Source of the DNA: Rebecca billardiae RCC1528
Taxonomy: Eukaryota > Protista > Haptophyta
Direction of reading: 5' to 3'
Length of the DNA stretch: 64,000 nucleotides
NCBI GenBank assembly: GCA_965240325.2
Contig: OZ251246.1
Span: 1,178,001-1,242,000 of the forward strand
This document shows positions 1 to 64,000 of the stretch, in pieces. The position numbers and the translations under genes are program-made. Below the pieces are notes generated by a model. That model saw only the letters and a list, made by a program, of their open reading frames with translations, had not been told where the DNA came from and ran no database searches. The stretch's first letter is position 1, and each line of letters begins with the position of its first letter.

Positions 1-759
1 CAGTCACTTGTCGCACCTGTCTGACATGAATCGAGTTACCGTGTTAGAGCTGAGAGTGCTGAGTGGTCAGTCAGAGAGCACTAGAGCAGGTGCCGATAAG
101 AGGGGAATCAAACTGCATATGCAACTGAGCCTGGCCCAGACGCCGCTTACGCCAGAGTTCCGGGTCATTTGCATGAGACCAATTGAGCCTCGCGGGCACG
201 ACCCCCCGGGACTAGTGGCGACCGTACTCTGCCGTCCGTCCGAGGCGTCTCACGGTCCGGCCCCGCCGGATCCGGGAAGCATGAGTCAATGAGACACTCC
301 CTGCTTCAAGAACTACTGTGACCTAGAGGCTCTCAGGCACGCGCTACATCTTAACGATCAGCATCACGGACGGCAGGCGCAAGTCGGCGTGCGTCCGCGG
401 TGACCGGCGGGCGTGGCCGACTGCCGCCGCCTCCGGGGCAGAGTCGGCGGTCTCATGCAGCTCCCGAGACGCTCGGTCCCCTCTTGCATACTCATATAAT
501 CATGTGGAACACGCGCAGTTATCGCCCTTTCACTCCATACTTTCCGGGTAGTACGGCAGAGTATGACATCACTCGATCTCACCTGAATCTCAGGCTGAAA
601 ATTCGTAGTCGACGATCCCAAGTCCCAACCGGCACCAGGATCCGTGTGGAACGTCATTCGACGTCGTTCGTCAGCCCCAACTCGGGACGCCGGTCCCAGG
701 AGCTCTGGACGAAAGGCACCCCGCTGTGCTATTGAAATAGCAGCGCGGCCACGGCGTCC

Positions 760-3139
760 ATGGTCGACGTCGAGGCCCTGCAGCCCGGGAGGGATCCGCG
801 CGGCGACTCGCGCGTGGAGGGACCCCCCGTGGCGTCGGCTCCGTCGTCCGAGTCGCCCTTGCCGGCAGACACGCCCCTGGGGCTCCCGCGTCGGGGCTCG
901 CCGTCCGCCGTGAACGCGGACGGCTCGGGCGGGAGCGCGCCAGCCGCAGGGCGAGTGGTGGAGGCGGGCACGGCCGCACCGTCCCAGCCCAAAGGCGCCG
1001 TGGAGGCCGCCGCCGTGGGCGCCCACAACCTCGCTGACGCGCAGGTCCGAGCGCCGGTGCGTGCGGATGAGATCACGATCGACATCCGCGCGCACGATTC
1101 GGATGGCGACACGAGCGACAGCGGGAGCTCGATCCGCAAGTCCTCGTCGGGCTCGCTGCCTCCCGAGTCGAACGAGGTCGCCCCGGGTGGCACCGCCGTG
1201 GCGCGCGGCCCGTCCGACGAATCGACGCTCGGCACGCTCGGCGACGGCGAGCGCGAGCGTGGCGATTCGAGCGCGTGGCTGCGCTCGGTGCCGCGCCTGT
1301 CGCGGCTGAGCGGCGGCACGAAGAGCGACCTCGGCGTCGGCGCGCGGCGTCACTCCACGCCCCCCTGGCTGCGTGCGTCACAGCGCGGCAGCGGCGGCAA
1401 GGGCGCCGCGCTCGGCGACGACGGCTCGAGCCGGCGCGGCAGCCACTTCCTCGCGCCGCCCGTGCTGCTGCGCACCGCGTCCAACAGCAGTGCCGCGTTC
1501 GAGCGCTGGACGAGCGCCGCGCGGCAGGCGCCCGCGCTGGTGCTCGCCGAGCTGCAGAACGGCGAGTGGCACCCCGGCCGGCTGCTGCGCTCGCTGCTCG
1601 TCTTCATCCAGCTCGCCGTGATCCTCTACTACGCGAGCGAGCTGTACGAAGTGTACGAGGTCGCGCAGGCGAACCCGGCGACCTCGCTCGACACGCGCAC
1701 GGACGCGACGCTGCCCTTCCCGCACGTGGTGGTGTGCAACTCGTTCGCGCCCGGCGTGCGGCTCGAGCCGCTGACGTGCTCGCTCACCGGCGAGGCGGGC
1801 GGCAGCACCAACTGCATGGGCTCGTGGGAGTCGTTCGTGCTGCTGCCGGCGGGCGCGCGAGAGGCGGCGGACGCGGCGGCGGCGGACGCGGCGGCGGCGG
1901 CGGCGGCGGCGCGGCAGGCGGCGCCGTCGCTCGAGCCTGCGCTGGAGAAGAGCGTGGACGCGGCCGTGGGCGATGGCGGCGCGGCGGCGCGGGCGAACTC
2001 GAGCGACGGCTCCGGCGTGGAGCCGCTGCCGGCCGATGTGCGCGTCGGCGCTGCCGCCGGCGCTGCCGCTGCCGCAGCCGAGCACCCCGCCGCCGGCGCG
2101 CCAGCGGCGCCGGCAGCGCCCGCGGCGGCCGGCGCGCTGCCGGCCGACAGCGTGCAGTGCATCCGGTACGCGTCGAGCGCGGGGCCCTCGCACCGGTACG
2201 AGCACCTCGACCTCTCCGTGCGCGTGCACTCGGAGCAGTTCCCGCCGCCGCCCACGATGCGCGCGGTGAACGTCTGGCTGCTGGGCGAGCGCGCTCTCGA
2301 GGCGTTCAAGCGGGCGGCGCCCGCCGAGCTGCCGCTGCCGGACATGCACGCCGTGGAGGTGCGCTACCTCACGCGCGTGCTGCTGAGCAAGGTGGAGTCC
2401 GTGCTGCTCGAGCAGAGCAGCGCGCTCTCGCTCCCCAACTTCTTCAAGCACTACCGCCGGTGCGCGCGCGCGCGCGCGGCACGAGCGCGCCGCGAGCGCG
2501 CCAAGCGCCCCGGCGAGCCCGCGGCCGCGGCGCGGGGCGGCGGAGCGGCGGGTGGCACGCGCCGCCGCCGCGCCGCCCGCTGAGCGCGCGCCCACGCTCC
2601 CCGCGCGCTGTGTGCGCAGGTACGTTGGCCTGGACGACCGCCGGCTGCACGAGGCCGAGCGCTCCTCCGTCGACGCCTCGGGCAACACCGTCCTCGACGA
2701 GTACTCGCTCGCCACCGCCGTCGCGCCCGTGCAGGGCGCGTTTGCCTCGCTCGACTGCGTCTTCCTCGAGCTGCGCTGGAAGTCGACGACGGTCACGGTC
2801 AAGAAGCAGTACCGCACGTTCACCTTCGCGCAGTTCATGGCGGGCGTGTTCGCGACGACGACGTTCACCAACCTCGCGCGCGCGCTCATCGTGTACTGCG
2901 TCGCGCAGTGCGTGTACTTTGGGCGGCGCGTGAACAAGTGGCGGCGGCGGCGGCGGCGCGTCGCCAACGCCGCGGCGGGCGCGCCCGCGGCAGCGGGCGC
3001 GGACGCCGAGAGCGGCCGCGCGCTCACGCTGCGCGTGCCAGACAATGGCGCCATGCTCGACGACATCTGCGCCGCGAACGGAGGCCCCGCGGGCCGGAGG
3101 CATCCGGTGCTGCGTGCGGGCTACCTGCGGCTCGAATGA
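760..3139 (+). CDS. Putative two-TM trimeric ion channel, DEG/ENaC-PAC(TMEM206)-like; exons 760-2459 and 2620-3139 (~739 aa)
   Basis: Intron 2460-2619 (GTGCG..CGCAG) joins ORF 760 to the ORF 2552 frame. Ser/Arg-rich N-terminus, TM1 LLVFIQLAVILYY, post-TM1 LPFPHVVVCN, Cys-containing loop, VFLELRWK strand, TM2 FAQFMAGVFATTTFTNLARALIVYCV, basic tail. Confidence 0.7.
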
Positions 3140-4219
3140 TGAACGTCGGCTCCGCTCGGCTCGGCCTAACTAAGAATGACAGGGCCTGGCCCTGTGGCTG
3201 TGAGTTGAGCCGGTCGCGCGCGCTGATCTAGGCTGCGCTCAATCCCGCAATCCGGCGGACGTCCGTCTGACTGTCCGTGCTGAAGTGAGCAGACTGTCCG
3301 CGGACCCGGGCCGCCGCCGCGCCTACGGGGCCCGGGAAAGTCCCGCGCGACCGGATCAGACGCGGATGCCTATGGCTATGCCTATGACGGAACGCCCGGG
3401 ATTGGGAACGGTGTCGTCGTCGTCGCGTCAGTCATCGGTCAGACGAGACATACGACAGAGTCCGTGCTGCCTGCTGGCATCGGCCATGCCCGATGGCCAT
3501 GATGAGCTGCGGTGAGCACGGGCAGCAGCACCGTGACCGACACTGGCGACCGAGCAGACGACCGTACTCCGTAGTGTAGCACTCCAGCAGCAGCAGCCGA
3601 AGTATAACCGCGCCGCGCCGCGCCGCGCCACTCCGCCGGGATTCCGGTCCCGGAACCGTGACGTAGCCGGTAGCGCGGGCAACCGTACTCCTGACGTAGG
3701 CAGTACCCGACCCGCAGTACCCGCCTTACAATTACCGTTACACCGCTTACACGCACTCAGGCTTGACGTCTGCTGAGTCTGCTTTCTATCACTAGACACT
3801 ACGACCGCGACGCGATCACGCGATTCACTCTACCGTGGGCGTGAGGCGTGACGACGCCATCAATCAATGCGGCCATGACACCAGGATCCGAGCGGTCTGC
3901 GCCTGCGGTGTCAGATCACTGTGCGATGATCACACGGCAGCAGTCGTCGTCGTCGTCGTGGCATCATCGTCGCGCGCGTCAGTGAACCTCCCTCGCGCGC
4001 GGGACTGTCTGTCAGAATATTCATGACGATGCTGCGTGCATCATCATCATGACGACGATCAGCAGATTAATTACGGACTGATCACTCACTGACTGAGACT
4101 GATGCTCGGCGCGCCAGGGCTCCGAGGCTGATGATGCCGTGGCGGACGACTGCGTTGGTGCTCGACTGCGGTGGCCGTATCGCGACGCTCGTGCAGTCGG
4201 CGACGTCGGCCGCGCGACC

Positions 4220-4807
4220 CTATGCGCCCGCATCGGCGTTCTCGTCCCCCTTCTTGTCCTTGGGCACGCACTCGTTCGAGTCAGGCTTGCGCTGCAGCCC
4301 CACGCCCTCGCATGTGAAGGGGCCAAAGTACGAGGTGGTGTCGAAGCGCTCGGGCGCGGCGGCCGGGACGGCGAATGCAGACGCGGCGAGCTTGATCGCC
4401 TCGTCGAGGGCGCCGAGTACCGCCTTCGCCTCGGCGGTGGCGGCCGCCCTGCTGTCGTCCGGCTGGCGCGCGGCCACTCGCAGCTTCTCCAAGCTCTGTG
4501 TAAGCTCGGCTGGGATGGGCGCGGCACGCTCGCCCAGCGCGGGGACGAGGCGCTCAACGAGCGCAGGCGCGTCCTTCAGGTTGATGCTCGTGAACGTCGC
4601 GACGTACGTGAGCACCTCATCGGGCGCGCGCCCAGGCAGCTCGGTGACGAGCTCCTGTGCCTTGGCGCGCGCGGCCACGAGCTTGGCCACCTCGGGCGGA
4701 GGCGGCGGCAGCGCGGCTGGGGCGTCACGTGGCGCGAAGTGGACGATGGAGAGACCGGCCAGCACCCTGGACAGCGCGGCGCGGCGCGTTGCGCTGGCGA
4801 GGACCAT
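4220..4807 (-). CDS. Hypothetical protein (~195 aa) with twin-arginine (Tat)-like lumenal signal
   Basis: ATG at 4807 and coding-like codon use. N-terminus MVLASATRRAALSRVLAGLSIVHF...APAA; helical body; C-terminal Cys pair (FTCEG...NECV). Confidence 0.6.
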   Translation of the reverse strand: MVLASATRRAALSRVLAGLSIVHFAPRDAPAALPPPPPEVAKLVAARAKAQELVTELPGRAPDEVLTYVATFTSINLKDAPALVERLVPALGERAAPIPAELTQSLEKLRVAARQPDDSRAAATAEAKAVLGALDEAIKLAASAFAVPAAAPERFDTTSYFGPFTCEGVGLQRKPDSNECVPKDKKGDENADAGA

Positions 4808-5179
4808 GGGGAGCCTCGGACGCGGACTCCGCGGACTGACGCCGTGGCCGCGTGGCGATCGCGCGCTCGGCGTCGGGTTCGGTAGGATGGCGCGGCAACC
4901 TGCCACCGTGAGCCTTACGCACGTTAAAACAAATAAACTGTACAAGGCCCGCGGAAAACATCCTGGCCCGGCTTTGGTTCGCCCGGCCGTTGTTCGCCCG
5001 TTGATTGATTTGAGATTGATGACACGAATTCACGACAGACAGTCACTCACTGACTCAGTCAGTGTCACTTGTCACGTCGTCTGGCGGGTCACTTTCAGCA
5101 AACGAAACTTGACAAGGTGACTGCACCGAGTCTGTACGACATCTGAGGCTGCTTGAGCATGTCGGGTGGGCGAGCTATC

Positions 5180-5255
<76 letters not shown>
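5180..5255. repeat. (TA)n microsatellite
   Basis: Long TA run seen directly. Confidence 0.95.
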
Positions 5256-5258
<3 letters not shown>

Positions 5259-5303
5259 GAGTCTGCGAACTACCGCATACACGATCCAGTGCGCGCCGTA
5301 CAG

Positions 5304-5879
5304 TAGACAATCGCGGGCAATAAGAAGTCAGAGATCCGGAGATCCCACGGCTAGTCTCGGTTTCTTAGCCGATCCGTAGCCCGAGCGCCTGCGGAGTCTC
5401 AGTTCTTATGGGTCCGCGCCCGCCTCGCAGCGGGCGCAGCAGCGCGGGGGGCGCAGCGCGGTCCCCGGGGCAGTCGGCAGAGCCCCCCGCTGAGTTTTTA
5501 CGTACGGCCCGGCCGGCGAGGCCGAAGAAAACAGTTGGGCACCTTTGGAGGAAATATGGCATTACACGTATGTTGCAGGATGCCGGTGCACTACCAGTGG
5601 TCAGAAGGGCGCTGATGACGTGTCACGTGACTTGGAGCCCAAGCAGTAGGCGCGCGCCGCACCGCGCGCCGGCGACGGAGCGGCTGCCGGCCGGCCGCCG
5701 GCCGCCGGCTGAGGACGTACGCGTAGTCTCGCTTTCATATAGTGGGACTGTGCGTATATAGCGAACCAGCCAGTCGCTAGTCTCAGTTTCTAGGCCAGAT
5801 GATCCGCATCAGATATAGTAAGCCCCAGTTTCTTATGATAACGACGTCACAGCTCCGCTATTGCCGACGATATTGCCTG
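5304..5879. mobile_element. Degenerate MITE copy 1 (same family as 23779-24306)
   Basis: Collinear with 23779-24306 (caatcgcgggcaataagaagtcagagatc ... ctcagtttctaggccaga ... aagccccagtttctta ... attgcctg|TA). Confidence 0.8.
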
Positions 5880-6549
5880 TATAGTATGATACTAGTCCGT
5901 GTCGTGACTCGGCGAATCTATATAGTTTATCGGGCATCAGAATAATAATCGCCATACAGTATATCATCATCATCAATGATGATCAATCATCGGTGGCTCG
6001 GACGCCACGTGACACGTCGCGGCAGTATACTGCTACCGGCCGGTAGCTACTCTGCGACGACTCGACGATAGTAGTCGGTCGTCGTCTCAATAAGACGACA
6101 GACGCGGACTACTACTATATAGCCAAGCCGTAGTTATACAATATATATATACACCAGCGGTCGTTCGTCTGTAACTTATCCGGCCGATGGTGAGAGTATT
6201 TTTAATATATATTAAATATATAACAACTGTATATATATATATCAGCCGACCGCCGTCTTTATTATTACAATAATATATATATATATAAACATACTACATA
6301 TCAGCATCACATATACAATTTGTCATCGTCAAATATCAGCATCATCATATCATCAATAAGCTTCAAGGAATCCGCCGCGAGGCGGGACCGAGGCCGACTG
6401 GGCCCGTGGAGTCTGACGAGTGACGGACTGATGAGTCGCCGATGACCGACTGATGCGGGACGGTCACCGAGTCACTCCGCCGGCTCGCCCGTCACCGCGC
6501 AGGCGCGCAGATCCAGAAGCAGAACTCCGCCAGCAGCATCATATAGTCA

Positions 6550-7956
6550 TCATGCTGTGGCTGGCTGGCACCACTGTGTGCAATGGGGCTTGTGCGCCTT
6601 CCACATCTTGTGCTGGCAGGCCGAGGAGCAGAACACTGCCACCGAGCACTTGGCGCACTTCTTGAGCTTCTTGTGGGCTCCGCAGCCGGTGCATACGGTC
6701 GAGACGACGCCTCGCATCCAAACCGACTGCGCGAGCGTCGCAGCGGCCGATGCGTTCCCGGCTCGCGCGGCACGGCCGAGCCAGGAGGCGCCTTCGGCCA
6801 CTTCGCCCGTGCGCTGGGCCTCATCGACGTCAGAGCCGCTGGAGATGCCGGGGAGGCCCATGAGGAGGTAGCTGCCAAGGATGCCCATGGCCTCGGTGTT
6901 GCCGTCCTCGGCTGCGATGCGGAAGCGGCGCTGCGCCTCGACGTGGCACTGGGGCACGCCGCGCCCCCGCTGGTGCAGAATGCCCAGGTTGAAGTGCGCC
7001 TGCGTGTCGCCCTGGTTGGCCGCGAGCGTGTACCAGTGCGCGGCCTGCGCGTCGTCCTGCGGCACGCCATTGCCGCGCCAGTAGCACACGCCCAGGTCGC
7101 ACTGCGCGAGGACATGGCCGCGCGCCGCGGCGAGGTGGAACAGGCGCACGGCCTCGGCGGCGGCGCCTGGCTTGGCCGCGTTCTCGCCGCACTCGTACGT
7201 CTTGCCCACCATGTACATCGCCTGCGGGTCAAAGTCGGCCGACGCCGCGCGCAGCCAGCGCTCGGCCTCGCCTTGGTCGGTGGGCACGTCGTCCAGGCCG
7301 CCCATGTACCCCGCGGCGAGCATGGTCTGGGCGCGCGTGTGGCCGCGCGCGGCCGCCTTCTTGAGCCAGCGCATCGCCTCCGCCTCGTCTTGCGGCGCGC
7401 CCTGGCCCTGCAGGTACGCGAGGCCGAGCGAGAAGCAGGCCGCGGGCATGTGCTGCTTGGCCGCCGCGCGGAACCAGCGCACGCCCGCCTCCGCGTCAGC
7501 CGGCACGCCGTTGCCGTCACGCAGGCACTGGCCGAGGCAGTGCTGCGCCTCGGCGAGGCCAGCGTCGGCGCTGCGGCGCAGCCAGGTGCACCCGAGCGCG
7601 GCGTCGTGCGGCACGCCTTCGCCTTCGAGGTGGCACATGCCACGCATGTACGCCGCCTTGGGGACGCCCTGCTCCGCCGCCTTGAGGAACCACGCCGCCG
7701 CCTCGGCGTGGTTCACGCCATCGGCGCCGATGCCGCTGTCGAGCGCCTCGCCGAGCAGGAGTTGCGCCTCCGCGTGGCCCTGCTCGGCCGCAGCGCGGAA
7801 CCAGCGCACGGCCGCCGCAAAGTCGACAGGCACTCCGTCGCCGTCGACATAGCGACGGCCAAGGGTGTACTGCGCGAGGGCGCGGCCTTGCTCGGCGGCC
7901 TGCTGGAGCAAGCGCGTCGAGCTGCTAGCGCGATCGTTGTGGGGAGGGGGCACCAT
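6550..7956 (-). CDS. Sel1-like repeat protein with C-terminal MYND zinc finger (~468 aa, intronless)
   Basis: About 10 SLR units (AQxxLGxxYxxGxGVxxDxxxAxxWFxxAAxQG), then CTGC..CAKC..FCSSACQHKMWKAHKPHC. Confidence 0.9.
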   Translation of the reverse strand: MVPPPHNDRASSSTRLLQQAAEQGRALAQYTLGRRYVDGDGVPVDFAAAVRWFRAAAEQGHAEAQLLLGEALDSGIGADGVNHAEAAAWFLKAAEQGVPKAAYMRGMCHLEGEGVPHDAALGCTWLRRSADAGLAEAQHCLGQCLRDGNGVPADAEAGVRWFRAAAKQHMPAACFSLGLAYLQGQGAPQDEAEAMRWLKKAAARGHTRAQTMLAAGYMGGLDDVPTDQGEAERWLRAASADFDPQAMYMVGKTYECGENAAKPGAAAEAVRLFHLAAARGHVLAQCDLGVCYWRGNGVPQDDAQAAHWYTLAANQGDTQAHFNLGILHQRGRGVPQCHVEAQRRFRIAAEDGNTEAMGILGSYLLMGLPGISSGSDVDEAQRTGEVAEGASWLGRAARAGNASAAATLAQSVWMRGVVSTVCTGCGAHKKLKKCAKCSVAVFCSSACQHKMWKAHKPHCTQWCQPATA

Positions 7957-9268
7957 CGTCGGCCGTAGCAGCGCGGGCGGGGAGGGGGGCGTCGTTTGGG
8001 ACGAACGGGCGCACCACAAAGCGCTTTGAGCTTGTTCGACTTGGCCTGCTTGCTGCAACTTAATTGGCTCATGGGCCCGGGCGAATCAATTTCGCATCGT
8101 CGCGAGTACGGTAGCTACGGTACCCTAAATAGAAAAAAAACGACACAGGTAGGACGACGCCGGTCTCCCAGGTGATTCGTCGGTGGCAGTGCGCCAGTGC
8201 CCGATCACGTCGACACAAAGTCGGCGACTCGGCGTTGGTGGCAGAGCATACTGGCAGAGTAATAGCCTGCACCGCGATCGAATGCCAATGGCTTGAGCGC
8301 GGCTTTGAGCTGCTGGAGCGCGATCCACCTGCGCTGCGCGCGGCTCGCATGCTGATGGCGATGCGGCCCTCGGCTGTGTCCGGCCCGAGCGGCGCCAGCG
8401 AGGGGCTGACAGAGGAAGTGTGACGCAGGAATCCGCGGATGTAGTCAGCTAACCAGTGCCTAACGTCGAGTCCGCATAACCCCTTATTAATTGACTGGTC
8501 AGACTTAAGACTATGTAGTTCAGCATACTAGTTCGGGCGCCGCTGTCTCAGTGTCTCACCAGCTGAGTGAGCTGCGCCTGCGGAGTGCGGGGGCCAGGGC
8601 GCGGTCCGGCCTGTTTGCGCTTGCGGCCCGCGGCCGCGGGGCCGGGGCCGGCACTGGTGCGGTCTGGTGCCACTCCCCGCACCAGTCGCCACTCGTGCTG
8701 GCCTGCATGTAGTAGCTGCTGCCCGAGGTCGGCCCCGGCCCGGGGCGGGCTGCTCCGCTCGGCACACTCACACCTGAGGCTGTGCCTGTAAGTGCTGGGT
8801 GCGCGCGACGGCGTCGTCACGCTGGTGAGCCGGGCCGCGCTGCAAGCTGTGCCGCTGCGCCGCCGCGCCGACGGTGCGGCGCTGACCACTGTCACTGTGT
8901 CCACAGCCTAGTGGCACGGACTTGCGCAGGGAGCTGGGCGGGGCCTCACTCAGGCACCGCAGGTGTCGGGGGTCTGGGCTGGTTAGGGGCAGGGGCGCCA
9001 GGCCAGAGGCAGAGAGGCTGCTGTGAATCCGGCGGCCCCGTTTCAGGCCGCGCGGCGGGCCACGCCCAAGGGCGGTCTTGCCACGCCCCTCTGCAGGGGG
9101 ATCGCCACAGTTTACTGCTAAGTAATAAGACTGAGCAGACGCACACAGCTCAGGCTTGGCTCAGGCTGAGTGAGTGAGCTGTGTGCTGCTCAGGCAGGCG
9201 AGATACTGGAGATAGTCATAGATCTATGACCGCGGCATCATATCGCATCGCTTTGTTCGCGCACGAAA

Positions 9269-10768
9269 ATGGCGGCCGGCCGCCCGCACGAGGCCCAGCG
9301 CGCCCGGCCCTTCTCGCGGGTTGCCACCGCCATACTCGCGTGGTCTATCGCAAAGACGCGCGCCCAGAAGCCGCCGCCCGCCCTCGGCCTCGACACCGCC
9401 GGCTGGGAGGCCGCGGCGCAGGTGTGCGCGCCAGACATCCGGTGTGCCAAGCCCGGCCCTGGCTGCGAGCAGGAGCTGTGCGCCGAGGCGGGCGGCGCGT
9501 GCTCGATGGTGCCGCGCGATAGGTTCGCGGCGGCGGCGGCGCGCATCATGGCGCACCGCGCCGCGGCCAAGCACGACTACCTCCTCGGCGCGCGCGAGTA
9601 CGAGCATGCGCTCTCGGCGCGCGGGCTTTCGGCCTCGGATCGGCGCGTGGTGCTGGTGTCTGGCTCACTGGTGGGAGGCTTCTGGGCGGTGGTCCTCTCG
9701 GTGATGCACGGCGCGCTGGTCTCGCGGCTGATGGGGATGGACTTTGCGATCTGGCGCAATCACACACGCGACGGCATGTGCGAGGCCGAGTCGCACCCCG
9801 ACTGCTGGGGTGTGTTCTTCGCCCCGCCGCGCGACAGCACGGGTGCAGGCCAGGAGGTGAGCCGCGCGCTCACGGCGCACGCGCCGCTCCCGCCGGGCAG
9901 CGCTCTGGGCTTGGGCTGCGAGTCGCGCGTGCTGCTGTGGGAGCTCCACGGCATCCACGTCTACCCGAAACACATCCTCGAGGCGCGCGCCGAGCGCGCG
10001 CGCCGCGCCGTCCTCGTCCGGCACGTCGCGCAGCCCGCGCCCACGGTCGAGCGTTTCGTCAACCGGTGGTGGCAGCGGCACGTGCCGCGGGCGGCGGCGA
10101 GCGGTGCCGCGCCGCGCGTGCTCGGCGTGCACGTGCGCGGCACGGACAAGAGGCGCATCCCTCAGATCCGGCCGCGCTGCTACTTTGGGCTGATCGACGC
10201 CTACATCGCCAACGCGAGCCGGCGGGCGGCCGCTGGCTGGGAAGGGGACGGCGGCGGCGGCGCGGGCGCGGGCGGCGGCGCGGGCGCGGGCGGCGGCGGT
10301 GCGGACGAGGCAGAGGCTGGGCTCGAAGTGTACATCATGCTCGCGACGGACGACGCCAAGTTTGAGCGCGAGATGCTCGAACGGTACGGCGAGCGCCGCG
10401 TGCTTCGGCAGAGCGACGACATCCTCCGTGGCAGAGGGCGACTCCCGATCTGGCGGCAGCCGCATGCGCCGAAGCACCGCCGCTCGTTCGAGGTGCTGGT
10501 GGACACGCTGCTGCTGGCGCGCACGGACTTCCTGCTCAAGTCGGCGTCGGCCGTCTCGGAGTTCGCGCTGTACTACAACCCACGCCTCTCGTCGCACGAC
10601 CTGCAGATCCTGAACAGCCCGATGCCGGAGTGGGCGCTCACACCGGATGCGCGGCGCACGCTTGAGAGAGCGCCACGCAGGGGCTGCCCGGGCACGAGCT
10701 TTGGCCATCCCAAGCCGCTGAGCTGGACCCCCAACAGGGAGCGACGCGATGGGGCGGTCGTGCTGTAG
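9269..10768 (+). CDS. NodZ/FUT8-like (GT23-type) fucosyltransferase
   Basis: Fucosyltransferase motifs I (LGVHVRGTDK), II (VYIMLATDD) and III (VLVDTLLLARTDFLLKSASAVSEFA); N-terminal hydrophobic segment. Confidence 0.8.
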   Translation: MAAGRPHEAQRARPFSRVATAILAWSIAKTRAQKPPPALGLDTAGWEAAAQVCAPDIRCAKPGPGCEQELCAEAGGACSMVPRDRFAAAAARIMAHRAAAKHDYLLGAREYEHALSARGLSASDRRVVLVSGSLVGGFWAVVLSVMHGALVSRLMGMDFAIWRNHTRDGMCEAESHPDCWGVFFAPPRDSTGAGQEVSRALTAHAPLPPGSALGLGCESRVLLWELHGIHVYPKHILEARAERARRAVLVRHVAQPAPTVERFVNRWWQRHVPRAAASGAAPRVLGVHVRGTDKRRIPQIRPRCYFGLIDAYIANASRRAAAGWEGDGGGGAGAGGGAGAGGGGADEAEAGLEVYIMLATDDAKFEREMLERYGERRVLRQSDDILRGRGRLPIWRQPHAPKHRRSFEVLVDTLLLARTDFLLKSASAVSEFALYYNPRLSSHDLQILNSPMPEWALTPDARRTLERAPRRGCPGTSFGHPKPLSWTPNRERRDGAVVL

Positions 10769-11380
10769 TGATCGTCGTACGCGGCCACTCTACCCCAAGT
10801 CTACCGTGAAATTCATTTAACCGGCGGCGCGCCACTCACACTGGCAAGCGCCCCAAGTCGACTCGGCGGTGGGCGCAGGACATCACTGCGCTGCGGGTGC
10901 CACGTGATCCTTGGCCAGCTGATCTGCGCCTCCTGAAGCACACGGTGAGCAAGGGCAGCTCAAGCAAACGCTCTTGAGCCGCAAGGTAACGGAGTGCGAC
11001 GCACCGCCGCGGCGCGCCCGGGCCTGCCCGAAACTAGCGGCCAGTAGCTGCCCGGGTCGTGTGCGCGTCGTGCGGCCACGGACGAGGCAGCGCCGCGCGC
11101 ATCCACTCTACTGTCGCGAATACCACGTATTCACGTCCAGAGCCTACACGCACGTAACGTGCTGCGAGCCGTCCGCCTGCGGCCTTGCCTCCGTGGAGTT
11201 GGCGCGCAGGCGCTCGTCGCCCGCCATCGTGCAAACAAACCTGACGATAACCACTCGGACTCTGTGAACAGTTTCGTCCGCTGACAATGACGAGCTTCGT
11301 TCATCACCCGTGCGCAGCGGGAAAGCCGAGGCACGCACGATTCCTGCTGCTCGGGCCCGAAAGCTCCCCGGGTGCGCGCC

Positions 11381-13020
11381 ATGTCGAAGCAGAAGCATGA
11401 CGTGATCGTCATCTCTTCGAAGAACATGCCCGAGCTCACGACGTCGCTGCTCGCGGCGTCGGAGCTCGCGGAGGACGACCACGAGCCGCTCGAGCCGATC
11501 GCGCCGTCCGGCTCGGGCTGGCTCGAGCCTCCGCCGCAGGCGGGCATGCGCAAGACCAAGTCGATCACCAAGCTGCTCGGGCTGCAGCAGGGCAGCAAGC
11601 GCGCGTGCGTGTACAACCTCTTCTCGAGCGTGCTCGGCGCGGGCGTGCTCGGCCTGCCCTTCGCCGCGCGCAAGTACGGCTTCTTTGGCGGGCTGCTGCT
11701 GATCGTGCCCTTCTCGTGCGCCTCGCTGTACACGCTGCGGCTGCTGCAGTGGTCGTCCAACCTGGCGGGCGTGAAGGGGTACCGCGAGCTGTGCGCGGTC
11801 ACCCTCGCGATGCAGCGCCCGTGGACGCTGCCCCTCGTCTCCATCGTCCTCTTCTTCAACACGTTTGGCTCGCTGGTCGTGTACCTGCTGGTGCTCGGAG
11901 ACCTGCTCGCGCAGTTTGCGAGCGCGGCGGGGCTGGGGCACGCGGCGGCGCCGCTGTGCTGGCTGGCGAGCCCGACGACGATCGTGGTGCTGATGGGCAC
12001 GCTCGTCGCGCTGCCGCTCAGCCTCGTGCGCGACCTCTCCAAGCTGCGGTACACGTCGTTCCTCTCGCTCGGCTCGATCCTCTACCTCGCGTCACTGCTG
12101 GCGGTGCGCGCGGTGCAGCAGGCGCTGTCGGACGGCGGGGCGCGCGTGGCGGAGGCGGTGCGGCTCGCGCCGGTCAAGTCGGCGCCGACGCTCTTCGGCG
12201 AGCTGCCCACCTTCATCTACGCCTTCTCGTGCCACTTCAACTTCTTCGCCGCGGTGCGCGCCGCGGCCGCGGCCGCGAGCGCCCGTCTCGCGCGCGCGCG
12301 GTGCGCGCGCGAGCGGCGGCTCACCGCCGGCCGCGCGCGCGGCGTGCGCTGCGCCCGCAGGTGGCGGGCATGCGTCGCACGTCCGAGCGCGACATCCTGA
12401 CCGTGCAGGTCGCGTCCATCGGCCTCTCGCTGTGCGTGTACCTCGTGGTGGTGGGCGCGGTGCTGCTGCTGTACGCCGGACACACGGCCGCCGACTTCCT
12501 CGTCAACCTGGACGCGGCCGACGTGGCGTTCGACGTGGCGAAGGGCGCGTACACGCTGGTGCTCGTCGCGGCGTACCCGCTCAACTGCCACCCGTGCACG
12601 CGCGCGCTGATCGACGGCGTGCCCGTCAAGATCCCCAGCCGGCACCACGAGGCCGCGCGCGTGGGCGTGACCGTGCTCGTGGTCGGGCTGTCGATGCTCT
12701 TTGCCATCTTCATCCCGAACATCGCGGTGGCGCTCTCGCTCGTGGGCGGCACCGCGACGTCGAGCATCCTGTACGTCTTCCCCGCGCTCTTCTTCCTGCA
12801 CCTCACGCGGCCGGGGAACGGCAGCAGCGTCGGCCCGAAGAGCTCGCCCACCCTGGAGCGCCAAACCGCCAAGCTCAAAGCCGCGCACACGCGCCCGGTC
12901 GAGGTGGCGGAGGCGCGCGTGCCGCTGCACCGCGCGCTGTGCTTCGGGCTGCTCGGCCTCGGCGCGTTTGCGTTCGTGTGCAGCATCGTCGGCCTCTTCG
13001 CCAAGGACGACGGCGCCTGA
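11381..13020 (+). CDS. Amino acid transporter (Aa_trans, SLC38/AVT-like); exons 11381-12253 and 12361-13020
   Basis: NLFSSVLGAGVLGLPFA, LPLSLVRDLSKLRYTS and YAFSCHFN motifs; many TM segments; intron 12254-12360. Confidence 0.92.
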
Positions 13021-14091
13021 GGCGGAGCGGCGCGCTGCTGGCGCGGCGGGCGCGTACAGCACGCGAGCGCGCGGCGCGCGGGCGATGGTGCGAAGGCGCG
13101 CGCGGTGCGGGCGCGCGCTGTGCGTGCCGCCGCTGCGAGAGTGATCCGCTCCCGCCGCTCAGGCCCCCACCTCGGCTTGCAGCTGGCACAGCACGCGGCC
13201 AGCGTAACGTCCCGCGCCGCCCGCCTGGCACTGGCATCATCGGGGCAGGCGGCATGTATGACAAGTGCTGGCGCGCCCAGCGGCGGCGGTGGCCTCGGCC
13301 TCGATCGTCGCGTCGGCGATGTCCGCCGCGACGCGTCGTCCGAACATCACCTGTCCACCGCCATGTGTCCCGATCCGAGACCGAGGCGACACGCCCACGT
13401 GCGTGCGCGGGTCAATGCTCATCAATAGTTTCACATGTACGTAGTTCGCGCGTCGCAGCGTAGTATAGCGCATGCACTGCTGACGCCATCTAGTACTGGT
13501 CGGCCTGATCGGGTGCCAGCGGGGCGCCACGGGGCCCCGGCCACGGGGATATATGCATCGCGTCATGATTTCATGCTGATGCGCTGATGCTGATCATCAT
13601 CGCGCGACGATCTTATTACGCGTACTTCTTAGTAGTTATAGCAGCACTACTAGCAGCAGTATATTGTACATAGCGCATCATCCGCAGCACTCACCGCGTG
13701 TCCGTGTCGTACCCCGCGTGCTGTCGTCCCGCGTCAAGCCCGAAGCCGACAAGCGGGCCGCCCCTTCCGCCTGTCATATTGGCGGTAGTCCCGTTGCATA
13801 TGTATCGGATCGTACATTAGACCAGCAGGCCACACGAAGTCGCGCCGTTTTTTTCGCCCTCTTCGCTGCTGCTTGCCTGCAAACTTCCGCGGCTCGTCCA
13901 GCGCTCATCGCAAGTCCTGCGCACCAGTGCGACAAGGCACAAGCTCGCGAGCGCCACGACTGCCACGAGCCAGTCGTCAGTCGACTGAGTCAATGACTGA
14001 GTTGACTCACAGAGTTGAGCTCTGGCCCAGGGCGGTCTGGCGGATAACTTGAGCAGCAGCCGGCGGCGCGCCGGTGCTGCGCCCTACCCAA

Positions 14092-17000
14092 ATGGGCAGG
14101 ATGGCGCGCCAGGCGGGCGGGTTGCGCGCAGCCCACCCCGCGCTCGTCGTCGCGGCGCTCTGCGCGGGCGTGGCGGGCGCGACGACCGCCCGGCCGCTGT
14201 ATGCGTACCCCTTCGACTTCAAGCTGACCAACAATGGCACCGCCGCCGGCCCGGACTTGGAGCCCGAGGTGGAAGCGTACACGGTGACCTCGGCGGACTA
14301 CGAGACAGACCCGCAGAGCGGCACCGGCGCGTACCGGTGCAGCGCGGGGAACGGGTTGACGTCGGTGGACGTGCTGGACCAGGTCATCAACAACAACGCG
14401 CGCACGATCTCGCTCTGGTTCCGCCCGCAGGACGCCGTCGCCGGCCACGGCATCTTGGGCATGGGGCCGCCGCGCGGCGCCACCGATCCGTCCGCGCCCG
14501 AGTTCTTCGACCTGGCGGTGCAGGCGCCGTCGTCGTTCGGGGTGCACCTCTCGGAGGACCAGAGCCTGTCGTACACGCACCCGAGCGGCGTCGCCGCCGT
14601 CGCCATCTGGACCCACCTCCTCGTGACGTACGACAACTCGAGCTCGAAGGTGACGATGTACGTGGACGGCGCCAGCCCCTTCTCGTTCAACGTCTCCGCC
14701 GGGCTGCAGACGGGGTTCAACACGCTCGTGGTGTGCTCGTCGCGCGTGCTCAACGACGGCGGCTCGGGCCTGAACTTCGAGGCGAGCATCGACGACCTGG
14801 CCATCTGGAGCGAGGCGCTGAGCGGGGGCAACGTGTGGCTGCTCTACCAGCAGGCGGCCGACATGATCCCGGCCTTCCTCGCGGTGTACGAGGGCGAGTG
14901 CATGCCGCTGTACCTGGTCTCGGCGTTCACGCAGTGCACCACGGAGTTCATCGGGTGCGGCCCGTACTGGAACATCACCGGCGCCGACTCGGTCACCGGG
15001 CGCGTGTGCGGCAACCTGCAGGAGACGCAGTTCTCCGCGGCGATGCAGGACATCTCGATCAGGGGCACCACCCTCGAGATCTCGATCACCGCCGAGCTCA
15101 CCGGGACGGTGCCGACGGAGTTCGGGCTGATCGAGAACCTGGACACGCTCGTGCTCGCCGGCAACTACCTCACGGGCTCCATCCCGCCGCAGCTCGCGTC
15201 CGCCAGCTTCCTGACCAAGCTCGACCTCTCGGGCAACCTGCTGAGCGGCAGCGTGCCGCTCAGCCTCGGGCAGCTGAAGGAGCTGCGCGCCCTCGACGTG
15301 AGCGGCAACGCGCTCTCGGGCACACTGCCGCGGAAGGCGCTCAACTCGTCGGCGCTCGTCTCCCTCGACCTCTCGGACAACTCGTTCAGCGGCACCCTGC
15401 CCAAGAACGCGTGGAGCCGGCTGAGTGCGCTCGAGGACCTCAACGTGGCGGCCAACGCGATCACGGGCACGGTGCCGGCGCAGCTGGGCGGGCTCACCGC
15501 GCTCACCAGCGTGCAGCTGCAGGGCAACTCGCTGTCGGGCACGCTGCCCAGCCTCAGCTTCCTCGCGAACCTCGAGACGCTCAACGCCGAGGACAACTCG
15601 CTGACTGGCACGCTGCCCGGCGTCCTCCTCTCGAGCTTCTCCATCCAGACGCTCCGCCTCGCGGACAACCAGTTCTCCGGCTCGCTGCTGGGCTTCATCA
15701 GCTCGATACCCACGGGCATGCGCTACCTCGACTTCAGCCGCAACGAGCTGACCGGCACCGTGCCCGCGCCCGGTGGCATCACCTTTGCCAGCTTGCACAC
15801 GCTGCTCGGGAGCGGGCAGGCGGGCGGCGGGCTGACCGGCTCGCTGCCCACAGAGCTCGGTCTGCTGGCGTCGCTCACCCACGTCGATTTCTCCGACAAC
15901 GCGCTCAGCGGGACCATCCCGACCGTGCGCGCCGCGCGCCGCGCCTCGCACGAAGACCCGGTGGCGGTGGCGCCCGGCAGCGCGCCCCCGCCGCGCGCCG
16001 GCCGCGTGCCGCTCAACCCCCCGACCCCCGCGCGGCGTGGCGGCGCGGCGCGTGCGCCCATCGCGCGGCGCAGGAGCTCTTCGGCTCGGGCCTGCTCGAC
16101 GTGCTCTCGCTGCAGGGCAACAGCCTGAGCGGCGCGGTGCCGTGGGAGGCGATGCTCGCGGAGCGCACGACCATGTCCGCGGTGCGGCTGGGCGGCAACG
16201 CGGGGCTCAACGGCTCGCTGGTGCCGGCCGCGGCGCTCGGCGCGGGGCGGTTCGTGAAGGTCGTCTCGGTGTACGACACGGGGCTCAGCGGCGAGCTACC
16301 CCCTGAGGTGTTCGAGCCCGTGGGCTCCGAGGGCGCGCTGGAGGAGCTCGACGTGAGCGGCACGCGCGTGAGCGGCACGCTGCCCGCCGAGCTCGGCCTG
16401 GCGACGGCGCTGCGCTCGCTCGACGTGAGCGGTAGCTCGATGCGCACGCACATCCCGGCCCAGATCGCGGGGCTGGCGGGCGTGGGCGCGCTCACCGCGC
16501 TGCGCATCGGCGGCGGCGCCTACAACAGCACGGATGAGCCGCCAACGGCGCTGCTCTCGCTCACCTCGCTGCGCGCGCTCGACCTGAGCGCGGGCGGCGG
16601 CCTCGCCGGGGTCGGCTTGCCTCCCGAGCTGTTTGAGAGCCTGACGCGGCTGCAGGAGCTCAACCTCGACTTTGCGAGCATGGGCGGCACGCTCCCCTCC
16701 GAGCTCGGCCTGCTCACGGGCGCGGTGGAGATCGGGCTCCGCTCCAACGCGCTGAGCGGCACGCTCCCGTCCGAGCTGGGCAATCTGGGCGGCGGCGCGG
16801 GCGGCAGCCTCGCTGAGCTGCGGCTGCAGGAGAACGCGGAGCTGGGCGGCGCGCTGCCGCCTGAGGTGCTTGCGCTGGTGGACGGGGACGGCGCCAGCGT
16901 CGTCAAGCTCGGCGGCACGGCCTTCGCCGTGCCCCCGCCGTCCTCGCCGCCCGCGCCCTGGCAGGGTATCTCGCCGCCGCCGCCGCCGAGCCCTCCGCTG

Positions 17001-18970
17001 CCGCCCTCGCCGCCGCCGCCGCCGCTGCAGCCGTGCGCCAACCCTCTGTCTGAGAACACGGCGTGGCTTGGCTGCCTCGCAGACCCGGCGTCGTGCGGGT
17101 ACGCCATCGACCTCTCGACCAACGGCCTGTGCGGCACGATCGAGCTGGCCGAGGCCGCCAACATCAGTGCGTTCGTCTCGATCGACCTCTCCGAGAACTC
17201 GCTGCGCGGCCCGCTGCCGGCCGAGCTGGGCGCGGCCACCGCTCTCACGGCGCTGCTGTTGGGTACGAACGCGCTCACGGGCACGGTGCCGACCGAGGTG
17301 GTGGGCCTGGCCTCGCTGCACACGCTCTCTCTCTTTGGCAACTCGCTCACGGGCCCGGTGCCCGACGAGGTCTTCGGCAGCACCAGCCTGCGCTCGGTCG
17401 ACCTGTCGTCCAACCGGCTGAGCGGAGGGCTGCAGGATCCGCTGCGCAGCACGGCCTCGGGCGCGCAGCTGGCGGAGCTGTACCTGGACAACAACAGGCT
17501 GACGGGCACGCTGCCGATCCAGATGCACGTGCTCTCCTCGCTGGAGGAGCTCGACCTCTCGCACAACAGCCTGAGCGGCACGCTGCCCGCCGACGTGAGC
17601 ACAGCCTCGCCCTCGCCCTCGCAGAGCCTGCGCGTGCTCAGCCTGGGGCACAACCAGCTGAGGGGCGAGGTGCCGAGCTGGCTCACGCACTCGTGGCAGC
17701 CGGCGCTCGAGACGCTCAGCCTGGGGCACAACGCGCTCACGGGCAGCGTGCCCGTCTACCTGCCCGCGTCCGTCGGCGTCCCCGCCCTGCGCACGCTCGA
17801 GCTCGACTCCAACTCGCTCAGCTCCACACTGCCCACGGTGCGGCACACGCACTCACAGGCGTACACACGCACACACACACACGCACACACACGCGCGCGC
17901 GCGCACGCACACGCACGCACGCACACACACACACACACAGCGCGCGCGGGGACAGGCGTGGGGCCGCGGCACGCGCGGCGAGGACGCGCGGCGGGCGGGG
18001 GCGCGCGCGCGTCGCGCCCGGCTGGGCCGCGCGCGCTGAGATGCGCGCGCGCACGCGCGCCCCCGTCTCCCCGCGCGTCCTCGCCGCGCGTGCGCAGGAG
18101 GTCGGCACGCTGCGCACGCTGCGGCTCGTCTCTGGCGCGAACAACCCGCTCGGCGGCTGCCTGCCCACGGAGGTGGGCCGGCTGACGCAGCTCACGCAGC
18201 TCGACCTCGAGAAGTCGAGCCTGGGGTGCAGCGTGCCGACGGAGCTGGGGCTGTGCACCGCGCTCACCGCCATCGTGCTCAACGGCAACTCCCTCTCGCG
18301 CACCGTCCCCACCGAGCTGGGCTCCCTGAGCGCGCTGGCGGCGATGACGTTTGCCGGAAACGTCCTGAGCGGCGCGGTGCCGACCGAGCTGGCGCTGCTT
18401 GAGGGCGCCGGCCTCGTGGCGGAGTGGCAGGGCAACGTGGAGCTGTGCCCCAGCCCGCCGCCCTCGCCGCCCAAGCCGCCGCCCGTGCCGCCCTCGCCGC
18501 CGCCGCCGCCCTCGCCGCCGCGCGTGTTCGCTGGCAACGACGTGCGCGCCGCGTGCGCCGCGTGCGCCGCACGCGCCGCACGCGCCGCGCGCCGCGCGCC
18601 GCGCCGCGCGCCCGCGCGCCCGCCGCGCGCGGCCGCAGCATGGGGCTCACGCGCGCGCGCCCGCGCCTGGGGCGGCCGCGTGCGCAGCCCGTCTTCGTGG
18701 GCCACGACGGCGTGCCGTACGAGGTGCGCGGCGAGCCCAACGCCACGTTCAACCTGCTCACAGGTCGGGGCGTGCACGTGAACGCTCGCTTTGCGGCGGT
18801 GCCGCCGCGCTTTGCCGTGCACAGGCTGACGGAGACGGTGCTGGCAGACGTGGGGCTCACGCTGTGCGTGCACGGGCGCGCGCGCCGGCTGCGCTTCGCC
18901 GCGCGCGCGGACGAGCCCAACGGCACGCGCCTCGACGGCAGGCCGCTGCGGCCCGGCCGGCACGTGCTCA

Positions 18971-19018
<48 letters not shown>

Positions 19019-19471
19019 GCGGCACGAGCCTGGAGCTGCGCGCACACGCGTGCGCGCACTCGGACGGTGCGTGCGTGTGGCACATGGGCGCTGAGCCGCC
19101 GCAGGGCTGCGCCGACACGGGGTTCCGCACGCTCGAGGTGCGCACGCCCAGGCTGACGCTCACGCTGAGCGCGCTCCGCGTGCTCGCCGCGCTGCCGCCG
19201 GGCATGCTGCTCCGGCTGCGAGCGTGCGAGGGCGAGGGCGCGCGCGCCCCCGGCTGCGCGGCCACGCTGGCAGACGTTCTGCTCGAGACGAGCGAGGCGG
19301 CGCCGGGGGACACGTTCGCGTACACGGACGTGGCAGTGGACCTGGCGGGCGGGGACGAGGGCGCGCGCGCGCCGCTCGAGCTGCACGGGCTGCTCGGGCA
19401 GAACGCGCTCGCGCCCGACGGATCTGCGCCGCGCGCGGGTGTGCTGCGCTCGAGCGCGAAGCGGGCAGCGG

Positions 19472-19518
<47 letters not shown>

Positions 19519-19824
19519 CCGATGGCGCAGGCGCGGCTCGCACACGCGCACAGCGGCAGCGGGTACGTGCAAGGGGAGGGCTTCATCGCCGGGCACTACT
19601 CGCACTACCGTGTGACCTCGCCGCCAGAGCTCGCCGCCGAGCTGGGCAGAGCGGGCGAGCCCGACGCCGAGCTGTTTGGCGGCGTGGGCGCGGACGGCGG
19701 CGGGTACGCGTTCAGCCGGATGCACGCGCCTGCGGGCGGCGCGTGCGCGGACAGTGCCGCAGACGCTGGGCCGCCCGGCGCGCCGCGGCCGCCGGCAGGC
19801 GCTGGCGCAGCGTCGGCGAGCTGA
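14092..19824 (+). CDS. Large secreted LamG + LRR + Ser/Pro-rich + VWD/ITIH-C/root-cap-like protein (~1725 aa); exons 14092-15924, 16074-17837, 18098-18541, 18688-19824
   Basis: Signal peptide; LamG-like motifs (TISLWFRP, WTHLLVTYD, MYVDG, IDDLAIW); many plant-type LRRs (LxxLxLxxNxLSGxLP); two SPPP linkers; GND|PVFVGHDG..FNLL and LHGLLGQ. Three phase-0 GT-AG introns restore the frame. Confidence 0.85.
17862..17940. repeat. (CA)n/(CG)n simple repeat inside LRR-gene intron 2
   Basis: Seen directly. Confidence 0.85.
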
Positions 19825-20151
19825 CGCCTGTCAGTGTCACTTGGGGGGGCCGCTGAGCCCGCTGACCGCATCGCCCGGGCGCATCGGGCATCGGCGTGTG
19901 CGCGTGCCTGTTCTGAGTGTACAGGCAGAGTGCGCACGGCGATGACGATGCGCCGTGTAGCAGGGTGCACGCACCGCCATCGTCGCACAGCGCCAAGGTG
20001 CGCGGCTTTGCAAGGAAGTGACAGTCTCAGCGCAGCTTGAGGGTCGCTGAGGCAGTACGTGACTGTGAGTATGCGAACGAAGGAAGCCGGCGCCGCCATT
20101 GTGAAAATCGGACGCGAATATCGAGGGGCCGGGCCAACCGACGACGACGGC

Positions 20152-21816
20152 ATGCGCCGCCCAGCGTTCCGCCCCGCGCACGTGCGCGCGGTGCTGCGGC
20201 ACGTGGCCGAGCACGCGCGCGCGTGCCCGTGCCACGCGTGCGCGGGTGGCGCGCCCGCCCCCGTCCTCCGGCGCGGCGCGGCCTCCGCCCCCGCCTCCAC
20301 CGACTACGCCTTCGAGATGGCCGCGAGCACCGTGCGGTTCGGGCGCGGCGTCACGCGCGAGCTCGGCTTCGACCTGGAGGCGCTGGGCGCGCGCTCGGTG
20401 CTGCTGGTCACGGACGCGGGCGTGCGCAAGACGCCCGCCTTCTCCGCCGCGCTCGGCGCCATCGAGGCCTCGCGCATCCGCGTCGACGTCTTCGACCGCG
20501 CGGCCGTCGAGCCCACAGACGCCTCGCTCGCAGACGCGATCGCGGTCGCGCGCGCGGGGCAGTACGACGCGTACGTGGCGGTGGGCGGCGGCTCGGCGAT
20601 CGACACGGCGAAGGCGGCGAACCTGTACGCCACGCACGCCGAGGCCGACTTCCTCGACTTCGTCAACGCGCCCATCGGCCGCGGCCTCCCCGTGCCGGGC
20701 CCCGTGCGCCCGCTGGTCGCCCTGCCCACCACCGCGGGCACCGGCTCGGAGACGACGGGCGTGGCGATCTTCGACCACGAGCCCACGCGCGCGAAGACGG
20801 GGATCGGCTCGCGGCTGCTGCGCCCCGCGCTCGGGCTGATCGACCCGGACAGCATGGCCACCATGCCGCGCGAGGTCGCGGTCGCCTCCGGTCTGGACGT
20901 GCTGTGCCACGCGCTCGAGAGCTACACGGCGCTGCCCTACGACCAGCGCGCGCCCAGGCCCGCGAGGCCGGAGCTGCGCCCGGCGTACCAGGGGTCGAAC
21001 CCGATCTCGGACGTGTGGGCGCTCTCGTCGCTCCGCGCGATCGCCGCCTCCTTCGAGCGCGCCGTCGCGGGCGAGCCGGCCGCGCAGGAGGCGATGGCGG
21101 TGGCGGCCACGTGCGCTGGCGTTGGCTTTGGCAACGCAGGTGCGTGCGCAGTGCGTGCGTGCGTGTGTGTGCGTGTGTGCGCGCAGTGCGTGCGTGTGTG
21201 TGCGTGCGTGCGTGTGTGCGTGCGTGCTGTGCGTGCGTGCGTGCGCGTGCGCGCGTGGGCGCCCACGCGGGCTGCGACGCCCATGAATGACGCCCGCCGC
21301 ACCGCGCGCCGCACCGTGCGCACGCCCCCCCCCCTGCGTGCCCCGCCGTGCGCCGCAGGCGTGCACCTGCCCCACGGCATGAGCTACCCAATCTCCGGGC
21401 TGAACAAGCACCTGGCGCACGTGCGGCACACGCACGGCGGGTACGACGTGGGCGGGCCGATCATCCCGCACGGGATCTCCGTGGCGGTGCCGGCGCCCGC
21501 CGTCTTCCGCATGACGGGCCCGGCAAGTCCGGAGCGCCACCTCGCCGCGGCCGAGGCGCTGGGCGCGGACGTCTCGCGCTGCGCCTCGGACGACGGCGAG
21601 CACGCGGGCGCGCTGCTGGCCGAGCGCGTGCTGCGGCTGATGCAGGCGCTGCGCGTGCCGCTCGGGCTGCGCGCGCTCGGCTTCACGCAGGAGGACGTGC
21701 CGGCGCTCGTGCAGGGCACGCTGCCGCAGGAGCGGGTGACCAAGCTCGCGCCGCGCCCGCAGCCTGTCACGCGCGAGGCGCTCGAGTGCCTCTTCACCGA
21801 CGCGATGGCGTACTGA
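20152..21816 (+). CDS. ADHFE1: Hydroxyacid-oxoacid transhydrogenase (Fe-ADH family), mitochondrial; intron 21140-21358
   Basis: CPCH, DYAFEMAASTVRFG, GGGSAIDTAKAANLY, PTTAGTGSETTG, RPAYQGSNPISD, GFGNAG|VHLPHGMSYPISG. The intron is rich in GTGC repeats. Confidence 0.93.
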   Translation: MRRPAFRPAHVRAVLRHVAEHARACPCHACAGGAPAPVLRRGAASAPASTDYAFEMAASTVRFGRGVTRELGFDLEALGARSVLLVTDAGVRKTPAFSAALGAIEASRIRVDVFDRAAVEPTDASLADAIAVARAGQYDAYVAVGGGSAIDTAKAANLYATHAEADFLDFVNAPIGRGLPVPGPVRPLVALPTTAGTGSETTGVAIFDHEPTRAKTGIGSRLLRPALGLIDPDSMATMPREVAVASGLDVLCHALESYTALPYDQRAPRPARPELRPAYQGSNPISDVWALSSLRAIAASFERAVAGEPAAQEAMAVAATCAGVGFGNAGACAVRACVCVRVCAQCVRVCACVRVCVRAVRACVRVRAWAPTRAATPMNDARRTARRTVRTPPPLRAPPCAAGVHLPHGMSYPISGLNKHLAHVRHTHGGYDVGGPIIPHGISVAVPAPAVFRMTGPASPERHLAAAEALGADVSRCASDDGEHAGALLAERVLRLMQALRVPLGLRALGFTQEDVPALVQGTLPQERVTKLAPRPQPVTREALECLFTDAMAY

Positions 21817-21937
21817 CTGTCTCGGCGGATATACATAGTACATACTGCTACGACGTATACTGACGTAATCACTGATTACTGCTTTAGACTGCTACGACGA
21901 TGCCGTCAACTATGATGCCGCCGTTATATATTCGAGT

Positions 21938-23362
21938 CACCTTGAATGACCCCAGTGGGCGGAAATGGCCATATCTCCCGGAGATTGCGTTTACTGACGT
22001 ACGTCAGTAAAGTTTCGTCGGGATTTTCAGCAATTTCATTGGAGGAGGGTGCCTCACTCTATTGTCCAAACTTGCATTTTCGGGATGTGAAGCTGTAAGT
22101 GTTTCGCCTTGCGGAGTAGCGCAGCCGCCAATCCGTCCAATGGGAAGCCAGCTCGGGCTTCGCTCAATGAAAAATGATCACATCGGCTCCCGCGAGCCCC
22201 GATAGGAAATAGAGCTCGCTCCGTTCCACTTCGTCGGTATCTCGCCGTCTCGTGGTGGGCGAGGGGCGGAGCTGAGTGGTTGGGTCTGCGGCGCGGACTG
22301 CGATGCTGGGCTGCTGACGTTCTCCGCGCGGGATATCTGAGGGGCACGCGAGCTGTATGTAGGGCACGCCTTGCAAACAATCTCCCCGCTGTACGTGCAG
22401 GTCATGCTAGCGTCCTCCGCGCCAAAAAAACCTGCTTGTTCTTGCGCGAGGCCCGAGTCCGCGGCACTCGGTCGCTGCTCGCCGCAAGCTGGCACGCGTC
22501 AGCGTCTACACATTCACGATTCGGTGGTCATCGTGCGCCTGAGGACGGGGGCGATCTACTGAGTGCGCTGCTAGATGAGCAGGCCCGCGTAAGGTTAGAT
22601 CACCCTGCTCCTCACGCCTTGCGCGCACCTTGGGTTGCTTCCGTCACGCTTGAGGCGCTTCACGTCGCACGGGTCGGCGTAAGCTGTGTGTGTGATGCAA
22701 GCAGACGTCTTCCAAGCCTGGCTTGTACCCGATGGGAGAGCATACTTCTATCGCCTTCAGCCACCACCTTCTCCGGCGTTCGACGCCCACACTACATGCG
22801 ACCACAGCCATACGCAGCTCGTCGGGACTCGTCTCCGTTAGCTTATCGATGTGCAAACGCCAAGGCCTGTGACACGCAGGGAAGACTGATTCGCCATGGC
22901 ATTTGTGCACTGCGTGAAGTATTGACACCAGCGCACGTTCGCCAGGTAGATTTGCGGGAGCAGAGCGTGCTTTTCTGCAAGGATTCGCACACGTATCACA
23001 GAAGTTCAGCAGTCGCGGGCTCGGACTGAAGATCTCTGCACCGTCGCTTGGCCGTGAGTGACAGGAACAGGCGAGGAGCTCCCACGGTGCTGGCGCACAA
23101 CATGCCGTGACAGCGGGGGGCACACACATGGCGCGTGCGCTGACACAACCGCGCGGACGACCGGGCTAGGCGCCACTGATCGGCCGCCCTCGGGCAAGGC
23201 ACCGGCGGACTTCGCGGCCGGAACGCCATCGGGACAGCCGTCCCTCGTTTCGGCCGCCAGATAGTCTTTCGCCTTCTTCAAAACTCTAAACATTGACTGG
23301 CCAAGTAACTCTGAGATTCGCAATCGTGCGGCCAAAAACGGGGCTGGGGGGCAGTCAAGGTG
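21938..23362. mobile_element. Putative non-autonomous TIR element with CACC termini (~1.4 kb)
   Basis: Left end CACCTTGAATGACCCCAG versus right-end reverse complement CACCTTGACTGCCCCCCAG; flanks GAGT/GAGA; lower GC; no intact gene inside. Confidence 0.55.
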
Positions 23363-23723
23363 GAGATCGCAGTTTATTATATATAGGATATCAATATATA
23401 TAATATATATATATTAATAACTGCTGCGCGACGATCATCAGCCACTGCTCACATCGTCAGACGACGACACATGAACATCGCGTATCATCATCATCATATA
23501 TATATATATATCATCGCGTCAAATTATAAGCAGCAGGCATCGTCAGCGCCCGGACGGCGCAGCACTCGGGATTCGCCGCGTCGGAGGCCAGGCCAGCGGC
23601 AGCCGCCAGTGCGGGCGTGATCATCAGCGGCTGCGCTCACTCTCCAGTGCCTCGCTGACGGATCCGTCGGCGCGCCGTCTAACTCTAAGCGCGCGCCGCG
23701 ACCCTATGTTATTACTATTGTTA

Positions 23724-23778
23724 GTATATATATATATATAATAATATATATACTATATATTATATATATATATATATA
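23724..23778. repeat. TA-rich microsatellite at the MITE insertion site
   Basis: Seen directly. Confidence 0.9.
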
Positions 23779-24306
23779 CAGGCAATCGCGGGCAATAAGA
23801 AGTCAGAGATCTCACGGCTAGCCTCGGTTTCTTAGCCGTTCGGTAGCCCGAGCGCCTACGGAGTCTCAGTTTCTTAGCTAGGTCCGCCCGCCGCGCACTC
23901 GGGCGCGGGGGGCGCAGGGCCAGGGGGGCAGAGCCCCCCGCTGAGTCTTTAGGCCCGGCCGGCGAGGCCGACGAAAAATTTGGGCCTTTTTGGAGCAAAT
24001 CTGGCATGATGTTGCATGGATGCTGCGGTGCACTGGCCAGGAGTCAGTCATCAGGAGAAGAATCGGGACTTGGCCTGTACTCGTAGTCGGGCCGCGCGCC
24101 GCGTCCCCGACGGGCCGACTGCGCCTCGCCGCCCTCGCCCCTCGGCGGACCACTCGTCAGCCGGGACGACGTAGTCCCGGTTTCTTAGTGTGACTATGCG
24201 TATAGCGAACCAGCCAATCGCTAGCCTCAGTTTCTAGGCCAGATCCGCAGATAGCAAGCCCCAGTTTCTTAACGTGACAGCTCCTTATTGTGCCCGCGAT
24301 TGCCTG
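23779..24306. mobile_element. MITE copy 2, Tc1/mariner-like (TA flanks, ~21-bp TIR)
   Basis: TA|CAGGCAATCGCGGGCAATAAG ... CTTATTGtgCCCGCGATTGCCTG|TA; non-coding; second copy at 5304-5879. Confidence 0.85.
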
Positions 24307-24495
24307 TAATCAATCATATGCGCTGCGCGCATGCGCGCGTTCGTTTATTACATTATTGCTTGATGGCGGACGATCGGGAGGTAGCGCATTGGCCGCCGCG
24401 CCGGGATGAATCGAACAGTCATACCGCGACGAATACGGCGTGGCGCGGTGGCGGGCCAAGCATTAGCAGTTCCGCGGGCTGCGCTGTGCCGGTCG

Positions 24496-25053
24496 TCATT
24501 GCTGCGGCTGCGAGCCGGCCTCGATCTTGGCGAGCAGACGATCCATCTGGTGCCTCATGACGGGCTGGCCGCGCGCCGTGCGCCTGGACAGCTTCCCGTT
24601 CGTCGCCATCCTCTCGCGCCTGGCCGCGGCGTTGCGCCTGGCCGCGGCGTCGATCTCGGCCTGCTTGCGCGCCTTGGCCTCGAGGGCGGCCGCGCGCGCC
24701 TCCTCCCACGCCTTGCGCGCGGTCTGCAGCGGGGGCTCGCGCGCGGCGGGCCGGGCCTTCTTCTTCTTGCCGAGCGCTCGCCCGGACTCGGCCGGCGCCC
24801 ACGCCTCGTCCTGCTCGTCCTCCTCGCGCAGCGGCGCCGCGCGCAGCGCGTCAGGGTCCAGGCCGCCGCCGCCAGGCGCCCCGTCCGCGCCGGCCGTGGC
24901 GAGCTCGCGCTTGAAGGCCTTGAGCCGCTTGAACTTGTGGTTTTGCGAGCGCTTGATCGCCTGGCGCTTGCGCCTGAGCGGGTCGTTCGCCGCCAGCCGC
25001 TCCAAGCTGAGGGCGGGCGACTTGCCGCGCGGCCCGGGCCGGCCGGGAGCCAT
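24496..25053 (-). CDS. rRNA-processing protein, FYV7/CCDC59-like (~185 aa)
   Basis: Basic coiled protein ending RRTARGQPVMRHQMDRLLAKIE, matching the FYV7 C-terminal TxxGQPxM..LLxKI motif. Confidence 0.75.
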   Translation of the reverse strand: MAPGRPGPRGKSPALSLERLAANDPLRRKRQAIKRSQNHKFKRLKAFKRELATAGADGAPGGGGLDPDALRAAPLREEDEQDEAWAPAESGRALGKKKKARPAAREPPLQTARKAWEEARAAALEAKARKQAEIDAAARRNAAARRERMATNGKLSRRTARGQPVMRHQMDRLLAKIEAGSQPQQ

Positions 25054-25210
25054 CGCTGCGCCCGTGTGCAGTGACCACGTTCGCTGGCTCCGGCCCGGCC
25101 GGGCGTGAGCCAGCGGCGGCAGTGGCGCAGTGCGGCACTGGCAGCCAGGCTGGCCGGGCTGCGCACCGGCGTGCATCGGGCCGGGCGCACGCGGGCTGGT
25201 GGCGGCAAGC

Positions 25211-26640
25211 ATGATCATGGCGGAGGCCGCGATCGCGCGCGCCGAGCAGCTCACGACGTGGGCGGACACGCTGCGCGCGATCCCGCCGCTCGAGCCGAGC
25301 GCCGAGCCCTCCGCCCACCCCGCGCGCGCGCAGTACGTCTGCGCGCCCTGGCTGAACGCTCGCATCGTGCTCGCGCGCATCGACGTGTCGCAGCTCGGCG
25401 CGGACGCGGTGGTCTGCCCGAACAACGAGCGGCTCACGGACCGCGCGGGGCTGTCGGGCGAGCTGATCCGCCGCGCGGGGCCCGACCTCGAGCTCGAGCT
25501 CGCGCAGCTCGAGGAGTGCCGCACGGGCGACGCCAAGCTCGCGCGCGGCTACCTGCTGCCCGCGCGGCACGTGATTGTGAGCGTGGGCCCGCGGTTCAAC
25601 CTCAAGTACCGGCGCGCGGCGGAGCACGCGCTGGTGTCGTGCTACGAGCGCGTGCTCACGCTCGCGCGCGAGGCGCGCCTCTCCTCCGTCGCCATCCCGC
25701 CGCTGCACTCGGAGCGCAAAGGCTTCCCCTTGGACGCGGGCGCGCGCGTGGCGGTGCGCACGGTGCGGCGCTGGATGGAGCGGTGGGAGGCGGGGGCGGA
25801 GGGGGAGGCGGCGGCGGCGCGGGGGCAGGGCCCGCCGCCCCCCCGCGCGCAGCACGCCGGCCACCCCTCCCTCGTGCTGCTGTGCGTCTCCTCCCTCGAG
25901 CAGCTGGACGCGTACGCCCACCAGCTGCGAGTCCACTTCCCGCGCACACGGGAGGAGGAGGCGGCGGCGGCGGAGGCGGCGGGGGCGGAGGAGGCGGCGG
26001 GGGCGGAGGCCGAGCCGAGGCGCGGCGGCGAAGGGGGGGCGGGGGGCGAGGGGGCGGCGGCGGGCGGCGGCGGCGCGCCCCCCGAGGCCGAGCGCGCCTC
26101 GGGCGGCGCCGTGCTCGAGCGCGGCGGTGCGGGGCGGGGCGCGCGCCCCATTCGCGTCTCGCCGGGTCCGCGCGCGCTCGCTCGGTTTGAGGGCGGGGCG
26201 GAGGCGGAGGCGGCGGCGGGGGGCGGGGGCGGAGGCGGCGGAGAGGGCGAGGGGCAGGGCGCGGCGCGCGCGGGCACGCCCGACGCGCCCGGCACCCCCG
26301 CCACGCCCGAGCCCGCCCCCCCCGCCCCGGGGTGCGCGCTGCTGCCCGCAGCAGAGTTCTGCCGCATGGCCGCCCACCCAGACGAGGCGCGCTGCACGCC
26401 GCACGCGAGGGGCGCGGCGCGCGGCGGAGGCGGCGGCGGCGGCGCGGCGGCGGGTGACGGTGCGTGGTGGCGCGCGCGTACCGCCCTGCGCGCGCGCCGC
26501 GGGCGGCGGCGGGTCGACCGCCCCCTCCCCCGTGCCCGCACGCGTGCCCGCACGCACACGCGCGCGCACACGCACACACGCACACACACACACACACACA
26601 CGCACACACACGCGCACACACACACACACGCACACGCACA

Positions 26641-26737
<97 letters not shown>

Positions 26738-26747
26738 TCGCACACAC

Positions 26748-26846
<99 letters not shown>

Positions 26847-27837
26847 CGCACACACGCTCCCCTGCCCCCCGCTGTCCCCCGCTGCCCGCCACCGCCGCCA
26901 CCGCCACCGCCGCAGCAGGGGGCGAGGCGTGGCGTGGCCCGTCAGACGCGGCAGCGCTCGACCCGGAGCACGTGGCGCGCGCGTACGGGCGTCTGCTGCG
27001 CGCGGCGCACGGCACAGAGCTGGGCGACGCGGAGGCGCTGGGCGTGTGCGCGCCCGCGCCGCCCGACAGGCGCGGCACGCCGTGCGCGCTGCTCGTCGGG
27101 CGGCGGCTGCCCGCGGCCCCGGCGCTGCGCGAGCGCGTGCTGCTGCACGGGCTGCGCACACTCGACCCCCTGAGCGAGGCGCCCTACTGCCTCCTCTACT
27201 GCCACACCAAAGTGTGCGTGTGCACAGCAGCGCAGCAGCGCACACGCAGCGCAGCAGCGCAGCAGTGCACACGCACGGGCGGCGCGCGCGCGGTGCGGGC
27301 GCGCGCGCGGCATGCGGCCCACCGCGCCCACCGCACACGCCCCCCCCTCCCGCCACCCCCTTCCCCCCGACTCCCGCGCGCCCGCACCTGCCCCCGCGCG
27401 CGCGCGCCTGCCCCCGCGGGCGCAGCGACGGCGAGGTGTGTGGCGGGCTGGGCTGGGTGCGGCAGGTGTGGGGCCTGCTGCCCGCCAAGTACACCTCCCA
27501 GCTGCGCGCGCTGTACGTCCTGCACCCCACGCTGCGGCTGCGGCTGCTGCTCTGGGCGCTCAGCCCGCTGCTCGGCCGGCGCGTGTGGGAGCGGCTCGTG
27601 TTCGTGGACGAGATCGCGCAGCTCGGCGCGCACTTTGAGCTGCGCGCGCTGCGGCTGCCCGCGTTCGTCGAGCACTACGACCGCAACCGGGACACGGCGC
27701 GCGCCCACCTCTCGCCGGACGCGAGCGAGCGCGCGCGCATCGCCGCCGAGCAGGCGGCCGCGCGCCGCGCCGAGCACGGCCCGTGGCGCGCGGCGGGTGC
27801 GGACCCGCTGCTCGGCGTGAGCGTGAGGGGGGTCTGA
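25211..27837 (+). CDS. GDAP2: GDAP2 homolog (Macro + CRAL-TRIO/BCH domains); introns 26460-26915(or 26918) and 27214-27425
   Basis: CRTGDAKLARGYLLPARHVIVSVGPRFNLKYRRAAEHALVSCY (GDAP2-type macro); C-terminal PYCLLYCHT..LPAKYTSQLRALYVLHPT..LVFVDEI..LPAFVEHYD. Confidence 0.88.
26553..26855. repeat. ~300-bp imperfect (CA)n microsatellite inside a GDAP2 intron
   Basis: Seen directly; explains the HT/VC-repeat pseudo-ORFs. Confidence 0.95.
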
Positions 27838-28906
27838 GAGGGGTCTGAGCGCCGAGCCTCGCTGCCGCCGCGTGCCGCCGTCGGCCGTGCGCGGCCGATG
27901 CCGCCTGCTTCACTGCGTGTCCGCGCGAAGTCCCGGCTGGCGGCGGATGCCCGATGCACAGACTGCATGATGCACGCGCTGCGCCCGCGTGCTGGCCGTG
28001 TCCAGTGAATGAGTGATCGGCGCGTCGTCAGGGCACTCGCGAGTCCAGTACGGTGGCAGACCGGTGATCGCCAGCGGCCAGACCGCGTGCTGCCCCGTGT
28101 CACAGCCGAGTAGTCCGAATAATAAAATGTATTATTGCTGACGATAGATGTAGTGACCATCCGCGGCGGGTCGTCCGACTTAGCGCGGAGTCACTGCGGA
28201 CTGCCCGCGCCGTCCGGGTGCTGCACGGCGGGGCGCGCTGCTAAGCGGCAGCGCAGCGTCAGGCCCCGCGGAGCCTTAGCCGAGCTCCCGGCGCGCCGGC
28301 GCGGGCGCGCGGGCCCGAGCCCGAGGGCCCAGAGCGGCGGGCGAGCGGGCCGACGCCGAGCCCCGGAGCCGGAGGGGCGGAGGGCTGGCCCCGGCGGCAC
28401 CGCGACTGCCGGGCCGGCCCGTGAGCGCAGCCTTCGGAGCCTGTCGCGGCCGCCGCGGGCGCGTCCGGCTGTCCCCGGGACGCGCGCGGCCCGCCGCGGC
28501 GCGGCGGCCCGCCGAGCCCGGACTAGTGGCGGCCGCGACGGCTGATGCGCGATTCATTATATCCGCCGATCATCGCGATATGCACACACACATATATATA
28601 TACTAGTGGATGACCGCGTGCGCAGGCGTATCAGATGCTGCGGCGGCGACCCGTGGGCGGCGGGCGCGCGGCCGCGGCTCGCCGGGCGCCCGCCCCGCCC
28701 ACTACGGGGGGCACTAGTCCCCGCGGACCGTGCGACGCTCCGACAAACACGGGGGACAGACAGGCGCTGGCGGCGGGGAGCAGCTCGAGCGAGAGCACGC
28801 ACCCGCCATGCGCGCGCCCACGAGCGCCGCGTTCGCCGGCACCCGCTCACCGGCCCAAGCGCGCGGGCTCCGCGCGCGCTGCTGAGCGCGCTTGCCCGGC
28901 GGCGGC

Positions 28907-29443
28907 TCAGTAGCCCTGGTCACGCAGGTACGCGGCGAGTCGCTCGACGGCCTGGTTGGTCGCGCCGGCGAAGGTGGGCTTCTTCTTGTCGGCCTCGTTG
29001 TACCTGCCCACGACGATGCACGTCTTCGCCGCCGCGATGGCCACGCCCGTCTTCTCGTGGCGCGCGTAGCAGACGAAGGGCGGGTCCTTCTTGCCCGTGC
29101 CCTTCTCGGAGCGCACGACGACGTACTTGACCTGGTTGATGCGCAGCCCGGCGTCGGGCTTGGTGCCCGACTTGGAGAAGTCGATGATGTTCGCCAGCTC
29201 GTTCACCTCGACGGACTTCTTCTCCTTCTCGTCCTGCACGACCGTCGTGTACGTCTTGAGGCCGATGCCGGCCGACTTGGCCCAGAGCTCGCCCTTGAGG
29301 CCGATGATCATGCCGTCGGAGCAGCCGCCGGCGATGAGCTGCTCGTCGACGTACTTCTTCCACCCGTCCGCGCTCGAGTTGCCCTCATCCTTCACCTCCA
29401 CCTCCACGGCGTCGTTCGGCTTGCACCCCAGAGCTGCACCCAT
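28907..29443 (-). CDS. Profilin (178 aa) with N-terminal extension
   Basis: GWKKYVDEQL, GELWAKS, GLRINQVKYVVVR, TCIVVGRY and the C-terminal VERLAAYLRDQGY profilin signature. Confidence 0.88.
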   Translation of the reverse strand: MGAALGCKPNDAVEVEVKDEGNSSADGWKKYVDEQLIAGGCSDGMIIGLKGELWAKSAGIGLKTYTTVVQDEKEKKSVEVNELANIIDFSKSGTKPDAGLRINQVKYVVVRSEKGTGKKDPPFVCYARHEKTGVAIAAAKTCIVVGRYNEADKKKPTFAGATNQAVERLAAYLRDQGY

Positions 29444-30270
29444 GGTCCTATCCCACGAAGGCCGTGTTGCGCTCCGACTCCGCCCTTGCGGTTGCGGCCG
29501 CTTCTCGGAAAGTTGTTTGGCGGCTGCGGCCGGCACGCGCCGGCGCCAAAAGCCTCCAGATTGGCCGGCTGACTCTGACTCCTGCGAATATGCATAAGTA
29601 CGAGATCGTCGCGCCCAATCAAAACGCGGTATCGCCGGTATGCGATTATAGTAGTCGAGCGCTTCGGTCTGAGACGAACCTTTCGGCCGATCTCGTCAGG
29701 TCGCGTGGAACTACCACTGCGCCGAGTTAGTTCTGTGAGAATTCAAAATCCGACGCGGCCCATACCTATTATTTTTGTCGATCACCCTTTGTCAATTTCT
29801 CTGATAACGCGATTTTCAGGGTGCCTGCTACTTATATTCATTATCATACGTCAAAAGTCCGGCACTACTGAGATGAACCCTGAGTCCGGCTTCGGCTGCG
29901 GTCGGCCGCGACGTGCTCGCGGGCCCAGCAGCCGCGGGTATGGGGCACTGCGTAGAGACGCCCCACGCCCGTAGCGCGCACCACCGCACCTCGCCCATGC
30001 GCTGACCCATCGGAGTCCCGTGCCGGTCAGACGAACGGGCGGCCGCCGCCCACGGCTCCGGACGTCGCACCCGCGCGACGTCGCGGCCTCGGCCTCGATC
30101 CTGAAGGGGGTCTGCCCCGCCTATGGCGCCGCCAGCCTGCCGTCCGCCCAGCCCCTGCTCCACCTAGCATGTCCACGCGGCCTCCCGCCTGCGCGCGATG
30201 CAGCAGCACCGCAGGCGGCAGGCTGCCCGGCCGGCAGCTGCAGCTGCAGCCTCGCCCGCGAGGGGCGAGC

Positions 30271-30604
30271 CTACTTGTTGGTCGAGTAGAAGTCCTCGTA
30301 CAGCTTCTTCTGCCCGCTGTGCCACCCCTTCCACGCGAACGCCGTGACGAAGCCGACGACCGTCGCCACTGACATCATGACGTACGTGTTTTTCTGCGCG
30401 GTGGGGCGCGGCGCGCGATGCGTCGTGCAGGCGGCGTGAGCGACCGCACGCTCGCGCGCGCACACACGGCCCTGCGCACAGCGGCCGCGCGCGTGCGGGG
30501 AGCTTTGGTCGGCGCACCGTCATCTTTGCGCTCGGCTCGGTGCCCATGTGCCGCACGCCCACGCGGGACGCCACGCTCACGACGCGCTGGGTAAGGGGCA
30601 GCAT
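30271..30604 (-). CDS. Small single-TM mitochondrial protein, COX6C/Cox9/plant COX5C-like (69 aa); exons 30604-30518 and 30393-30271
   Basis: Intron 30394-30517; presequence MLPLTQRVVSVASRVGVRHM; TM then AFAWKGWHSGQKKLYEDFY. Confidence 0.7.
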
Positions 30605-30726
30605 GCCGAGGCTCGTCCTGATCACCACCAAGAGGCTCGCTCGCTCGGCTCCCGGCTGCGCCTTCGAGCTCGGCCGAAGCGGCACCGCGCCCCGGACCAG
30701 GCTCGGCGGGGATTCGCGCCGCGCGC

Positions 30727-32274
30727 ATGGCGGCGGCCGAGCGCGTGGTGGTGATCACCTGGGGCCGGGGCGCGAATGGCGAGCTGGGCAGGGGCCCGCC
30801 GTCCACAGCCGACGTCATCGGCCGCGTCGACCGCGTGCGCGCCCTCGACGGCGGTGCGTCGCCGCGCCTTGCACGCCGCGCGCGCGCCGCGGTGCGCGCC
30901 GCGCGCCGCCGCGCGCCGCGCCACGGTCGCTCACGTCCTGCCGCCACGCGCCGTTGCGCCGCAGTGCCCGTCACGCACATTGCGTGCGGCCTGTACCACA
31001 CGCTCGCGACCACCGCCGACGGCGACCTCTACGCGTGGGGCGCGGGCGCGGGCGGGCAGCTCGGCACGGGCGACGGCGCCTCCGCCCACCTGCCGCGCCG
31101 CGTGCAGGCGCTGCGCGTGCACCGGCGGTGCGTGCGCGCGGCGTGCGCCGGGCGGACGCACACGCTGGCCGTCGGCGCGGACGGCCGCCTGCTCGCGTGG
31201 GGCCTCGCCGCGCACGGCCAGCTCGGCCTCTGCGCCGGCGCGGGCGCCATGAGCGATGCGCTCGAGCCGAGGGTCGTCCGGCCGATCGCGGCTGTGCGCG
31301 CCGTCGCGGCGGGGGAGGCGCACTCGCTCGCGCTGACGGCGGACGGCGGGGTGTACGCGTGGGGCTCGATGGCGAACGGGCGGACGGGCACCGTCCCGCG
31401 CCCGAGCGAGCTCGGCCCGCACGAGCGCACCCGCTGGGGCGCCGCGCCGCCGGCGGAGTGGGCGCCAACGCGGCTCAGGCTGCGCGCGCCCGGCGCGGGC
31501 ACAGCGGGCGCGGTCGGCGCGGCGGCCGCGCTGGGCGTGGGCGCGCTGCCGGCGCCGTCGGTGCCGATCGTCTGTATCGCGGCGGGCTGGCGCCACTCCG
31601 TCGCCGTCTCCGCGCACGGCCAGCTCTTCAGCTGGGGCTGCGGCGCGTCGGGCCAGCTCGGGCACGGCGCGCGCGCTGACGTGCACACGCCCGCGCCGGT
31701 GGAGGCGCTGGCGCGGGAGCGCACGCTCAGCGTCGCGGCGGGCGCGGCGCACACGCTGGCGCTGGCGGAGGGCGAGCTGCTCTTCGCGTGGGGCGACGGC
31801 CGGGCCGGCCAGCTCGGCACGGGCGACGCGCGCTCGTGCGACGCGCCGCGCCTCGTCGAGGGCGCGCCCGCGCGCGTGCGCTCGCTCTGCGCGGGCGCGG
31901 CCCACTCGGTGGCGCTGGGCTGGGATGGCGGCGTGCACTGCTGCGGGCAGAACGCGTACGGGCAGCTGGGCACGGCGGTGGGCGGGGCGGCGGGCGGGGA
32001 GGCGGCGGAGACGCCGGGGCTGCTGCGCGCCTTCACGCGCGTGCCGCTCGAGGCGCTGCTCGGCGGCGGCGGGCCCGCGGCGGTGGCAGAGGCGCCGGGC
32101 GCGGGCGAGGGCGCGGGCGCGGGCGCGGCCGTGCCGCCGCAGCCGCCGTGGCGCGTGACGATGGTGGCGTCTGGCGCGTGGCACTGCGCGGCGCTCGTGG
32201 CGCTCAGTGACGACGCCGTCGCCGCGCCGGTGCCGACGCCCACGCTGGGCGCAGCCAGCGGGGCGGGGCCGTGA
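30727..32274 (+). CDS. RCC1-repeat beta-propeller protein; intron 30854-30964
   Basis: Repeated IACGxxHT/S..G.LYAWGxGxxGQLG units. Confidence 0.9.
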   Translation: MAAAERVVVITWGRGANGELGRGPPSTADVIGRVDRVRALDGGASPRLARRARAAVRAARRRAPRHGRSRPAATRRCAAVPVTHIACGLYHTLATTADGDLYAWGAGAGGQLGTGDGASAHLPRRVQALRVHRRCVRAACAGRTHTLAVGADGRLLAWGLAAHGQLGLCAGAGAMSDALEPRVVRPIAAVRAVAAGEAHSLALTADGGVYAWGSMANGRTGTVPRPSELGPHERTRWGAAPPAEWAPTRLRLRAPGAGTAGAVGAAAALGVGALPAPSVPIVCIAAGWRHSVAVSAHGQLFSWGCGASGQLGHGARADVHTPAPVEALARERTLSVAAGAAHTLALAEGELLFAWGDGRAGQLGTGDARSCDAPRLVEGAPARVRSLCAGAAHSVALGWDGGVHCCGQNAYGQLGTAVGGAAGGEAAETPGLLRAFTRVPLEALLGGGGPAAVAEAPGAGEGAGAGAAVPPQPPWRVTMVASGAWHCAALVALSDDAVAAPVPTPTLGAASGAGP

Positions 32275-32499
32275 ACGGTCTGGTGCCGCCGACGTCGGAT
32301 GATATTCAGAAATCATGCGGCGGGACGAATAAAAACTCGAAAAAGGCAAAAAGCAAGAAGGCGCGCCGCCCGGACTGGCCAGTCCGGTGCACAAGACATC
32401 GACGTGACACCACCCATCGCCTTGACGCCTTGCCGCTGCGACGAGGAGCGCTCCCAACCGAGAGCCCTCCACTCGCCGCGCCGAGGTCTCCGCACAGCC

Positions 32500-33277
32500 A
32501 TGCTCGTCACAAAGAAGAACCGCCTTGCGGTCTACAACTACCTCTTCAAGGGTGCGCGCTCGCCTGCGGCTGCCCACGCCCGGTGCGCCCGGGCTCGGGC
32601 GGCATAGGCGCGCGTGCTTGCGGACATGGCGGTGTGTGCCGCCGCATGACCGCGAGCGCGCGGTTGCGCGGTGCGCGCACTCTGGAACCGCGCAGAGGGC
32701 GTGGTGTGCGCGAAGAAGGACTACCGCATCGCGAAGCACCCCGACGTCGAGGCCTCCAACCTCGAGGTCATTAAGCTCTGCACGTCGCTCAAGTCGCGCG
32801 GGCTGCTGCACGAGATCTTCTCGTGGCAGTGGTACTACTGGAGCCTGACGGACGAGGGCATCGAGTACCTGCGCGAGTACCTGCACCTGCCCGCGGACGA
32901 GGTGCCGAACACGCTCAAGAAGTCGACCAAGGACCCGCTCCGCCGACCGGGTGGCGACGACCGGCGTGGGGGCGACCGCCCTCGGTTCCAGGACCGTGAG
33001 GGCTACCGCGGGGACAAGCCCGGCGGCGAGGTGCGTGCGAGGCCGGGCGCGCGCGGGGCGAGGGTGCTGTGGGCAGGGCGGGGATGGGGCGGGGTGCGGG
33101 CGTGTCGCCGCGCGCGCAGCGCCCGCGCTCACGCGTGCGTGCGCGCTCCCCGTCGCTCCGCGCCCCTTGCCCGCGCAGCGTGGCTTTGGCCGCGGCGGTG
33201 GCGGCTTTGGCCGTGGCGGTGGCGGCTTTGGCCGTGGCGGCGGCGGCGGCTTTGGCCGCGGCGACGGGCCACCGTAA
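32500..33277 (+). CDS. RPS10: 40S ribosomal protein S10 (eS10); exons 32500-32551, 32696-33030, 33179-33277
   Basis: [63 protein letters not shown] tail. Confidence 0.97.
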
Positions 33278-34756
33278 GGTGGTCCGGCATGACGCCGCTG
33301 GTCGCGAGCACGCACGGGCGTGCCGACGCGGCGCTGCAGTGTGTGGTGGCGGGCGGGCGGCTCTTGATATCTGCCGGCGCACTTGCCGCCTGCCGCCGTG
33401 TGTCACTCACTGTCAGCGTGCCGGACAGTGTCACAGTGCCGCAGTGGCCCGACGGTGATGGAGTCGCCACACATCGTCTCACTCATCAGGCCGCGGCGCT
33501 TACTAGGAGTCTGCGCGCTGAGCGAGTGAGTGGGCACTGCTGGTGACAGTGCCTCGGCTTTAGATTCGGCCAGGTGCGCCGGCCACGCTGATCGCAGCGC
33601 CGAATGTAATATCCCCTTACCGCAGTTCCGACTCGGCGACTCTGTTCCGACTTTGCTTCGTATGGAAGCAAAGTTGACGGCGTCCGCTGAGGGCGCCCTG
33701 CGGCCAGTCAGGGCGCCTTTGGGCGCTGAACGCCGCATGACACTGTGCAGGCATGGTCTAGCTACCCTCAGACAGCCGCCAGACTGGTCCCTTCAGCTAC
33801 AATGCCTCCACGATGGCATCCCGCGGCAGCGCGCCGAGCTGCCGTACGGGCGTGTCGTGCCCGCCAGGCTGGCCGTGTGCCCGCGACACCCGGCTGCACG
33901 CCTTGCAGCTGCTTCAGGCAGGTAGGCGATCGGTCGAGATGGCTGTAGGCGGTGTACGTACTGCACGCGCTGGTCTGCGCGCGTTCACATGACTCGTCGC
34001 GCTGAACTCACTCACCTGCCAGTCGCGCGTGACACGCTTGGCGGCTTGCCGCACGCAGCAGCCGCAGGCCGCGCGCGCGGCGTGATTGCCGAGTGCAAGT
34101 CAGCCAGGAGCTCGGCGGGATGGGCGGTCATGTTTCTTCGTCTGTTTCGGTGTCGATCACATGCGCGACGCGCGCGCCCCGCTGCGCAAGTACACCCTCC
34201 TCATTGCCGACGTCACACAGGAAGCCGCATGATGGATCTCGAGCTCGGAGAGCAGCGTCCGAGCACCACAGGCACTGACTGGCAGCCCGAGAGCCGACCG
34301 GCGGGTGACGTCCTTCACCCCGCCTGATGCGGTACCGCGTGCGGCACCATACCGCAGCGATACGAGCACCTCAGAGGCGAACTGAGCACCCCTCAAAACT
34401 TTGCTTCTGGGCGTGCTCGAACACTCGTTTGGCACTCCGTTTGGACGCCGTGGCACCGGAGAAGGGGGAGGGCGGCGGCGATGAGGCTCGGGTGGCCCAC
34501 GAACATGCTCACAAAGATGCCTCTCAGCCATCGCGCGCCCTCTCGCGGCGTCCACCTGCCCGCCGAGCACGCACCCGCGGGGGCGAACCCATCTTTGCTT
34601 CGTATAGAAGCAACCTGCGGTAAGGGGATAGAAAGCTTTCACCAGCAGCTCCGCTCGGCTCGGTTCCTGAGCTGCTCAGAGCCAGAAGCCGACCGCGAAC
34701 GTTCGTCGTGGATTCGCCCTGCTCTGACGAACGTCGTCGAGTGATCAGTCAGGGCA

Positions 34757-36000
34757 ATGGGCGCCGGCACGCTCGGCCCCCGAATCCTCGCCCTCGCCGT
34801 GGGCGCGGCGCTCATCAGCGCGGCGTGTGCGCGGGTGCAGACGGCGGCAGATGTCGGCGCCATATTCGTCGCCTCGTGCGCCGGCAGCGTCGTGCAGAAG
34901 CTCGCGCTCTATCCGCTCGACACGATCAAAGTGCGCGCGCGGCGCATGGACTGCGGACGGGCGCACCGCGCGTGCGCGCGCGCCGCTCATCCGGGCCGGC
35001 CGCCATTCCCGCGCGCGTCGCTGCTGCGCGTGCGCCCCTGCAGACCCGTGCGCAATACTATCGACGCCCCCTGCCGAGCGGCGCGGCCGCTCGTCAGCGC
35101 GGCGCGGCGGAGGGCGGCGCGTGCGTGCAGCCGGGCCCGCCGGCAGCGGAGCCGGGGCTGGCGGCGGTGCGGGACCTGTACCGCGGGCTGACGCCGACGC
35201 TGCTCGGCGTGCTGCCCGTCTCGCTCGTGTACATGCCTACGTACGAGCTCGCCCGCGCGCTCGCCATCGGCCTCCCGCCCGCGTGGGTGCCCCTGGCGCG
35301 CGTGCTCGCCGGCTCTGTCGCGGGCCTGGCGTGCTCGGTCGTGCAGGTGCCCTCGTCTGTGCTCAAGGCGCGGATGCAGGTGCGCGCGGCGGGCGCGGGC
35401 GGGGAGGGCGTGCGCGCGGTGGCGCGCGAGATCTGGGCGTCCGAGGGCGCCCGCGGCTTCTACGCCGGCTGGGCCTCCGCCGCCGCCCTGGACGTGCTCT
35501 ACTCGACGCTGCAGTTCCTCGTGCTCGAGCGCACGCGCACGGTCGCGCTCGCGCTCGCGGCGGGCGGCGGGCTCGACCACTGCCTGGACGCGCTGCTCAG
35601 CGGGGCCGGCACCGAGCCGCGCGGCGTGCTGCGCCGGGGCCGCGCGCTCCGCGCGTGGGAGAACTCGGCGGTGGGCTGCGTGACCGGCGCGCTCACCGCC
35701 GCCCTCACCGAGCCGCTCGACGTCGCCAAGACGAGGCTGATGACGCAGCCGGCGGCGCGGCGGACGGGCGTCGCCGGGGTCGGCGGCGGCGCAGAGGGCG
35801 AGAGGCGGTACGCCGGGACGGTGGACTGCCTGCGCACCATCGCGCGCGCCGAGGGCCTCAGCGCGCTGTGGCGCGGCCTCGCCCCGCGCGTCGCGTACAC
35901 CGCGCTCAAGTCGGCGCTGTGGTACGGCACGTACGAGACGGTGCGCGCGCTGCTCGTCACGCTGCTCGGCGGGCTGCTCGCGAGCGGCAGGGCGCGCTGA
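34757..36000 (+). CDS. Mitochondrial carrier family (SLC25) protein, SAM-carrier-like; intron 34931-35043
   Basis: Three carrier signatures: PLDTIK|TRAQ, PSSVLKARMQ and PLDVAKTRLM. Confidence 0.9.
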
Positions 36001-36546
36001 GCGACCGTCTCGGTGGAGCCAGTGCGCGGCTTGGGCTTCCGCCACGCGCGTGGACGGGTGGGGAGCGACGCGGGTGGCGACGTGACTCGGTAGCGTGACG
36101 GCTCCAATCACGAGCAGCACGCCGTCGCTCACTCTGCACCATTGAGCGGGCATCATCTGACACGGTGAGTGAGAGTCGTCCGAGCACGGCGACCCGGACC
36201 GGCCGAGCCCGACTCGGCCTCGGACCGGACGAACGTCATCATACACAGTAGTATATCGAACACTCCGCCTATAATATTAATAAAAGCCCAGCAGCGGCCT
36301 AACGAGGCGACCAGATCCCATGTGTCACCGTAGTAGTCTAGCTTGATGATGATGTGTATCATCAGACAATCAGTGACGATATATGATTCTGCGCCATTCA
36401 ATCACGCACGCTCAGCAATCAGTGCCAGTGGCGGGACGAAAAACGCGTCGTCGTCCCGCCCCTGATAGACACATCACTGCACATGCACGCCGAAACGTGG
36501 CGGCAGGCGTCTTCATCCCTCGCGGCCACGCGTGATGCCCGCCACG

Positions 36547-37014
36547 TCAGTATCCGACGGTGACGGCGGCGACGACGATGACCATCGTGTCGTCTTTGTC
36601 GCCCATCGCCTCTAGCGCGATGCCAGATGATGCGGCCAGCCCGCCCACGCTCAGCTGCACGGGGAGCAGCGTGCCGTATGGGAAGACGGCGCGCACGGCC
36701 GAGAGGTCGACGTCGTCGATGAAGCGCTCCGGCACGCCCAGCTGCACGTGCACCTTCATCTGCTCGTACCCGCCGGGCACGAGCTCCCGGATGGACGGGA
36801 TCGAGTTGAACTCGATCGCGTTGCGGCACGCGCGCACGGCAGCCTTGGTTGCGTCCTGCCCGTGCTGGTCGTTGCCGAAGCCGCACTCGATGAAGAGCAC
36901 GCGCTCCATCGGCGCCGCCGCCATGCGCACGCCCGACAGTCTGCGCGGCACCGGCGCATGCCTTTCTCGATGGCCCACAAGAGCAAGCAGCGCGAGCGCG
37001 ATGGCGACCGCCAT
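36547..37014 (-). CDS. Lin0512-family protein with signal/transit-like leader
   Basis: LFIECGFGNDQHGQDATKAAVRACRNAIEFNSIP..VFPYG..GGL..VAAVTVGY. Confidence 0.85.
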   Translation of the reverse strand: MAVAIALALLALVGHRERHAPVPRRLSGVRMAAAPMERVLFIECGFGNDQHGQDATKAAVRACRNAIEFNSIPSIRELVPGGYEQMKVHVQLGVPERFIDDVDLSAVRAVFPYGTLLPVQLSVGGLAASSGIALEAMGDKDDTMVIVVAAVTVGY

Positions 37015-37185
37015 CGCTCTCCGCTTGGCGTTCCGTTGGCTTCGCAAGGTTCACTTACGAATTTCCGATATGAGCCCTTGAACTCACGAATAACGTCGAA
37101 CGGCGGCAACGTTGATGCTTTTTGGCGGCGGAGGTGCTGCGCGCAGCTTCGGTGCGTCTGGACCGGGACGGAGAGCATCGACACG

Positions 37186-38006
37186 ATGCGTGCCCTTCCC
37201 GCGCTCGCGCGCCGGGTGAGCGTGCTGCCCGCCCCGGCGGCGCGGATGGTCATCGAGGAGATCGCGCCGTCGGGAATCAACGGGCTGCCCGTGTGGGAGC
37301 AGAGCGGCGCGTTCCTGCTCACCCTCGGCGCGGTGCTCGGCGGCGCGACGCTGCTGATTGCGGGCGGCACGGCCGTGACGCGTGCGCTGCCTCGTGGCCT
37401 CACACGCACGCTCACGTCGACGTGGCCCCTGCTCGGGCTGGTGTACCTCGCAGCAGGCGCGACGCATTTCACCTACCATGGCGCGTACGAGGCGATCGTG
37501 CCGCCGACCGGCACCTGGTGCGTGCGCGCAACCTTGCGTGCGCATGCGCTCGGCGCGCGCCCAGCGTGCGCCGCACGATAGCCGACGGTCCTCGCGCGCA
37601 CGCGCCGCCCGTGCGCGTCCGCAGGGGTCTGTGGCAGCTCCCGGGCAGCCCCGAGTTCCACGTCGCGTGGACCGGCGTCGCCGAGATCCTCGGCGGCGCC
37701 GGGCTGCTCGGCGGCGCGGTGGCGGAGCGGCTGGCGCTCCGCCCGCTGGGCTGGGTGCGGCAGAGCGCTGCGCTCGGCCTCTTCACGCTCACGCTCGCGG
37801 TGACGCCGGCGAACATCTACATGTTCACGCACGGCGCGATGATGGAGGGGCTGCCGGGGCCCGCCTCCGCCGGGCCGATCCCCGTGAGCGCGCACGCCGT
37901 GCGGCTGGGTCTGCAGTGCGTGCTGCTGGGGATGCTGTGGCAGCAGGCCGCCACGCCCGCGCCGCTGGGCGAGCTGCCCTCCTCGCGCGGCCCGGCGCAG
38001 GAGTAG
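37186..38006 (+). CDS. DoxX-like membrane protein; intron 37518-37624
   Basis: AAGATHF..AIVPP..W|GLW..TGVAEILGGAGLL..VTPANIYM. Confidence 0.75.
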
Positions 38007-38832
38007 CGCCACGCCGCAGGCACGCGCTGGCTGCGCCGCGCGCGGGGCGGCGTCGGCCGCGCGCGCTCGACTTGCGATGGCGCCGTGCGCGAGGTGTGAC
38101 GAGCTCGCGCGCCTGCGGCTGGCGCCTGCCTCCGCACGCGGCATGCATGTTGTGGGCTTGCGGACGACTCCTGCTCTCCTGCGTCACTGCGTGTGCGTGC
38201 GGCTACGCGCGACGACGCGTGTCGCTTTGCTGCGCGCTACTAGCTCGTCACTTTTGTCAGCGGACGAAGAAGTGCTCGCGTCATCGTCGCGCGGGGCCGG
38301 CCACTGTCGCGCCCTCATCTCGGACCAGACGACTACTCGGCTGCTGTGGATTTCGGCTATACTCGGCTGGAGCCACTGCCGCGCCACTGACACTGTTCCG
38401 ACAGGTCCGCCACTCCGCCCGTCTCGCCACTCTCGGTGGATATATATATGCCGCCTGTAGTGTGCCTCTAGTAGTGCATACATATATTATATGGACGACG
38501 ACAGTATATATATAGTAGCTAGACGATCGACGCGATGACGACGACTACGACGACTGCAGTCCGCGACGGCGGCGCGCGGCGGGCGCAAATCACGCGGCAA
38601 CGGGCCAGGCAGTCGGCGTCGGAGCGGAGCGCCGGGCAGTCCCTGGCACCGCCGCCAGTCCCGAGTCCGCCACCGCCGGCCTGACCGGGCATGACCGGGA
38701 TGCGTGATATGCGCCGCGCCGCGGATGACGATGACGACGACGACGGCGGATAGTATTTGCGCTATAGCTTCGTAGTCAGTAGGCGATTGCACGCGGCGCG
38801 GATGCGTCGCGCCGTCGCCACGCCGACGACGC

Positions 38833-40728
38833 TCACGCCGCGGCGGGCGGTGCGCGCCCGTGCAGCTGCGCGAGCACGTGCAGCAGCAGGTGCGAGTACC
38901 GCACCGCGTTGTCGTACGTGTACTCGTCGCGCGCGAACGCGGCGCCCGCCTGCGCGATCTCGCGCGCCACGCCCTCGTGCGCGTCGAGCCACGCGACCGT
39001 CTGGTGCACGCCGCCCTCCCCCACGGGCACAAAGTGCTTCCACGCGAGCAGCGCGCTGTGCACGAACAGCGCGGACGGCAGCAGCAGCGGGCGCGCACCC
39101 TCGAGCTTGAGCAGCACTGAGGCGCTGCGCAGCGCGAGGTACGCGCGCGAGCAGGCCGCGCCGTACCCGTCCATCGAGAGGATGTACCGGTGCTCCAGCG
39201 CCTCGCCCCACGAGGTGCGCCGCGCGGTGCCGAGCACCGAGCCGTCCGCGCACTCGGCCGGCGGGCGCGGCGCGCGCTGCTGCGCGCACGGCGGCAGGAT
39301 GAGCCGGCACGCCAGTCCGGACGGGTGCGGCAGCGGCGCGATCAGCGCGCGCGCCGACGCGCCGCGCGTGCCGTCCGCGCGGCGCGGGGGCGCCTTCGGC
39401 TGCAGCAGCTCGTGCGCCGAGCACACGCGCGCCCGCTGGTTGAGCAGCCCGTGGTGCTCGCCGCTCAGCGCGCCGGCAAAGTAGGCGACGCCGCCGCGCT
39501 TGGCGCCCCACGGCAGGTCGTTCTGCAGCGTCAGGTTGGCGCGGTACTCGTAGCTGGCCGCGCGCAGCCCGCCGCGCGCGTCGCGCATCGCGCCGGGCAG
39601 CACGTAGTGCCGCACGCGCAGCCGGCGGCGCGCGCGCGGCGCGGCCCCGCGCGCGGGCGCTCGCGCGCGCGCCGCGCGCGGGGGCAGCGGCCGCGGCGGC
39701 TGCGCGGCCGCGCGCGGCGCCGGCCGCCCCGCGCGCGCAGGGCCGCCCTTGCGCTTGGACCTCGAGCCGCGCACCCGGCCGAAGAGCAGCTCGAGCTCGG
39801 GCATGAGCGCGGCCTCGGCGTTCTGCGCGTCCTTCTGGAAGCAGAGCACCGGCAGCGGCAGCCGGCGCGGCTCGACGCCCGGCGCCACGCTCACGCTGCG
39901 AGGCTGCGCCACCAGCTTGCCACACTTGCACACGGCGCGCGGCGCGAGCGCGCACGCGCCCGCCGCCGCCGCGCGCGCGGCCGCGCCGCCCGCGGGGCGC
40001 GCGGCGGTGCCGTTCGGCTCGCACTCGAGCGGGCACGAGCCGGCGCTCGGCTCGGGCCGCGGCCTCGCGTTCCCCGGGCACCCGTCGCTCGGGAACGCGA
40101 CGAACGTCACGTTGAGCCCCGGGTCGAGCGCGGCAACGTCCGAGAAGTGTCCGTGGAAGGCGGCGGTGCGGTGCTTGCGGTACCCGGGCACGCCGCCGCT
40201 GAGCCGGCGGAGGGCGCCGCGCTCGATGCGCAGGAGGAGCGCGGTGGGGTACCGCGCCGCGAGCGCGTCCGTCCAGTGCGCCACGTCCCACGTCCCCGCG
40301 CGCAGCCAGTGCCGCAGCTGCGTGCGCACCGCTCCCTCGATCCACTCGCCGCCGCGCCGCGGCTCCGGGTGCGACAGGGAGGCCTGGCGCGCGCGCGCGC
40401 GCTCGAGGATGCGCCGCTCGTCTGGGGTGGGCTCGTCCGACACGGGCGGCACCAGCGGGTACGGCGCCGGCCGCGGCGCGTCGAGCGGCATGGGCGGGCC
40501 CGCGCGCGCGCGCTCGGCGGCCGCGCGCACGCCGCGCGAGGCGTGCAGCTCCGCGCAGCGGTCGGGCGACAGGCTGGCGCCCGCGGCGGCGGTGGCGGGC
40601 ACGTCGCCACGAGGCGCGCCTGCCCCTCGCCCGGCCTCGAGCGTGCTGCCCGCGGCGACCAGCAAGGAGGCCGCCGCGCACGCGCGCAGCGTGCTCATCG
40701 GCGCAACATGCCGCCTGCGCGTCGCCAT
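38833..40728 (-). CDS. Glycosyltransferase family 90 (CAP10/POGLUT-like)
   Basis: N-terminal hydrophobic segment; PWGAKR..YFAG, HRYILSMDG..SRAYLALRSASVLLK..WKHFVPV..AREIAQAGAAFA. Possible unresolved intron at about 39620-39740. Confidence 0.8.
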   Translation of the reverse strand: MATRRRHVAPMSTLRACAAASLLVAAGSTLEAGRGAGAPRGDVPATAAAGASLSPDRCAELHASRGVRAAAERARAGPPMPLDAPRPAPYPLVPPVSDEPTPDERRILERARARQASLSHPEPRRGGEWIEGAVRTQLRHWLRAGTWDVAHWTDALAARYPTALLLRIERGALRRLSGGVPGYRKHRTAAFHGHFSDVAALDPGLNVTFVAFPSDGCPGNARPRPEPSAGSCPLECEPNGTAARPAGGAAARAAAAGACALAPRAVCKCGKLVAQPRSVSVAPGVEPRRLPLPVLCFQKDAQNAEAALMPELELLFGRVRGSRSKRKGGPARAGRPAPRAAAQPPRPLPPRAARARAPARGAAPRARRRLRVRHYVLPGAMRDARGGLRAASYEYRANLTLQNDLPWGAKRGGVAYFAGALSGEHHGLLNQRARVCSAHELLQPKAPPRRADGTRGASARALIAPLPHPSGLACRLILPPCAQQRAPRPPAECADGSVLGTARRTSWGEALEHRYILSMDGYGAACSRAYLALRSASVLLKLEGARPLLLPSALFVHSALLAWKHFVPVGEGGVHQTVAWLDAHEGVAREIAQAGAAFARDEYTYDNAVRYSHLLLHVLAQLHGRAPPAAA

Positions 40729-40917
40729 CGTGCAAAACCGCGGGCCCGCCGGCGCGGCCGTCCGCGGCCGTTGCTCCCGCGTCGTGCTTTTTTTTTCCGA
40801 CCGCAGGAAAACAAATAACACCATTGATATATATGTCGCACGACCGCCGCGCGTCGTCTTGATCATACTGCTGATGCTAATTCCGCGGGTCAGCGGATCC
40901 GGATGACGCCCGCCGCT

Positions 40918-41094
40918 TTAAGAAGAGCGCCGCCCGGCCGCGCGCTGCTGCTCGGCCTGCCGCTCGGCGAGCGCGGCGCCAAAGTCCGCCGTCTTGCGCG
41001 TGCCGACCGCGGGCGAGGTGATCGTCTCGAGCGGTGTGCCCGTGCCAGGCGGGGCGCGGCTCGCGGGCCGGCGCTCGGGCTGCTCGCGCTCCCC

Positions 41095-41127
<33 letters not shown>

Positions 41128-44100
41128 CTCGGGCTTCTTCTGCGGCGACTCTGCAGACACCGAGATGTTGGGGCGCGAGCGCGCGCGCGCGGCGGGCGAG
41201 ATGGTGCGGCGGAGGAACTTGGACTTGAAGCGGCGCGCGGAGCGCATCACCGCCGCCGCCGTGCGCATCGTGATCCCGTCGATGGGCTCGGGCTTGACCG
41301 TCTTGTACGTCTCGCGCGCGAGGGGCGGCAGGTAGCCCGGCACGAGCCGCCGCTTCTCGTCGTACGTGGGGTGCGCGCGCAGCCGGTTGAGCATCTCCTC
41401 GTCCACCACCGCCTGCGCGCGCGCGGCGTGTGTGCGTGTGCGTGTGGGCGGGTTGGGCGCGCGGAGCACGGGTTAGGGTTAGGGTTAGGGTTAGGGTTGG
41501 GTGAGGAGCACGGGACGGCAGCCGCGGCACGCGCACGCGCACGGGGCGGGGGCGGCCGCGGCCCTCGCGAGAGGGGCGCGCGTGCGCTTGCTGCTTGCTG
41601 CTTGCTGCTTGCTGCTTGCTGCGTGCGCGTGTGCGCGTGCTGTGGCGCGTGCTGTGGCGCGCGCACCTTGACCTCTCGCACATACACGGGGTACGGGTGG
41701 AGCGTCGAGGGGGAGCCGCTGATGGCGGACGAGTAGACGACGCGCGGCTCCCCGGTGAGCGGGTGGCGCTCCTGCGCCTCCATCCAGCCCGCGGGCAGGG
41801 TGCGCCCGCACGCCAGCAGCGTCTCGCCCAGCCTGGCGCGCAAGCGGCGGCGCGCCGCGCGCGGCGAGTCGAGCGGCGTGAGCGTCCGGCCGCGCCGCGC
41901 CGGCAAGCGCTGCCCAGCGCTGCCCACGCGCGGCGCGCGGCGCGCGCGCGCGCACCACGCGAGCTCGGGCTCGACGAGCAGGTTGATCTTGAGCGCGGAG
42001 GCGGCGCCGACGAGGTGGGCGAGGGGCAGCGGGCGCGCGCGCAGCGCGCGCACGCGCATCTCCGCGTGGCGCGTGCCCGCCTGCTTGGACGCGGCGGCGC
42101 GCTCGGCCGCCTCGATGGCGGCGCACTCCAGCGCGTACGTGCGGCGCGTCTGGAGCAGCACGGACTCGATCTGGGAGGCGGGGGTGGCGTCGGCGACGGT
42201 GAGGGAGCGCCGCTTGGCGGAGAGCCGCTTCGAGCTCGCGCGGCGCGGCTCGGGCAGCGCCTCCTGCCCGAGCCCGCGGCCGAACAGCTCGGCGGGCGTC
42301 GGCAGCGGCGGCAGCGGCGCGCCGCCGCCGCCGCCGCCGCTCAGCTTGCGCCGCAGCCGCGCCGCCGCCTGCGCCGACTGGCGGTGGGAGACGCGGCGCA
42401 GCATGAGCGCGGCGGTGGAGGGCGGCGTGTCGGGCGCGGTGTCGTCCTCCTCCGCGCCGCCGCCCTCGGCCGCGCCGCGCGCGCGCAGCGCCCGCTCCTG
42501 CCGCAGGATGGCGGCGCTCACGGCCGACGCGCTCGCGGCCGAGTCGGCGTCCTCCGCGCCCGCGCGCGCGACCAGCGGCGGCAGCGTGTCTCGCCGCTCG
42601 TCGGTGCGGAAGTTGTAGTAGTACACGGCGCCCATCGCGTCGGCGGCGGCGGCGGCGTCGGAGGGCCGGCCGCCCGACGCGCGGCCCGCGGCCTCGTCCG
42701 GCGGCGCGGCGAACGCCGCCCAGCCGTCGAGGTGCGACCACTTGCGCTGCCGTCGGCCGTGCTGCGCGCGCTCTGCCGCCACGTGCGCGCGCATCGCCGG
42801 GAGGAGCGGGTGGCGGCGCGTGGCGACGCGCGGGAGGAGCGTGGACGCGTAGCCGTGCACGGACGGGGGCGCGGCGCCCGCGCCGTCGGCGAGCTCCGCC
42901 GGCGGCGAGGGCGGCGGCGTCACGTCCCCCAGCGGCTCATAGATCGCGTCGGAGGCGAGCGAGGCCGAGCGCGGCCTGAACGCGCCGCCGCCCGCCGCGC
43001 CGCGAGAGCTGCGGCGGCTGCCGGCCGAGCCGGCCGAGCCGCGGCGGCGCGCGGCGTGGGCGGCGCGCTCGGCGTCGGCGTCGGCGTCGGCGTCGTCCTC
43101 CGAGTCGGTGGGCGGCTCGGCGCGCTCGTACGCGTCGCCAAACTCGTCCTCCGCCTCCGCCTCCGCCTCCGCCTCCGCCCCGCCCTCCGCGCGCGCCACG
43201 CCCACGGCCTCCGCCTCCGCGCGGCCGAGCGGCCGCCAGTGCGCGGGCAGCGGCGCGACGGCCGCCTCGATGGCGAGGGGGAGGAGCCAGAGGTCGCGGC
43301 CGTCGGGCCGGCGGAGCTCGATGCCGACCGCGCGGCCGACCTCCTCCACCGCCTCCGGCGTCAGCCCGCCGTGCGCCGACGCCACCGCCGGGTGCGGTCG
43401 CATCTGCATCGATGCGAGGATGAGCGCCCACGGCGACGCGCCGTCGGCCGCGCGCCGCACCGCGCGCTCGTCGAGCCGGCTGATCGGCGGGTCTGTGGGG
43501 CGGTGCGCGCGCATCGCGTCGACCGCCGCGGCGGAGAGGCCGGCGGCGCGCCGCGCCATCGCCCACGCGAACCGCTTCTGCACGTCGTGCACGTCGGGCG
43601 CCACCCACGGCGTGCTTGCCTTGGGCGGCGGCGGCGCGAGCTCGGCGGCGGCGCGCGCCTCCGGGCTCATGCGCTTGGCGAGGGCGCGCACGGCGGCGCA
43701 CGCCTCGGCGAGGTCGAGCTTGAGCTTCTCGCGGCCGGAGTACCACGGGCGGAGGTTGTGCACCGTGCGCCGCGCCTCGGCCACCGCGGCGTCGAGCTCG
43801 GCCGCGCGCGTCGCGAGTCTGCGCGGCAGCCAGTAGCGCGCCGCGCGCACCTCCTCGCGCGGGGGGCACTCTGCTGCCAGCTGGCGCAGCAGGGCGCCCT
43901 GCGCCTCGAACGCGCAGAGCCGCGCCTTGAGCGGGCGCGTGCGCGGGCGCGGCAGCGTGTCGGGCTCGGGCTCGTCGCCCGCCTCGGACGCCGCCTTCGA
44001 GAGCAGCGCGGCGAGCGACGCGCCCGCGCTGTGGGCCACGCTCAGCTTGCGGCCGTGCGGGCCAGACGGCCGACGCCCGCCGCCCGCCGCCGCGCCGCCG

Positions 44101-46707
44101 GACGCGGACGCGGCGCCGGGCGAGCCGCCGCGATCGATCGAGCCGCGCCGGCTGGCGGCTCGGCTGCCGACGCGGCTGGCGCTGCCGCTGCCGCCGCCCG
44201 AGCCCGGCACGCTCACGCCCAGCTCGGCGTGCGGCGGCGCGCCGCCTCCGTCCGCGCCCGCGCCACCGCCCGCATAGTCTCCGAGCAGCGCGGCCATGCG
44301 GCGGGCGCCCGCCTGCACGCGCGCGCGGCGCTCGGCGATCTCGGCGGAGGTGTTGGCGACGGACGCGCGGCGGCGCAGCTCGGCGTCCACCTCGGCGCGC
44401 GCGCCCTCCGCGTCGGGCGCCGCCGCGCGCAGCCGCTCGCCCAGCTCGGCGAGTGCGCGCCTCACGTTCAGCTCCGCTCCCTCGGGGGTGGTCGACCACA
44501 CGACGGCGGCGCGCACGTCGCGCTCGTGCGCGGGCGGCGAGACGGCGGCGCCGAGGTGGGCGCGGGCGCAGAGCGCGCGCAGCGCCTCGAGCGCCGTGTC
44601 CAGCCGCGCAATGTCCGCGCCGCCGATCGCCGCGTCCGCCGCCGACGCGCCGCCGCGCCCGCCGCCGCCCGCGCGCGGCGACGGCATCGCGGAGGAGGCG
44701 GCCGAGTCCCAGCCGCCGCCCGGGCTCCAGAGGAGTCCGGACGAGCCGGACTTGGGGATGGCGAGCTTGGAGGTGAGGAGCGGCGGCGGCGAGTCGCGGC
44801 CGGAGGCGCCGAACGCCGACGGCGAGTCGCGGCCGGACGCGCGCGCCGAGCGCGCGCCCACCGCGCCGCCGACGCCGGACGCGCGCGCCGAGCGCGCCGA
44901 GCCGCCGCCCGAGCCGCCGCCGCCGCCGGGCGCGCCGCCGCCGCCGAGCGCGAGCTGACGCGTGTCCAGCGCCTCGCGCGCGGCGCCGAGCAGCTCCTTG
45001 GCCGAGGGCAGCGGGCCGTCGTTCCGCCGGCTGCTGTGCAGCTCGAGCACCACGTGCACGCACCCCTCGTCCGGCTGCTGCTCGTGGCACAGCCAGCGCC
45101 GCCGCTCGGCCGCGACCGCGGGCGGCGGCGCGGACGAGTGCGTGCCCGCGCTGCCGCCGAGCGGCGGCGGCGGCGCGCCGAGGTGCTGCGAGGTGCGCGC
45201 GGAGAAGGGGGCGTGCGCGCTCGGGCCCGGCGGCGGCGGCTCGTCGCTCGCGCTCATCGACGCGCGGTGCGCGCGCTGCGGCGGCCCCGCGACCGCGAGC
45301 AGCACCGCCGCCGCCGCCGCGTCCGCGCCCGCGGGCGAGCCTCGGCCTGAGGGCGGCGCAACGCCCGCGCCCGCGCCCGCGCCCGCGCCCGGCGGCGGCG
45401 GCGGCGCGGCGCCAAAGCCCGTGGCGGCGTGGATGGTGGTGTGCGGCCCGCGCTCGAGCCGCTCGAGCTCGTCCGCGCGCCGCGCCCCCTCCTCCGCGCC
45501 CCCCGGCTGCAGCGGCTCCACCCGCCATTGCTCGTCGTCCGCAAGACCGAGCGCGGACGCGAGGTCGGCGGCGAGGGCGGGCGCGAGCGCGGCGTGCGCG
45601 GCGCGCGCGTCGAGCCCGCCGCCCGCGCCGGGCGGCGCGCCGAGCACGCCGCGCAGGCGCTCGTCGGCCGGGTCCACCTCGACGCGCAGCACGAGCAGCG
45701 TCGGCGGCGCGTGCGCCAGCGCCTGCAGCTCGGCGAGCAGCGCGCGCTGCCCCGCGGCCGCGTCGAGCTGCGCGCGCGCCGCCTTGAGCTCGCGCTTGAC
45801 GGCGGAGGAGGCGGCCAGCTGCGCGGAGACGGCGATGCGGCGGCGCTGGAGGCCGTGCCACTCGGAGACGTCGAGCCACGCGAGCAGCGCGTCGTACGTC
45901 TTGAACGCGCCGCGCGTGTACGCCAGCGAGCGCCCGATGTTGCACAGCCGCTCGAAGGCCTCCGCGGCTGGCGGGCGGCTCGGCTGCACCTCCGCGATGC
46001 GCTTCTGCGCCTCTGCCAGCCCCTTGCGCACGCGCGCGAGGATCACCTTGGGCGTGTACTTGGAGCGGCCGCCGATCTCGCGGAGGAGGGAGCCCACCGC
46101 CTCGCGCGCGCCGCGCCGCCGCTCGCACTCCGCCGCCATCGCCTCCAGCGCCTCGCGCGTGTGCGAGCCGTCGAGGCGCGCCTTGGCCTCGGTCGCAGCG
46201 GCCGCGAGGTGGCCCACCACACCCACGAGCGCGGCCGACGCCCACGCGTGCTCGGCGGAGAGGGCGGCGGCCTCCTCGTGCGCGCCGTTGAGGAAGGCGA
46301 AGCGCTCCTCGTCGCGCAGCCGCTCGCGCACCGAGTGCTGCAGCGCCGCGCCGTTCATCGGCAGCTGCTGGTTCCCCAGCGAGACGCGAGGCGCGCTGCG
46401 CTCAGCCGTCTCGAGCGCGGCCGCTGCGGCCTGGAGCCACTGGCGCGGCGCGTTCTCAGCGCTCGAGGAGGCGTCGGTGGTGGGGAGGACGATGAGGGTG
46501 CGCACCGCGCCCGACTCGGCGCGCTGCGTCGAGACGAGCACGCTCGGCTTCCGCCGACCGCCCGCCACCGAGCCCACCACCGACGCCGCGCTCGACATGC
46601 CCCCGGGGTAGCCGCCGCCCGCGCCGCCGCCCGCGCCGCCGCCCGCCTCTGAGCGCGCGTAGGGCGTGGCGCAGCCCGAGCGCGAGGGCGTGCTCGAGGC
46701 GACGAGC

Positions 46708-46738
<31 letters not shown>

Positions 46739-46808
46739 ACGAGGGCGGCGGCGCGAGCCCGCCCGTCGCCGCCGAGCCGAACGAGGCGCCGAGCGAAGCG
46801 GCGCCGGA

Positions 46809-46840
<32 letters not shown>

Positions 46841-49238
46841 CGGCCGCGCCGCCGGCCGCCGGTCCGAGCGCGAGGCCGCTGCTGCCCATGCGGTACGGCG
46901 GCGGCGGCGGCGGCTCGCGGGGCGCGCCGTCGGAGGAGGAGAGCGAGTCCTGCGCGAGCGCCTGCGCGAACGCGCCCCCCAGCGCCGCCTCCGTCTCCGC
47001 GCCGTCCCCCGCCAGCACCCCGTCCGGCCCGGCCGCGTCGAAGTGGCGCAGCAGCAGCGTCAGGATGCGCGCCACGCCTTCGAAGTAGCGCAGGGCGGAG
47101 GAGTAGCGGTAGTAGTCGGCGGTGACGGCGGCGGGCATGGCCTCGCGCTCGCGCACGATCGCGCGCGCCGTCGCGCGCGCCTCCTCGATCGCGGGCGCGA
47201 GCGACTCGCGCGCGCTCGCCGCCGACAGCCCCGCCGCGGCCGCGCCCACGAGCGCGCGCCCGCCCGACGCGGCGCGCGCATACTCGGCCCAGCACTGCTC
47301 GGTGCCCGCGCGGTGCCGGCGGAGGCGGCGCTGCCACGCGAGCACGGCGGGGGTGAGCGTGTGCGCGTGCTCCGCGAGCGACGCGGCGAACATCGCGCGC
47401 CGCTGCCGCATCAGCTTGCTCAGCCGGATCGCGTGATACGCGCGGCCGAACGCCTGCACGGTGAGCACCGCCGCGCCGTACTCGGGCGCGCGCGCGGCCG
47501 CGGAGACGACGGCGACGCGCCGGCGGCGGAGGAGCTCGGCGCGCGCGCGCTCAGCGCGCTCGGCGCGGCGCTCGGTGGCCATGCGCTCGGCGTACTGCGC
47601 GCGGCTCTCCCCCGTCGCCACGAGCACCGACGCCACCTCCGCGTCGTGCGCGCGCTTCTGGCGCCAGTGCCACTGGATGGTGCGCGCCACCGCCTCGCGC
47701 TTGGCGCCCAGCCGGGCGCGCACGCGCCGCACGAGGCGGGAGCGGCGCCAGCCCATCGAGAGCGCGGCGGCGGCGGACGCGCGCTGCGCGACGGCGTGCG
47801 CGCGCGCGCGCTGCGCGCCGCTCGAGCCGTACAGCAGCGCCGCCACGTGCGCCCAGCCGGACTCCACGCCGCCGCCACCGGACCCCCCGCGCCCGCCGCC
47901 CGCGGTCGACGCCTCGAGCGCGCGCAGCTGCGCGAGCCGGCGCCGGCCGAGCACGCGGCCGTGGAGGAAGGCGGTGGCCTCGCGCATCGCGCGCAGCTCG
48001 GCGGCCGAGTGCCGCGCCTCCGGCGCGAACGGCGCGCACGCCGCGTTGTGCCGCGCCGTCTGCGCCAGCGCGCCGAACCAGTACAGCCCGAACGGGTCTG
48101 AGGCGGTGGGCAGCGGCAGCCGCCAGAAGTCGGAGGTGCAGCGCAGCACGCAGTTGAACCCGACCCACAGGTGCGCGCCGTCGCGCGGGCGCGCGCGCTG
48201 CGCGGGCGGCTGCGTGGCGTACTTGATGTCGTACCGCGAGAGCAGCTGCGGCGCCGCGGGCGGCGCCGCGGGCGGCGGGCTGCGCCCGCGCCGCGCCGCC
48301 GAGCGCGGCCGCGGCCGCGGCTGCGCCGTCCGCGTCCGCGGCGCCGCGCGCTCGCCCTCCGCCGCGGGCGCCGCGCCCGCCGGCGGCGGCTCCGAGCCGC
48401 CGTCCGCGTCGGCGTCGAGCGCGTCGGCTACCGCCAGCGCCATGTCCAGCGACGCGCGCCGCGCGTCGGCCGCGCCGCCGTCGCGCGCCGCCGCCGCCGC
48501 CGGCGCCGCCGGCGCGCGCGGCGCGTCGCGCGCGCGCCGCGCGCTCGACGGCCGCGGCCGCGGCAGCGCCGCCGCCGGCTGCGGCGGCGCGGCGGCGAGG
48601 GCGGCGTAGTGCTCGTGCGCGCGCTGCAGCGCCTGGACGAGGAGGAGCACGCTGATACGCATCTCCGCGAGCAGCGCTGCGCCCTCCTCGCGCAGCTGCC
48701 GCGCACGCTCGCCGTGGCCGCCGCGGTCGGACGCGAGGGCGGGCGCGGCGCCGCGCGCCGAGACCGGCGCGCGCCGCTGCGAGCGCGCGCGCGCGCCCGA
48801 GCCGTACGCGCCGGCGGCGTGCGGCGCGGCGGCGGCGGAGGCGGCGTGCGCGCGAGCCTTGCCCAGCGGCGCCGCGCCACCGCCGCCGCCGCCGCCGCCG
48901 CCGCCACCGCCGCCGCCCGCCGCCGCCGCGCCCGCCGCCGCCGCGAGGAGCCTGAAGCGCAGAGACACGTCGACCAGCGCGGACACCTGCGCCTCGTACG
49001 CGCGGGAGACGGCGGCGACGTCGTCGAGGGTCTCGCGGAGGGCGCCGCCGATACGGATTGACAGCGCGCGCGCGGAGGGCGCGCCGCCCTGCGCCGTGCG
49101 CAGCCGCTCGTACTCGGCCGCCGAGAGCGCGAGCGACGGAGGCACCGCGCTCGACGGCGGCGGCGCGCGGCGCGCAGAGGCCGGGCGGCGGCGCTCGCGC
49201 TCGGGCGACATGCGGCGCGGGTAATCGCGCACGAGCAT
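40918..49238 (-). CDS. Giant (~2650 aa) coiled-coil protein with IQ motifs and CEP164-like/WW modules; introns 41833-41955 and 41413-41666
   Basis: IQ-like TIQWHWRQKRA and TVQAFGRAYHAIR; GIE..LWLLPLA..APLPAHW, YYYNFRT, EPELAWL..LPAGW..HP. Confidence 0.75.
41470..41506. repeat. Interstitial telomere-like (TTAGGG)4 plus degenerate copies, inside an intron
   Basis: gggTTAGGGTTAGGGTTAGGGTTAGGGttgggtgagg. Confidence 0.9.
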
Positions 49239-49558
49239 GCTCTCGAGCGCGGGGGGCTTGTTGCGCTCGGCTGGCCAGCCGTGCGCCGCTCGGGCAGCGA
49301 GGCGCAGTGCGGCCCTCGCGCCCGCGGCTGTTGCAGCGAGTCGGGCAGCGCCGATGATGGCTGCTGTTGGGTTGGCTTGCGCGGAGAGAAAAAGTAACGA
49401 CGCGGGTCGCTCGAGCCCCTCGACGCCGCGTGCGTGCCGAGGAAACCGATTTGCTGCAGATTTTTTGGAGCGAAGATCCTGGCGGCGTCTTTTTCCCTAC
49501 TATTCCGGATCCCGGCCGCCGCGGCAACGACCGCCCTTTTTCCCCCGCCCGCCGAGCC

Positions 49559-50038
49559 ATGGCGCAGCCGCACCTGCTGGTCACCTCGCCCGGCGACGGC
49601 GTGCACTTCCCGAAGGCGGGGGACACGGTGTACCTCCACTACACGGGCTCGCTGGACGATGGCACCGTTTTCGACAGCTCGCGCGGCCACGAGCCGCTCA
49701 GCTTCGTCCTCGGCCAGCACGGCGTGATCCCGTGCATGGAGGAGGCGGCGGGCGTCATGAGCACCGGCGAGTCGGCCACGCTCACGTGCCCGCCAAACTA
49801 CGCGTACGGGGACAAGCAGAACGGGCCGATCCCGCCCAACTCGACGCTCACCTTCGACGTGCAGCTCGTCCGCGTGCAGCAGCCCTCGTTCTGGGGCGCG
49901 CTCTTCTCGCAGGCGCAGGCGGGCGTACCTGCGCTGCAGACGCTGCTCGGACAGATGGGCTACGGACCGCCAGCGCCGCCGGGGGGCGCGGGCGGAGGCG
50001 CGCCCGCCGGGGGCATTCCCTCTCCCTTCGGCGGCTGA
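49559..50038 (+). CDS. FKBP-type peptidyl-prolyl isomerase with C-terminal extension
   Basis: SPGDGVHFPKAGDTVYLHYTGSLDDGTVFDSSR..YAYG..IPPNSTLTFDVQL. Confidence 0.93.
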   Translation: MAQPHLLVTSPGDGVHFPKAGDTVYLHYTGSLDDGTVFDSSRGHEPLSFVLGQHGVIPCMEEAAGVMSTGESATLTCPPNYAYGDKQNGPIPPNSTLTFDVQLVRVQQPSFWGALFSQAQAGVPALQTLLGQMGYGPPAPPGGAGGGAPAGGIPSPFGG

Positions 50039-50920
50039 GTGCGCAGCGTGCCCCTCGCGCCGCGCGCCGCGCCGCCGAGGGCTCAGCCCACGACGCGGCG
50101 CCACGCCCCGCGCGGCTGCCGCGGGCCGCCCGATTCGACGCGCGGAGAGCCGCCGCTTCGGCCGCTTGCACCGGAGTGGCGCGCGGGCGGCCGGTACGTC
50201 GTCACCGCCGCCGGCCGTGCGTCCGACGACTGCTCAGCCCGAGGTCTGGGCGCGCGCCCGGCGGCATGTTGCCGCCAATCGGAGGCGGCGGTGCGACGCG
50301 GCGGCTGTCGTCAACGGCGCAGTACGCCGCCGCCTGATATGTGTGGCTCGGTGCCCGCGCCGTTGCGGTGACGCCGGCTGCGGTCTGCGGACGACTGGCG
50401 ACACGGCGCGGACGCGCCGCGCGCGCCGGCAGCGGGAATATATCGCGCGCGTCGCATACAGCCGACAACGCCGCGTTCCCGGTGTATACGCCGTCGTCAC
50501 ACGGTATCCGTCTGTCTCCGTCACCATCGTTCACTATATTTATCATCATGTCATGCGTCATGGTCATGCTGAGAAAGTCCGTGCTGCACTGCCGCAGTGG
50601 CCCTGATGCGTATTTGACACAGCAGCGCTGCTTCGTGCATCGCGCACGAGCGGCCGGGCAGCTCGCCCAGCAGCCTCGCGCGTCGAAGTGTCGCAGCAAC
50701 TGGCGGCGCGGGCCGAATAGGTTGCTCGTGCTGGTGGCGGATGTGGAAGATCAGATGCTGATGGTGCGGCTGACTCGGCGGCGGGGAGCACGGCGTCGTC
50801 GTGCTCCACCGCGTGCTGGTGTACATGCGATAAGCTGGGGAGCGGAGGCGTCGGCGCGCGGTGGCAAGTCGCGCCCAGCGTGGCGCCCGCCCACACGGCA
50901 TAGGGCCGCGGCTACGCCGC

Positions 50921-52289
50921 TCACTCGATGAAGTCGACGATGCCCGAGGTGATCTCGTAGCTGCGGGTCGAGCGTAGCGCACGGCCGAGGCGGGCGAGGG
51001 CCGCATCGTGTCAGCGGTCGGCGCGACCCAGCCGGCGGGCCACGCGCACGCGGCGCGCGCTCGGCGCGGCGCTCGCGGCGCGCGCGCGCACAATGCGGCG
51101 ATCACAATCAGCTCGCCCGCCTTGATCTTCTTGGCGATCTGCGGGTCCTCGGAGAGCTTCTTGACCTGCGCCTGCGCGTTGGCGATCACCGCCTCGCGGT
51201 CACGCGCGTTCGGGTCCTGGATGTTGTCCAGCGTCTCCGAGCAGTACTCGAGCGAGTCCTTCATGTCGTTGAGCATCTCACGCAGCCGCGGCGACTCCTT
51301 GTTGATGGCGCTGCGCGGGAGACGCGCCGCCTTCACCGCGCCGCACCCCTGGTGGCCCATGATCACGACGAGCTTGATGCCGAGGTGGTGCACGGCGTAG
51401 TCGATGGTGCCGCCCACCTTGTCGCCGTACAGGTTGCCCGCGTTGCGCGTGACGAACACGTCGCCTGCGGGGGCGGCGAGGCGCGGGGAGGGCGGCGCAT
51501 GAGCCCGCGGGGCGGGGCAAGCGGGGGCGGGGCGGCGGAGGGCGCGCGTGCGGGGCGGCGCGCACCGAGGCCCTGGTCGAGCACGATCTCGATCGGCACG
51601 CGCGAGTCGGCGCAGCCGAGCACGGCGACCTTGGGCACCTGCCCCTTGATCAGCGCGCGGCGCTCGGCGGGCGAGAAGTCCGGGCGGTCGGCGACGCCCG
51701 TCCAGAAGCGCGTGTTGCCCGCCTTGAGGTCCTGCAGCAGCTCCTGCGGCGTCTTGTTCTTGATGTAGTTGTTGCGCGACTCGTGCAGCTCGACCGCCTC
51801 CTTCATCGTGGGCACCTGCGAGGTGAGCAGCATCTTGCCGTCCGCCGTCTTCGGCGTGAACGTCATCTCCGAGTCGAACGCCGCGCGCGAGGCCGAGCGG
51901 CGCATGCCGGCGGCGCCCGGGCCGACCGGCTTGGCGGACTTCACCGCCGGCGATGGCGCCGACTCCGAGTCGCCGGCCTCGGACCTGGCCTTGGAGACCG
52001 TGCGGTTAGTGTTGGGGCTCGCCACCATCGGCGTTGTCTGCGGCGTGCCCTGCACGATGTACTGGATCGGCGGCTGCTGCGGCGGCTGCTGCGGCGTCTT
52101 CTTCTGCCTCAAGACGAGCATCGCGCACATGAACACGTTCAGGACGAGCGCGCCGATGAACATCATGCCGAGCGTGACGACGCCGATGAGGAGCTGCGGG
52201 TTCACCTGCGAGAGCGACTGCAGCAGGATCATCGTGGGCGAGAGCTCCTCAGCCGCGGGCGGCGGGGGGGTGGCCGGCTGCGAGCGCAT
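50921..52289 (-). CDS. Beta-carbonic anhydrase 1 with N-terminal TM anchor; introns 51465-51565 and 50961-51091
   Basis: LGCADSRVP, GDVFVTRNAGN and GHQGCGAVKAA zinc motifs; hydrophobic N-terminal helix. Confidence 0.93.
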
Positions 52290-53134
52290 CGTGTCGGTGG
52301 GCGTGTGAAGTGATGCGGGATGGGACGCACGGCAGGTTGAGGTTTGGGCGGTGCACCGCGCAAACCTCAACTCCTCGCCCTCGGGATTCTCGGCGAAAAG
52401 CGTGCGCAGTGAGCTCTCCACTGCCAGTGACCCGCTCTCCGCTCGCGCAACCACATACTAATTCGGCTGACTGGGCGGAATCGGTTCAGGCTGCCCATCG
52501 GACGGCCGTTGATGACAATGATGAGAGGACGACCAGAAAAACGTGCGGTGAAAAAAGGTTTGACGCCATTTTGACAAGGGCACAGGCCTTGCTGGCCGGG
52601 GTCTGAAGATAAGAGAGCTTGATGAGGGTGCGATGTGCAATATTCCGTTCGCGCCCGTGGTAGAAGCAAGGGCCGTGGTAGAAGCACCTCTTGACCGTGA
52701 GGACATCATCTTTCTTGATGGACGGTCCGTGCCGAAATGAGTCTGTGATGGCGCCGCCATCGATCGGTGAGGCAGAGCGAGTTGAGCTCGGAGCGAGTAT
52801 AGATCTGCTGTACACGCTACATCTGTCGCCACCTTCATCCTGCGCCCGCTCATACTGCTCGCTACTGCAGCGTCGTGACGATGGACGACCCGCGGCCGCA
52901 CTAGGTTCGGCGCCGCGGGACGTGGCGGCTGCAACTTCCTGTCGTCTCCGCGCTCGGCTCGGGGCGTCTGCCCGGTCTGATTGCGCCGCCGCCCGCCGCT
53001 GCTGCGCCTGGGCCGATCGCGGTGCTGTGCTGTGCTCTGTCTGAATGAAGTGACGCTGCGCGCCGCCGGCCCGGATCTCCCACCCGCCGGTCGCGCCGCC
53101 GCCCCTTGGCGCGTGCTGGCCGGCAGTGGGGTGC

Positions 53135-54280
53135 TCACATCTCGATGAAGTCGACGATGCCGCTCGTCATCTCGTAGAAGGCCGGCACGATCATCAGCTC
53201 GCCCGCGTCGATCTTGGCCTTGAAGTGCGGCACGTTGAGCATCTTCTGCACCTGCGCCTTCGCGTTGCGGATCACGCACTCGCGGTCGCGCGCCGCCTGG
53301 TCGGAGATGTGCTCGATCGCCTCCATGCACACGGTGAGCGACTCCTTGGCGCTCATCAGCATGTTGCGCAGGTGCAGGGGCTCGCGGTTGATCTGCTTGT
53401 CCGAGAGCTTGGCGGCGGAGCACACCGTCCAGCAGCCCTGGTGGCCCATCACCACGATGAGCTTGATACCCAGGTGCTTGATGGCGTAGTCCATCGTGCC
53501 GCCCTCGTTCGTGCCGTACGAGTTGCCCGCGTTGCGCGCGACGAAGAGATCGCCTGCACAGGGCCGTGGGGTGCGCGCGCGCGCACGGCCGCTCAGCTCA
53601 CGCCACGGCGCGCGCGCGCGCGCGGACGGGAGGCAGCCCGACGCACGGCGCGGTCGCGCGCGCGCACCAGGGCCCTGGTCGAAGACAATCTCGACGGCCG
53701 CGCGCGAGTCGGCGCAGCCCAGCACCGCCACCTTGGGCACCTGCCCCTTGATGAGTGCCGAGCGGACGAGAGGCGTCAGCTCTGGGCTCTCGGACGCGCC
53801 CGACCAGAAGCGCATGTTGCCCGCCTTGAGGTCGTTGAGCAGCTGCGCGGGCGTCTTCTGCTTGATGTACTTGTTCCGCTCCTCGTGCAGCTCCGCCGCC
53901 TCCTTCATCGTGGGCACCTGCCCGCTGCCGTCGCCCACCAGGTTGGCGCTCGAGCGCAGCTTGGTGACGCCCATGTCGAGGAGGGTGTTGAACGAGGGCG
54001 TGCGCCCGCCCATCCCCTTGGGCGGCGGCTTTGCGTTCGGCGGCATCGCCTGCGCCGCCTGCGGTGTGCTGTAGATGTACTGCACCTGCGGCTGCACCGG
54101 CGGCGCGGGCTCGGGCTCCTTTGAGAACTGCACAAACGCGTACACGCCGAGCGCGCACGCGGCGACGAGGAGGAAGAGGACCGTCATCGCCGCGATGGCG
54201 AGGAGGAAGAGCATCGTCGACGGCTGCGTCACCCACGCGACGAGCGGCGCCATCGCGCCACCGGCCGTTGCGCTCGACAT
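53135..54280 (-). CDS. Beta-carbonic anhydrase 2 (tandem paralog) with N-terminal TM anchor; intron 53554-53667
   Basis: LGCADSR, GDLFVARNAGN and GHQGC motifs; clearly paralogous to 50921-52289. Confidence 0.92.
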   Translation of the reverse strand: MSSATAGGAMAPLVAWVTQPSTMLFLLAIAAMTVLFLLVAACALGVYAFVQFSKEPEPAPPVQPQVQYIYSTPQAAQAMPPNAKPPPKGMGGRTPSFNTLLDMGVTKLRSSANLVGDGSGQVPTMKEAAELHEERNKYIKQKTPAQLLNDLKAGNMRFWSGASESPELTPLVRSALIKGQVPKVAVLGCADSRAAVEIVFDQGPGARARPRRASGCLPSARARAPWRELSGRARARTPRPCAGDLFVARNAGNSYGTNEGGTMDYAIKHLGIKLIVVMGHQGCWTVCSAAKLSDKQINREPLHLRNMLMSAKESLTVCMEAIEHISDQAARDRECVIRNAKAQVQKMLNVPHFKAKIDAGELMIVPAFYEMTSGIVDFIEM

Positions 54281-54676
54281 GACGGACGCGCGGTGTGCGT
54301 GGGCGAGACGGCCGCTCCCGTCGGCTGCACGACTTCACAGATTGCCCCGGAGGAATCTCGTGGGGCGGCCTTCGCCTCAGTCGCGTGCGGGATTTTTTGC
54401 AGCTCGACGACGGCCGTGAGTTCATCGCGCGGTGGTTCGGTGGCAAGGCAATCAAGCCGAGGCGCACGCACACGTGCTTGCGGACGCACTGTGCGCTGGA
54501 GCAGCCAATCGCTGGCCTGGCCGAGGCTTCGCGAAGCCAATGAAAGGCGTAAGACGACTATTCCGGGTTAGAAAATGGGTACGGGCGTATTAAGTTGCCA
54601 TAGTAGTACTTCATTTCGCCAGCTCAACGGGCTCACGCGGTCACGCCCGTGACCCGTCCGACCGCGACCCGGCGCG

Positions 54677-55852
54677 ATGGCGGCGCACGATGGCGGCGGC
54701 GCCGACGCCGCGTCGAGGCGCGAGCAGCTGGAGAAGTTCGACGCGCTCCTCGCGGTGTGCGCGGGGGGCGACGCCGAGGCCATCGCGCAGCTCCTCGAGC
54801 CGCTCGGCCCCGCGCCCGCCGCCGAGCTGCTCGGCCGCGGCGACGCGCGTGGGTACACGCCGCTGCACGTGGCGGCGGATGGCGGCCACAGCCTGGCCGT
54901 CGTGCAGCTGCTCATCGCGCACGGCGCGTGCGGCGCCGGCGTGAACGCGCTGACCAGCGGCACGCTCGCCACCCCGCTCCACCTCGCCGCGCGCGCCGGC
55001 TCCGCGCCCGCCGTCCGCGCGCTCGTGCTCGCGCGCGCCGACGCGAGCGCGCGCACGCGCAAGGGCAAGTCCGCGCGGGAGCTGCTGCCCGGCAGCGGCA
55101 CGGCGTCGGCGCTCGGCGAGGTGCTGCGCGATGCAGAAGCGCGGCCCGCCGCGCCACCGCCCGCCGCGCCGCCCGGCGCGCGCGCGTGCGCGCTCAGCCG
55201 CGCGCCGCTCGCGCGCGCAGACGATCACTCGCTCGGCTGCGGCCCGCCGCTGTGCGCGGCCGCGGCGGCCGTGTGGCGCGCGGCGCTGCGCGAGGCGGCG
55301 GCGGCGGCGGCGCCGGACCCGCGGCGACCGCGCGTCTTCCTCGCGCTCGAGATCGACGGCGTGCCCGCCGGCCGCCTCGACCTCGAGCTGTACGCCGACG
55401 TGGTGCCGCGCACGTGTGAGAACTTCCGGCAGCTGTGCACGGGCGAGGCGGGGCGCAGCCGCGGCTTTGGGGCGGCGCCGCTGCACTACAAGGGGAGCGC
55501 GCTGCACAGGGTGGTGCCCGGCTTCGTCGCGCAGGGCGGCGACTTCACGCGCGGCGACGGGCGCGGCGGCGAGAGCATCTACGGCGCCAAGTTCGCCGAC
55601 GAGTCCTTCGACGGGCTGGCGGGCAAGCACGGCGGCGCGGGCACGCTCTCGATGGCAAACAGCGGCAAGGACTCGAACGGCTCGCAGTTCTTCCTCACGC
55701 TCGGGCGCACGCCGTGGCTCGACGGCAAGCACGTCGTCTTCGGACGGCTGCGCCGCGGGTTCGGCGCGCTGCGCGCGGTCGAGGCAGTGGGCAGCGCGGG
55801 CGGCACGCCGTCCAAGCGCGTCGTCATCGCCGAGTGCGGCGAGCTGCGCTGA
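54677..55852 (+). CDS. Ankyrin-repeat + cyclophilin fusion protein
   Basis: GYTPLHVAA and TPLHLAA ankyrin repeats; [54 protein letters not shown]. Confidence 0.92.
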
Positions 55853-56624
55853 GCTGCACTGGGCTGGGCTGCGCCGTCGAGCTGCCGCCGAGTCAGAGTG
55901 TGAGGCCGCCCACCGGCCCGCGCGGGTAGGTTTCACGACGATGCGGTCGAGGATGGCGCCCGGCGCACTCGCGCGCGCGCCACATCTGATGCCGTAGACG
56001 AGTAGTTGTCGATCGCAGCCAATAAGGCAGAGCAGACGGTCGCGGTCTGATCAGACGAGCGCGCGGGCACGGCGCGGACCGCCCGACGTGATATTCACTC
56101 AGAGAATACAGTAGTAGTGATTACAGTGGCAGGCTGGTCCCACTGGCGGAGCAGAAATTCAAAACTATCTGACGATCGGCGCGGTCTCAGCGACTCGGAA
56201 CAAACGGGGTGCGACAGACTAGCGCCGGCGGGGTATGCGCCGGCGTCTGAGCTCACCAGCGCGACTTCAGCAAAGCGCGCGGACGAAAATCAGCTCTCCG
56301 GGAGGGCCCCTGGCCTGCGCGGGGTCGCGGTCGCGGCGCCGGGCGCGGGGATGCTGTCAGCTTCCGAGCCCGTACAGCTCGTCGCGCGCGCTCGGGGTGC
56401 GCGAGGCGACGCGGTACGACGGTGGCGTGGACCACCACCTCACGCCTCGCTGCGTCGTCAGCGTGTACAGCCCACCGCTGCCACTAGCGCCAATGTGAAT
56501 GGCACTGCTCGGAACAGCTCGATGCGTCGCGCGTTGTCGTTTGCGTCGACTCGTCGCTCGGCCGGAGGTGCAGCTGACGCGCTCGCCGAAGCAGCACCGC
56601 AGACCCCGCTCGATGGTGTGCGCG

Positions 56625-57230
56625 GCGTGAAGTTCGCACCGAACGTCTTCTTGTGGCGAGATGCGCACCGCCCGCCGCAGCGCCCGCCGCTGCCGAGCCG
56701 GCCGCCGCTGCGGCCGCCGCGCCGGCTGCCGCCGCCGCGACCGCCGTCGCTGCGCCATCAGCCGGCCCGGTGCTGCCGCACTCGCCGGGCGACCCCTCGA
56801 AGATGCGCGCAGCGTGACGTGCGCGGCGAGTAACTCCTCGTCGCGAGATGCGCTCCACCCGCCGTCGCGCCGGCCGCCGCGGCGTCCGCCGCCGCGGCGT
56901 CTGCCACCGCGCCGCCCCGGCTACAGTGCCGCGCCAGCGCGGCAGGCGCAGCGCCCAACCGCTGCGGCGCCCGCCCGGCTGTCACGCCCGCATTCAGCAG
57001 GCCTGGTGCTGCCGCGCTCGCCGGGCGACGAATCGATATCGCGCGCGGCGTGACGTGCGCGCCGAGTGACTCCTCGTCGCGAGATGCGCTCTGCCAGCAG
57101 CCGCGCCCGCCACCGCTCACCGCTGCTGCACTCGCCCCCGCGCCCCGGGATGCCACCGCGCCCGCGCCCGACCGTCACGCCCGCCGTCAGCAGGCCCGAT
57201 GCTGCCACGCTGGCCGGGCGCCGCGGTGGT
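56625..57230. repeat. Three diverged tandem units of about 190-235 bp
   Basis: gcgtga(c/a)gt..gcgagatgcgc at about 56625, 56812 and 57048; tcagc.ggcc.g.tgctgcc.c.ct.gccgggcg at about 56758, 56994 and 57187. Confidence 0.7.
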
Positions 57231-58159
57231 CGCGGCGTTTGATGCCGTCGCAGACGGCGTGCGAAGCGCGGCGTCGGTACCCGCCCACCCTGCACGATGT
57301 TGCCGCGCTGCAACCTCAGCTTGATCGCTGACTCCACGCTGAGAGCTCGCGAAGAGACAGCCCACCCGCACAGTGGCAGTCTTCGCCCAGGAGCGCCGTA
57401 TGCGTAGCGGTGGGTGCGGAACGTGGCGCTCGACTTCTCCTCGGCGTCCGAGTCCTGCATCTGCTCCTGCACCAGCCCCTCCCATTCTGCGCGCGGGCGC
57501 GGAGTCGGTGGCCGCGCCGCACGATGTCGACGCGAGGGGCGCCGCAGCAGATGTCAGGTATGGTGACCGCGCTTCCGGCGGGCGTTTTCAAGCGGAACTT
57601 CTGGAACGCGTTGCTCATTGAAACTCGTGCGGAACCACCGTGCCCGATTTTGCACCCCGCGGACGCACGGTCGGCGCGCCGCGCGAGCGCGCACCAGCGC
57701 GGGCACCCGGCTTGTGCCTCTGGTCGTGGAGCCAGTCGCCACGATTCGGCGGCGCCTTGAGCTTGCGCGCGTCCGCAATCGCCCAGGTTCGCCTCACAAC
57801 TCGTGGTGCTCACTTCCCCGCCGGCTCACGCGGCGGACTTGCATTCGCCTCGCGCCACAGCGCCCGCGCCTCCTCGTGGGGGCGGCTTCGAAGCCGCCGC
57901 CGCCGTCCGCCGCGCAACCGCCGAAGCTTCGCCAAAACTCCGGTCCGTTGTTTTGCAGGTCCCCCAGTGAGACCCGCCCACTGTAATGATTCTGATGATG
58001 AATTGACGATGATACCAGGGACGACCCGGAACTGTGTAGTGCCATCAGCATTAGTATCAGTATTAGTAGTCGTAGCCTATAAGCTATAGTATTATAAAGT
58101 TATTATCGTCCGCCGGGCTGCTCGGGTACTTACCGGCGGCACGCCACTGCCTTACACTA

Positions 58160-61100
58160 CAGGCGTATTCTAGGTGGGTCCCTGGCGATTTTCCAGCGGT
58201 CTTTTAAACATTTACCGGGTTCTCTGGCCGGATTTCTTTCGCGCGGGGCGCGGCTCGGGAAAATCGCCGGGCCGCCGGCCGAGGTCCGATCTGAACGCTC
58301 CCGACGATGTCGGAGTGCCTCTCCAGCGCGACCGAGCCGCCGTGTGTCGGGTAGACTACTGCCAACACCTATCGCGCGCTCCAGCGCTTTGCGCGTGCTC
58401 ACGGATGGGATCCGTGGTCACACATCCCCCGCCTGGCACGTGCCCGCATGTTTGACTCTCGCCCGGCTAGACGCGTACAGACAACTTGAATCGATCGGCA
58501 GGTGTTCGACCCGAGCCTTCGAGCAGGGTCACTTTTCGCTACAGGCGGGTCAGGCGACGGGAGGCATGGGTCACCATCAGGCATGTGCATACTCTTGACG
58601 CTCCCGCCATCTTGAGCAGCTCTACGCACCGTGAAGGTGACAATTGGGCTGCGCGCAAGCTGCTCGTGAGAACGCACGACAGCCAGCCCCGGGCTCTCGG
58701 GGAGCCATGTGAGCGATTGGCGACTTCCGAGAGGGCGTGTTTGGTGGGGGTTGGTACCAATCATCGACCAGCAGGCCTGGGATGGGTGCACTGAGGACTT
58801 GGGATGCTGAGAAGCCGCCGCGATGTGCATCGAGCACGCTGACTTGCCATCCGTGTGCACGATCAAGCGCCAGGAAGATCAGCAGGGCCTTTGACAGCGG
58901 CAGCAGGCGCTCAGCGATCCTTCCCTATGCCGAGTGTGGGCATAATATGCGGTGCTCGAGCGTGGCCGCAGGATATGGGTCCATTCTTGACAGAACGCGG
59001 TCGCGTTGACAGGCGCGGGTGCCACCCCACGCTGTTGCTCCTGCCATCGGGTGGTCCCACTCGTTCCGCTTGTTATCTGCGAAGACTCGTACTCAGCAAA
59101 TCTACGGCTAGGCGTGGTAGACCCCTCAGACGCATGTCTGATGATTGCCCGGCACGTTCTCGTCGTCACGTTGGGTGTACTTGAGCGAGCGGAAGCCGCA
59201 ACGTGATGGCTAGGCCAGCAGCTCAACCAATGAACCATCTGACGTCTCGCCGGCCAACTGGCTGAGTGCTCGAGAGATCAGCCTAGCAGCAGCGTCGGTG
59301 AACCTATCGTATTGCTGCCTGGCAAGAAGATTGTAGGAGGTATCGTCGACGGCATGGGCTGCAGCTGCGGTAGTCGTGGACTGGTGGCGGCCTCACGCGG
59401 GTGGGCATACGACGACCGGTGACACGCGGAGTACGAGCACGGAAGCCGCCGAGCGCGGCAAGCTCCGGCGGTGGCGTTGGCTGATAGTCCAGCCTCGACG
59501 GCGGAGGGCTCCCGTGTGACGACGGTGGCATGCTCGGTGGCGGGCGATGATGCGTGCCTCGGCACGCAGCCCGCCACAAACACTGCCACTCGCAGGCAGT
59601 CCGGTTGCGGCCCGGTTTGCCTGTGTCCGCGTCGCTCGGCGCCTATTCGATGACCCAACAAACGTACCCACATATCGGAACGAATTTGAATATATAGTGA
59701 GCCACATCCACGGTCAATATAAAGTGGGTAACCGTCGTTCTATATACGGGTAATTGGCTATATACAAAGTGGGTAATCTGCTCGATCTTGCTGTAGTTTG
59801 TTGGAGGTATCCGCGCACAGCATAGAGCCCCACTCTTTGCTTCATAAAATGGTTCGGTCGGGTGTCAACGGTTGCCAATAAGTCATTCCGATCGCATGTC
59901 GCCATCTAGCCACCATAACCATCAAGTAACGCTTCGCAAAATCTCTATGTGACACTAGTGGCGCGGCGCGCGCGCGCTCGGCCGCGCGACGGCACGCGGA
60001 GTAGGTTTTGAGGTCGAAACTTTTGCTCCGCCCCGATGGGACGCATTTATAGCGTCGATTCTGGGTGAGAGACGAAATCTAGGACGCCATTCTGAGTGCG
60101 CCAGAACATCGCCCCAGTTGGGAGGGACCCACCTACCGGTATTCGGTCTGAACTAGTCGGGCCCGCTGCCGCCCCGCTTAGAGACCCGCTGGGCACTCTC
60201 GCGGTCACCCGCGCCCGGACTCGTATCCGCGCGCGCGGCCCTCGCGCCAGCGCCCTCCTGCTCCTGCGGTCCGATACTATTAGTCGGCGCCGGTGCGCCT
60301 GCCGCCCGGACTGGCGGACTACGTCTAGGTGCCGCCCGATGGCCCGCCTATTTGGCCGACCGGGTCACCGTGACTGACCCGCGCCGGGCGACGGTCCGTC
60401 CGCCGTCGGTATACTTCGCGCGGCTCCGGGCGTACCAGGCCCTAGCCCGCTGTATTGGCGGCTCTGCCCGGCCTAGGTGGGCCCACTGGCTACTGTGGGA
60501 TTATAGTGGCGCAGAGCGCGAGCTCATAGCGCGGTGTTTACTTTCGTCTCGAGCTGGATTCCAGCCCCATGAGATGGCCCCTGGCCTGCCTGGTAAAAAA
60601 ACCAGTGGTACATGCTGTAAATATAGGGCGTAACGGTGACCCTATTTACTTATTGGAATTGGCCTGTGACCAATGTAACGACCATGTAACGGGCGTCTTA
60701 ATCGTGATATATAGGGTCGACAGACGTCACTTTGATATAGCACTTTGATGAGCTGATCATAGGTCTTCAGCAGCATGCACACTCATTGTCACATATACGG
60801 CGTATATGGGCACTCTGAGAATACGGGATAACGACCGTTATACCCGTGCGTTACATATACACCGCCATGCTGATCAGCATGGCTGCCATAGTATTTCAGA
60901 CTGTTTCAGACTGCTCTAGTAGCAGCCGTACGGCGTGCATGTGACACCTAAGAATTTTCCAACCCTTCTACCCTCGAAGGACGAGTCTTAAGGAGCCGTG
61001 GGCAAAGATTGAGCCTAACCGAGTCGCGGCGCCAGCCCGCCGGCCGTGGTCAAGGCAAGCAGGAGTGGGGCACGCGGCGCCGGGCACATCCAGCAGCCCG

Positions 61101-62376
61101 CATTTTGAACACGGCGGACAAGGTTCGTCGAGTGCTCATCTGTGGCGTTCAAGGCAGGCACTGCTACGCATCGAATGCCTTTTCTCGTGCTCCGACCTAA
61201 CCGTTGCTCTACATTGCGACCAAGCTGTGTCCGAGCTGTCCTCAGCTGGACCGTCCTCTGCCTAACTGTGCGCAACGGCCGATTCGTCGCAGCGCCGAGC
61301 TGGCTCGCCGTGGTGTGCGCGCGCGTAGCGATGTGCACTCATCACCGCTTCCTGCGTGGCAGCAGGGCAAGATATGGCTCACTGGTAAGCTGGTACGCCT
61401 GCTGACCGTGCACCGGCGTCGGTGGCGCCGCCAACGTGCTCGGGCAGGCTCACGAAGGGCTCAAATCACTGTTGAACGGATCAACTGTACTGTCCGCAGC
61501 GAGCACGGCGCACAGCGGATGACCAAGCAGAGGCGGGGCGACTGCTGTGCGGCCGCGCGGGGGAGTAGCTAGGCTCTTGAGGTACGCGTAGAGCCATGAC
61601 AGGGCTCAACAAGCGCATCAGCTGCAATCTACCCGGCTCGACGCGCAGCCCGACCTCGTGCAATCGTGTGGCTCGAGGCCCTCCAAGTGGCTCGTAGCCT
61701 CCAAACACCTGAGGAGCGTCGGCACTGAGAGTTAAGTCGAGGCCGGGGAGGTGAGAGACGGCACACGCATCCGCTTTGACCGCTGTTTGACCATCAGATC
61801 CTTCCCCAAGTGCCCACGATCGTGTGAACAGCCACAGCGTTCGGTCACACCGCACAGACTTCCGGGGACCTGACCGACGAGGCGGGCCTCCGCAGGGCCG
61901 CAGAAGTAGCTGGGCATTGCCAGGACACCATGCAGATGCTGTCCCAGTAACGTCCCGGAGTGTCCCAGTTCGTTCACGGGTGTCCCAAGCTCGCGTTGTG
62001 CACGCATTACAATCCCCAAAGCTGTTCCCGTGTTTGAACGCGCGACTGTCGGCGAGAGATGGCAGACCGGGAAGATGACCCAGGTATGAACCGTTCGCAT
62101 GGCTCGTTCCAGAAGGCTACGCAGCATGCCACGGGCGTGCGGCGCAGCGTGCCTCGCATGGCAGGCGGGCAAGCGCGGCGGACAACGCGCTGACGACGCG
62201 CACAGGTCCATCCCGGTCATCGTTTTCGCGATCGATCGGCTTCCCGGACCGGGAGTTCGGCGGCCTGGAAAAAGGGACTTCAAGCGCGAGGAAAAGAGCA
62301 CGGCTGCGGTCCGAAAAAGCCAGAGAGATTGTGTTTTCATTTTTTAATTGCTGTGGGCCCACCTACCCGGCCCGTA
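58160..62376. mobile_element. Lower-GC, gene-free island with degenerate TIR-like ends (TE relics)
   Basis: TAGGTGGGTCCCT at 58171 is inverted at 60123-60135; related gggcccacctacccggcccgTA at 62355-62376; no ORF with host-like codon use. Confidence 0.4.
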
Positions 62377-62870
62377 GGGCCGTACTGAGACTCTGACTCA
62401 GTGAGACGGTCCGACCGTGAGCACTTATTCCGGGACGCGCGACAGGCAGCGCGCGAGTCGTCCGCCGGTTGCTGTTTACTGCTGGCCCGGGGCGCGTGAC
62501 TCTCGAACGATGATGAATCCTCGTCATCTGACATCTGATCAACGGTGCTGCGCTCATCCTCCGCCGAGGGCGAAAGCAATGGACAACATGCTGCTGGCGT
62601 GCTGCGGCGCCCGGAGTGCATCCGCCACTGCTATTCGTCGCGCGATGCGCGCCCGCGGCCAGACGGGCGGGTGCGGCAGGCGAGGCCGCCCCAGCAGCGA
62701 CAGTCGTCGCCGCCGTCGACGCCTTCTCATGCGCGCGCGCGCGCGCCCCGCCCTGCACCGAGTGTGCGCGCGTGCGTGCGCGCGTGCGCGCGTGCTGGGG
62801 CGCGGCGCGGCGGCGGCGTGGGGCGCGCGGCGCGGCGGCAGTCCGCCCGCCCGCGCACGGCTGTCCGCGG

Positions 62871-64000
62871 TCATCGTGACGGCGGCGGCGAGTCCGGCGA
62901 TGTGCGGCCAGTGCGGGTCTTGGCGCCGCTCCCCGCGCCGCCGTCCGCGCCGCCGTTCTGCGTCTGCTGGGCGTGGCCCCACCTGGCCCACCAGGGCGGC
63001 GGGTGCGCGGCGCGCTCCACCTCCGCCTCCTCCGCCGCCTTGCGCTCGGCGGCCGCCTTGCCGTCGTCGAGCCACTTGGCCCAGAAGGGCGGCGGGCGCG
63101 CCGAGCGCTCCTCCGCCTCCTCCGCGCGCACGCGCGCGCGCATCTCCTTGGAGGGCTCGCACGGCCGGATCGCGCGCACGCCCGCCTTCCGGTTCACCTT
63201 GTCCACGTACGCGCGCATACGCTGCTCGACCTTGGCCTCGCCCAGCGCCACCTTGGAGCGGCCGCCGTACTCGAGCGGCAGGTTGGAGGCGGGGATGTAC
63301 TGCAGCAGCTTGCCGCGCTGCACGTCCTTCGCGGTGAGGAACACCAGCTTCGCCTCGCAGATGTCGGACATGATCGGCTTGAGGATGGTGTACAGAGTGT
63401 TGTACCACACCGGCGTGTTCACCACGATGATGCGCGCGGCGCGGTGCGGGTAGTGCTGCGGCCGAGGGCAACGGGCGGAGGGGCGGCGCGCGCACGCGCG
63501 CACGCGCCGCTGAGCGCGCGGCGCGGTGCGGCGTGCGCTGCGGCGTGCGCTGCGGCGTGCGCTGCGCGGTGCGTCCGCTCCCTCCGCGCGTTGCCCTCAC
63601 CGCGTTGGTGAAGGAGACGATGCGCTTGATCAGGTCGAGCAGCTCCAGGGAGAGAGAGTCGAAGGAGAAGCCCGCGCAGTCGAAGAGCACGGTGGCCTGC
63701 GCGCCCTCCTTCGGCGCGGCGATGTTCCACGTGTACTCCGTGTGCCACACGTAGTGCCGAAACCCCATGTAGGGCGAGATGCCGCAGCGCTTGAGCGCGC
63801 CCGCGTCCAGCCGGCCGACCATCTCCCAGTACGTGGGGCGGCCCTCCTTGTCGGGCAGGTGCAGCGCGTGCGGGTAGTGCTTCTTCACGGCGTGGAAGTA
63901 CTTGTGCGGCTCGGTCAGGATCCGGTCCACCCCCTCCGCCTCGCGCCAGCGCAGCGTCGCCGCCCAGCGCCGCTTCGCGCGCTCGAAGGTCTTCTCGGCG
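62871..64000 (-). CDS. SEC14/CRAL-TRIO lipid-binding protein (5' end outside window); intron 63456-63600
   Basis: TLRWR, DKEGRPTYWEMVG, VLFDCAG, |HYPHRAARIIVVNTPVWY, IPASNLPLEYGG. Confidence 0.88.

Follow-up and report, generated by a model that had tools for sequence, protein, structure and literature searches.

The open reading frames (ORFs) at the beginning of a 64,000-nt stretch of the haptophyte Rebecca billardiae RCC1528 (contig OZ251246.1, positions 1,178,001 to 1,242,000; hereafter the window) raise the question of whether this organism encodes a trimeric channel with two transmembrane (TM) helices. A first, sequence-only reading described a spliced protein of a probable alga that combined features of DEG/ENaC/ASIC channels (PF00858) and of the vertebrate proton-activated chloride channel PAC (ASOR/TMEM206, PACC1; PF15122). 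PAC was identified only in 2019, carries an outwardly rectifying Cl- current activated by extracellular or lumenal acid and, to our knowledge, has no sequence relatives. PAC, which is conserved in vertebrates, and ENaC/DEG channels have in common a twelve-stranded beta core between two TM helices, with no discernible sequence homology (Deng et al., 10.1101/2020.11.05.369835), and the likeness of PAC to ENaC/ASIC has been termed structural convergence (10.1101/2020.11.05.369835). Outside animals, Deg/ENaC channels are reported for a few protists only: Cafeteria, the filasterean relative Tunicaraptor and a Symbiodinium candidate (PMC10507113). The source of the window is indeed an alga, with at least 59 matches to the light-harvesting family PF00504 in a eukaryotic genome of 72 Mb, 41 contigs and roughly 70% GC.

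On the plus strand, an ATG at 760 starts a 607-codon ORF with its stop at 2581-2583, and a second ORF occupies another frame at 2552-3139. Excision of the interval between a GT at 2460 and an AG at 2618-2619 links both frames through a split Arg codon (CG plus G), which yields a 739-aa protein (566 + 1 + 172 residues) from two exons on either side of one intron:

760 to 2459, plus strand: exon 1 (ORF and translation), 566 codons and 2 bases of the split Arg codon; presumed cytosolic N-terminus, TM1 and most of the ectodomain
2460 to 2619, plus strand: intron, 160 nt, GT..AG, 89% GC, phase 2
2620 to 3139, plus strand: exon 2, last base of the split codon, 172 codons and a TGA stop; end of the ectodomain, TM2 and presumed cytosolic tail

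GC by codon position is about 0.7/0.55/0.94 over both exons (0.74-0.76/0.56-0.65/0.91-0.96 in exon 1), a strong periodicity that is the coding bias of this genome. Across the proposed intron, GC by position is flat (0.90/0.93/0.88), without codon periodicity.

To compare the gene with its relatives, we searched the exons separately and used an intronless paralog and an ortholog as stand-ins for the joined protein. When 1.84 billion representative proteins were searched exhaustively with a profile, only 12 matched. The same genome holds one paralog (G000:C24; L002:583-2256, minus strand), a 557-aa protein in a single ORF, and a profile search of the genome gave only these two known members. A protein word index queried with exon 1, the paralog and the family alignment added nothing new, its 8000 candidates being filled by low-complexity words, and no relative came out of two metagenome contig scans that used the most conserved peptides. 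The family divides into an ortholog type (the window gene, P0002, P0004/L017, P0010/L012, P0011/L014-15, P0005 and P0006) and a paralog type (L002, P0001, P0007/L016, P0008 and P0009). We regard P0002, a full-length relative of 675 aa on a JGI metagenome contig, as the syntenic ortholog because that contig (L011) keeps the gene order of the window, namely this gene, a minus-strand gene of ~240 aa and an amino-acid transporter. In the window, the two neighbors are:

4220 to 4945, minus strand: gene of ~240 aa, no Pfam match; order conserved beside the ortholog on L011
11605 to 13020, plus strand: Aa_trans amino-acid transporter; order conserved beside the ortholog on L011

The window has about 6.5 kb extra between these two genes relative to L011. 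With 12 database relatives, a paralog in the same genome and gene order kept with one ortholog, the gene is real beyond chance. It belongs to a small, unannotated family of GC-rich marine algae for which we found no annotation, Pfam family or paper.

Exon 1 is collinear with residues 173-364 of the intronless paralog (E 7e-11) and exon 2 with residues 422-521 (E 7e-6); exon 1 is also collinear with the orthologs P0002, P0004 and L012. The syntenic ortholog L011/P0002 and L012 run uninterrupted across the intron site of the window (FYRRALGFDERRV and FYKRAVGFDERLL, respectively), P0002 being continuous (FIDFYRRALGFDERRVHA) exactly where HYRR joins YVGLDDRRLHE in the window. L017 is interrupted by an intron at this very position and in identical phase (FYKR, GTGCGG...CACAG, HVGMDERMV).

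Public gene callers missed the two-exon model and split the gene, P0003 being the exon-2 ORF of the window (2552-3139) as a stand-alone 195-aa protein. This split would favor a gene-model artefact, in which there are two distinct genes or exon 1 of a pseudogene in fact stops at 2581-2583. We rejected this possibility as extremely unlikely, given that both halves lie in a single ORF in the paralog and the orthologs, that the alignment over the junction is gap-free, that L017 shares the intron and that GC in the interval is flat. The join proposed in the sequence-only reading holds: the frames of the ORFs at 760-2583 and 2552-3139 meet over 2460-2619, and comparison with relatives agrees. The predicted two-exon model of 760-3139 is therefore well supported, by comparison and composition.

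Intron placement varies among close relatives, since an intron of L012 (L012:1200-1651) cuts through a hallmark motif itself, between FPN and VVVCN. We also noticed that L020, a 3-kb Logan contig, contains the exon-2 ORF of the window at L020:667-1254 and a second 195-aa product on the opposite strand at L020:2335-2922. If both products are one ORF, this contig is probably a hairpin assembly artefact.

The architecture described in the sequence-only reading was recovered feature by feature. Kyte-Doolittle hydropathy gives one strong helix per exon, at residues 274-293 of exon 1 and about 69-100 of exon 2. The N-terminus is Ser-rich as described (first 265 residues: 14.7% Ala, 14.3% Ser, 12.5% Gly), the C-terminal tail is basic, and all quoted segments are present (LLVFIQL, LPFPHVVVCN, LTC..NC, HLDLSVRV, AVNVWLL, LTRVLLSKV, FLELRWK, MAGVFATTTFT and KWRRRR). 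The features of the predicted protein are as follows:

760 to 1554, plus strand: N-terminal low-complexity region of about 265 aa, rich in Ala, Ser, Gly, Arg and Pro; from its composition presumed cytosolic and disordered
1561 to 1581, plus strand: pre-TM1 motif GEWHPGR; EWHPGR in 5/5 ortholog-type sequences (alignments A8 and A9)
1579 to 1638, plus strand: TM1 with a family-invariant Gln inside, from hydropathy and invariant columns; helix 2-39 of the paralog model
1711 to 1740, plus strand: LPFPHVVVCN, post-TM1 strand; family pattern F-P-x-x-V-x-C-(N/S), resembling DEG/ENaC FPxVTxCN
1855 to 2139, plus strand: Ala-rich low-complexity ectodomain insert of about 95 aa (46 Ala among 105 scored)
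2158 to 2457, plus strand: conserved ectodomain blocks CIRYASSAGPSHRYEHLDLSVRV, AVNVWLL, VEVRYLTRVLLSKVE and FFKHYR, from alignment with the paralog and orthologs; invariant columns C, GP, Y, R, WLL and Y-T-V
2762 to 2782, plus strand: FLELRWK, last ectodomain strand before TM2; E-L-R-W family-invariant or nearly so
2825 to 2920, plus strand: TM2, Thr-rich (AGVFATTTFTN), no G-x-S; family-invariant Arg at 2879-2881
2932 to 2958, plus strand: polybasic NKWRRRRRR right after TM2; basic runs in relatives as well
3119 to 3136, plus strand: C-terminal GYLRLE; GYDKLE or PYTKLE in ortholog-type relatives, a terminal YxxL pattern (alignment A5)

Across the family, 59 alignment columns are at least 85% conserved. 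They include the pre-TM1 EWHPGR of the ortholog type; the TM1 Gln; P-A-x-S, which precedes F-P-x-x-V-x-C-(N/S) after TM1; four ectodomain Cys, which are invariant; G-P...Y..L....R and W-L-L; E-L-R-W before TM2; and the Gln, Ala and invariant Arg of TM2. Conservation is low in the N-terminal region, except for PPxLLR(R/T)xS ahead of TM1, and at the insert site, which is hypervariable: ortholog-type sequences each carry a different, long low-complexity insert between conserved Cys 3 and 4, in relatives the inserted sequence is Pro/Ala-rich and unrelated, and insertion is nearly absent from the paralog type. The PPxLLR(R/T)xS stretch (window 1480-1500; columns 203-212 of alignment A5) is a conserved cytosolic segment about 25-35 residues ahead of TM1, reads RRIS in three relatives and looks like a candidate basophilic kinase site.

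An extracellular or lumenal position of the ectodomain agrees with its four invariant Cys and with the sequons of the paralog type, for example N-(L/V)-S. Basic residues flank both helices, which by the positive-inside rule would place both termini in the cytosol. The terminal YxxL of the ortholog type may be a sorting signal; paralog-type C-termini end in LL, LI or MV.

Is this protein a DEG/ENaC channel? The FPxVTxCN-type motif pointed out after TM1 is present at 1711-1740 and its pattern is conserved family-wide, with F, P, V and C kept in all or nearly all (7-8) of the 8 sequences that cover the site. The likeness appears real as a pattern and does not on its own establish homology. It is also what would recommend a true but very divergent PF00858 cation channel. 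Against the PF00858 (ASC) profile, however, exon 1 scores 10.4 bits (E 0.33) and a 100-aa piece around TM1 13.1 bits (E 0.05), both below the 23.6 bits of the cut-off. The aligned part of the profile is positions 23-75, from TM1 through the FPxVTxCN strand. Only the member in the window shows this match: 12 other family members or pieces lack it, and PF00858 had no hit when the genome was searched in six frames. The protein further differs from DEG/ENaC channels in that the Cys-rich thumb, the finger and the G/S-x-S (GAS) selectivity motif are absent, the first and last as already stated in the sequence-only reading: only four ectodomain Cys precede the last strand, and TM2 reads AGVFATTTFTNLAR in the ortholog type and ICAVLACAHLAR in the paralog type. 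The pre-TM1 motif of the algal protein, WHPG, lies right at the membrane, whereas DEG/ENaC channels have an HG motif farther upstream of TM1. We consider a divergent DEG/ENaC channel very unlikely.

Sequence searches for PAC were likewise empty. PF15122 has no match at E <= 10 in any family member, and a six-frame search of the genome found nothing; control genomes were silent too, so this does not imply that PAC is absent. Pfam returned nothing above threshold on the exons of the window protein. Four family profiles searched against all PDB chain sequences (E <= 10) gave chance rows only and no PAC, ASIC or ENaC chain. By sequence statistics the protein is therefore a member of neither PF00858 nor PF15122.

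We then turned to predicted structure, using the paralog core (376 aa, TM1 to TM2) in place of the window protein. A single-sequence AlphaFold2 model of this core had a pLDDT of 40.6 and was kept as a negative control. The template-free model based on an alignment of 18 rows (family members only, including exon pieces from contigs of relatives) had a pLDDT of 64.4 and a pTM of 0.46, a middling confidence. In it, long helices for TM1 and TM2 enclose about ten strands (pLDDT about 70-85) and a helical insertion; the ectodomain is compact, at about 290 aa, and has no extra helical domains of confidence.

In a Foldseek search of the paralog model against 350,542 PDB chains, Xenopus ASOR/PAC ranked first (8h8d_C; E 0.035, probability 0.51), with a match spanning about 400 alignment columns. 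Four further PAC entries supply five additional rows with E < 1, a range that also contains BRTNaC1 of the DEG/ENaC family; no row passes E 0.001. Three PDB structure searches agree on the PAC/DEG-ENaC class, with PAC/TMEM206 first and DEG/ENaC second (48,161 and 350,542 chains) at grey-zone scores, and whole-chain rmsd is about 10 A; AlphaFold2 may have met ASIC structures in training. Only PAC and DEG/ENaC chains match over both helices and the entire ectodomain, and all class representatives cluster at the top. PAC outmatches every DEG/ENaC chain in each structural list, which also argues against the divergent DEG/ENaC channel considered above.

A language-model feature search of the ESM Atlas with the paralog placed two PAC/PF15122 clusters at the top (0.91 and 0.90; 190 and 188 of 256 features). 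With the ortholog P0002, PAC came only at rank 11 (0.86, 166 features); unnamed eukaryotic clusters, from Mucoromycota, Chlorophyta and Haptophyta, ranked above it, and at rank 76 stood a cluster of which part carries PF00858. The ESM Atlas shape search gave unrelated rows with TM at most 0.25. Two largely independent methods thus favor the PAC/DEG-ENaC structural class, with PAC as its preferred member, all scores being in the grey zone; the nearer position of PAC would fit the compact ectodomain, which lacks finger and thumb. Of the PAC/DEG-ENaC channel reading that was first proposed from sequence, fold and architecture gain support from the grey-zone predicted-structure matches, and sequence membership does not. 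The family is a conserved family of two-pass membrane proteins with a disulfide-type ectodomain and a PAC-like predicted fold, and it looks like an apparently new, algal, sequence-orphan branch of this structural class.

For the three-copy prediction we used residues 16-348 of the paralog core, with both TM helices shortened and without the alignment. The scores were 0.59, 0.01 and 0.50 (median 0.50) against 0.00 for the best control, from truncated helices and with possible memory of solved trimers. Of proteins with known structures, 21 of 30 that were solved as same-chain pairs attained this mark, compared with 0 of 23 that were solved as single chains. Contact agreement across runs was at least 23% and partner pLDDT at least 42. 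The confident contacts set TM2 residues 334-348 against their own copies around the axis (334-334, 337-337, 338-338 and 341-341), and TM1 residues 26-45 pack on the neighboring TM2, as in PAC and ASIC. The trimer proposed in the sequence-only reading therefore passes the controls with TM2 on the symmetry axis, at low fold confidence, and the prediction lends weak support to a trimer.

We keep the invariant TM2 Arg as a pore-facing selectivity residue at the level of speculation only: the contact register is off the pore face, and the construct ends two residues before the Arg. P2X receptors, which are trimeric two-TM ATP-gated channels with a disulfide-bearing ectodomain, were weighed by architecture only and set aside, as no P2X chain occurs in any PDB structure list for the paralog model.

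On this basis, we slightly favor, as the best explanation of the gene, a family with PAC/DEG-ENaC architecture that acts as a homotrimeric ion channel. Each subunit would comprise a cytosolic N-terminus, TM1, a compact beta-rich ectodomain probably held by two disulfides, TM2 and a basic cytosolic tail; three subunits would assemble with TM2 lining a central pore. For the trimeric channel with a TM2-lined pore taken by itself, the chances seem about even.

The gene might instead encode a non-channel two-pass protein, such as a receptor, an adhesion protein or a cargo or sorting factor with a lumenal or extracellular beta-sandwich domain, its PAC likeness reflecting convergence or the generic layout of two helices plus a beta domain. 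However, PAC and DEG/ENaC are the sole matches that span both helices and the whole ectodomain, TM2 is predicted on the axis in three copies, and both TM helices contain invariant polar or charged residues (Gln in TM1; Gln and Arg in TM2) that would be unusual for mere anchors. We judge a non-channel protein rather unlikely.

Returning to the channel, we speculate that its pore may prefer anions and that it may work in acidic endomembranes, a pair of proposals that we hold to be doubtful. Anion preference is suggested by a Thr-rich TM2 without the G-x-S cation filter, whose cytoplasmic half contains an invariant Arg and leads into a polybasic run. Across the family, this Arg lies 9 residues after an invariant small residue (Ala). 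In pufferfish PAC, the conserved TM2 Gly G313 and the pore Lys K320 set anion selectivity (10.1101/2020.11.05.369835). The TM2 basic residue is Arg in the algal family, and the selectivity Lys of PAC occupies a roughly similar region. An endomembrane site is suggested by the terminal GYxxL of the ortholog type, which matches a classical tyrosine sorting signal, as in PAC, which is delivered to endosomes via a YxxL motif (PMC7869721).

The algal protein differs from PAC in several respects. There is no detectable sequence similarity; at about twice the length of PAC, it adds the presumably disordered N-terminus of 265 aa and the low-complexity ectodomain insert of roughly 95 aa; and its host is an alga, whereas PAC is described as a conserved channel of vertebrates. 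The ectodomain is minimal like that of PAC, without the finger and thumb of ASIC/ENaC. The PAC-like minimal ectodomain and basic TM2, joined with the DEG/ENaC FPxVxxCN strand, led us to consider a bolder hypothesis: that both PAC and DEG/ENaC descend from an ancient eukaryotic channel, trimeric and with two TM helices, of which the family is a branch that survives, and that the family conducts anions across algal endolysosomal or vacuolar membranes upon acid gating. We regard this as quite improbable; the link between the two families and the pH gating raised in the sequence-only reading are conjecture. If it were true, the structural convergence of PAC and ENaC/ASIC would be real homology.

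Among the 10 best-ranked of 12,764 literature matches, no paper joins TMEM206 with algae, protists or haptophytes. A family of photosynthetic protists with the same predicted fold and one DEG/ENaC hallmark motif would offer a third comparison point for the ancestry of PAC and DEG/ENaC. For algal membrane physiology, it would provide one more candidate ion channel, for instance for pH and chloride handling in acidic compartments.

We note several genes around the two family members. The paralog L002 is head-to-head with an upstream plus-strand gene (L025:4874-6436, G000:C24), whose last large ORF has a weak match to Ion_trans (PF00520, E 0.0023, below the cut-off), and a Cation_efflux gene lies farther along on the minus strand at L025:7733-9520. 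In the window, a 2663-codon ATG ORF without Pfam match (41247-49238, minus strand) lies in a stretch of 80% GC; with such a base composition, it may be a spurious frame or else encode a large protein of low complexity. Also in the window are an RCC1-repeat protein (30727-32274, plus strand), a beta-carbonic anhydrase (53135-54280, minus strand; PF00484, E 7.9e-29) and an ORF combining ankyrin repeats with a cyclophilin-type peptidyl-prolyl isomerase domain (54677-55852, plus strand; PF00160, E 1.9e-41).
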